Virus record (IMG/VR): IMGVR_UViG_3300042366_000731
Coordinates: 1-34,518 of that record
DNA from: a virus
Lineage: Duplodnaviria > Caudoviricetes
Length of the DNA: 34,518 nt
Direction: 5' to 3' (one strand)
Every line of letters starts with the position of its first letter. The stretch's first letter is position 1. Below, in pieces: positions 1-34,518 of this stretch. The notes beneath the pieces were generated by a model, which did no database searches, was not told the DNA's origin, and saw only the letters and a program-made list of their open reading frames with translations. Made by a program: the position numbers and the translations under genes.

Positions 1-127
1 GTAAGCCACTTCATCTTTTTCTTCTAGCCCTCCCAGGAATATTCTATTACCGCCTGACACCATAAATTTAGACGATGGTGCCTGGTCATTTTGTAGAATA
101 CCGCCTTGGGTGTACAGGAGTTGATTG
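1..127. repeat. Terminal direct repeat, left copy (127 bp); circularity overlap
   Basis: Bases 1-127 (gtaagccact...gagttgattg) are identical to 34392-34518, and a reading frame runs through the junction. Confidence 0.97.
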
Positions 128-2088
128 TCTACAATGTCTGCATCTGCAGCAATATCAGTTAACGAAATAAGCGAACCATCATTAGGAAGAAAATACCCTG
201 TAGATTGCAATTTATAAAACGTAGCTCCATTATTCGTAGTTCTAAACAGAGTAATCATTATCCCTGAGTAATTATCAGAGTTAATTTTCAATGACCCAAA
301 AGGACTGTTAATAAAAATGCGGATTGATTCTGTGCTTGCAGATGTTGGTCCTATGGTCACGATTGGAGAAGCTGCAGAGAAACTTAGCTGTCCGTTGGCA
401 TCAAAATACTCATAGATTGCTACATAGGAAAATGTTTTACTAGCAACTGCAGGAGTAGGAAACGCAGAAGTAACTGTCTCTGCTATGACCGCAGGAGGTG
501 ACTGCCAAAATCCATTTTCGTAAAACCCTCTGCCATCAAACTCTAGTAATGACCCAGAGTTATAATAAATAGAAGCACCTAGTTTTGACTTCATTCCAGA
601 ATCAGATGCTTGGTTGATAAACGTTCTTTTTGTTCCAACGAAATTTAACGGTGCTTCAGTAGCCTCTCTTACAGCAACAGTGTAAACTGAAGGGTAAAAT
701 ATTGATGATATTGATGCAGTTACCTGTGGACTATTTGACACCTGAAAGTTTGGTAAAGTAAAAAGATCCTGTGCATAGGTAGCGTTTATAGAGAACTTTT
801 GCTTCACATAGCCAGTCAAAAACTCAACTACGTAACCATTGTTCTGATTCTCTTCTTGTAAGTGAATTACACCGTATGGAATAGAGTTAATAAATATAGG
901 TTTTGATAAAATCTTAGGTCTATAAATTAGCTTGGTATTATCTGGAACTGCAGAAGTTGTATAACTAACCCTATTCATTTCAACTGATACAGCTTTTTTA
1001 GTCACAAACCCAGGATAAGGTTCTTCTAACGCTTCTGAGATAACATAGGCATAGCTTGCATCACATATAAGTGAAACTTTCCTTTGCTTTACTATGACAG
1101 AAACAGTTTTACGTGCCATCACAAGTGTAAATGAAGTATTAAAAGAGACTAATGATGTTTGTCCAGCAGTAGCACCATTTCCGTCTATATATGCAAGAAC
1201 GACGTGGTTAGCAGTAGCATATAGATCAATGCCACATGGTGATCCAGAGACAAGATAATTACCACCCACTAGAGTATAGGTCCCAGTCAATACAGGAGTC
1301 GTTCCGCCTGCTAATGTAAACTTATAAAGAGCAACACTTGCTGTTGAGATAGTGGCTACATAAATTGTAGAACCGTTTCTATATGCACAAAATCCTGCGT
1401 TATCAAAATTTAGTGAACCTATCACTGCAGATGAAGTAAGAGTCAAATCCTTATCATATATGTTTACCTGAAACCCATTACCGCCTGTAGCGGACTGGGG
1501 AACAAACACAAAGAATGATGGGTTAGTAGAAGTTCCAACAACAAATACCCTAGCATTGTTTCTTTTTGCTATTACGCTTGATAAGAATATTGCTAGTGAT
1601 TTTTCTTTTCTGGTGTTTGATACGTAATCTTCATAAATTAATGATGCTTGATAAGGTTCTGCAGTAGGATCACCTACTTTATAGCATATAGATGCAAACA
1701 CATTATTTTGAAAGTCAGCGTCTGGACCTATTTCTTGAAACGAGCTCTTAGAGAAAAACTCTGAATCAACACTAATGGCATTCTTAAAGTCAGAGATTTT
1801 CTTCCAGGCATTCTCTTGGTTAAATAACGTGTAGACACCGTTAGAAGTAATTGCTGCAATCTTATCTTCATCCGAGGCAATAGCACTGACTGTATATGAT
1901 GAAAGGTTTCCGCCATTAATTGAATCTGATAATTGAACAAAACCAAAACGCTTAGATAATTTACCAGTCTTTTGGAAACGCACATTTTGAAGCAGTAATG
2001 CTCTTCCTGCCATGACTTGCTTACTATCTGTCTTTGTGTCCATTCCTTCAGATATTGGAATAGAAACGGTCTGTCTTTGGAGTGCCAT
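1..2088 (-). CDS. Tail nozzle / tubular protein B-like (P22 gp10 / T7 gp12 type), 5' part; full gene about 1009 aa across the junction
   Basis: Not in the ORF track. ATG at 2088 abuts the upstream stop. Manual translation MALQRQTVSIPISEGMDTKTDSKQV...GGLEEKDEVAY stays open to base 1 and continues in frame at 34391 (SKKQLF...). Beta-rich, and lies between the adaptor and ejection genes. Confidence 0.8.
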   Translation of the reverse strand, partial: MALQRQTVSIPISEGMDTKTDSKQVMAGRALLLQNVRFQKTGKLSKRFGFVQLSDSINGGNLSSYTVSAIASDEDKIAAITSNGVYTLFNQENAWKKISDFKNAISVDSEFFSKSSFQEIGPDADFQNNVFASICYKVGDPTAEPYQASLIYEDYVSNTRKEKSLAIFLSSVIAKRNNARVFVVGTSTNPSFFVFVPQSATGGNGFQVNIYDKDLTLTSSAVIGSLNFDNAGFCAYRNGSTIYVATISTASVALYKFTLAGGTTPVLTGTYTLVGGNYLVSGSPCGIDLYATANHVVLAYIDGNGATAGQTSLVSFNTSFTLVMARKTVSVIVKQRKVSLICDASYAYVISEALEEPYPGFVTKKAVSVEMNRVSYTTSAVPDNTKLIYRPKILSKPIFINSIPYGVIHLQEENQNNGYVVEFLTGYVKQKFSINATYAQDLFTLPNFQVSNSPQVTASISSIFYPSVYTVAVREATEAPLNFVGTKRTFINQASDSGMKSKLGASIYYNSGSLLEFDGRGFYENGFWQSPPAVIAETVTSAFPTPAVASKTFSYVAIYEYFDANGQLSFSAASPIVTIGPTSASTESIRIFINSPFGSLKINSDNYSGIMITLFRTTNNGATFYKLQSTGYFLPNDGSLISLTDIAADADIVDNQLLYTQGGILQNDQAPSSKFMVSGGNRIFLGGLEEKDEVAY

Positions 2089-2388
2089 TTAAAATATCCA
2101 AACTTTAATAGTTACTGTAGCAGACGAGTCAAACGTAATAGTCTTCTCATCCGATGATGTTTTCCAAATATTTGCATCTGCATTCTGGTCTAAAACTATC
2201 CAACCAAGTGGAACGCTACCTAGTCCGTGATTAATTGTAGCAGTAGCAGGAGTAATTGTGGCAGAAAAAACATTCCCGACAAGAAATGGGTTGTTGATAA
2301 ATTGCTTATTGAATTCTTCAGTAAATTGTACAGTTTTTGAAAGATTATATTCTAAGCCAGTCAGTTTCTTGTATGGTTTTAGTTCCAT
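2089..2388 (-). CDS. Small beta-rich virion protein
   Basis: 99-aa ORF coupled to both neighbours; contains the 'TINHGLGSVP' motif common in phage tail-associated domains. Confidence 0.6.
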   Translation of the reverse strand: MELKPYKKLTGLEYNLSKTVQFTEEFNKQFINNPFLVGNVFSATITPATATINHGLGSVPLGWIVLDQNADANIWKTSSDEKTITFDSSATVTIKVWIF

Positions 2389-3056
2389 AGGTTTCTGAAT
2401 CCTGCATAATTGGAATCAGTATCAACTACCCTTGCAGGTTCACCCGAATCTCTTCCTGCAGAAGCGGAAAGAATTCTTTGACGCATACTTTCTTTAGCTA
2501 ATAATAGCTCTTCAACCGGTGACTCTTCTTTGACTCTCATTTTTATTGCTGCATCTATAACGACATACTCTTCATAACCATTAATGCCATTAAATGAGTC
2601 AGTATCTAATGTTAGCTCTTGAGGTAATGGAATATACCATAATCTGATTTGCTGTGATCCGTTAGGTGTAGGGATAAAAACAAGATCATCACCACGTACC
2701 TGGTACATTAAATTGTAGTTTCTAACGTTATAAAACGGCTCTCTGAATCTATTTCTTTCCTGCCATCTAAATGCTTTTAAAGTTATTGCTTGTGTTGATG
2801 ATGTAACAAAATCAACACCCATAAGTTTATAAAAGTCTGCAGGTAGAGCGTATGTGTCCTGGTTGATACTCGTCGTGAAGTTATAGCTTAGAACAAAATA
2901 ATTTTCACCACGAGAGGCAATTAAGAGATCATAAAGCTCTGCATTTGAAGCGTTTATATAGGTATTTAATTCGGCATCAGTAACAAACTTAGAGTTAACC
3001 ATATCAGCACGTTGCCGTGATCTATTTCTCAATTCTAAAAGTGTTACGGATGCCAT
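2379..3056 (-). CDS. Head-tail adaptor / tail tubular protein A-like
   Basis: 225 aa. N-terminus 'TLLELRNRSRQRADM...DAELNTYIN' and 'IPTP...WYIPLP' motifs; located between capsid and nozzle genes. Confidence 0.7.
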   Translation of the reverse strand: MASVTLLELRNRSRQRADMVNSKFVTDAELNTYINASNAELYDLLIASRGENYFVLSYNFTTSINQDTYALPADFYKLMGVDFVTSSTQAITLKAFRWQERNRFREPFYNVRNYNLMYQVRGDDLVFIPTPNGSQQIRLWYIPLPQELTLDTDSFNGINGYEEYVVIDAAIKMRVKEESPVEELLLAKESMRQRILSASAGRDSGEPARVVDTDSNYAGFRNLWN

Positions 3057-3068
3057 AATTATTAACCT

Positions 3069-3329
3069 TTACAAGGAAATTTCTATCTCAGCGCCTTCTT
3101 CTTCTTCCTCTGGTTCAAGAGCGTCCACTTCATGATCAAGAGCAATGAAAGCAGATATGACCTTATTAGGATCTTTACTTTCAATTGCTTTCAAAAATTC
3201 CATAGCGCACATTTTAACAGAGTCAGGATACATTGCAGGCATAGTTGAGTAGGCTTTTTTCCCACCGATAATGCCTTCAATGAGACCGTCTGAAATTTTC
3301 TTTTTATCAACTCCTAACATAATTGGCAT
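3069..3329 (-). CDS. Hypothetical protein with acidic C-terminus
   Basis: 86-aa ORF with a GAGG SD, within the structural operon. Confidence 0.65.
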   Translation of the reverse strand: MPIMLGVDKKKISDGLIEGIIGGKKAYSTMPAMYPDSVKMCAMEFLKAIESKDPNKVISAFIALDHEVDALEPEEEEEGAEIEISL

Positions 3330-3338
3330 AAAAACCTC

Positions 3339-3731
3339 TTAATTATCAAACGGCCCGTAAGAAGATTTTCTAAATACGACAACGAAAGAAACTACGGTTC
3401 CAGCAGAGGGATCAGCGGCTACACCAGAAAAATTTAGTGCTTCTATTTTGAACTTTTTATCTGCTTGAACGTCGGCTTGTAACGTCGAAGGATTTTCTTT
3501 TACGTATGCTTGTGCAATGTTTGGAGCAGTGGCAGAAACAATACCAGCAGAAACGAAAAGTAAACGTGACCATGAATCTTCCATTTCAAATTCATAAAGC
3601 CCTGTTCCTACTTTTGTAACTCCTGCAATACCGCCACCCTTTACAATTGCAACAGCTCCGGCAGCTCCAATAACAACAGACCCAAAGAGAGTGACAGTGT
3701 CCTTCTCGAGGGTATATTGGAATTGTGACAT
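3339..3731 (-). CDS. Putative capsid decoration / minor head protein (start may be ATA at 3746)
   Basis: 130 aa, beta-rich, first gene after the major capsid gene. Confidence 0.6.
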   Translation of the reverse strand: MSQFQYTLEKDTVTLFGSVVIGAAGAVAIVKGGGIAGVTKVGTGLYEFEMEDSWSRLLFVSAGIVSATAPNIAQAYVKENPSTLQADVQADKKFKIEALNFSGVAADPSAGTVVSFVVVFRKSSYGPFDN

Positions 3732-3819
3732 ATATCTATTACCTATATAGTTACCCTTCCTTTTTTACCAGGTATAAACCCGATACCTTAGTTTTATCCG
3801 CTAAGTCGGTCATCCTTTA

Positions 3820-3844
3820 TTAAGGGAGGTTTTTACACCTCCCC
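3820..3844 (-). terminator. Hairpin after the major capsid gene (probably a leaky terminator)
   Basis: GGGAGGT-gtaaaa-ACCTCCC stem about 11 nt after the capsid stop, followed by only TTAAT. Confidence 0.6.
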
Positions 3845-3854
3845 ACTGTTGTTA

Positions 3855-5066
3855 TTAGATAGTGAATGATCCAGAAGAACCTGGCCAGTATGAAGCAATC
3901 TGAGCGTAGTAACCTACTCTGATTTCTGCTGAGTCATCGTTAGATACTCGGAGCATTTTAAGTCCGTCCATATCTAGGATCATCGGCATACCTTCAAGGG
4001 AGTGGATTTTCCACATATCAAGTTGAAGCATTTGCATTTTGTTATCAGGACAGTTTCTGTCCGGGATAACAGTAGCAATTGATTTACCAAGGTTAACTTT
4101 TACACCCTGGAAACCAATGTTTGCATCTTTTGCAATTACGTCAACGAATTGAACTTTAGATCCAAGTGCTTTAGTAAGATCAGCGTACTTTTGGAATGAC
4201 ATGAATACGTGATCAACTTTACCGCCATCTCGTCCAATCTTCATTCCGCCCTGGATAAGAGCTTCTTCGATAGGAAGAGCAGAAAGATCACCACGAAAAC
4301 CTGCAAGACGAGTAACGTCAACAGAACGGTCAACACCAAACCAGTTATCACCTGAAGTAGGAGCAACGGCAGGAAGCCATCCAGAAAGACCTTTCATTTT
4401 CTTATCGTAGTCACCTTCGATAGAGATGAAGTCGTTAACAGTAGCAGCTGCGATAGAAGTAGAAATGTTTGCATCAACTGTAACTTGTCCAAGTTCACGG
4501 TCAACTGCAACAACAGTCATAACACCAGAACGAACAGATCCACCGCCATTAGTAGCAGATAGTTTTAGCTTGTAATCAACTTCAAAGAAAACAACGTCTT
4601 CAGGATTACGAAGTTTGATTAGTGTAGAAGCTAGTACAGTAGTTGAGTCCAATTGACCGATAACACCTGAGCCGTTCCCGTAAAGAGCTTGGGCAGCAGA
4701 GTTAGTAACGTTCAACTGAGCTGAATCAATTTCTTGCTTAAGAGCAGAAACGAATGCACCAGAGTTATTCTTAGAAGCAAGAATCAATTCGTTTGTGATT
4801 CTAGCAACAGCATAGTCAGACGCTCTTGTGTAACGGAAAGCAACGTTTTTAACGTTAGTTGAGTTAGACTGAGCAGTAGCAAACGTAGAAGATCGTCCTG
4901 CGTTTGGAGCATACTTTAAAGGCGCTTTTGCATCTTCGCCATAAAAGTCAGTAGCCTTTGGCATAAGAGCTAGAAGAGGATTGTCTTTATAAGTTGCGTC
5001 TTTTGGTAGACCTGAAGGGTAAAGCGTCTTTAGAATAGCCGCCATGTTGATAGTTGTAGCTGTCAT
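3855..5066 (-). CDS. Major capsid protein
   Basis: 403 aa; follows portal and scaffold; AAGGA SD; codon choice typical of high expression (GCT/TCT/CGT); downstream hairpin. Confidence 0.85.
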   Translation of the reverse strand: MTATTINMAAILKTLYPSGLPKDATYKDNPLLALMPKATDFYGEDAKAPLKYAPNAGRSSTFATAQSNSTNVKNVAFRYTRASDYAVARITNELILASKNNSGAFVSALKQEIDSAQLNVTNSAAQALYGNGSGVIGQLDSTTVLASTLIKLRNPEDVVFFEVDYKLKLSATNGGGSVRSGVMTVVAVDRELGQVTVDANISTSIAAATVNDFISIEGDYDKKMKGLSGWLPAVAPTSGDNWFGVDRSVDVTRLAGFRGDLSALPIEEALIQGGMKIGRDGGKVDHVFMSFQKYADLTKALGSKVQFVDVIAKDANIGFQGVKVNLGKSIATVIPDRNCPDNKMQMLQLDMWKIHSLEGMPMILDMDGLKMLRVSNDDSAEIRVGYYAQIASYWPGSSGSFTI

Positions 5067-5078
5067 GAGTGATTTCCT

Positions 5079-5963
5079 TTAGAAAGATTTAAGTTGTTGT
5101 TCAAATAATTTTGCCGCTGCTCTCAATCTTTCTTCTTCGGTTTTCAGCTCAGGACTATTTGCTGATGATTGTGAGAACGAGTCATCGAGTGTGAATTGGC
5201 CCATAACTTTCGAGCCGAAAAAATCATCATCGGCATTTACACCGAGAAGTTTTTTTACCTTGTTAGATTTTGCCATGCCCTGCACCGTCTCTTCAAGTTT
5301 TTTCTCATAGAGCTGACACGCTTCATCAAAAGTCATAAGTTTTGGTGCACCTGACTCAGCAGTCTTTAAGTAGACCTGCTTAATAACACTAAAGACCTCG
5401 TCAGCAGCTTCAAACGTAGTAATCAATTCAAAATCATCTGCCTTAGATTGTATAAACTTCTTTAGCTCTGCATTATAGTATTTGCTTTGCTCCTCGATCT
5501 CTTGATTCTTTTTAAGTGAATCTTGTTCGGCAAATTTTTCCTCAAGTAACTTTTTGTATTCTTCATCTTTTGCAGATAGCTGAGTTTTTAACTCTTTTAA
5601 CTGTTTCTGGATTGGATCAAGCTCTTCATCTGTTAGCGAGGCGAGCATTTTATCCTGGAGCTCTTCAAACTTAAGACCTTTCTTTTTAAAAAACTCTGAA
5701 GGATTTTCAGTGGCAAGACGATCAAGTTGTTCCCACTCTGAAAACTTCTTTTCTTTTTCTTCCATGTCCTTAAGTTTTTGTTGCCAGGATTTCTGTTTCT
5801 CTAACAATCCACGCTCTTTTTTCGCTAGTAGTGCAAGTTTTTGTGACCAATCATCAACTTGTGGTGCAGATGATTCTACTTCGATTGACTCAGAGGCATT
5901 GTTAATAACTTCAGGATTTACTGCCTGTGATACGATTGACTCTGTGATTGAACCTGTTTCCAT
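5079..5963 (-). CDS. Capsid scaffolding protein
   Basis: 294 aa, highly charged and coiled-coil-like, between portal and capsid; AGGAG SD. Confidence 0.75.
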   Translation of the reverse strand: METGSITESIVSQAVNPEVINNASESIEVESSAPQVDDWSQKLALLAKKERGLLEKQKSWQQKLKDMEEKEKKFSEWEQLDRLATENPSEFFKKKGLKFEELQDKMLASLTDEELDPIQKQLKELKTQLSAKDEEYKKLLEEKFAEQDSLKKNQEIEEQSKYYNAELKKFIQSKADDFELITTFEAADEVFSVIKQVYLKTAESGAPKLMTFDEACQLYEKKLEETVQGMAKSNKVKKLLGVNADDDFFGSKVMGQFTLDDSFSQSSANSPELKTEEERLRAAAKLFEQQLKSF

Positions 5964-5972
5964 ATAGACTCC

Positions 5973-7787
5973 TTATTGAATACCAGTTTCGGGTTGAGCT
6001 TGCATTAATGCTTGTTCTTCTAGTGACATTTCAGGCATAGCAGGAACAGGAGGCATCATCTGCTCTTTAAGTGATAGCGCATCATTGATCCATTTTTGTA
6101 AAAGATCCAACCTATCAATAGGCAATCCCCTAGACTTCATCCTTAGATAAGTTGAGTTCATGTACTGGATACCATAATCAAGATTCTGATAAGGTTCTGG
6201 TGGGTTATAAATGCCATCCTCAATGATGGTATAAACCGTCCATTTAATATCATCTGTGCCTGCGTTTTTGTTTTCTGTTATTTCTGAAATGTCTGGGAAC
6301 TCTAGAAGACTTAAACCTTCTTGTGGTTCTAATAATCCAGCGGCAAGCATTTCTTGGACGTAAGCAAGTCTACCTGCAGGAGTTTTAGGTAACATAGAAG
6401 TTGGGTATGCCTGCATCACATACTCAGAGTTTTTAAGTTTGATCTTTTTAAAGTCAATCTTCTGAGCACCATATTTATCAGGTGATAACACCACTACGTT
6501 CCCACCCTCGTCTGCAATCTGTTTAGAGTGATCTATAATTGCGTCTGCTAGGTCTAAATGGAATTGCTCCCAGGCCTGAGATAATTCAGCAAATCTTTCT
6601 GTTTCAATATCATTGTATTCCCTAAGTGCTTTACCAGAATCAAGTCCACTAGGTTTTTTAGACTGTGCAGTCAACTGTGATAATCCAATCTCCTCAAATG
6701 CTTTTTGATAAACAGTAAGGAACCAGTCAATCACTGCAGGATTAATACCCATAGGAAAGTTATATGAAGGAGGTGCACCTTTATATTTAACAATAGTCCC
6801 AACTTCGTTGTTAAAATGCGTGTCAATAATCTCTGACATATAATCAACCAAGATGTTTGGTGACGACATGATGTTCATAGATCTTGATATACGTCTTAGC
6901 ATTCTGTTGATTTCAATTTGATGGCCTGTAATAATTTCAGAAATGCCTTTAGAGAAGTATCCAACTGCATTAGGCACATATTGAATTCTAACGTAAGGTA
7001 TTTTTTCTTTCTCAAAGTCTTCATAAAGAAATGTAGCAGTGGAAATACCAATAAAATGCTTACCTTTATGTAGGATTTTATTACCATCCTTGTCATAAGT
7101 CACATGGGCACATCGGTATGCTTCAACTACAACGGCAAGTTGATGGTTAGACTCAAACGAATCAATAAAGAATGGAATGTCAGTAATACTTGCCTCTGCA
7201 ATCTCAACAGCAAAATCAGGATACTTTTCTTTTAACGTCCCCTTATCAACAACTCTCACTTCGTAAATAGTTTTAGGCTCCATTCCATACATAACCTCTG
7301 CCTGGTTAACTACAAGACATGGTTTAAATACTTTCTTTAAATGGATATTACCCTGGGCATCATGCCAGTGCTTAATAAACCCATCACCGAATATAAGAGC
7401 ATCTCTTAATGCTTTTTTAGATTCTTCATAAACCTTAGATTTATAGAATTGCCCATAGACATATTTAGACAGCTTCTTTGCTTGTTGTTGCATTCCCCAG
7501 TCACCATCATCTGTTAAAAATGATGGCCTAACTTTATTCTTTGCAATCTTAGATACAAGCGTATTAGTAGCAGCCTGCACTATGTTCATAGTGAATTTAG
7601 CGTCCAGGGTGTCAAACGTAAGATTGAAAGTAAAAGCAGAATAAAGAGGTAGACCAGAATAGAGTCTAAAATGCCTCTCATCTAAGTCCTCCTGGGCAGT
7701 TTGGTTTCTTCTTATGTTTCCTGCGGTTTCAAATACTCTTTTATGTGGATCTTTTTCTAAGTCCCACCAGTTTTTTTGTAATTCCAT
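5973..7787 (-). CDS. Portal protein (podoviral / P22-like)
   Basis: 604 aa downstream of the large terminase; 'DALIFGDG', 'GYFSKGISE' and 'SGKAL' motifs; P/Q/M-rich tail. Confidence 0.85.
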   Translation of the reverse strand: MELQKNWWDLEKDPHKRVFETAGNIRRNQTAQEDLDERHFRLYSGLPLYSAFTFNLTFDTLDAKFTMNIVQAATNTLVSKIAKNKVRPSFLTDDGDWGMQQQAKKLSKYVYGQFYKSKVYEESKKALRDALIFGDGFIKHWHDAQGNIHLKKVFKPCLVVNQAEVMYGMEPKTIYEVRVVDKGTLKEKYPDFAVEIAEASITDIPFFIDSFESNHQLAVVVEAYRCAHVTYDKDGNKILHKGKHFIGISTATFLYEDFEKEKIPYVRIQYVPNAVGYFSKGISEIITGHQIEINRMLRRISRSMNIMSSPNILVDYMSEIIDTHFNNEVGTIVKYKGAPPSYNFPMGINPAVIDWFLTVYQKAFEEIGLSQLTAQSKKPSGLDSGKALREYNDIETERFAELSQAWEQFHLDLADAIIDHSKQIADEGGNVVVLSPDKYGAQKIDFKKIKLKNSEYVMQAYPTSMLPKTPAGRLAYVQEMLAAGLLEPQEGLSLLEFPDISEITENKNAGTDDIKWTVYTIIEDGIYNPPEPYQNLDYGIQYMNSTYLRMKSRGLPIDRLDLLQKWINDALSLKEQMMPPVPAMPEMSLEEQALMQAQPETGIQ

Positions 7788-7999
7788 TAATTAGCTCTCA
7801 GTTTAAGGTTAGAAGCAGAATAATATAAATCATCTTCAGTAATCTTTTCAGAAGAACCAATGCTAGGCAACACGTTTGATTCTGATATGTACTTCACTGG
7901 GCTTATTTTGATCTCAATATCACCACTTTTAAATGATTCTACCGAGTGAGATCTTAGTACGTGTAAAAGCCTGTCTAGTTCTTCAGTATTGATACTCAT
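7787..7999 (-). CDS. Small hypothetical protein between terL and portal
   Basis: 70-aa ORF overlapping both neighbours. Confidence 0.65.
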   Translation of the reverse strand: MSINTEELDRLLHVLRSHSVESFKSGDIEIKISPVKYISESNVLPSIGSSEKITEDDLYYSASNLKLRAN

Positions 8000-9362
8000 T
8001 TTGTTTTCTCCTCATATCTGAAAGTTGTTTTGCGTATGCATCCATGTATTCATTTGAATCTATGTCTTCTGGTTTTGGTTGTTCTTTCCAAAGATAATTT
8101 CTAGCTTCCCGCCAACTATATAACATGGCGTCATTGCAATGATTAGGTATTCTAGGATCTTCTATTTGTTTTGTTTCATCTTTCCATTGAAGTGATTCTT
8201 GTTCGGAAATTAAAGAATCTGTTGTTGCTTTAAAGTATTTGATTCTTCCTCTTGTTACATCATCGGCCATGATTTTAAGGAAAGATGCTTTATCTTCTTT
8301 CTTTGCTGCCTCTAATGGAATGTTGTGACGATTTCTCATTTCCATTACACCCTGTTTATTGGCACCATCAACTATAATTTTTGCTATGGGATAACGTCTT
8401 AAATAATCTTTTATTCGATTTGCAGTATCAGTTATATCAAGCTCGTTTTCTTTGTACGCTTCTACGACATATAGCTCCGGAGATTTTGCATGAAAAGCAG
8501 TTAAAACAAATGAGCAATCATCATTATAACCAAGATCAACACCGAGGATATATGTAGCGTTAACCAAGTGAATATGATCAATGATAGTATTTTCATTAAT
8601 CTTAATGATTAGTAACTTATCGTCTGCGCACCACTCATTAAGATAATGCGTTTTATATTCAGAGGTAAGCATGAACGTAGGGTTAAAGTTTTTAATCCAA
8701 TCTACGTGCTCTTGCCATTTATCCTTAATGTACGGGTTATCAAATGCAGACCATTTGTGGATAGACCATCCTGGCTCTTTTCCACTTGTAACCTGCTCAA
8801 AAAATGTTTTGGGTATATTCTCAGCAGTACCTAGCAAAGTTAACCTACCAGACACATCGGCAAGTGCAGGCATAATCATCTGGTAGCAAATCTTTTTTAA
8901 GTCTTGAGATATAGACCCAGCTTCATCAATTTTAACTGTTTTATATTTCCCTCCTAGAATCTTTCGCATCTCTTTATACGACGAATCTAACCCAAACAAT
9001 CTAATCTCTGACTTGTTATTAAGACGGATGATGCCCTGCTGCTCGTTTGATCTAAACTGAATCTTTTTTTCTTCTAGTTCATGGAGCATTATGTCCCAAA
9101 TGATATTCTTTGCAGACCCTAATGTAAGAGCACCATATAAGTGTTTTGTCTCTGCTTCATCTAGTGCAGTCTGAAGCGTTTCTTTTGCCTCTCCTGTTGA
9201 TTTACCAGCTCGCCTGGTACATTGGATGCCTTTAAGGATTGACTTGTCCTGAGATGCTTTAAATTGCTTTGTGAATGATTGATCTAAAAAGTTAACCTGT
9301 TGCCCGATGCCTCTACGCTTTAGTTCTTCGATAATTAATTTAAGTCGGGCGGCATCATTCAT
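7983..9362 (-). CDS. terL: Terminase large subunit
   Basis: Walker A 'TRRAGKST', Walker B 'VKIDEAG', and nuclease motifs 'GVDLGYND' and 'NHCNDAMLY'. Confidence 0.93.
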   Translation of the reverse strand: MNDAARLKLIIEELKRRGIGQQVNFLDQSFTKQFKASQDKSILKGIQCTRRAGKSTGEAKETLQTALDEAETKHLYGALTLGSAKNIIWDIMLHELEEKKIQFRSNEQQGIIRLNNKSEIRLFGLDSSYKEMRKILGGKYKTVKIDEAGSISQDLKKICYQMIMPALADVSGRLTLLGTAENIPKTFFEQVTSGKEPGWSIHKWSAFDNPYIKDKWQEHVDWIKNFNPTFMLTSEYKTHYLNEWCADDKLLIIKINENTIIDHIHLVNATYILGVDLGYNDDCSFVLTAFHAKSPELYVVEAYKENELDITDTANRIKDYLRRYPIAKIIVDGANKQGVMEMRNRHNIPLEAAKKEDKASFLKIMADDVTRGRIKYFKATTDSLISEQESLQWKDETKQIEDPRIPNHCNDAMLYSWREARNYLWKEQPKPEDIDSNEYMDAYAKQLSDMRRKQNEYQY

Positions 9363-9365
9363 TAT

Positions 9366-10112
9366 TTAATACTTCTCTTCGCAGAATATTCCACACTCAA
9401 TGTTATTTTTTGACTTTCTTCCTTTAGCATCTTCTGGAATTTCATCTAGAAAATATCTAACACCTTTGTACCTAATTAGTTTTGCACTAATCATCCTAGA
9501 TTGATTGCTTCTATGTTGGTAAATTTCTGGAAATTGAGTTTTTACTAACTTCCAATACTCAACTGAAGATGACTTAACGCAACTAATGCAATTTGCATTA
9601 GGAAAGTTTAAGGAATAAATGTAGGGCAGTTTGATATTTTGATCATTGAGTATTTTAAAACAATCATCTTTAGTAATTTTTAAGTCTATTAACACAGGCA
9701 ATAAAGGTTTTTCGGTTTGTATAAACCTTTCATGCCTTTTAATCTCATCATAAGTAAATCCTAAAACTGTGTAGTCTGGCCTATGTATTTCTTCCCATAC
9801 TTGCCTTGCTTTCTTTTTAAGAAGTGACGTACATGGAGCACCTTTTATACCAGACATATATTTTTTCTTTTCCCATACCTCAACACATGACTGGTTAGGG
9901 AAATTAGGATTAACAGCAAACTCTATTTTTTGACCCAACCATTTTTCAACGTCTTTTAAAAATCTTTGATTGTCTTCATGCTCTTCTTTTATTGGATTGT
10001 TTATTATTCTTATATCGTGTGTATTACCATATAGCTCAATAGTTTTTTTTGCTGCTACTGCTGAAGCAGCTCCACAAGAAAACCAAACTGCTATAAGTTT
10101 TTTATTATTCAT
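9366..10112 (-). CDS. PAPS-reductase-like (PP-loop, Cys-rich) protein
   Basis: PP-loop variant 'WFSCGAASAVA', plus 'GAPCTSLLK', 'NANCISCVK' and 'ECGIFC'. Confidence 0.75.
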   Translation of the reverse strand: MNNKKLIAVWFSCGAASAVAAKKTIELYGNTHDIRIINNPIKEEHEDNQRFLKDVEKWLGQKIEFAVNPNFPNQSCVEVWEKKKYMSGIKGAPCTSLLKKKARQVWEEIHRPDYTVLGFTYDEIKRHERFIQTEKPLLPVLIDLKITKDDCFKILNDQNIKLPYIYSLNFPNANCISCVKSSSVEYWKLVKTQFPEIYQHRSNQSRMISAKLIRYKGVRYFLDEIPEDAKGRKSKNNIECGIFCEEKY

Positions 10113-10524
10113 TATTTTTAATGTTTTCTAAAGCTTCAAGTAACTTTTTGTTTTCAGCTTGAAGATAGTTTTTTGTTTTAATTAAATCATCAATTTCATC
10201 GCAAGCTTCTTTCCAGTGCTCAGCTTTTACAAACTTTTGATTATTGGCATAAAACTCTAAAGTTTCACAAAGTTCTTTGTTTTCAGCCCTTTCTCTTTCA
10301 AGTTTTTCGTAAAGTGATAATGCGTCTAAGGGGTTAGTGTTTTGAACTTTTAACTTCTGATCTTCGGTCGCACGATCTTTACAATATGAAGTATCAAACT
10401 GAAACCATTGGTATTTCCCTGTTTCTTCAACTTGATTTTTCTCTTCCTTATTTAATGGTCTTCGCCTTTTGCAGACAGGGCACTCCACTCTAAAAAGGTC
10501 AATGCTGAATCCGTAAAGCGTCAT
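10105..10524 (-). CDS. Mosaic small protein (CxxC plus coiled-coil modules)
   Basis: 139 aa, translationally coupled; shares 'PLD..SLY.KLE.ER' and 'AENKKL.EAL' with neighbours. Confidence 0.7.
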   Translation of the reverse strand: MTLYGFSIDLFRVECPVCKRRRPLNKEEKNQVEETGKYQWFQFDTSYCKDRATEDQKLKVQNTNPLDALSLYEKLERERAENKELCETLEFYANNQKFVKAEHWKEACDEIDDLIKTKNYLQAENKKLLEALENIKNNE

Positions 10525-11099
10525 GTTTCACCTCGATATTTTGCTAATGCCTCTGATGCTGTTTTAGATTCTCTAGTCGGTACAGTCGTCCATGGGTTAA
10601 ATTCATATTTTGATTTTTCTATCTCTTCCAGTGCCTCAACTAACATCTTGCTCTTCTCACGTTCTTTCTCATATTTCTCGTTCATGTTTTTAAGTGTCGT
10701 ACCATTCCAAAATTCTCTAGTTGGTTCAAAAAGTCTCGTACACTCATCTTGGAGTTCTTTGATTCGTTTATCTCGGATTTCAATTTCTCTTTTTGCTTCT
10801 CTGAATAGATGCTCACAACATGGATTCATGAATTCCCCCCCCAACTTATACGAAAGCTCCCTCATGATCTCTTTTCTTATAAACTGAAATGCGGCTTGCA
10901 TCTCACCTGAGAATTTAACTTGAAAATCATCACAGTTTTGAGTGGTAACTGTTTTCCAGTTTCCACCATCAAGTGCCTCTATATCAAAATATGATTTATC
11001 AACTGCTCGCCCATTTATTTTGTAAGCATGAAGCTTGTCCCACACCAAGATATTCCAGTCACTACTACTAGCTATCTGGTCAAATTCACCTAGATCCAT
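10521..11099 (-). CDS. Mosaic small protein
   Basis: 192 aa, coupled; shares 'EKEREKS.ML.EA' and C-terminal 'KYRGE' with 11099-11461. Confidence 0.7.
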   Translation of the reverse strand: MDLGEFDQIASSSDWNILVWDKLHAYKINGRAVDKSYFDIEALDGGNWKTVTTQNCDDFQVKFSGEMQAAFQFIRKEIMRELSYKLGGEFMNPCCEHLFREAKREIEIRDKRIKELQDECTRLFEPTREFWNGTTLKNMNEKYEKEREKSKMLVEALEEIEKSKYEFNPWTTVPTRESKTASEALAKYRGET

Positions 11100-11461
11100 T
11101 ATTCACCTCGATACTTTTCGAGTGTCTTTTCATAAAACGGTTTTCTAAACTTCATTCTTCCCAAGCAATCTTTTAATGCTTGCTCCTTATCGCTTGAATA
11201 TCTTTCAATTAAATTAATCATAAACCAATGGTCATCATTACATTTTTTAACAGCCTCAAATAACATCTCGCTTTTCTCTCGTTCTTTCTCTAATTTGTCA
11301 TAGAGGCTTACAGGGTCTAGCGGAGAGCGATTTCTTATATACTCGCAAGCATATTTCCAAGCAATCGATTGATTCATAAGCCTAGGGTCCCCTGGATTAA
11401 AATCAACTTGATAAAAATCTTTGAACCACTTCTCAAATTCTTCTTTGTCTTTATCGATCAT
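11099..11461 (-). CDS. Mosaic small protein
   Basis: 120 aa; N-terminal 'DKEEFEKW...AW..A.EY' shared with 11458-11733. Confidence 0.7.
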   Translation of the reverse strand: MIDKDKEEFEKWFKDFYQVDFNPGDPRLMNQSIAWKYACEYIRNRSPLDPVSLYDKLEKEREKSEMLFEAVKKCNDDHWFMINLIERYSSDKEQALKDCLGRMKFRKPFYEKTLEKYRGE

Positions 11462-11733
11462 TTTTCACTTACTTCTTTTAGTGCTTCTCTAGCTATTAAA
11501 TAATCTGGTTCTGGGTAATTTTTTGAATTAGCAATAGATTTTAAAGCCTCACGCAGCTTTTTGTTTTCAGCTTCGAGTTTCTCGCACAGTTTATCTAGTG
11601 AGCCTACCACGCAATACTTATGATTAAATCTTTCATATTCTATAGCAGCTTGCCATGCTTCATTGTAGTTATCAAATTCAGATACTTTATTTTTGTACCA
11701 CTTCTCAAACGCTTCTTTGTCTTGATTTTTCAT
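11458..11733 (-). CDS. Mosaic small protein
   Basis: 91 aa; 'DKEAFEKW...AWQAAIEY' and 'LEAENKKLREAL'. Confidence 0.7.
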   Translation of the reverse strand: MKNQDKEAFEKWYKNKVSEFDNYNEAWQAAIEYERFNHKYCVVGSLDKLCEKLEAENKKLREALKSIANSKNYPEPDYLIAREALKEVSEK

Positions 11734-11742
11734 ATAATATTA

Positions 11743-11832
11743 TGGCGGAGAGTTAGGGATTCGAACCCCAGGTAGACTTTCATCTACGACAGTTTTCAAA
11801 ACTGTTGCCTTAAACCACTCGACCAACTCTCC
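11743..11832 (-). tRNA. tRNA-Ser(UGA), 90 nt, CCA encoded
   Basis: Acceptor stem GGAGAGT/ACTCTCC followed by GCCA; anticodon arm ACAGT-TTTGAAA-ACTGT; long variable arm GTAGAT-GAAA-GTCTAC; T-loop TTCGAAT. Confidence 0.96.
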
Positions 11833-11838
11833 TATTAA

Positions 11839-12045
11839 TTATTTTTTAGATTCAGCTTTTACTAGGTAAGCAATATTAGTAGAAAATACTAATACTTCTT
11901 TTTGAATGTCCTTCATCTTAATTACAACAGCACTTAATTTAGAGTCCCAATCAATTGACGTATGAGCGTCTACGGCAACAAATGTTTCATTCTTGTGATT
12001 CGGTAAGCGCACTGCCTGAGCAAAACAAACTGCTATAACTTCCAT
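11839..12045 (-). CDS. Hypothetical small beta protein
   Basis: 68 aa with an AGGAG SD. Confidence 0.7.
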   Translation of the reverse strand: MEVIAVCFAQAVRLPNHKNETFVAVDAHTSIDWDSKLSAVVIKMKDIQKEVLVFSTNIAYLVKAESKK

Positions 12046-12053
12046 GATGACTC

Positions 12054-12467
12054 CTATTTGAAAAATTTAAACCTATCGTATTCAAAATTATATTTATTAA
12101 GTAAAAACCTGAGATCTTTTGTATAAAAACTAACTGTAATGTTCTTTTTAGTTTTAAAGATCTTATCCAGGATCATGTTAGCAATACCCATTCTTCTAAA
12201 TGCCATTTTAACTAGCACATAATGAAGCGTGTAATTCAAATCATAGATAGCATACCCGACTATGAATGAGGGGTCATCATCGGTACAGGCAACTAGGATA
12301 TTTATCTCGCCTGACTGAAATTTATTAATAAGGCAGTTAGATAAACCATCATGATAAATGGAGAAGCGTTCTTTCTTCCCTGTTGTGTCCTCATAAGAGG
12401 ATTTAATCATTGTAGTTAGAATGAAGTTCTTATCGTCTGGTAGGAACTCTCTTAGAATTATGTTCAC
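12054..12467 (-). CDS. GNAT-fold acetyltransferase-like protein
   Basis: Acetyl-CoA binding motif A 'HYVLVKMAFRRMGIA' preceded by 'IVGYAI'. Confidence 0.75.
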   Translation of the reverse strand: MNIILREFLPDDKNFILTTMIKSSYEDTTGKKERFSIYHDGLSNCLINKFQSGEINILVACTDDDPSFIVGYAIYDLNYTLHYVLVKMAFRRMGIANMILDKIFKTKKNITVSFYTKDLRFLLNKYNFEYDRFKFFK

Positions 12468-12844
12468 TGCATTTTCTCAACTAGTTCCTGGGCCTCTTTA
12501 ATAAGAATCTTTGTGTCTTCTTTTGAAACCTCAACCATTTTAGTTTCAACTTTATCTGAGTAACCACACTTATTTTTTAAAAGAAAAATTAAAATTGCTA
12601 CATTTCCAGCAAGTGCCATTTCAACAGCTTTCTGAATTAACTTTAATTGTAATCCACCTTCATGAAATGAACGGTATTCTTCAAATGTTCTACCGGTATC
12701 TCTAGTAATAGCTCTTTGAATTGTCCTTTCGTGTACTTTTAAACCATTTTTTTCTAGTAAAAATTGTAATTGCTTTATAGTCGCACCAAAATAAAGTGCA
12801 GTGTCTACAATTTTATAATCAAATTTGGTTTCAGGTTTTGCCAT
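12464..12844 (-). CDS. Putative terminase small subunit
   Basis: 126 aa; HTH-like N-half and 'ALAGNVAILIFLLKN..GYSD' motif; follows the ParB-MTase gene and lies upstream of terL. Confidence 0.65.
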   Translation of the reverse strand: MAKPETKFDYKIVDTALYFGATIKQLQFLLEKNGLKVHERTIQRAITRDTGRTFEEYRSFHEGGLQLKLIQKAVEMALAGNVAILIFLLKNKCGYSDKVETKMVEVSKEDTKILIKEAQELVEKMQ

Positions 12845-12868
12845 TTATAAAATCTCTTTTGTTTTTTT

Positions 12869-14137
12869 TCATGACTTTAATAATTGATTGTCTCGCTCTA
12901 GCTTTAACTCTTCGTAGGTTTGACCGGTTAATTCAAGTGTGGCTTTCTTGCCTGTGTAGTTTTGCCAACGGTTGATTATTATATCGCAATATTTTTCGTC
13001 TAATTCCATTCCGTAGCATTTGCGATCAAGCTTCTCAGAGGCAATGATAGTTGTTCCTGACCCGCAGAATGGCTCAAAAACAACCCCGGTTTGTTTGCTA
13101 ATTAGGCCAATGCCTTTCTCTGGGAGCCCAACCGGAAAACAGGCTTTATGGTTCTCCTGCTGAGAGTTCTGGTTGGAAATCTGCCAATGATTACTAGTTA
13201 CCTCTTCCAGCCCTAGCATTTCGCCAGAAGTAGAAAATACAAATACTGGCTCCCAATCTCTCATAAGGGATCCCTTGAATGGAATTGAGGACGTTTTTCG
13301 CCAGCAAACCTGTTCAATTAAAAAATCCAAATAAGGAACAATCTGTCTTATGTATTCACTTCGGCTGTTTGCATTATATGAAACATTCCAAAAAATAAAT
13401 CCATTTGTGACATTAAAGCAATTACCCAGAACGGTTGCGGCAAAATCAACGTATTCGGTTGAGCCCCTATTATCATGATAGCCCTCTCCGTAAAGTTTTT
13501 TGCTTTTCTTACTAGTGAAAATGTCCCCATCTCCGGCTTTAGTGTTGGCATTGTAGGGAGGGCTAGTAAAAACAACATCCGCTTTCTCGCCATTCATTAG
13601 CTTCTCAACATCATCAAGCATGGTTGAATCACCACACAACAACCTATGATTCCCAAGTAACCACAAATCACCTTTCCTTGTAATCGGATGCACCACTTCT
13701 GGAACTTTATCCTCGTCACATTGAGGTTCTAGCTTCTCTATAGGCTCAATTACAAAATCCTTAATACCTAATAACTCAATATCAAACGGCCCTAGCTCTA
13801 ATATGTCAGTATTAATTTGCCCAAAGTCTAAACTAGACTGAGCAGCTAAAGCATTATCGGCCGTTAAATGGGCATATTCTTGCTCTTCACTGTCAAAGTC
13901 CTGAAACATACAAGGAAGCTCTTTAACACCCTTTTCTTTGGCAATCTCAAGCCTTAAATGACCTGCTACAAGTTTACCAGTGCGATTAGAAATTAAAAGT
14001 GGAGCTCTAAAACCTTGATAGTCAAAGATCTTTCTAGCGTATCTTTTTTGTTCTTCAGTATGAATGTTATTATTTTTATCGTTTGGGATTATTTTGTTGA
14101 TCGGCACCATTACGATGCTAGTAGCCTTAATTTCCAT
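12869..14137 (-). CDS. ParB/Srx N-terminal domain fused to a beta-class amino (N4-C/N6-A) DNA methyltransferase
   Basis: ParB-like 'LVAGHLRL...ADN'; MTase motifs 'HRLLCGDS', motif IV 'FTSPPY', 'HKACFP' and motif I 'EPFCGSGTT'. Confidence 0.9.
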   Translation of the reverse strand: MEIKATSIVMVPINKIIPNDKNNNIHTEEQKRYARKIFDYQGFRAPLLISNRTGKLVAGHLRLEIAKEKGVKELPCMFQDFDSEEQEYAHLTADNALAAQSSLDFGQINTDILELGPFDIELLGIKDFVIEPIEKLEPQCDEDKVPEVVHPITRKGDLWLLGNHRLLCGDSTMLDDVEKLMNGEKADVVFTSPPYNANTKAGDGDIFTSKKSKKLYGEGYHDNRGSTEYVDFAATVLGNCFNVTNGFIFWNVSYNANSRSEYIRQIVPYLDFLIEQVCWRKTSSIPFKGSLMRDWEPVFVFSTSGEMLGLEEVTSNHWQISNQNSQQENHKACFPVGLPEKGIGLISKQTGVVFEPFCGSGTTIIASEKLDRKCYGMELDEKYCDIIINRWQNYTGKKATLELTGQTYEELKLERDNQLLKS

Positions 14138-14225
14138 TTCTAACTCTCTGTGAAATGTTTATATGATTGTTTCAAAACATATAACAATTGCAAAGAGTTA
14201 TTTAAGAATTATTTATAATCCCAAT

Positions 14226-14429
14226 TTAGTTTGTCCAACTGTCGCTATTTTCCCAACTTAACAAATAACTTTCAAACTTCTCAATCTCTTGACTAAGTTT
14301 TGCATTCTCAGACTCTAAGCCTTTTACTTGGCAATAACAGTAAATTTTAAACTCTTTCCCAGGTATGACTACGTGTGGATCTGATTCTGTTAAAAATTGA
14401 TTCTGGCATAATTCACAAGTAAGTATCAT
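14226..14429 (-). CDS. Small zinc-finger-like protein with coiled coil
   Basis: 67 aa, CxxC...CxC; AAGGA SD. Confidence 0.6.
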   Translation of the reverse strand: MILTCELCQNQFLTESDPHVVIPGKEFKIYCYCQVKGLESENAKLSQEIEKFESYLLSWENSDSWTN

Positions 14430-14498
14430 TTTTAGTCCTTATTCTAAATTCAAAAAACTCTTTAAATATTGTGACATTATAAACCAAAAGCCTGCCAT

Positions 14499-14906
14499 TT
14501 ATTTTTTAGGAAAAAAATCCATCCACATTTTGCTTACGTTCTTTTGGTTAAATGGCTTCCAAGAACATTTTTTCGTCATTCCATAACGCTTTCTTGTAAG
14601 GTTTGATTTAAGTTTATTGCAATCAACACAAAGAATTTGAAGATTTATTAACTTTAAAGCTCTTGATGGGTTAGTTGACAATGGCCTTATATGATCAATT
14701 TGCAAACTGTCTTTTGATTTACAATATGAACATTCATTTTCATAATTATTTAGTATGTAACTTCTAACACTTTTCCATATGTCAGAATTAAAGAAAATAT
14801 TTTTTCTTTCTTTACTAATATCAAACTGGTTTCTTTGTATTAATACTTTTTTCTTAATTAAATCCGAATGTTCTTTTGTAACTAAAAACTCTTTTATTCT
14901 ATTCAT
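14499..14906 (-). CDS. HNH endonuclease (zinc-binding, small phage type)
   Basis: 'CSYC...LQIDHIRPLS...NLQILCVDCN'. Confidence 0.88.
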   Translation of the reverse strand: MNRIKEFLVTKEHSDLIKKKVLIQRNQFDISKERKNIFFNSDIWKSVRSYILNNYENECSYCKSKDSLQIDHIRPLSTNPSRALKLINLQILCVDCNKLKSNLTRKRYGMTKKCSWKPFNQKNVSKMWMDFFPKK

Positions 14907-14919
14907 AGTAAATTGCTTT

Positions 14920-15136
14920 TTGGAGAGCAGGAATGAAAAAAGAACTAAGACAAAAACAATCTAGTTAAAATTAATAACTGATTTATCTGTCCTGTCTTCA
15001 ATCCCTGCTATAACCGAGCTTTGCTTCTCGGAGCCGCAGTTTATGAACCCACTTGCTACTCTTAACCCTAACCATGTGCAACCTTTCCAATTGGCAAGGA
15101 GTACGGAGAAATGGGAATCCCGTAGGGCTGCCCTGT
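14920..15136 (-). ncRNA. Candidate structured non-coding RNA or leader of unknown family
   Basis: Several helices, including an 82-nt imperfect hairpin (14927-15008) whose wobble pairs are G-U only on the minus strand. TATAAT at 15146-15141 lies just upstream. Hand count gives about 49% GC over 15001-15140 against AT-rich flanks. Confidence 0.55.
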
Positions 15137-15173
15137 ATTTATTATACAATTACCCCAAAAAGTAAATTAAATA

Positions 15174-15202
15174 TTTACAATTTAGTTAAGTTAGGGTATA
15201 AG
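15174..15202 (+). promoter_or_regulatory. Sigma70-type promoter for the plus-strand operon
   Basis: TTTACA (15174-15179), 17-nt spacer, TATAAG (15197-15202), at the divergence point. Confidence 0.6.
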
Positions 15203-15216
15203 TATAGTCTCTATAA

Positions 15217-15405
15217 ATGATAAGGATTCAAATGGATACTCGTTTCGCCATAGGCAACACCGTTCAATATATACTTCACCCTCAAATAATCTTTATTGTT
15301 ACTGAGATCTTAATAGATGACTCAGGTGTTTATTACACAGGCATCGACGAGGACAAGATTCAGCTCGGTTATTTCCGTCAAAACTACCTAGAACTATATG
15401 AATAG
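15217..15405 (+). CDS. Small hypothetical protein (SH3/KOW-like; probable start 15232)
   Basis: 'FAIGNTVQY' pattern; AAGGA SD precedes the ATG at 15232. Confidence 0.6.
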   Translation: MIRIQMDTRFAIGNTVQYILHPQIIFIVTEILIDDSGVYYTGIDEDKIQLGYFRQNYLELYE

Positions 15406-15622
15406 CGAATTAATTACCTGCCCCAATTGTGGGCAAGAGACTGAGTATCATTTCCAGGATGACCAATTAAAGCATTGGGAATTATGTCTCTGTGCGAAAC
15501 AATATAAACAAACCAAGTTAGATACGTTCGATTTACAAATCAGGAGAATATTACATGAAGTCTATCGCAGCCGCCCTCGTAAAGTTTCAATCGCAACTAA
15601 AGCCAGTCGAGAAGGGATCTGA
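15398..15622 (+). CDS. Small zinc-ribbon protein
   Basis: CPNC...CLC; overlaps both neighbours. Confidence 0.55.
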   Translation: MNSELITCPNCGQETEYHFQDDQLKHWELCLCAKQYKQTKLDTFDLQIRRILHEVYRSRPRKVSIATKASREGI

Positions 15623-16163
15623 GAATCCTTTCTTTAAGTCTTCTTATGCGAGCCTCAGTGACATATTACAGGCCGTAATGCCTTTATTAAGCTCTTCTGG
15701 GCTATCCATAACTCAACCCATGCGTGTTACCGATAATGGCACCATACTGATTACAAGGCTTCTACATGAGTCAGGAGAAGTGATTGATTCAGAAATGTTT
15801 TTACCTCATAACCCAGACCCACAACGTTATGGATCATTAATCAGTTACTATAAGCGTTATCAGTTAACTGCTCTTTTGGGGATTGCCACAATTGATGAAG
15901 ATGATGATGCCAATCGAGCATCGGGAAAGGATATTGGTTATAAGCCATCACCTGTCAAAAGTCCGACACCTAAGCCTACATTTATAGTTGAGCCAACTGC
16001 TGAGCCAAAACCTGTTCAAATTAAAAATCCTATGGATAAGGCATCCGATGCTCAGAAGGGTGCATTAACTAAAATGGGTATCTATTTCTCTAACGATATT
16101 ACTAAATCAGAAGCAAGCGCATTGATTGAAAAAGCCAACATGGAAAGGAAGTCTAGCAGATGA
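15555..16163 (+). CDS. erf: ERF-family ssDNA annealing protein
   Basis: 'NPFFKSSYASL', 'LLHESGE' and 'GSLISYYKRYQL..LLGI...DDDAN'; AGGAG SD. Confidence 0.9.
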   Translation: MKSIAAALVKFQSQLKPVEKGSENPFFKSSYASLSDILQAVMPLLSSSGLSITQPMRVTDNGTILITRLLHESGEVIDSEMFLPHNPDPQRYGSLISYYKRYQLTALLGIATIDEDDDANRASGKDIGYKPSPVKSPTPKPTFIVEPTAEPKPVQIKNPMDKASDAQKGALTKMGIYFSNDITKSEASALIEKANMERKSSR

Positions 16164-16456
16164 GTTTTAATAAAGTATTTTTGATGGGAAGTATTAAGAA
16201 CAAACAACCAGTACAGGCCAAATCAGGGAACTTGATTTTAAAGTTCACCGTAAAGACCTGGGATAAAGAGGGCAAAGAATATGTTGACTGTGTCGGTTAT
16301 GGAAAACTAGCTGAGATTATTCAGAATGATTTCTCAGAAGGCGAGACCATATTCATAGAGGGCAAAGCTCATACCTGGTTAAATGGTGAACAAAAAAAGA
16401 CTACAATAATTTGTGAACGTTTTAGGTCTTATTCTTTAAAAAATACAGAGTTTTAG
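16160..16456 (+). CDS. ssb: Short single-stranded DNA-binding protein (OB fold)
   Basis: 'NKVFLMG', 'CVGYGKLAE' and 'G..IFIEG'; follows ERF; lacks the long acidic tail. Confidence 0.82.
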   Translation: MSFNKVFLMGSIKNKQPVQAKSGNLILKFTVKTWDKEGKEYVDCVGYGKLAEIIQNDFSEGETIFIEGKAHTWLNGEQKKTTIICERFRSYSLKNTEF

Positions 16457-16651
16457 ATGAGGCTTAATTCAGATCCATGCCCTAAAACTATTGCTGATAT
16501 AGATAAACCTGGGACTGTATTTGTTCTAACTTCTGACAAGTCTGACTGGGTTTACCATGACCGGATTGGTGACATTGCAGTTTGTAGACCACTTCAAGAC
16601 GTAACTTTGGTTAATCTTCCTTTAGATGCAGGTATTGAAAATGTCTTTTAA
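16457..16651 (+). CDS. Hypothetical protein
   Basis: 64-aa ORF abutting ssb. Confidence 0.55.
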   Translation: MRLNSDPCPKTIADIDKPGTVFVLTSDKSDWVYHDRIGDIAVCRPLQDVTLVNLPLDAGIENVF

Positions 16652-16808
16652 ATTAATCTATGATTTACTTTTTACTGCTCTTTTACTTTTTGTGGGATTC
16701 TATTTTGGAAGATTCACAGGATTTAAAGAAGCTGCTGCATTAGAAAAGCATTATGCGTATAGCATGAAACAGAGTCTAAAGAATTGCATAGAGGTGATTA
16801 GTAAATGA
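16626..16808 (+). CDS. Small membrane protein (probable start 16641)
   Basis: Hydrophobic segment 'LLFTALLLFVGFYFG'. Confidence 0.6.
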   Translation: MQVLKMSFKLIYDLLFTALLLFVGFYFGRFTGFKEAAALEKHYAYSMKQSLKNCIEVISK

Positions 16809-17161
16809 GAGTACAGTGCGTCCTTTGCCCAGACCTTGAAATTGATGAAAATGCCAGAGTGTTTGTTAGGGAAACAGGGAAAGAGATCATTCCACAATTA
16901 GAGCATTCACTCTCAATCAATGGGCCTGTAGTTTATTATCGTAAGGATGGTAAAACCAGAAACCTATCTTTAAGGTCTCTTTATTTCGCTGCTCATATAA
17001 AAGGCTGCAAAATTACTAGAGGTGACACAACGGAACCAGTAAATGGTGACTATTTTGATCTAAGACCACAAAATTTCTACACTAAAAAACCTGATAAAAT
17101 TATAAAAGCAGAAGAATCTTATTCCTGTTGGATGAACGGCTCAGGAGAATTATTTTGCTAG
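16805..17161 (+). CDS. Degenerate HNH homing-endonuclease-like protein
   Basis: 'EIDENARVF' and 'PVNGDYFDLRPQNF' echo the NUMOD4/HNH_3 pattern, but the catalytic His is absent; GAGGTG SD. Confidence 0.45.
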   Translation: MRVQCVLCPDLEIDENARVFVRETGKEIIPQLEHSLSINGPVVYYRKDGKTRNLSLRSLYFAAHIKGCKITRGDTTEPVNGDYFDLRPQNFYTKKPDKIIKAEESYSCWMNGSGELFC

Positions 17162-17445
17162 TAGGTCATACAATCACTAAAAAAGATAATGGTCCTATTA
17201 AGTTAACTGTTGGTAATGAAATTGCTGAGATTGAAGTATCCTGGCATAAAACCTCTGCTTCCAAAGTTTGTCTAACTGTTAAAGCATCTAAAGAAGTTGA
17301 TGTGCTATTTCCAAAAACAATGACCAAATTTTTGGAGCGTATTAGGTTTTTAGAGAATGAACTTAAACTTGCAGAAGAATTTGTTCAAAAACAAAAAGAA
17401 ATATTTTTAGAAGAATTTAAAAAGTTAAAAGGTGAAAATGAGTGA
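17155..17445 (+). CDS. Divergent CsrA/RsmA-like protein with C-terminal coiled coil
   Basis: AGGAG (17143-17147) lies 7 nt before TTG at 17155, giving MLVGHTITKK...; 'KVCLTVKASKEVDV' parallels CsrA 'QVRIGVNAPKEVSV'. Confidence 0.5.
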   Translation: MLVGHTITKKDNGPIKLTVGNEIAEIEVSWHKTSASKVCLTVKASKEVDVLFPKTMTKFLERIRFLENELKLAEEFVQKQKEIFLEEFKKLKGENE

Positions 17446-17524
17446 TAAAATTATGGCAGTTTATCTTGTGTTGGTAGTAATATTATCAGCAGTGATTGCC
17501 TACAATACACCAATAGGATGGTAA
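17438..17524 (+). CDS. 28-aa membrane peptide
   Basis: Not in the track. MSDKIMAVYLVLVVILSAVIAYNTPIGW; AAGGTG SD; fills the gap between two genes exactly. Confidence 0.6.
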   Translation: MSDKIMAVYLVLVVILSAVIAYNTPIGW

Positions 17525-17525
17525 C

Positions 17526-17957
17526 ATGAGATTTAGAAACTGCATTATTGGTAAAGAGTTATCCCATCCAATCCAAATAGCTGAGTCACTTTTAACACCT
17601 TACTCGATTATGTACAAAGACCTGCAAAAGAATGCAGGCATCTTTAAATACAACACCCCTGATAATTTTTTAGACCTGTTACTTGAGAAAAAGGAACCCA
17701 TAAGTGTGTTTACTTACCGTCCCAAAAATCCATGGTCTAAAGCTATTGGTTATTACTCAAGCGGGAAAATTCACCTTAATATTAGAAAGTTGCCAACTAT
17801 GGATAAGTTAGACCTAGTAGGCTTTTTGCTTCACGAATATGCCCACTACTCAGGTTTAAATCATGGGACTGGCTATACAAGGAACTATATTACTGAAGAC
17901 AAACTTAAATACTCAGTGCCATACTATTTATCTGAAAATGTTAAAAACTGGATTTAA
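17526..17957 (+). CDS. Zincin-like metallopeptidase
   Basis: 'LLHEYAHYSGLNH' matches HExxHxxGxxH. Confidence 0.75.
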   Translation: MRFRNCIIGKELSHPIQIAESLLTPYSIMYKDLQKNAGIFKYNTPDNFLDLLLEKKEPISVFTYRPKNPWSKAIGYYSSGKIHLNIRKLPTMDKLDLVGFLLHEYAHYSGLNHGTGYTRNYITEDKLKYSVPYYLSENVKNWI

Positions 17958-17958
17958 A

Positions 17959-18081
17959 ATGGAATTTATTATCATTGGTTCTGTGTTTATTATTTTAGGC
18001 GCAGTCATCATTTACAATCAAGTCAAAATAATGACAGAGCAAAAAGAGCAAAAAAAGAAATTAAACAGGATGAAGATTTAA
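17959..18081 (+). CDS. 40-aa membrane peptide with basic tail
   Basis: ATG 1 nt after the zincin stop; MEFIIIGSVFIILGAVIIYNQ...; more plausible start than 17863. Confidence 0.6.
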   Translation: MEFIIIGSVFIILGAVIIYNQVKIMTEQKEQKKKLNRMKI

Positions 18082-18150
18082 GGCGGCAACGTGGTCACAT
18101 CCATGTTTGCACGCTACCGCCTGAGGATTTATGGGCAGACGACCGCCTGC
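18075..18150 (-). ncRNA. Candidate antisense sRNA with two hairpins
   Basis: Hairpins at 18150-18135 and 18122-18081 pair fully only on the minus strand (G-U). The larger is capped by ACAUGGAUGU. The linker is CCAUAAAUCCUC. Confidence 0.5.
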
Positions 18151-18156
18151 AGTTAT

Positions 18157-18185
18157 AGTTTCAACCCTTTCATAAGTTGCGTCAA
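18157..18185 (-). promoter_or_regulatory. Putative promoter for the antisense sRNA
   Basis: TTGACG (18185-18180), 17-nt spacer, GAAACT (18162-18157). The -10 is weak, but predicted +1 (~18150) is the first base of hairpin 1. Confidence 0.4.
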
Positions 18186-18586
18186 TGTTATCTAGTCCTA
18201 CTGAAAAACAAATTGAGAACCAGATTTTAACCTACCTAAGAAACAGAAGGGTTTTTGTATGGAAAAATCAATCTGTAGGTGTCTTTGATCAGAAAAAAAA
18301 CATATTTAGACGCTCAAATAATCCGCATCACATAGACGGTGTGTCCGACATTCTTGGTCTGTATCAAGGAAGGTTTCTTGCTATAGAGGTTAAGCGCCCA
18401 AGTGTTTCCAGGAAAACAGGTCAATTTATCTATAGGACACAAGAAGAACTTGTAAAAAAGGCAAGCCCTGGACAGGTTTCATTCATAGATCAAATTAATA
18501 AGTCGGGCGGATGCGCTTTTCTTGCAGACAGTTTAGAAGTTGTTAAAGAACAAATGCTTCTCTATTTCCCTTCGTTCCAAAATTGA
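18185..18586 (+). CDS. VRR-NUC family nuclease (Holliday junction resolvase-like)
   Basis: 'EKQIENQI', 'GVSDILG' and 'FLAIEVKRP...Q..FI...GG.A' PD-(D/E)xK motifs. Confidence 0.88.
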   Translation: MLSSPTEKQIENQILTYLRNRRVFVWKNQSVGVFDQKKNIFRRSNNPHHIDGVSDILGLYQGRFLAIEVKRPSVSRKTGQFIYRTQEELVKKASPGQVSFIDQINKSGGCAFLADSLEVVKEQMLLYFPSFQN

Positions 18587-18993
18587 GCAAGGGTAAAGTT
18601 TGGGCAAGTTTTACCAGGATCTAATGTCCTATGCAAAATCACATCACTTTTAGTCAGGTTATATTTTTTTAAAAGATCGATGATTAACTTTCTACCAGTG
18701 TTAAACTGATCAGTATGGAAATCTTTAAAAGTTCTTCCAGAAAAACAGACACCAATACTAAAGCGATTATGATTTTTAACGTGGGCTCCGATATATTGCT
18801 CGTCTCGCCCTTTATGAATGGTTCCCTTCTTATCAATGAACCAGTGATAGCCAATATCGTCCTGGTTCCCTTTTATGCCATCAGGACCTGTAAAACCTCT
18901 GAGTGTATGCCATTCTCTGATTGTGTTGATGTTATCGTGTAGTGGTTGGTCTGAGTCGCTGCAGTGCAAAGCGATAAACTTTATCTTTCTCAT
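18562..18993 (-). CDS. Endolysin, N-acetylmuramoyl-L-alanine amidase (T7 lysozyme type)
   Basis: 'ALHCS', 'DIGYHW', 'GAHVKNHN..SIGVC' and 'HR..DPGKTCP'. Confidence 0.93.
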   Translation of the reverse strand: MRKIKFIALHCSDSDQPLHDNINTIREWHTLRGFTGPDGIKGNQDDIGYHWFIDKKGTIHKGRDEQYIGAHVKNHNRFSIGVCFSGRTFKDFHTDQFNTGRKLIIDLLKKYNLTKSDVILHRTLDPGKTCPNFTLAQFWNEGK

Positions 18994-19172
18994 TTTTTAG
19001 CCTCTAAAAGAGTGATTATTTTCTGAATCAATGAAGCTGTCTTAGTGTCATTGTTTTGCAATGCTTGAAACTTTTGAGCAACCAATCTTGTGAGAGTCTC
19101 AGATTTATGGCAACTCTCTTTTTTTAAAGACAAATCCTGCTTCGTAGAATCTTCTAATTTTTTCTTTTTCAT
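18990..19172 (-). CDS. Small hypothetical protein, start uncertain
   Basis: Stop overlaps the endolysin ATG (ATGA); 5' part overlaps the lipoprotein gene. Confidence 0.4.
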   Translation of the reverse strand: MKKKKLEDSTKQDLSLKKESCHKSETLTRLVAQKFQALQNNDTKTASLIQKIITLLEAKK

Positions 19173-19410
19173 GAAATTTAATCACATCCTTGTTGATTAT
19201 TATTTCATATTCTTTACACCATACCAGTATTTTTCGCTTACACGCCCCGATTGTCGCCCACTGGTATTCTAAGCCGTCTAAGGTTTCATTTATCCTGTAG
19301 GTTCTGAGTTCGAATGAAGGCGGTGTAATCGTGGAGGTAGTTGCGCAGCTCAAATTGGATATTATCAAGAATAGCATCAGAACGAATGGACGGATCTTTG
19401 TTGTACTCAT
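19105..19410 (-). CDS. Lipoprotein, o-spanin-like
   Basis: Basic N-terminus, hydrophobic core and lipobox-like 'NLSC'; within the lysis module. Confidence 0.65.
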   Translation of the reverse strand: MSTTKIRPFVLMLFLIISNLSCATTSTITPPSFELRTYRINETLDGLEYQWATIGACKRKILVWCKEYEIIINKDVIKFHEKEKIRRFYEAGFVFKKRELP

Positions 19411-19543
19411 TGTAAAAGTCTTTTTTTAACTGACTAAGTTTTTCAATCATCTGCAATGATTTTCTAACTGTAAAGTTTTCTTCTTTTTTAAGAAGCAGCG
19501 AAAGACTTGCCTCCGCTGCCTCGATAATTGCCTGGATAAGCAC
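19286..19543 (-). CDS. Helical lysis-module protein overlapping the lipoprotein gene
   Basis: GTG start abuts the stop of the holin-like gene; overlaps 19105-19410 in another frame. Confidence 0.55.
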   Translation of the reverse strand: MLIQAIIEAAEASLSLLLKKEENFTVRKSLQMIEKLSQLKKDFYNEYNKDPSIRSDAILDNIQFELRNYLHDYTAFIRTQNLQDK

Positions 19544-19684
19544 TTATTTCTTCAACTTCTTTAGTTGAAAGTAAACTAATTGAAACAATCCATTGGCCTT
19601 AACACTTGGGATAAGTGCAAGTGCTTCTGAGATTGCAAAAGCTAGTAAAATAAAAGTGTCTTTATGCTCGATAATCATTTCCAT
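19544..19684 (-). CDS. 46-aa holin-like membrane protein
   Basis: Not in the track. MEMIIEHKDTFILLAFAISEALALIPSVKANGLFQLVYFQLKKLKK; AAGGAG SD; basic C-terminus. Confidence 0.7.
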   Translation of the reverse strand: MEMIIEHKDTFILLAFAISEALALIPSVKANGLFQLVYFQLKKLKK

Positions 19685-19693
19685 ATGATCTCC

Positions 19694-20542
19694 TTATTCA
19701 AAATATGCTTCTGTTATTTCCATTCCTTGATAAATTCTAGCTGTTGGTTTTAACGTACCGCTTGTTATTGCCGTTGATTCTCCAACTTTTATTCCATCAA
19801 TCCAAAATTCAAACCCTGTAGATTTTGTTTTAATTTCCAAAGTAACTATTGTGCTGTTGTCAACTATTCCAGTATAAGTCCCAATTACGCTGTTTCCATA
19901 AAGCAAAGACAAATAGTTTCCTGCTGTTGGATTATTTTTATAAAAACCCCAAAAGGTATTAGATACACCAAATCCAATAAATGCAAAACCGCCTAACCAA
20001 AGATCAGAACCTTTAATTTTATAAGTTAAAACCTTTCCTGTGCCCTGCAATACTTCTTGAGTAGCATAATTCATTGAAGCAAGGGAGGTATCATTATAAT
20101 TGGCAATATTTGAAGTTAAACCACCGTCCAATTGAGCAGTGTTATAATTTGCATCTTCAGTCCAATCTACATAGGTTCCTGTAAATATCGGTGCACCAAA
20201 ATCAATATCAAATTCAGCAACAGTTAAATTAGCTCTAGGAATTAAAAGAATTGCACCATCTTTATCAATAATAGTGATTTTTTCTACTTCAAAAATATCT
20301 TCTGCAGTAGCACTGACAAAAAATTGACCTTCAGGAGAGGCAACAGTTGCATCAAACTCAACTGATTCAAATTGCCCTAGAGTGTCTGACTTGTATTTTA
20401 GAATGATCTTGTTCCAGACGTTAGGTGAAGAGAAATGTGCACTTGCAACTACTGTGGGATGTAATGCAAGAGCAGTTTTATCTAGGGAAAAGATACCTGT
20501 GGCATCTTTTTCTAGTGGTGACGGCTTAGTAATTATCGGCAT
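19694..20542 (-). CDS. Beta-rich virion or accessory protein, possible C-terminal ConA-like lectin domain
   Basis: 282 aa; AAGGAG SD; 'TLEIK....FEFWIDGIKVG' pattern. Confidence 0.6.
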   Translation of the reverse strand: MPIITKPSPLEKDATGIFSLDKTALALHPTVVASAHFSSPNVWNKIILKYKSDTLGQFESVEFDATVASPEGQFFVSATAEDIFEVEKITIIDKDGAILLIPRANLTVAEFDIDFGAPIFTGTYVDWTEDANYNTAQLDGGLTSNIANYNDTSLASMNYATQEVLQGTGKVLTYKIKGSDLWLGGFAFIGFGVSNTFWGFYKNNPTAGNYLSLLYGNSVIGTYTGIVDNSTIVTLEIKTKSTGFEFWIDGIKVGESTAITSGTLKPTARIYQGMEITEAYFE

Positions 20543-20561
20543 TGTAAAGACTCCTTAAATG

Positions 20562-20585
20562 AAAAAGGGAGGGTTACCCCTCCCT
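20562..20585 (-). terminator. Rho-independent terminator
   Basis: AGGGAGGG-gtaa-CCCTCCCT followed by a T run, about 10 nt after the fibre gene stop. Confidence 0.85.
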
Positions 20586-20594
20586 GTGAAGTAG

Positions 20595-22346
20595 TTAGTG
20601 AATGTAGGTAACAAAGATTTTATCGCCAGAAGCTATTGGAGAAGCACCTGCAGAGGCAAGTTCCCCAATCCAAGTAATCTTAGTTTTACCGTCAACAACT
20701 GAAAGAGTGTAGTCTACATTTTTAAATACATTAAGACGACCAACGCAAACTTTGTAAATCTTCTCAGCTGTATGAGCAAGTTCAACATAGTTAACACCAA
20801 CACCGCTAACACCAACTTCAAACATTACATCCTCTTCAACAATTTTAGCTTCAATTATATCAAGACGACCATCAAGAGCATTTTCAGCGGCAACAGCCCT
20901 AGACTCTTCTGCAGAAACTTCATCATCTACATATTTTTTAGGTGTAGCGTGATAGTTCTGAGTAGGCATTTTTGGATTAGTTCCAGAAGTGCCATCAAGT
21001 AATTGTGCAAATCCGTTCGAAAGGATTGATCTTCCAGTTGCACCTGTGTGAGATACTTGAAAAAAACCTAGCGTGGACGATCCAAGAGAGTTGTGTTTAG
21101 CATCAATTTGGCCTGAATAGATTTCAGTGTTAAAAGTTCCGCCTCCATAAGCATTAGCAGAATCAACATAAGTTAATTTAACAGTGTCATCCTGCTCAAA
21201 GATTTCAATGTTGCCAACGTGGGCAGGATTGTCAATTGTAAGACCGCCAGTCATTGTGCGAGATCCGTCAAGTTTAACGAATGTTAAATCCTCAGAAGAT
21301 CTTGCAGATGCCTCAGAAGTAATTGCAGATGCTCTATCTATTAACTCTTGTGCAAGACCGTCAGAAACTTCTTTTAACTTAATATCTAGTTTTTTGTCTG
21401 CATCATGTAAGCTAGAAGCAGAACCAATATAGCTAACACCAGTGTTTGCAGAGTAAGATCCGTTAGATCCAAGACCTGCACCAGACTGAGTAGCATCTAC
21501 TTCAGACTGAAGAGCAGCAACAGCGGCATCATTAGAAAGAACATATCCGGCAAAAGCTGAATCATTTTCTGTGTCTACAGAGTTAATTAAAGAAACGATT
21601 TCAGCAAATGAATCTTTGTCGGCTGTAGAAGCAGATAATATTGCGTCAATACGTCCTTTTTCTACATCAATATTTCCTTGGAGGATTGCATCTTGAGAAT
21701 CAACGTAAGTCTTAGAAACTTCGTCAGCTTCTAGTGAATCCAAACGCAGAGAAAGAGCACTGTCGGCAGCAATACGAGCAGTTTCCTCAATAGAAAGATC
21801 AGAATCTAACTGTGAGATTTGTCCGTTGAGGTTAGTCTCAAGAGTAGAAAGTTGACCTTCTAGGTTAGTTTGTAGGCTAGAGATTTGACCTTCAAGATCT
21901 GATTCAAGAGCGTCAAGTTGACCTTTGTTTATTGCATCACCAGAAACTGTACCGTTAGCAAGTGATTCAATTTTAAAAGAACCCATATTCATCGCACCAG
22001 TCATAGTACGAGAACCGTCTTTCTTGAACATAAGAAGATCTTCAGCTTCTCTAAGACCTTTTTCTTCTAATACCTCTGCATCTGTGTAAGACTGAGCAGA
22101 AGATAGAGTAGAAGCATCTCCGGCAATTCTAAGAGCAGCTTCAGAAGCAACTTCAGAGTTAACGAATGATTCAGAAGCAACAACACCTTGAGGAACAACA
22201 GCGTCACCAGAAGCATCGATCTTGATGATCTCTACTTCGCTACCGCCTACACTCATCCCCTTAAGGGCTTGACCATAGAGAATTTTTACCTTGTCTCCAT
22301 CAACAGCCTCTTCTCCGATCCACTTTTTTTCAATTTGCAAACTCAT
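20595..22346 (-). CDS. Trimeric coiled-coil fibre protein (head or tail fibre)
   Basis: 583 aa; neck motif 'GDAINKGQL', 11-residue repeats, 'ARIAAD' segments, duplicated 'DGSRTMTG' and 'ATPKKYVD'. Confidence 0.75.
   Translation of the reverse strand: MSLQIEKKWIGEEAVDGDKVKILYGQALKGMSVGGSEVEIIKIDASGDAVVPQGVVASESFVNSEVASEAALRIAGDASTLSSAQSYTDAEVLEEKGLREAEDLLMFKKDGSRTMTGAMNMGSFKIESLANGTVSGDAINKGQLDALESDLEGQISSLQTNLEGQLSTLETNLNGQISQLDSDLSIEETARIAADSALSLRLDSLEADEVSKTYVDSQDAILQGNIDVEKGRIDAILSASTADKDSFAEIVSLINSVDTENDSAFAGYVLSNDAAVAALQSEVDATQSGAGLGSNGSYSANTGVSYIGSASSLHDADKKLDIKLKEVSDGLAQELIDRASAITSEASARSSEDLTFVKLDGSRTMTGGLTIDNPAHVGNIEIFEQDDTVKLTYVDSANAYGGGTFNTEIYSGQIDAKHNSLGSSTLGFFQVSHTGATGRSILSNGFAQLLDGTSGTNPKMPTQNYHATPKKYVDDEVSAEESRAVAAENALDGRLDIIEAKIVEEDVMFEVGVSGVGVNYVELAHTAEKIYKVCVGRLNVFKNVDYTLSVVDGKTKITWIGELASAGASPIASGDKIFVTYIH
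21795..21926 (-). repeat. Degenerate 33-bp (11-aa) tandem repeat within the fibre gene
   Basis: LESDLEGQISS / LQTNLEGQLST / LETNLNGQISQ / LDSDL. Confidence 0.8.
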
Positions 22347-22371
22347 CTTTTTCCTTCCTTGTAAAAGTTAA

Positions 22372-22752
22372 TTAGTGATAAAAAAAACTGTAAGAGATTT
22401 CGACCCAGTTGTCTTTCTCCAAAAAGCCATCCAAGCCAAGACCTTCCCACGAGATTGAATTTTCGCCTTCAATAAAAATAAAATCAAGAGTTATTATTAC
22501 GCATGGCGCACCTCTTGGCTGAAACTTAACAAATCCGCCTTGTGGTGCAAACTCTCCTGATAAAAATACTTTCTTCTCATCAATATCTGACTGAGTAAGT
22601 TGATAAGCATACTGGTTTATTTTTGTTATTGGTGCTTGGAAACCACGGACCTGCACATCTAAAACAGAAGGTGCAGTTTGATATGCCTCTAAATTAGAAA
22701 CTTGCTGAGTAACATCTAAGTTGAATGATGTTTCGTTCAACTGTAACTGCAT
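22372..22752 (-). CDS. Hypothetical structural protein
   Basis: 126 aa, coupled to the upstream gene; C-half loosely resembles the C-terminal domain of the 583-aa fibre. Confidence 0.6.
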   Translation of the reverse strand: MQLQLNETSFNLDVTQQVSNLEAYQTAPSVLDVQVRGFQAPITKINQYAYQLTQSDIDEKKVFLSGEFAPQGGFVKFQPRGAPCVIITLDFIFIEGENSISWEGLGLDGFLEKDNWVEISYSFFYH

Positions 22753-23126
22753 TACTTGGTCACTTCAGGCGAGATTAACGCCAACCCTTGAACCCATCTT
22801 GTTACGAAACCTGATGGAGACACAGACTCTATGTCATAAATCATTTTAATGACATTCCTGGACGTTCCACGAGCGTTTGTTTGGATCGATGCAGTCACTT
22901 CAGGTGTAAGCATTATTTCAACCATGCCCTTAGTTGATTCATTACCTTGGTTTAAAATTGAAAATGTAAAGGTTGCTTGTGTGGTTGTATCACTTAGATC
23001 TTTTTTGATCTTGCCTCTAAACACATGACCCGATAAGTCTATTTTCTCGTTAGCCTCATCTTTAATGGTAAGGTACATACTAAAAGAAGCACCTTGGTCT
23101 ATTGAAATGTCATGCGTAGCTGCCAT
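22752..23126 (-). CDS. Ig-like fibre-attachment domain protein (BppU N-terminal-like)
   Basis: 'ISIDQGASF', 'IDLSG', 'LTPEVT', 'YDIE' and 'QG...ISPEVT'. Confidence 0.65.
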   Translation of the reverse strand: MAATHDISIDQGASFSMYLTIKDEANEKIDLSGHVFRGKIKKDLSDTTTQATFTFSILNQGNESTKGMVEIMLTPEVTASIQTNARGTSRNVIKMIYDIESVSPSGFVTRWVQGLALISPEVTK

Positions 23127-23138
23127 AAATAATCCTGT

Positions 23139-23306
23139 TTAGAAAATCTTACTCCAAATATAAGACGATAAAGAACCTAATACTGCACTAAATGCTGCTA
23201 CTTTAACTTTTAAAGTTATTAGTTCCTGCTTAACAATAGTCAGGTCTTTCCTGATTTCTTTTATTTCGCTAAATAAATGTGACCGCCACTCTTGATCATT
23301 ATTCAT
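23139..23306 (-). CDS. 55-aa coiled coil with C-terminal membrane anchor
   Basis: Not in the track. MNNDQEWRSHLFSEIKEIRKDLTIVKQELITLKVKVAAFSAVLGSLSSYIWSKIF fills the intergenic gap. Confidence 0.7.
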   Translation of the reverse strand: MNNDQEWRSHLFSEIKEIRKDLTIVKQELITLKVKVAAFSAVLGSLSSYIWSKIF

Positions 23307-23308
23307 TA

Positions 23309-23722
23309 TTAATCCATAAACTCAGGCAGCGGTTGATCTTCAACTACCTCTGGTTTAATAGCAGGAAATAAAACTACTGACTCAATAAGCGTATTTTCTT
23401 TAGGTTGCGGCTTAGGATATTTTGCCTTTATCGCTAACCTTTTTAATTCCATGTCATTTAATGCTTCAATTTTACCATCAAACCATGCGTTCATAAACTC
23501 TTCTGGACTAGGATACTCTGCCTTGCGCTTAGTAAAGCACTCCTGTAATTCATCTTCGTATGAGATTGCATGATATTCAGCAATAGCATCTTGCGGGTAA
23601 GATGATTTGTTACCATCTAGCCACCATGCTAATTTATCTTTTGATTCTTCGTAATGAGATTGGTCAATGATAAGGTTATTAGATTTTACAATTATTTTAA
23701 TCATGGAGCCACCCCTGTACAT
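23309..23722 (-). CDS. Tail-fibre-assembly-like protein (probable start 23704)
   Basis: 'KRKAEYPS...AIKAKYPKP' motif typical of genes that follow phage fibres; ATGA overlap with the upstream gene. Confidence 0.6.
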   Translation of the reverse strand: MYRGGSMIKIIVKSNNLIIDQSHYEESKDKLAWWLDGNKSSYPQDAIAEYHAISYEDELQECFTKRKAEYPSPEEFMNAWFDGKIEALNDMELKRLAIKAKYPKPQPKENTLIESVVLFPAIKPEVVEDQPLPEFMD

Positions 23723-25500
23723 TCAACTGACATATAAGAAAATTTCCCTGTCCCAGAATCTGATGATGAATCTAAATTTAAAACTAAACCGCCATTAGTA
23801 GTTGTCGACCATGTTTGATCGCCAGTTACAAACCGAGGAGAGCATTGATTTACTTCATCACTTGTTGTGTCATAACTTGTGCAGCTACAATGTATAAAAG
23901 ATGAGTTTGACCATGTACCGTTTGCAAAAGTTAGGTTGTCGTAAAGACCTGTTCCGGTAAGAACTTGAGGTGGAGTTGCTGTTCCACAAGTATCAACTAC
24001 CTCAACACAAGTACCTGTAGTACATTCTGTCGGACTTGCAAGAGTTGCAGAAGCACCGCCAAAGGCATAATAACAAGTTTTAGGCTTAGCTATTCCCGGT
24101 GCAGTCATTACTTCGTTAAATGTACCTGTGATTGTTTTACTAGCTACAAAATCTGCACCTTGTTTTTGGCAGACAATATTAAAATCTTCTGCGAGTTTTG
24201 TTGTTGCAGTCTGTGTTCTAACAGAAACACTAGTAGAAGACTGGGAATCTATTTGCGCAGTCCTATCAATAGAGTTATCAAAAGGTGTGACAACACAATT
24301 GGGAGCTACAGTAAAAGTAAAGGTGTTGAAAGTTACGGCAAACAAAGAGGTGTCCGAAATAGTGGCATTCCCATTAATCCAATCAACATTCTCTCCGCTA
24401 ACAACACCTGCAGCACTAACCTTTGCACTAAACACATCAACATTGTTAATGCCCGCAGTTGTTGTATAGGTAGAATTTGATCCGTAATACTCAAGGATAA
24501 ATTTAGATGAGATTCTAGGTGAAGCGGCTGTGTCACTTGAAATAGTGATAGTGTTAGCAGTAGATCCTGCATAAAGTTCAAAAACTCTATTGCCTGCAGA
24601 AGTATAATTAAAAGTACATTCAATCATTAGCCCAGTATATTGTCCTATTCCACCTGTTTGTCCGTATTGAGGTTCGCAAGTAGTTGTACCATCGTTGATT
24701 GCAAAACCAGAGTTCCCACTTGTTGCTAAAAACGTACGAACCATGAACTTAGCTTTATAAGTCCCTGCAGGAAGATTGTTTACTGTTACCCTAGGAAGAT
24801 CAGAGTCTGTAGTTTGCCATGCACCCAATGATTGTCTGACAATGGTTGGTCCGGGGCAAGCTGCTACAGTGCCAAATGCTCCTACAGTAGTAGAAGTTCT
24901 TGTCCAGTTACAACTTGTAGTACCTGCAAAATATGCTTCACCTGCTAACTTAGCTTCAGAGCTAGAATTTAAAATATTAGAAACACCAACATAAGATTCA
25001 TCGACGTAAACTGTACCAGTAATAGAGTTACCGTTTGAGTTGATTGAAATACCTTGAGAGGTTGCACCAGTTACAAATGGAATCTGATATAGACCCCACT
25101 TATCATTACCCTGCACACTTACACACAAGCTAGTAATAACAACTCCTGCCTGCCTAGGGCATACACGTACACCTGCTACGCTTGATTTAATTTTTACAGT
25201 CAAGATAGCTTGCATACCGTCTGTAAGTTGAGAGGCAAATAATGTTGAATCTTGATAAAAGTCCATATTCTGAGAAGATAAGACCACCTTTCCAGATGCC
25301 TTCCCTTGAACAAACACAGAATAATCTGCAGTGAAAGTCCCTGCGCTATTTGTCCACTTACCAATCCCTGATTCAAACCCAGGATTAATAAGAAGGTTAT
25401 TATCTTGCAGGTATTGACCTGTGACAGATGAAACTTGTGCTCTAGATAATGCTGCAAACATTCCCAGGACTGCGAAAAATAAAAATAAATTCTTAATCAT
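23701..25500 (-). CDS. Cys-rich multidomain receptor-binding / adhesin-like protein with Sec signal peptide and CBM-like N-domain
   Basis: MIKNLFLFFAVLGMFAALSRA|Q; 'NLLINPGFESG...W'; T/S/G-rich beta domains; 16 Cys. Confidence 0.7.
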   Translation of the reverse strand: MIKNLFLFFAVLGMFAALSRAQVSSVTGQYLQDNNLLINPGFESGIGKWTNSAGTFTADYSVFVQGKASGKVVLSSQNMDFYQDSTLFASQLTDGMQAILTVKIKSSVAGVRVCPRQAGVVITSLCVSVQGNDKWGLYQIPFVTGATSQGISINSNGNSITGTVYVDESYVGVSNILNSSSEAKLAGEAYFAGTTSCNWTRTSTTVGAFGTVAACPGPTIVRQSLGAWQTTDSDLPRVTVNNLPAGTYKAKFMVRTFLATSGNSGFAINDGTTTCEPQYGQTGGIGQYTGLMIECTFNYTSAGNRVFELYAGSTANTITISSDTAASPRISSKFILEYYGSNSTYTTTAGINNVDVFSAKVSAAGVVSGENVDWINGNATISDTSLFAVTFNTFTFTVAPNCVVTPFDNSIDRTAQIDSQSSTSVSVRTQTATTKLAEDFNIVCQKQGADFVASKTITGTFNEVMTAPGIAKPKTCYYAFGGASATLASPTECTTGTCVEVVDTCGTATPPQVLTGTGLYDNLTFANGTWSNSSFIHCSCTSYDTTSDEVNQCSPRFVTGDQTWSTTTNGGLVLNLDSSSDSGTGKFSYMSVECTGVAP

Positions 25501-25503
25501 GTT

Positions 25504-26469
25504 TTACCCAAATGTTAATTCTAAACTATCTAATAATAACCTTGCATCTTGTGTTGATCCACTAGCAAGACGATATAATTTTACCCTTATCTTATCTCCT
25601 GCCTGTACTGCTACAGCATTGATCTGACCACTTGCGTTTGTAAGATCGATGTTACCAATACTTGTAATTAAGTTTGTAGTTGCCGACAATGTTACTGCAG
25701 CATTAGTGCTTGTATAAGTATTGCTATAAGTCCCAAGCACAGTAGAAGCATTAATAAGTGCAGAGACAGCTTGAAAGTGTACAGTGGCAGGTGAAACACC
25801 TGCACAAAAGAATTTACCTTGCTTTAAGAAGATTTGAGTCCCTGCTACATAGGTAGGAGGTACGTTCACCACAACATAAATTTCTTGTACTGATACGTTA
25901 TCAAATGACTCAAAAAGAAAACCGTCTATAAACTCAGAGATTGGACCCAATGTATCTTTAATCCAATTAAGAGAAGGAGTAGCAATATTAATTGCCTTAA
26001 TATCAATTTCGGTTGTAGTTGAGGTTAAAGAGATGTTTGCACCGTCAGTTAGACTTTTAAACTCTAAATTTTGAGCTAGTTTTTGAGCAAAGATGCCAGT
26101 CCCTGCGCCTAAATTTAAACCGTCGTCAACATCACCATAAACAAGGTTAGAAATGTTACTAACCCAAGATGAAGTAGCAGCATTATACCTTTTAATTGCA
26201 TATTGAGCGTTAACGTCGCAAGCAAGATCACCATTTATAGGTGAAGCGATAGTTGCTAAATCGACTGGTTCAAAATTTATTTCTGGACCTATTTTTATAT
26301 CAGCATTGCTTCCTGAAGGGTTAGAAACTTTAAATACTGTCCCCTGGAAGTCCATTGTGTCAGCACTGACTACAGGGGTTCCGTTTTCTTCTACTGATAT
26401 TCCGAAAACTTGATCATTGATAAGGTCAAAATTACCAGTTAGCGGATTAAATACTTGTTTAGTAGGCAT
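25504..26469 (-). CDS. Tail-associated structural protein
   Basis: 321 aa; N-terminal 'FNPLTGNFDL' and 'LEFKSL..G.NISL' motifs seen in phage fibres. Confidence 0.65.
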   Translation of the reverse strand: MPTKQVFNPLTGNFDLINDQVFGISVEENGTPVVSADTMDFQGTVFKVSNPSGSNADIKIGPEINFEPVDLATIASPINGDLACDVNAQYAIKRYNAATSSWVSNISNLVYGDVDDGLNLGAGTGIFAQKLAQNLEFKSLTDGANISLTSTTTEIDIKAINIATPSLNWIKDTLGPISEFIDGFLFESFDNVSVQEIYVVVNVPPTYVAGTQIFLKQGKFFCAGVSPATVHFQAVSALINASTVLGTYSNTYTSTNAAVTLSATTNLITSIGNIDLTNASGQINAVAVQAGDKIRVKLYRLASGSTQDARLLLDSLELTFG

Positions 26470-27527
26470 TATGTCCTCACTACACCGATCAATCGGTTAG
26501 ACCCATCGTAAGATAAGGTCACTGTGGCAACTGTGACTGTAGCAAGTTTATAAACTACAGTAGAGATATCTGTTGTCGCACCTACGTATGAAATAACAAG
26601 TTCATCATATTTTACAGGAACTAAAGCACCGCCCACTCTCTGATTTAATGCTGTAAGGTCTGCATTAGAAATTGGAACTGCTACTTGGTTAGATGAAATA
26701 ACTACTCTTTGAGTAGAAGCATCAGTATTACCCGCACCGTAAGTTACTGGTAAAGTCAGAACATCAACATCACCGATGTTTGCTGTACCTGCAGTTAGCT
26801 GAGTTTCTGTAGTTAAAGCACCTGAAGGGTTAACTTTTACGTCAACGAAACCACCGCCACCTCCTGTAGTTTTTCCAATGATAACAGTCTTACCTAACTC
26901 GGCAAACATATTGCCTGTAACTGTTTGATCTAACGTATAAAGAGAAGATTTAACTAATGTAGTTTTAAAGATTGTCTGTAATCTAAAATAGGCTTGTGCA
27001 GAAGAACCATTGGTATAAACCACTCTAGCATATCTAAATTCAGCATTGAATATATATCCAACACCTGTTGCGCCTGTGTAAGTTGTAGAATGTGAATGAT
27101 CCCAGTTTGTACCGTCAGTTGAAAACTCAACCTTTACACCATTAGTTGCACTGGCAACGTCTGATTTTACGTTTACATTGATTGCAGCATAGGAAGTAAT
27201 ATCAAACGCAGTCCCAGTAAAGACACCGCCTATTCCTAATGCAACCGTGCTTGAGTTTCCAGAATCAAGAGTACCTGTCAAAAGAGTGGTTGAACCAGAT
27301 CCAATGATCTCAACAGGTAAAGGTACTGTATTGGCAGGAGTTACATTATCTTTGGTAACTGGAACCTGATCACCGTCTACATATATAAATTGAAGCGAGG
27401 GTAGTGCTTTGTTATTTGCAGCGTTAGCTGTGTCTTGCTCAACGACTTGCTGTGCACCATCATATTGAAAGAATAAATCTTGTGCAGCAACTGTTAAAAT
27501 ACTTGGAGGATATTGATATATTTTCAT
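26469..27527 (-). CDS. Tail-associated structural protein (jelly-roll-like central domain)
   Basis: 352 aa, T/V/G-rich; 'VEFSTDGTNW' and C-terminal 'TLSYDGSNRL'. Confidence 0.65.
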   Translation of the reverse strand: MKIYQYPPSILTVAAQDLFFQYDGAQQVVEQDTANAANNKALPSLQFIYVDGDQVPVTKDNVTPANTVPLPVEIIGSGSTTLLTGTLDSGNSSTVALGIGGVFTGTAFDITSYAAINVNVKSDVASATNGVKVEFSTDGTNWDHSHSTTYTGATGVGYIFNAEFRYARVVYTNGSSAQAYFRLQTIFKTTLVKSSLYTLDQTVTGNMFAELGKTVIIGKTTGGGGGFVDVKVNPSGALTTETQLTAGTANIGDVDVLTLPVTYGAGNTDASTQRVVISSNQVAVPISNADLTALNQRVGGALVPVKYDELVISYVGATTDISTVVYKLATVTVATVTLSYDGSNRLIGVVRT

Positions 27528-27886
27528 TATGCCCCCAAATTATTTCCAGTAATCCAGGCATTAATTAGACCTGTACCACTGTTTGAAACTGCATTAAGTC
27601 TCATCTTATAAGCTGAATGTTTTTCTATTTGTAATGTGTATTCTGTATCAACAGATCCATCTAAAACTATCGGTGTATTGAAGTCTAGTTCGTACCAGAC
27701 AGGTGTTTGAGAATTTTTATCACCTGTAAACTCAACTTTTATAACGCAGTTTACAGAAGATTCTATTTTAATAATGTAGTTTATTACGTCTAGTTGATCA
27801 ACTGTGCTTTCTTGTGAAGGTGTGATCGATGCAGAGTTTACAAAACTCCAAACCTGGTATTTGTTAAGTACATTCCGTCGTGACAT
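27527..27886 (-). CDS. Small beta-sandwich virion protein
   Basis: 119 aa with a GAGGGG SD; first gene after the ejection module. Confidence 0.65.
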   Translation of the reverse strand: MSRRNVLNKYQVWSFVNSASITPSQESTVDQLDVINYIIKIESSVNCVIKVEFTGDKNSQTPVWYELDFNTPIVLDGSVDTEYTLQIEKHSAYKMRLNAVSNSGTGLINAWITGNNLGA

Positions 27887-27904
27887 TTTTAATCCCCTCG
27901 TGGG

Positions 27905-27935
27905 TTAATTGCCTGTTTAGCAAAAAGACAATTAA
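27905..27935 (-). promoter_or_regulatory. Intergenic hairpin without U-tail (possible processing or stability element)
   Basis: TTAATTGTCT...AGGCAATTAA, a 10-bp stem with one G-U pair, immediately after the 956-aa gene stop. Confidence 0.4.
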
Positions 27936-27938
27936 AGT

Positions 27939-30809
27939 TTAAGTTCGGTAAAGAACTTTATCAAGCCCTGATTGCTCTCGGGTTGATGATTTTATATTTT
28001 TTGCCCCTACAGTAGAAACTCTTCTCTGTGGTTGCATATTTTGGACTTCTTTTTTGATTTGCATTCCACTAAATTGCTGTAGCATATTAAACCCTGTAGG
28101 CGTGAATGCTTTCCTGGTATCAAGTCCAAGTATTACAGATAAGTTTGCTTTTTGTTTCTCGGTTAGCTTTTTATTAAACTCAGGTAATCTCTCTGCGAAC
28201 TCTTTTTGAACTTCTTCTGCCATTCTTGGATAAACCGCCCTAAATGCTTCCATGTATTCAGGAGCAATATATCCAGACGCAATGCTATTCATAACCTTGT
28301 AAGGTTTCTCAACGGCATCAACATAGTTTTTAAACTTCATTAACTCTGATCTTGAAATTGTTCCATCATCAAAAGGTGTAATCTGTTTTTTAGGAACCTT
28401 TGTAGACAGAAATGCAGCCGCATCCATAATCTTAGCACCTAGAGCACCTGCAGTTTTAGGAGCAGACTCATAAAGTGCTTTATTGTTTTTGTTGTATACC
28501 TGGATGATCTCTTGTGGGTCCTGTTGGTAATATTCAACTTTTTTCTCAATCTCTTTTACATCATCATCGGATAAGTCTTGACCTGTAATGGTTCTGTTGA
28601 TTGCCTTAGTTGATAATGATGCAGACTTTTTGAAGAAGTTTTCAACTGAATCAGAGATATTAAACTTCCCTTTATTAACTGCTTTTTCAAGAGCTGCGTT
28701 TGTAGGGATATACTTAGTCATCTGTCCAAGCATACCCTTTGGGCCTGATCGATAGACCATGTACCTAAACATCTCTCTTGATTGATATGCAAGCTGAAAC
28801 ATATTTTGAAAACTTATATTAATAGATGTATCAGAAGGGTTCATATTAGGAGGCAAGGCATCTACGACTTTAGAATAATCTGCAATAAGTTTTTTAGGAT
28901 CTGTTAAATGAGGAGCAAGTAATTTTATCTGTGATTCTTCTAACTTATTTAATTCTGTTTTAAAAACTTTAGGACTAAAAACACCTGTACGAGATGATCT
29001 CTTTTTGATGTCATTGAGCAATCTTGCTCTTGCTAAGTCTGCTACTTCTGGAAAGTACAATTGAAATTTCTCAATATCTTCAATTTTTTTTAGATTCAGC
29101 AACTTGTCAGCTAAAGGTATTGCATCGACATCCTTGAGCCTGTTCAAAAGATTATTCATGTTTTCGGTATTAAACCCTAAATAGTCCCCTAAAAACTTAT
29201 ATTTTTCATGTGTACTTCTCCAAATACCATCTGCAGTATTTAAAGCTGTAAACAAATCATCTATCTGCTTACCCTTGGCAACAAAAGGTTCTGCCTTATA
29301 ATTGAACTCAATTGCATTTCTTCTCAATGTGTCTAGTCTGTCATAAAGTAATTTGAAAAATTTTTCAGCATTTTTATCGTCTGCTTTTTGTGCTTTTGTA
29401 AATTCATTACCTATTAATGTTCTATATTCTTTAATTTTATTATAAGAATCCTGCTTGCTAATAATTTCAATGTATTTTTTAGCATTAGGCACAACATCAA
29501 TTAAGGGAAGTTTCTTTAATTCAGTTTGAAATTTTTTTCTTAATGATTCTGTTATAGGAAGATCTCCTGCTTTTTCATCAATAATTTGATACAAAAAAGA
29601 TCCAGGCTCTAGCTCTTCTGATATTTTTGCTCTGATTACGTCTTTTGCTTGCAATCCAATAGTAGATTTATCAACTTCTGCAGCATCTTTAATTATTAAG
29701 TTTTGAACATTATCTAAAGAATCATAAGTTTTTTGAATTTCTTTTCTTGTTAAAATACCACCCACACTAGGTTCTTTAGCTAAAGATCCTTCCATTTTTG
29801 CGAATACACCGCCTTCTTTCATACCAGGAGTAAGTGGTACACCTAAAGCACCTGCAGCTTTTTCTAATTCAATCTTATCGGCAATTTCGTCTGCACTAGA
29901 CCCTAGTTTGTTTATTATCTCATCGGCTGCTTCTTCATTAGATAGCCGAGTTAAAACATCTTTTTGGATCTGTTTGTCTTCTATCCCAGAAAAGACTTTT
30001 TTCATTGTCTCGGTGTATTGCTTTTTAATGGCTTTAGCACCTTCTCCAGCCATTCCAAATGTTCCGCCTGCTACAGAGCCAAAGATGCCACCAATCAACG
30101 CACCTTGACCCATACCTGCCAGAGCAGTTTCAGCATTAAACTCAGCATCTCCCAATGCATCCTCAGATATAACATCACCGACACCAAAGAAAGCACCTTC
30201 AACCGCAGAGCCTGTACCAATCTTGACCGCCTTGTCGACTACCTCTTTAGTTATGTTTGATGCAGTTTTAGATAATATTTTTCCCGTAATACTAGGAGCG
30301 AACTTTGTAGCAGCAGCAACACCGGCACGTTCCGCTAGTGCTGCAGGAGTAGCAGCGAGTAATCTTGCACCTACACTTGTCCCACCTGTAAAAAAAGCAG
30401 GAGCGATTGCACCTGTAATTTCAAAAGCACCGGAAATAATCGGACTTGCTTCTTCTAATGCTTTTAATTTTTCTGGGGTTGTAATGCCTGTACTTGTGAG
30501 AATTTGATCGAATAACCCTAAAGATACTCCTCTTAATAAGCCTGCTCCTGCAGCTTTAAAAGGCTCATCAGCAGCAATGTCAAGTTGCTCTTCTTTCTGT
30601 ACTTGTTTTTGTGAAACGTGTTTGAATCCTGCATCAATCGCATCAAAAACTTGTTCAGATGGTACTATTCTTCTTCTACCGTCATTGTCTTCAAATTTTA
30701 ATTCCTGACCTTTAAGAATAGAATATTCGCCCGAGTTTAAAAGATCCGGCAATCCACCATCTTCGATGTTTTCTAGTTTACCTGTTCGATTATTTCTAAC
30801 CTTAATCAT
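27939..30809 (-). CDS. Large internal virion / DNA ejection protein
   Basis: 956 aa; G/A-rich hydrophobic N-third and charged helical remainder; third of three genes after nozzle and GNAT. Confidence 0.7.
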   Translation of the reverse strand: MIKVRNNRTGKLENIEDGGLPDLLNSGEYSILKGQELKFEDNDGRRRIVPSEQVFDAIDAGFKHVSQKQVQKEEQLDIAADEPFKAAGAGLLRGVSLGLFDQILTSTGITTPEKLKALEEASPIISGAFEITGAIAPAFFTGGTSVGARLLAATPAALAERAGVAAATKFAPSITGKILSKTASNITKEVVDKAVKIGTGSAVEGAFFGVGDVISEDALGDAEFNAETALAGMGQGALIGGIFGSVAGGTFGMAGEGAKAIKKQYTETMKKVFSGIEDKQIQKDVLTRLSNEEAADEIINKLGSSADEIADKIELEKAAGALGVPLTPGMKEGGVFAKMEGSLAKEPSVGGILTRKEIQKTYDSLDNVQNLIIKDAAEVDKSTIGLQAKDVIRAKISEELEPGSFLYQIIDEKAGDLPITESLRKKFQTELKKLPLIDVVPNAKKYIEIISKQDSYNKIKEYRTLIGNEFTKAQKADDKNAEKFFKLLYDRLDTLRRNAIEFNYKAEPFVAKGKQIDDLFTALNTADGIWRSTHEKYKFLGDYLGFNTENMNNLLNRLKDVDAIPLADKLLNLKKIEDIEKFQLYFPEVADLARARLLNDIKKRSSRTGVFSPKVFKTELNKLEESQIKLLAPHLTDPKKLIADYSKVVDALPPNMNPSDTSINISFQNMFQLAYQSREMFRYMVYRSGPKGMLGQMTKYIPTNAALEKAVNKGKFNISDSVENFFKKSASLSTKAINRTITGQDLSDDDVKEIEKKVEYYQQDPQEIIQVYNKNNKALYESAPKTAGALGAKIMDAAAFLSTKVPKKQITPFDDGTISRSELMKFKNYVDAVEKPYKVMNSIASGYIAPEYMEAFRAVYPRMAEEVQKEFAERLPEFNKKLTEKQKANLSVILGLDTRKAFTPTGFNMLQQFSGMQIKKEVQNMQPQRRVSTVGAKNIKSSTREQSGLDKVLYRT

Positions 30810-32221
30810 TCAAGCCTACCGATATTTGAACCTACTGGAACTAGCCCGTAACTTTCTTCCTGTGCTTTAAGTGCTTTATTGGCAAGATCCCTCATACCTT
30901 TAATCTGTTCAATCATAATAGCGTCAGATTTAAAAAGAGAAGGTTTACTAATATAATCCTCTAGTCTTTTAGCATCATCACCTGACAATACACCTAGTTT
31001 TTTAATTTCTTTCATCTGTAATTGAGCGTCTTGCACAAGTTGTTTTGCTCTTACATTTTTAGCAGTGAAAGGGATAGCCTCCCCATTGCCTTTAACTAAT
31101 TTCTCCAAATCTGCCAATGTGGCATCAAGTGTCTTTTTACCTGCTAATGTTTGAGAAAACTTTTCTTTAGCAGTCTTATCTGTAATTGTGTTTTCATAGC
31201 CAGGAATAACATTAGATTTTTTAGCAGTAGCAAGGTTGACCATAGTAGCTTGATTTTTTGCTATTTCAGAATTAATCAGGTCTACTCCTTGTAAAGTTTT
31301 AGCAGCAACAATTTTAGATTGAGACATTTCAGATAATACTTTTAATCTATTGCTTACAGCGTTAAGTTGCATATTAGTGAGCTGTAATGATGCCATGTCT
31401 TCATCACCAAATCTTTTAACAAGATCACCGTAAAGAGACTGGTAATCTTTTTTTTGCTCTTTAAGTAAATTATATCTTTCTTTTTGCTGATCAAGATCAC
31501 GTGCCATAGTGTTAGAAACAGTTTCCTGGAATGTTTTTGCACCTTGTGCAGATAAAGAAGATAAAAACCCAGTGATTGCAATCATTACTTTTTGACCAGT
31601 AGATGATTTTTCCCATAATGATCTATTATCCCATGTAAAATCTTTTTGTTTCTGGTCAATTTCACTTATCTTTTTCTTTAATTCATTTTCTGCATCAAAT
31701 CTTGATTGCTGTAAACGTGCCTGATTCATCTCATATTGCTTCATGATTTGATCAGTAGCATCTAAAGATTTTTGAGAAGCCGCATCCTGGGCATTTACTC
31801 CGGACATAATTAATTGCTTATATGAGTTAGTAGGTGCAACAGGCTGTGTAGCTAATTCTTTCCCTTGCATTTCACCAGGTATTGCAACACCGCCACGTGA
31901 TACCACATCTGAATCACTAACTTGTGTTTGTGGCATACTGACAGGTATAGGCTGAGCAACAGGAGGTTTTAAACCAAGTGCAGCTAAATCTGCTTGTGTT
32001 TTATTTTGAGCTTCAATCTCGGCAAGTTTTTGTGCTTCTTTTTGAGCATCAATAGCAGCAATATTTTGTTGTTGTCCAATAGCTTGATTAGAGAATTTTA
32101 ATAGTTCTTCATCTGATAATGGCTGTCTTAATATTCCTGAAGGAGTTTGGGAAGCAGCTATCATTTCTGCTTGTCTTCTTAATTGGTCAGGACTCATATT
32201 TATTGATGCAGTAGGTTCCAT
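30806..32221 (-). CDS. Internal virion / DNA ejection protein
   Basis: 471 aa, Q/K-rich and helical, with a short hydrophobic segment. Confidence 0.65.
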   Translation of the reverse strand: MEPTASINMSPDQLRRQAEMIAASQTPSGILRQPLSDEELLKFSNQAIGQQQNIAAIDAQKEAQKLAEIEAQNKTQADLAALGLKPPVAQPIPVSMPQTQVSDSDVVSRGGVAIPGEMQGKELATQPVAPTNSYKQLIMSGVNAQDAASQKSLDATDQIMKQYEMNQARLQQSRFDAENELKKKISEIDQKQKDFTWDNRSLWEKSSTGQKVMIAITGFLSSLSAQGAKTFQETVSNTMARDLDQQKERYNLLKEQKKDYQSLYGDLVKRFGDEDMASLQLTNMQLNAVSNRLKVLSEMSQSKIVAAKTLQGVDLINSEIAKNQATMVNLATAKKSNVIPGYENTITDKTAKEKFSQTLAGKKTLDATLADLEKLVKGNGEAIPFTAKNVRAKQLVQDAQLQMKEIKKLGVLSGDDAKRLEDYISKPSLFKSDAIMIEQIKGMRDLANKALKAQEESYGLVPVGSNIGRLE

Positions 32222-32222
32222 G

Positions 32223-33131
32223 TTAACCTTTCTTTTCTAACTTTTTAGTTCTTTGGTTTAATTCAGCTATAGCAGCAAATAAAGGTGCCATGCCTTGTCC
32301 GTAATCAACCATCTTTCCCTCAGGCCCATCAACTACCATTTGCTTTCCGAGTTTAGATTTCTCTAGGTCCTGCGCCATAACAGAAGTGACTTTACCCTCT
32401 GGGTTTTTCTGACCATTATTTTCTTTATCTTTATAATTGTATGTGTAGCTTTTAAGAGCGTCTAAAAACTCTTCAACCATTTCAGAACCAGATTTTTCTG
32501 ATTGATTCATATTTTCTTTTAGTGACACGTCTGAGTTTGGTCCTGCGGCTCCACCGCCTGACATTGCCTTAGCTCCACTGCTTGCTAAATTTGAAATAAA
32601 TTCAGACCTCATTCTTGAACCTGCTAATCCTGCTTCTAGGTTTGCCTGAGCAGCACCAAGCGCAACACCTCTTTGTGCAGCTGCTTGTCGCATTAATTGT
32701 TCACTAGCAGCTCTAATTTCTTGCTCTTTAGCTATTGCTGATTGCGCACCTAAGTCAATGCCTGCTTCTTTGCCTGCCTGCATTGCTTCCCTTTGTGCAA
32801 GTCCTACGTTTGACATACCACGAGCAGAAGCAGCTGCGCCTAGTTGTTGTTTTGATAAATCCTGCATAGCTTTTTGAAATTGCATTTCAGTAACAGAAGG
32901 AGATTTTCCTGAAGCAATATCACGAAACCTTTGAAGTGCTTCTTTTTCACCTTCAAGAGCATCTTTCGTAAGTTTAAATTGACCCATTCCTGCAAGTTTG
33001 GTTTCTGGATTAATACCTAAAAATCCACCAATTTTTTGACCAGTTTCTTCTATGCCCCCTAATCCACCGCCTAAAACTGTCGATATTCCACCAGTTGCAA
33101 CACCGGTAACTACCTTTCCTGCGCTTCCCAT
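32223..33131 (-). CDS. Ejection / pilot-like protein with C-terminal Peptidase_S74-like chaperone domain
   Basis: G/A/Q-rich N-part; then 'SDVSLKEN', 'YTYNYK', 'VMAQDLE', 'VDY' and 'AAIAELNQRTKKLE'. Confidence 0.78.
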   Translation of the reverse strand: MGSAGKVVTGVATGGISTVLGGGLGGIEETGQKIGGFLGINPETKLAGMGQFKLTKDALEGEKEALQRFRDIASGKSPSVTEMQFQKAMQDLSKQQLGAAASARGMSNVGLAQREAMQAGKEAGIDLGAQSAIAKEQEIRAASEQLMRQAAAQRGVALGAAQANLEAGLAGSRMRSEFISNLASSGAKAMSGGGAAGPNSDVSLKENMNQSEKSGSEMVEEFLDALKSYTYNYKDKENNGQKNPEGKVTSVMAQDLEKSKLGKQMVVDGPEGKMVDYGQGMAPLFAAIAELNQRTKKLEKKG

Positions 33132-33472
33132 ATAATTTCCTTAGCTAATTTAATTTCTTTTTCGTCAGCTCCAACTATTTTAAACCCTTTTAACATTTGA
33201 GCAAGAAGTGCTTCATGTAATCCATTGCTATTAATCTGAACTGCACTTAACACGTATTTAATTTTCTTTGCCCAAGCAATAATCTCAATCTGTTTTAATA
33301 GATCCGATCCTATGCCTTTACGTCTGTGATCTTTATCAATGTACATATCATGAATATAAACATGATCGGATAACAGAGAATATGAAACAAACCCATAATC
33401 ATGCTCAATAAGTTCAATGTTAGCTTTCTCTTTAATGTAATTTGCATACTTAGTAAGACTTGTTTGGTGCAA
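33110..33472 (-). CDS. GNAT-fold acetyltransferase (position of T7 gp13)
   Basis: 'YIHDMYIDKDHRRKGIGSDLL' motif A and 'GFK'. Confidence 0.82.
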   Translation of the reverse strand: MHQTSLTKYANYIKEKANIELIEHDYGFVSYSLLSDHVYIHDMYIDKDHRRKGIGSDLLKQIEIIAWAKKIKYVLSAVQINSNGLHEALLAQMLKGFKIVGADEKEIKLAKEIIWEAQER

Positions 33473-34518
33473 GTTTATACCCTCCTGCTTTAATCCCTAG
33501 CTCGATTTGAATATTAGATAAATCGTATGACTCACCAGTGCCTGCTTGATCTGAATCAAATATTTCAAACTTCATACTCTCTACTTTTTGACGAGGTAAT
33601 GAAATCTGGAACTGATATTGTGGTGAACTAGATGAGTTATACACCAAAGAATACTCTTCAAACACAGTATCATCATAATCAAAATAGACTTTACACTTAA
33701 GAGTATGAGCAGACTTGTAGTCACCAATAATCCACAACTGGTAAGCCCTTACATATCCCTGGACTAAGTTAACTTTTAGCCATGGGCTTATAAACTTCAT
33801 AGCATAAAAACTTGTGCCATCTTTAAAAACTGATTCTGACTCAGAGAAAATCTTATTAGACTTAATTAATGAAACAGTATTTTTATAAGTTTCCGCATCA
33901 ACAGTTGTCTGCCCTGTACTCACAGACCATACCTGGAATAAATAATTGTATGTAAGACAGTTCATGCCAGAGGTATAAAACCTTACCTCGTTAAATTTAG
34001 GAGCAAGCATTGATGCAATAATTGACTCTGAGTTATAGTCCTCGATTGCTGCACCTATGTAAGAAACCTGCATTGCTCTTGATAAAAGATAAATGCCCTT
34101 TTTGGACTTAAACATTAAACCATCAGGCATACTTATAACTGATTTTGAGTCAGAACACCCAACATCAGACTGTATGATTTCGGGTTCACTAAATCCGTTA
34201 ACAGGTAAGCCTGTCTCTGTAGGACCATCGCCTTGTATAAAGTATATTGATTCTTCCCTGAAGACTATTAACTTGCCGTCCATGTAACCCAGGGCAGAGA
34301 TTTTAGTCTTATCTGAGTTAGTACCAGATGCAATCCTTATCCTGAAAAAGTCTGAGAAGAAAATTGATTCAGAGAACAACTGCTTTTTAGAGTAAGCCAC
34401 TTCATCTTTTTCTTCTAGCCCTCCCAGGAATATTCTATTACCGCCTGACACCATAAATTTAGACGATGGTGCCTGGTCATTTTGTAGAATACCGCCTTGG
34501 GTGTACAGGAGTTGATTG
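33450..34518 (-). CDS. Tail nozzle / tubular protein B-like, 3' part (continuation of 1-2088)
   Basis: The track ORF 33450-34454 is in frame with the 2088-to-1 ORF through the 127-bp overlap; beta-propeller-like motifs 'DGKLIVFRE' and 'VGC...SV'. Confidence 0.8.
   Translation of the reverse strand, partial: NQLLYTQGGILQNDQAPSSKFMVSGGNRIFLGGLEEKDEVAYSKKQLFSESIFFSDFFRIRIASGTNSDKTKISALGYMDGKLIVFREESIYFIQGDGPTETGLPVNGFSEPEIIQSDVGCSDSKSVISMPDGLMFKSKKGIYLLSRAMQVSYIGAAIEDYNSESIIASMLAPKFNEVRFYTSGMNCLTYNYLFQVWSVSTGQTTVDAETYKNTVSLIKSNKIFSESESVFKDGTSFYAMKFISPWLKVNLVQGYVRAYQLWIIGDYKSAHTLKCKVYFDYDDTVFEEYSLVYNSSSSPQYQFQISLPRQKVESMKFEIFDSDQAGTGESYDLSNIQIELGIKAGGYKLAPNKSY
34392..34518. repeat. Terminal direct repeat, right copy (127 bp)
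   Basis: Exact copy of 1-127. Confidence 0.97.

Follow-up and report, generated by a model that had tools for sequence, protein, structure and literature searches.

ColE1 RNA has an upstream G-tract that, close to the origin, base-pairs with the template strand, and its switch point is marked by an A-run. Replication started by RNA and free of an initiator protein is described, in the available parts of the papers, for ColE1 (PMC5043065) and for the MRB plasmids (PMC3035462). Structured RNAs of roughly 220-500 nt are likewise tied to Rep-less or Rep-dispensable replication in the available text on MRB replicons (PMC3035462) and on ARRPOF, PAGEV and GEBRO (PMC5737381, PMC12990946), all of which are plasmid elements. 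The R-loops of T4 oriF and oriG are, in the portion of the source at hand, sequence-independent and serve a phage-encoded replisome (PMC3016281). The replicon in the accessible part of PMC12753305 is protein-dependent and not relevant to the element described here.

This element lies in a phage genome that we call the window (the whole stretch analysed, a complete 34,518-bp record with terminal repeats). A first-pass annotation had noticed it as a structured non-coding RNA candidate, and the sequence words given there were all found in place. Comparative analysis suggests, with a probability of about two in three, that it is a cis-acting replication-origin RNA standing in for an initiator protein: the transcript would persist as a hybrid with its template at the second of two repeats and open the AT-rich DNA behind it, in a manner like that of ColE1 RNA II but not homologous to it. 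It shares with RNA II, as presented in the parts of PMC5043065 available, the lack of an initiator protein, an upstream promoter, a structured transcript that can fold in alternative ways and an RNA-DNA hybrid proposed to persist. It differs in being 225 nt long, not 550, and in belonging to a phage, not a plasmid; Rfam scans gave no RNA II or RNA I homology, no conserved antisense RNA I or Rop was seen, and relatives keep helicase-loading parts. Membership of the ColE1 family, a link raised in the first-pass annotation, thus finds no support from Rfam, sequence matching or antisense RNA. ARRPOF is similar in size and richness in pseudoknots, according to the available parts of its descriptions (PMC5737381, PMC12990946). 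However, the window RNA has no Rfam match to MRB, ARRPOF, PAGEV or GEBRO, and those parts of their descriptions that are available make no mention of a module of tandem repeats. The arrangement given for T4 oriF in the available part of PMC3016281, a promoter and then an A+T-rich unwinding element, has a putative counterpart here in sequence features; unlike at oriF/oriG as described there, the RNA fold and the repeats are conserved, and no phage replisome is detectable. The parts of the element, of which helices P1, P2 and P3 and the direct repeat go beyond the first reading, are as follows.

15135-14911, minus strand: whole structured RNA candidate, ~225 nt (fold z-score, covariation, covariance-model search).
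15138..15184, minus strand: promoter block, with TTTACT at 15166-15161, TATAAT at 15146-15141 and a predicted start just 5' of P1 (conservation, sigma-70-like score).
15078..15131, minus strand: helix P1, 15131-15126 with 15083-15078 (covariation).
15103..15123, minus strand: Pa hairpin, the TACGG/CCGTA hairpin of the earlier reading, 15123-15120 with 15106-15103 (covariation).
15065..15101, minus strand: P2, a pseudoknot crossing P1, 15101-15092 with 15074-15065 (covariation).
15048..15115, minus strand: P3, the second pseudoknot, 15115-15109 with 15054-15048 (covariation).
15022..15039, minus strand: repeat copy 1, CTGC-GG-CTCC-GAGAAGCA (sequence; concerted change with copy 2).
15005..15015, minus strand: switch strand GGTTATAGCAG, which can pair with copy 1 or copy 2 (covariation; truncated-transcript folding).
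14927..15008, minus strand: long three-segment hairpin between the repeats (covariation).
14914..14930, minus strand: repeat copy 2, CTGC-T-CTCC-AAAAAGCA, the predicted RNA-DNA hybrid site (sequence; putative role).
14874..14913, minus strand: AT-rich stretch (82.5% AT) 3' of copy 2, a candidate unwinding element (composition).
14499..14906, minus strand: small HNH endonuclease, 135 aa (PF01844, E 5e-10).

The AT-rich stretch (14874..14913) overlaps the start of the HNH gene, whose ATG indeed lies 20 nt 3' of the long hairpin. GC content over 15001-15140, put at ~49% by hand count, was computed as 0.493, against 0.369 for the genome. Folding of the minus strand as RNA is better than that of shuffled sequences (z -2.57), as a functional RNA was expected to be, and the plus strand as RNA does no better than shuffles (z -0.56), nor does the minus strand when folded with DNA parameters (z -0.34). 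A 62-aa ORF across the region was rejected as a coding gene: codon-level conservation, which had been named as evidence against an RNA, is absent, and in the 13 homologues the frame meets its first stop after 12-57 codons.

By protein and pattern searches, 13 distinct homologues were recovered in full, the six closest and seven of a second subgroup, which were counted separately because MAFFT puts P1 and P3 out of register between the subgroups. In the six closest, pairing is kept at 94% over a structure of 57 pairs, of which 25 show two-sided changes (13 expected; 0/500 shuffles), compared with at most 8 in a partner-slide control that leans in favour of the structure, since this was drawn by eye from the same sequences. 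In the seven others, 13/22 pairs of the 5' domain change on both sides (1/500 shuffles); the relatedness of the sequences means that these shuffle counts overstate significance. The 5' ~90 nt comprise P1, Pa and the two pseudoknots, and the loop of Pa contains the 5' strand of P3. For the six closest and the second subgroup respectively, P1 is 100% and 93% paired (2/6 and 3/6 pairs two-sided) and P2 is 93% and 88% paired (2/9 and 1/5); P3 is 100% paired, with 5/7 two-sided pairs in each. Covariation thus establishes the fold as far as comparison of related sequences can, and the proposal of a structured functional RNA is well supported.

Most helices of the first reading are retained. The four pairs of TACGG/CCGTA are 100% paired, with 3/4 and 4/4 two-sided in the two subgroups, and the long hairpin, whose length differs among phages, has 31 pairs, 90-93% paired, with 13 two-sided in the six closest. 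The alternative GCAG/CTGC pairing is 96% paired with one two-sided change. Of the proposed CCGAG/CTCGG hairpin, the invariant CC/GG pairs stand and the remainder is not fully kept (80% overall). The CTTGC/GCAAG helix was rejected, as its pairing is kept in 67% only and its bases belong to two pseudoknot helices. A covariance model built from the first group alone found six second-group members at E 1e-12 to 1e-18 and matched L001 and L003 weakly. Single-sequence minimum-free-energy (MFE) folding, in a model that cannot form pseudoknots, fails for both of these (z +1.1 and +0.15). The window RNA had no match in Rfam scans, either by gathering score or at E<=10, and blastn against cultured phages gave three short chance matches. 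The ~225-nt RNA is real as a structured candidate, and its double-pseudoknot 5' domain is absent from Rfam and uncatalogued.

Pfam and PHROG scans of the 52 ORFs of the window identified head, tail, methylase, ERF, SSB, nuclease and amidase genes and no initiator, helicase, primase or polymerase. Seven replication families and Pfam DNA_pol_A were also negative when searched in all six frames, and purpose-built initiator and loader profiles had no match; a phrog_16 match was rejected as a helicase because it lies inside the methylase gene. The earlier observation that the phage has no replication genes therefore holds for the families screened and, within their sensitivity, the window resembles a ColE1-type replicon in encoding no initiator. 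The element stands at the start of the leftward operon and faces the ERF/SSB block on the opposite side. Cumulative and third-position GC skew were uninformative for origin location, and third-position skew did not separate carriers of the element from G026.

What fills this position in sister phages is informative. The promoter block is common to them whatever follows it (90-96% identical in L001, L002, L003 and L024). In L002, whose flanks are 92-99% identical to the window ERF, SSB and p118, the RNA is absent: the shared promoter block leads into the gene of a 188-aa protein, and the shared 67-aa gene comes next. The nearest Atlas clusters of the 188-aa protein are Phage_rep_org_N (0.96), and A-rich repeats lie inside its gene. 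L038 has a 72% homologue of this protein between the same flanks. In L048/G026, the slot holds a second, different initiator-like family with PF09524 carriers among its homologues, and a lambda-P/G39P-like loader comes next. This loader is kept at 71% identity in G006, with the RNA where the initiator would be, and P/G39P-like loaders are retained in G004, G006, G022 and G024. In a TerL tree of 13 rows, L048 nests among RNA carriers (100/98) and L038 belongs to the unresolved group that contains the window, so at least two initiator families took part in the swap, in either direction. Sequence comparison thus gives strong support to replacement of an initiator protein by this RNA, with the slot swapped in sisters and the DNA-binding half of the initiator lost elsewhere (see below). 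In the sister phage G027, an unrelated ~430-nt non-coding stretch (L247:16920-17345, minus strand), in which the word ACAAACCTGAG recurs, occupies the same slot with an HNH gene behind it (single-sequence MFE z -0.86, in a model that cannot form pseudoknots).

The best-surviving alternative, disfavoured and unlikely in our estimate, is a put-like antitermination or translational leader of the long leftward operon, with the two folds as an on/off switch. An operon of >14 kb has the element as its 5' end, the annotated ORFs include no Q-like antiterminator, and the two exclusive folds are conserved. However, initiator-bearing sisters run this downstream operon too and do so without the RNA, and the genes downstream vary widely (HNH, exonuclease, methylase, capsid). 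A leader would also leave the loss of the initiator N-domain and the concerted repeats unexplained.

A replication-origin RNA taking the place of an initiator is also in line with the genome-wide distribution. Among records at least 90% complete, a full initiator was found in 2/16 carriers and 5/7 non-carriers (Fisher p 0.011), six of the seven non-carriers being unrelated ERF relatives and not matched sisters. Counting an initiator or a helicase/primase module, the figures are 3/16 and 7/7 (p 0.0005); the third carrier has an SF2 helicase, and the two non-carriers without an initiator have a primase-helicase pair. These counts indicate a near exclusion of full-length initiators, as judged from a PHROG scan of 146 hand-picked non-structural ORFs out of 1455 called and from six-frame family searches, which were used because ORF calling missed the G030 initiator and by which alone G041, G043 and G044 were screened. 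Detection of initiators is imperfect, since the initiator-like gene of G026 has no PHROG match. The two carriers with a full initiator, G007 (O-like plus loader) and G008 (HTH_36 protein), both have the RNA outside the slot. In G008 (L227:8739-8925), an RF02932-type element lies between the scaffold and major capsid genes, and the HTH_36 initiator-like gene is kept.

The second alternative, also unlikely, is that the RNA acts in trans or as a catalyst (a scaffold, a self-cleaving ribozyme or a host-interacting RNA) or is an HNH-homing selfish element, with its slot position incidental. The compact double pseudoknot resembles a tertiary fold, the related element of G008 lies among structural genes, and HNH genes come after several unrelated RNAs. 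Against this, complete carriers would have no means to initiate replication, several unrelated non-coding families occupy the same slot, and no Rfam ribozyme family is matched by the window-type or tested related loci.

Returning to an RNA in place of an initiator, remnants of the protein point the same way. Nine carriers match only the C-terminal part of phrog_9327, in frames of 127-187 codons, and five non-carriers match its N-terminal part, in frames of 221-254 codons. Longer homologues of this orphan C-domain protein carry HTH_36, Phage_rep_O or PF21984 domains, and the orphan domain lies within 2 kb of 17/56 elements; the comparison thus indicates that the DNA-binding half of the initiator was lost. 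The stand-alone ~125-aa initiator C-terminal domain (L235:2865-3239 and relatives) is common in these phages, with at least 484 confirmed stretches. Among the best 80 of the 484, a ranking that favours short forms, 50 loci had 3 kb of upstream sequence: the 3' module of the element (repeat, hairpin, repeat) is upstream in 15, another gap in seven and a full initiator in one, and 27/50 match the profile of another non-coding family (four weakly), itself built from 19 of the same 80 loci. This second family, ~260-290 nt long, follows cro and a terminator, ends in CACCCTTGGGGAA and sits upstream of the gene for the orphan C-domain, at a distance of about 300-2400 nt (L316, L320, L339, L341, L353, L354, L361, L371, L373 and L379). 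In 20 loci scanned, Rfam gave no match there, and the family is likely to be an alternative RNA for the initiator slot. Helicase genes stand alongside the element in Acidovorax phage AP1 (also a primase), G010, G025, G044 and G045, so the element is not always the whole replication module; this co-occurrence suggests that origin opening is its shared job and priming is optional.

The 3' module reaches well beyond the window type. It was found at 99 further IMG/VR loci, 55 of them distinct, all genuine by eye. In two further pattern scans, 6/12 and 24/47 matches were genuine by eye, the rest being coding or without a second repeat. In a metagenome pattern scan, 3/32 matches were genuine, two of them near-identical to the window, and in GTDB 2/6 were genuine by eye. 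A Cro-like gene is upstream of 21/47 elements. Of 17 loci tested, seven match Rfam family RF02932, Betaproteobacteria-1 (80-102 bits), with the match ending just before the 3' module; other 5' domains also precede this module. Elements of the RF02932 type and of the window type are placed alike with respect to cro and the initiator slot, and the window also has the double-repeat 3' module found in phages behind the RF02932 match. In contrast, the 5' domain of the window has its own double pseudoknot and no RF02932 match (nor did any window-type locus match among the 17), the Rfam model leaves out the 3' module, and the window-type covariance model does not match RF02932-type loci. Rfam types RF02932 as "Gene; sRNA" and gives no function. 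A literature search with the PMC5737381 supplement and PMC10690425 files 1, 2 and 4 lying outside it found neither a paper on the window element nor a function for Betaproteobacteria-1, and the repeat word was not found in the text parts and six supplementary files of PMC10690425 that were available.

Several loci of this wider family deserve mention. The cultured Acidovorax phage AP1 (OM049504) has an unannotated RF02932-like element with altered repeats (L212:11850-12060) right after its helicase and primase genes. Another is in a Giesbergeria MAG chromosome (L273:3880-4074), near a probable serine recombinase gene and with no obvious phage genes in the flanks read. One contig with the 3' module is binned as Bacteriovorax, a weak hint of a host, and the L069 RNA has one Burkholderia match in a plasmid collection. 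L349, L369, L372, L058, L075, L086, L114 and L272 have yet other distinct 5' domains or non-coding families, placed either in the slot or ahead of the 3' module. Part of the element at L046:1-260 is an inverted duplication at a contig end, probably a misassembly.

The direct repeats are the feature most suggestive of mechanism. The strand 15015-15005 can pair with either copy, 15039-15022 or 14930-14914, and the GCAG/CTGC alternative belongs to this larger switch; in computed folding, truncated transcripts adopt the copy-1 form and the full-length MFE structure is a mix of both. The potential to switch is thus evident from sequence. In 20 repeat pairs, obtained via a neighbouring protein and not by pattern search, the copies match at 7.3/10 positions, compared with 5.8 for shuffled partners (0/10000), and the base after the repeat, which no pattern fixes, agrees between copies in 56/67 elements (24.6 expected) and in 10/11 window-type elements. 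Both copies are altered together in L001/L003 and in phage AP1. Mismatches with G in copy 1 and A in copy 2 outnumber the reverse by 15 to 1 (5 to 1 without position 1), an excess that would fit rG-dT wobble; unlike these, nine T>A differences would be real mismatches in a hybrid. Part of the coupling could stem from both copies pairing with the switch strand, which would not cover the purine-rich tail, where most coupling lies. The 40 nt 3' of copy 2 average 74% AT, compared with 58% in a baseline that is not one of intergenic spacers, and are higher in 55/56 elements. The sigma-70-like site scores 8.5/12 in 12 homologues (6.97 in shuffles; 0/2000 as high), and the conserved 15138..15184 site was not among the matches of a consensus promoter scan of the window.

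The third alternative, to which we give rather little weight, is that the element acts as DNA, single-stranded or in cruciform shape, to signal to primase, PriA or RNA polymerase, and that proteins bind its repeats; it would still be part of an origin. Covariation and G-T pairs fit RNA and ssDNA alike, as stated for plasmid motifs in the available part of PMC5737381, and ERF and SSB genes adjoin the element. However, its DNA folding does not exceed that of shuffles, as noted above, a promoter-like site is conserved 5-9 nt 5' of P1 in homologues, and the repeats drift in step between phages that have no cognate phage protein, which is most simply explained by nucleic-acid pairing.

The origin-RNA model would then operate as follows. 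Host RNA polymerase would transcribe the element and, as it passes copy 2, the switch strand would trade copy 1 for copy 2, closing the long hairpin. Freed copy 1, tethered by the compact pseudoknot domain, may pair with the template strand of copy 2 and anchor an R-loop that would spread into the AT-rich stretch. A helicase would be loaded on the R-loop, by the host system in the window phage and by a lambda-P/G39P-like loader, the orphan initiator C-domain or an SF2 helicase in relatives, and an RNA end trimmed by RNase H may prime the leading strand. A broader reading, offered tentatively and at somewhat less than even odds, is that many small dsDNA phages have swapped the origin-binding domain of the initiator for interchangeable RNA initiators: a pseudoknotted transcript would guide with one drifting repeat copy, invade its own template at the second and pass the DNA, once open, on to a loader or orphan C-domain that the phage retains, with several unrelated RNA families filling the slot and HNH nucleases helping to displace protein initiators. 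If the origin-RNA model is true, initiator-free, RNA-started replication would extend to a widespread group of dsDNA phages, many uncultured, complete phage genomes without replication genes would be explained, and the orphan family RF02932 would gain a function. Exchange of the paired repeats should switch origin specificity, and hosts without vectors could gain a compact replicon from such a protein-free origin, which is 225 nt long and has repeats that can be tuned.

In IscB-omegaRNA/HEARO systems, by definition, the RNA is always accompanied by a RuvC+HNH protein. The HNH gene of the window had been considered as a constant neighbour and its product as a partner of the RNA, but such a gene comes directly after only 6/56 elements and is therefore a passenger, likely an optional, hitch-hiking homing nuclease. 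A guide or scaffold RNA of this protein is very improbable: the gene does start 20 nt after the hairpin without a Shine-Dalgarno sequence and directly follows the element in those six cases, but 50/56 elements lack it, related HNHs follow unrelated non-coding elements in G025 and G027, the 135-aa protein has the HNH domain only, with 5h0m as its sole PDB match, and Rfam gives no HEARO match.

On the plus strand of the window, a promoter-like site at 14718-14746 and a terminator-like hairpin at 15122-15136 could yield a ~380-nt antisense transcript across the RNA. No conserved antisense RNA was evident: the hairpin is not kept in most homologues, and counts of such sites are at chance level. 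A tRNA-Ser(TGA) gene is located within the leftward operon (11743-11832, minus strand). The window also encodes two GNAT acetyltransferases and a PAPS-reductase-like protein (12054-12467, 33110-33472 and 9366-10112), which possibly have DNA or host modification functions.
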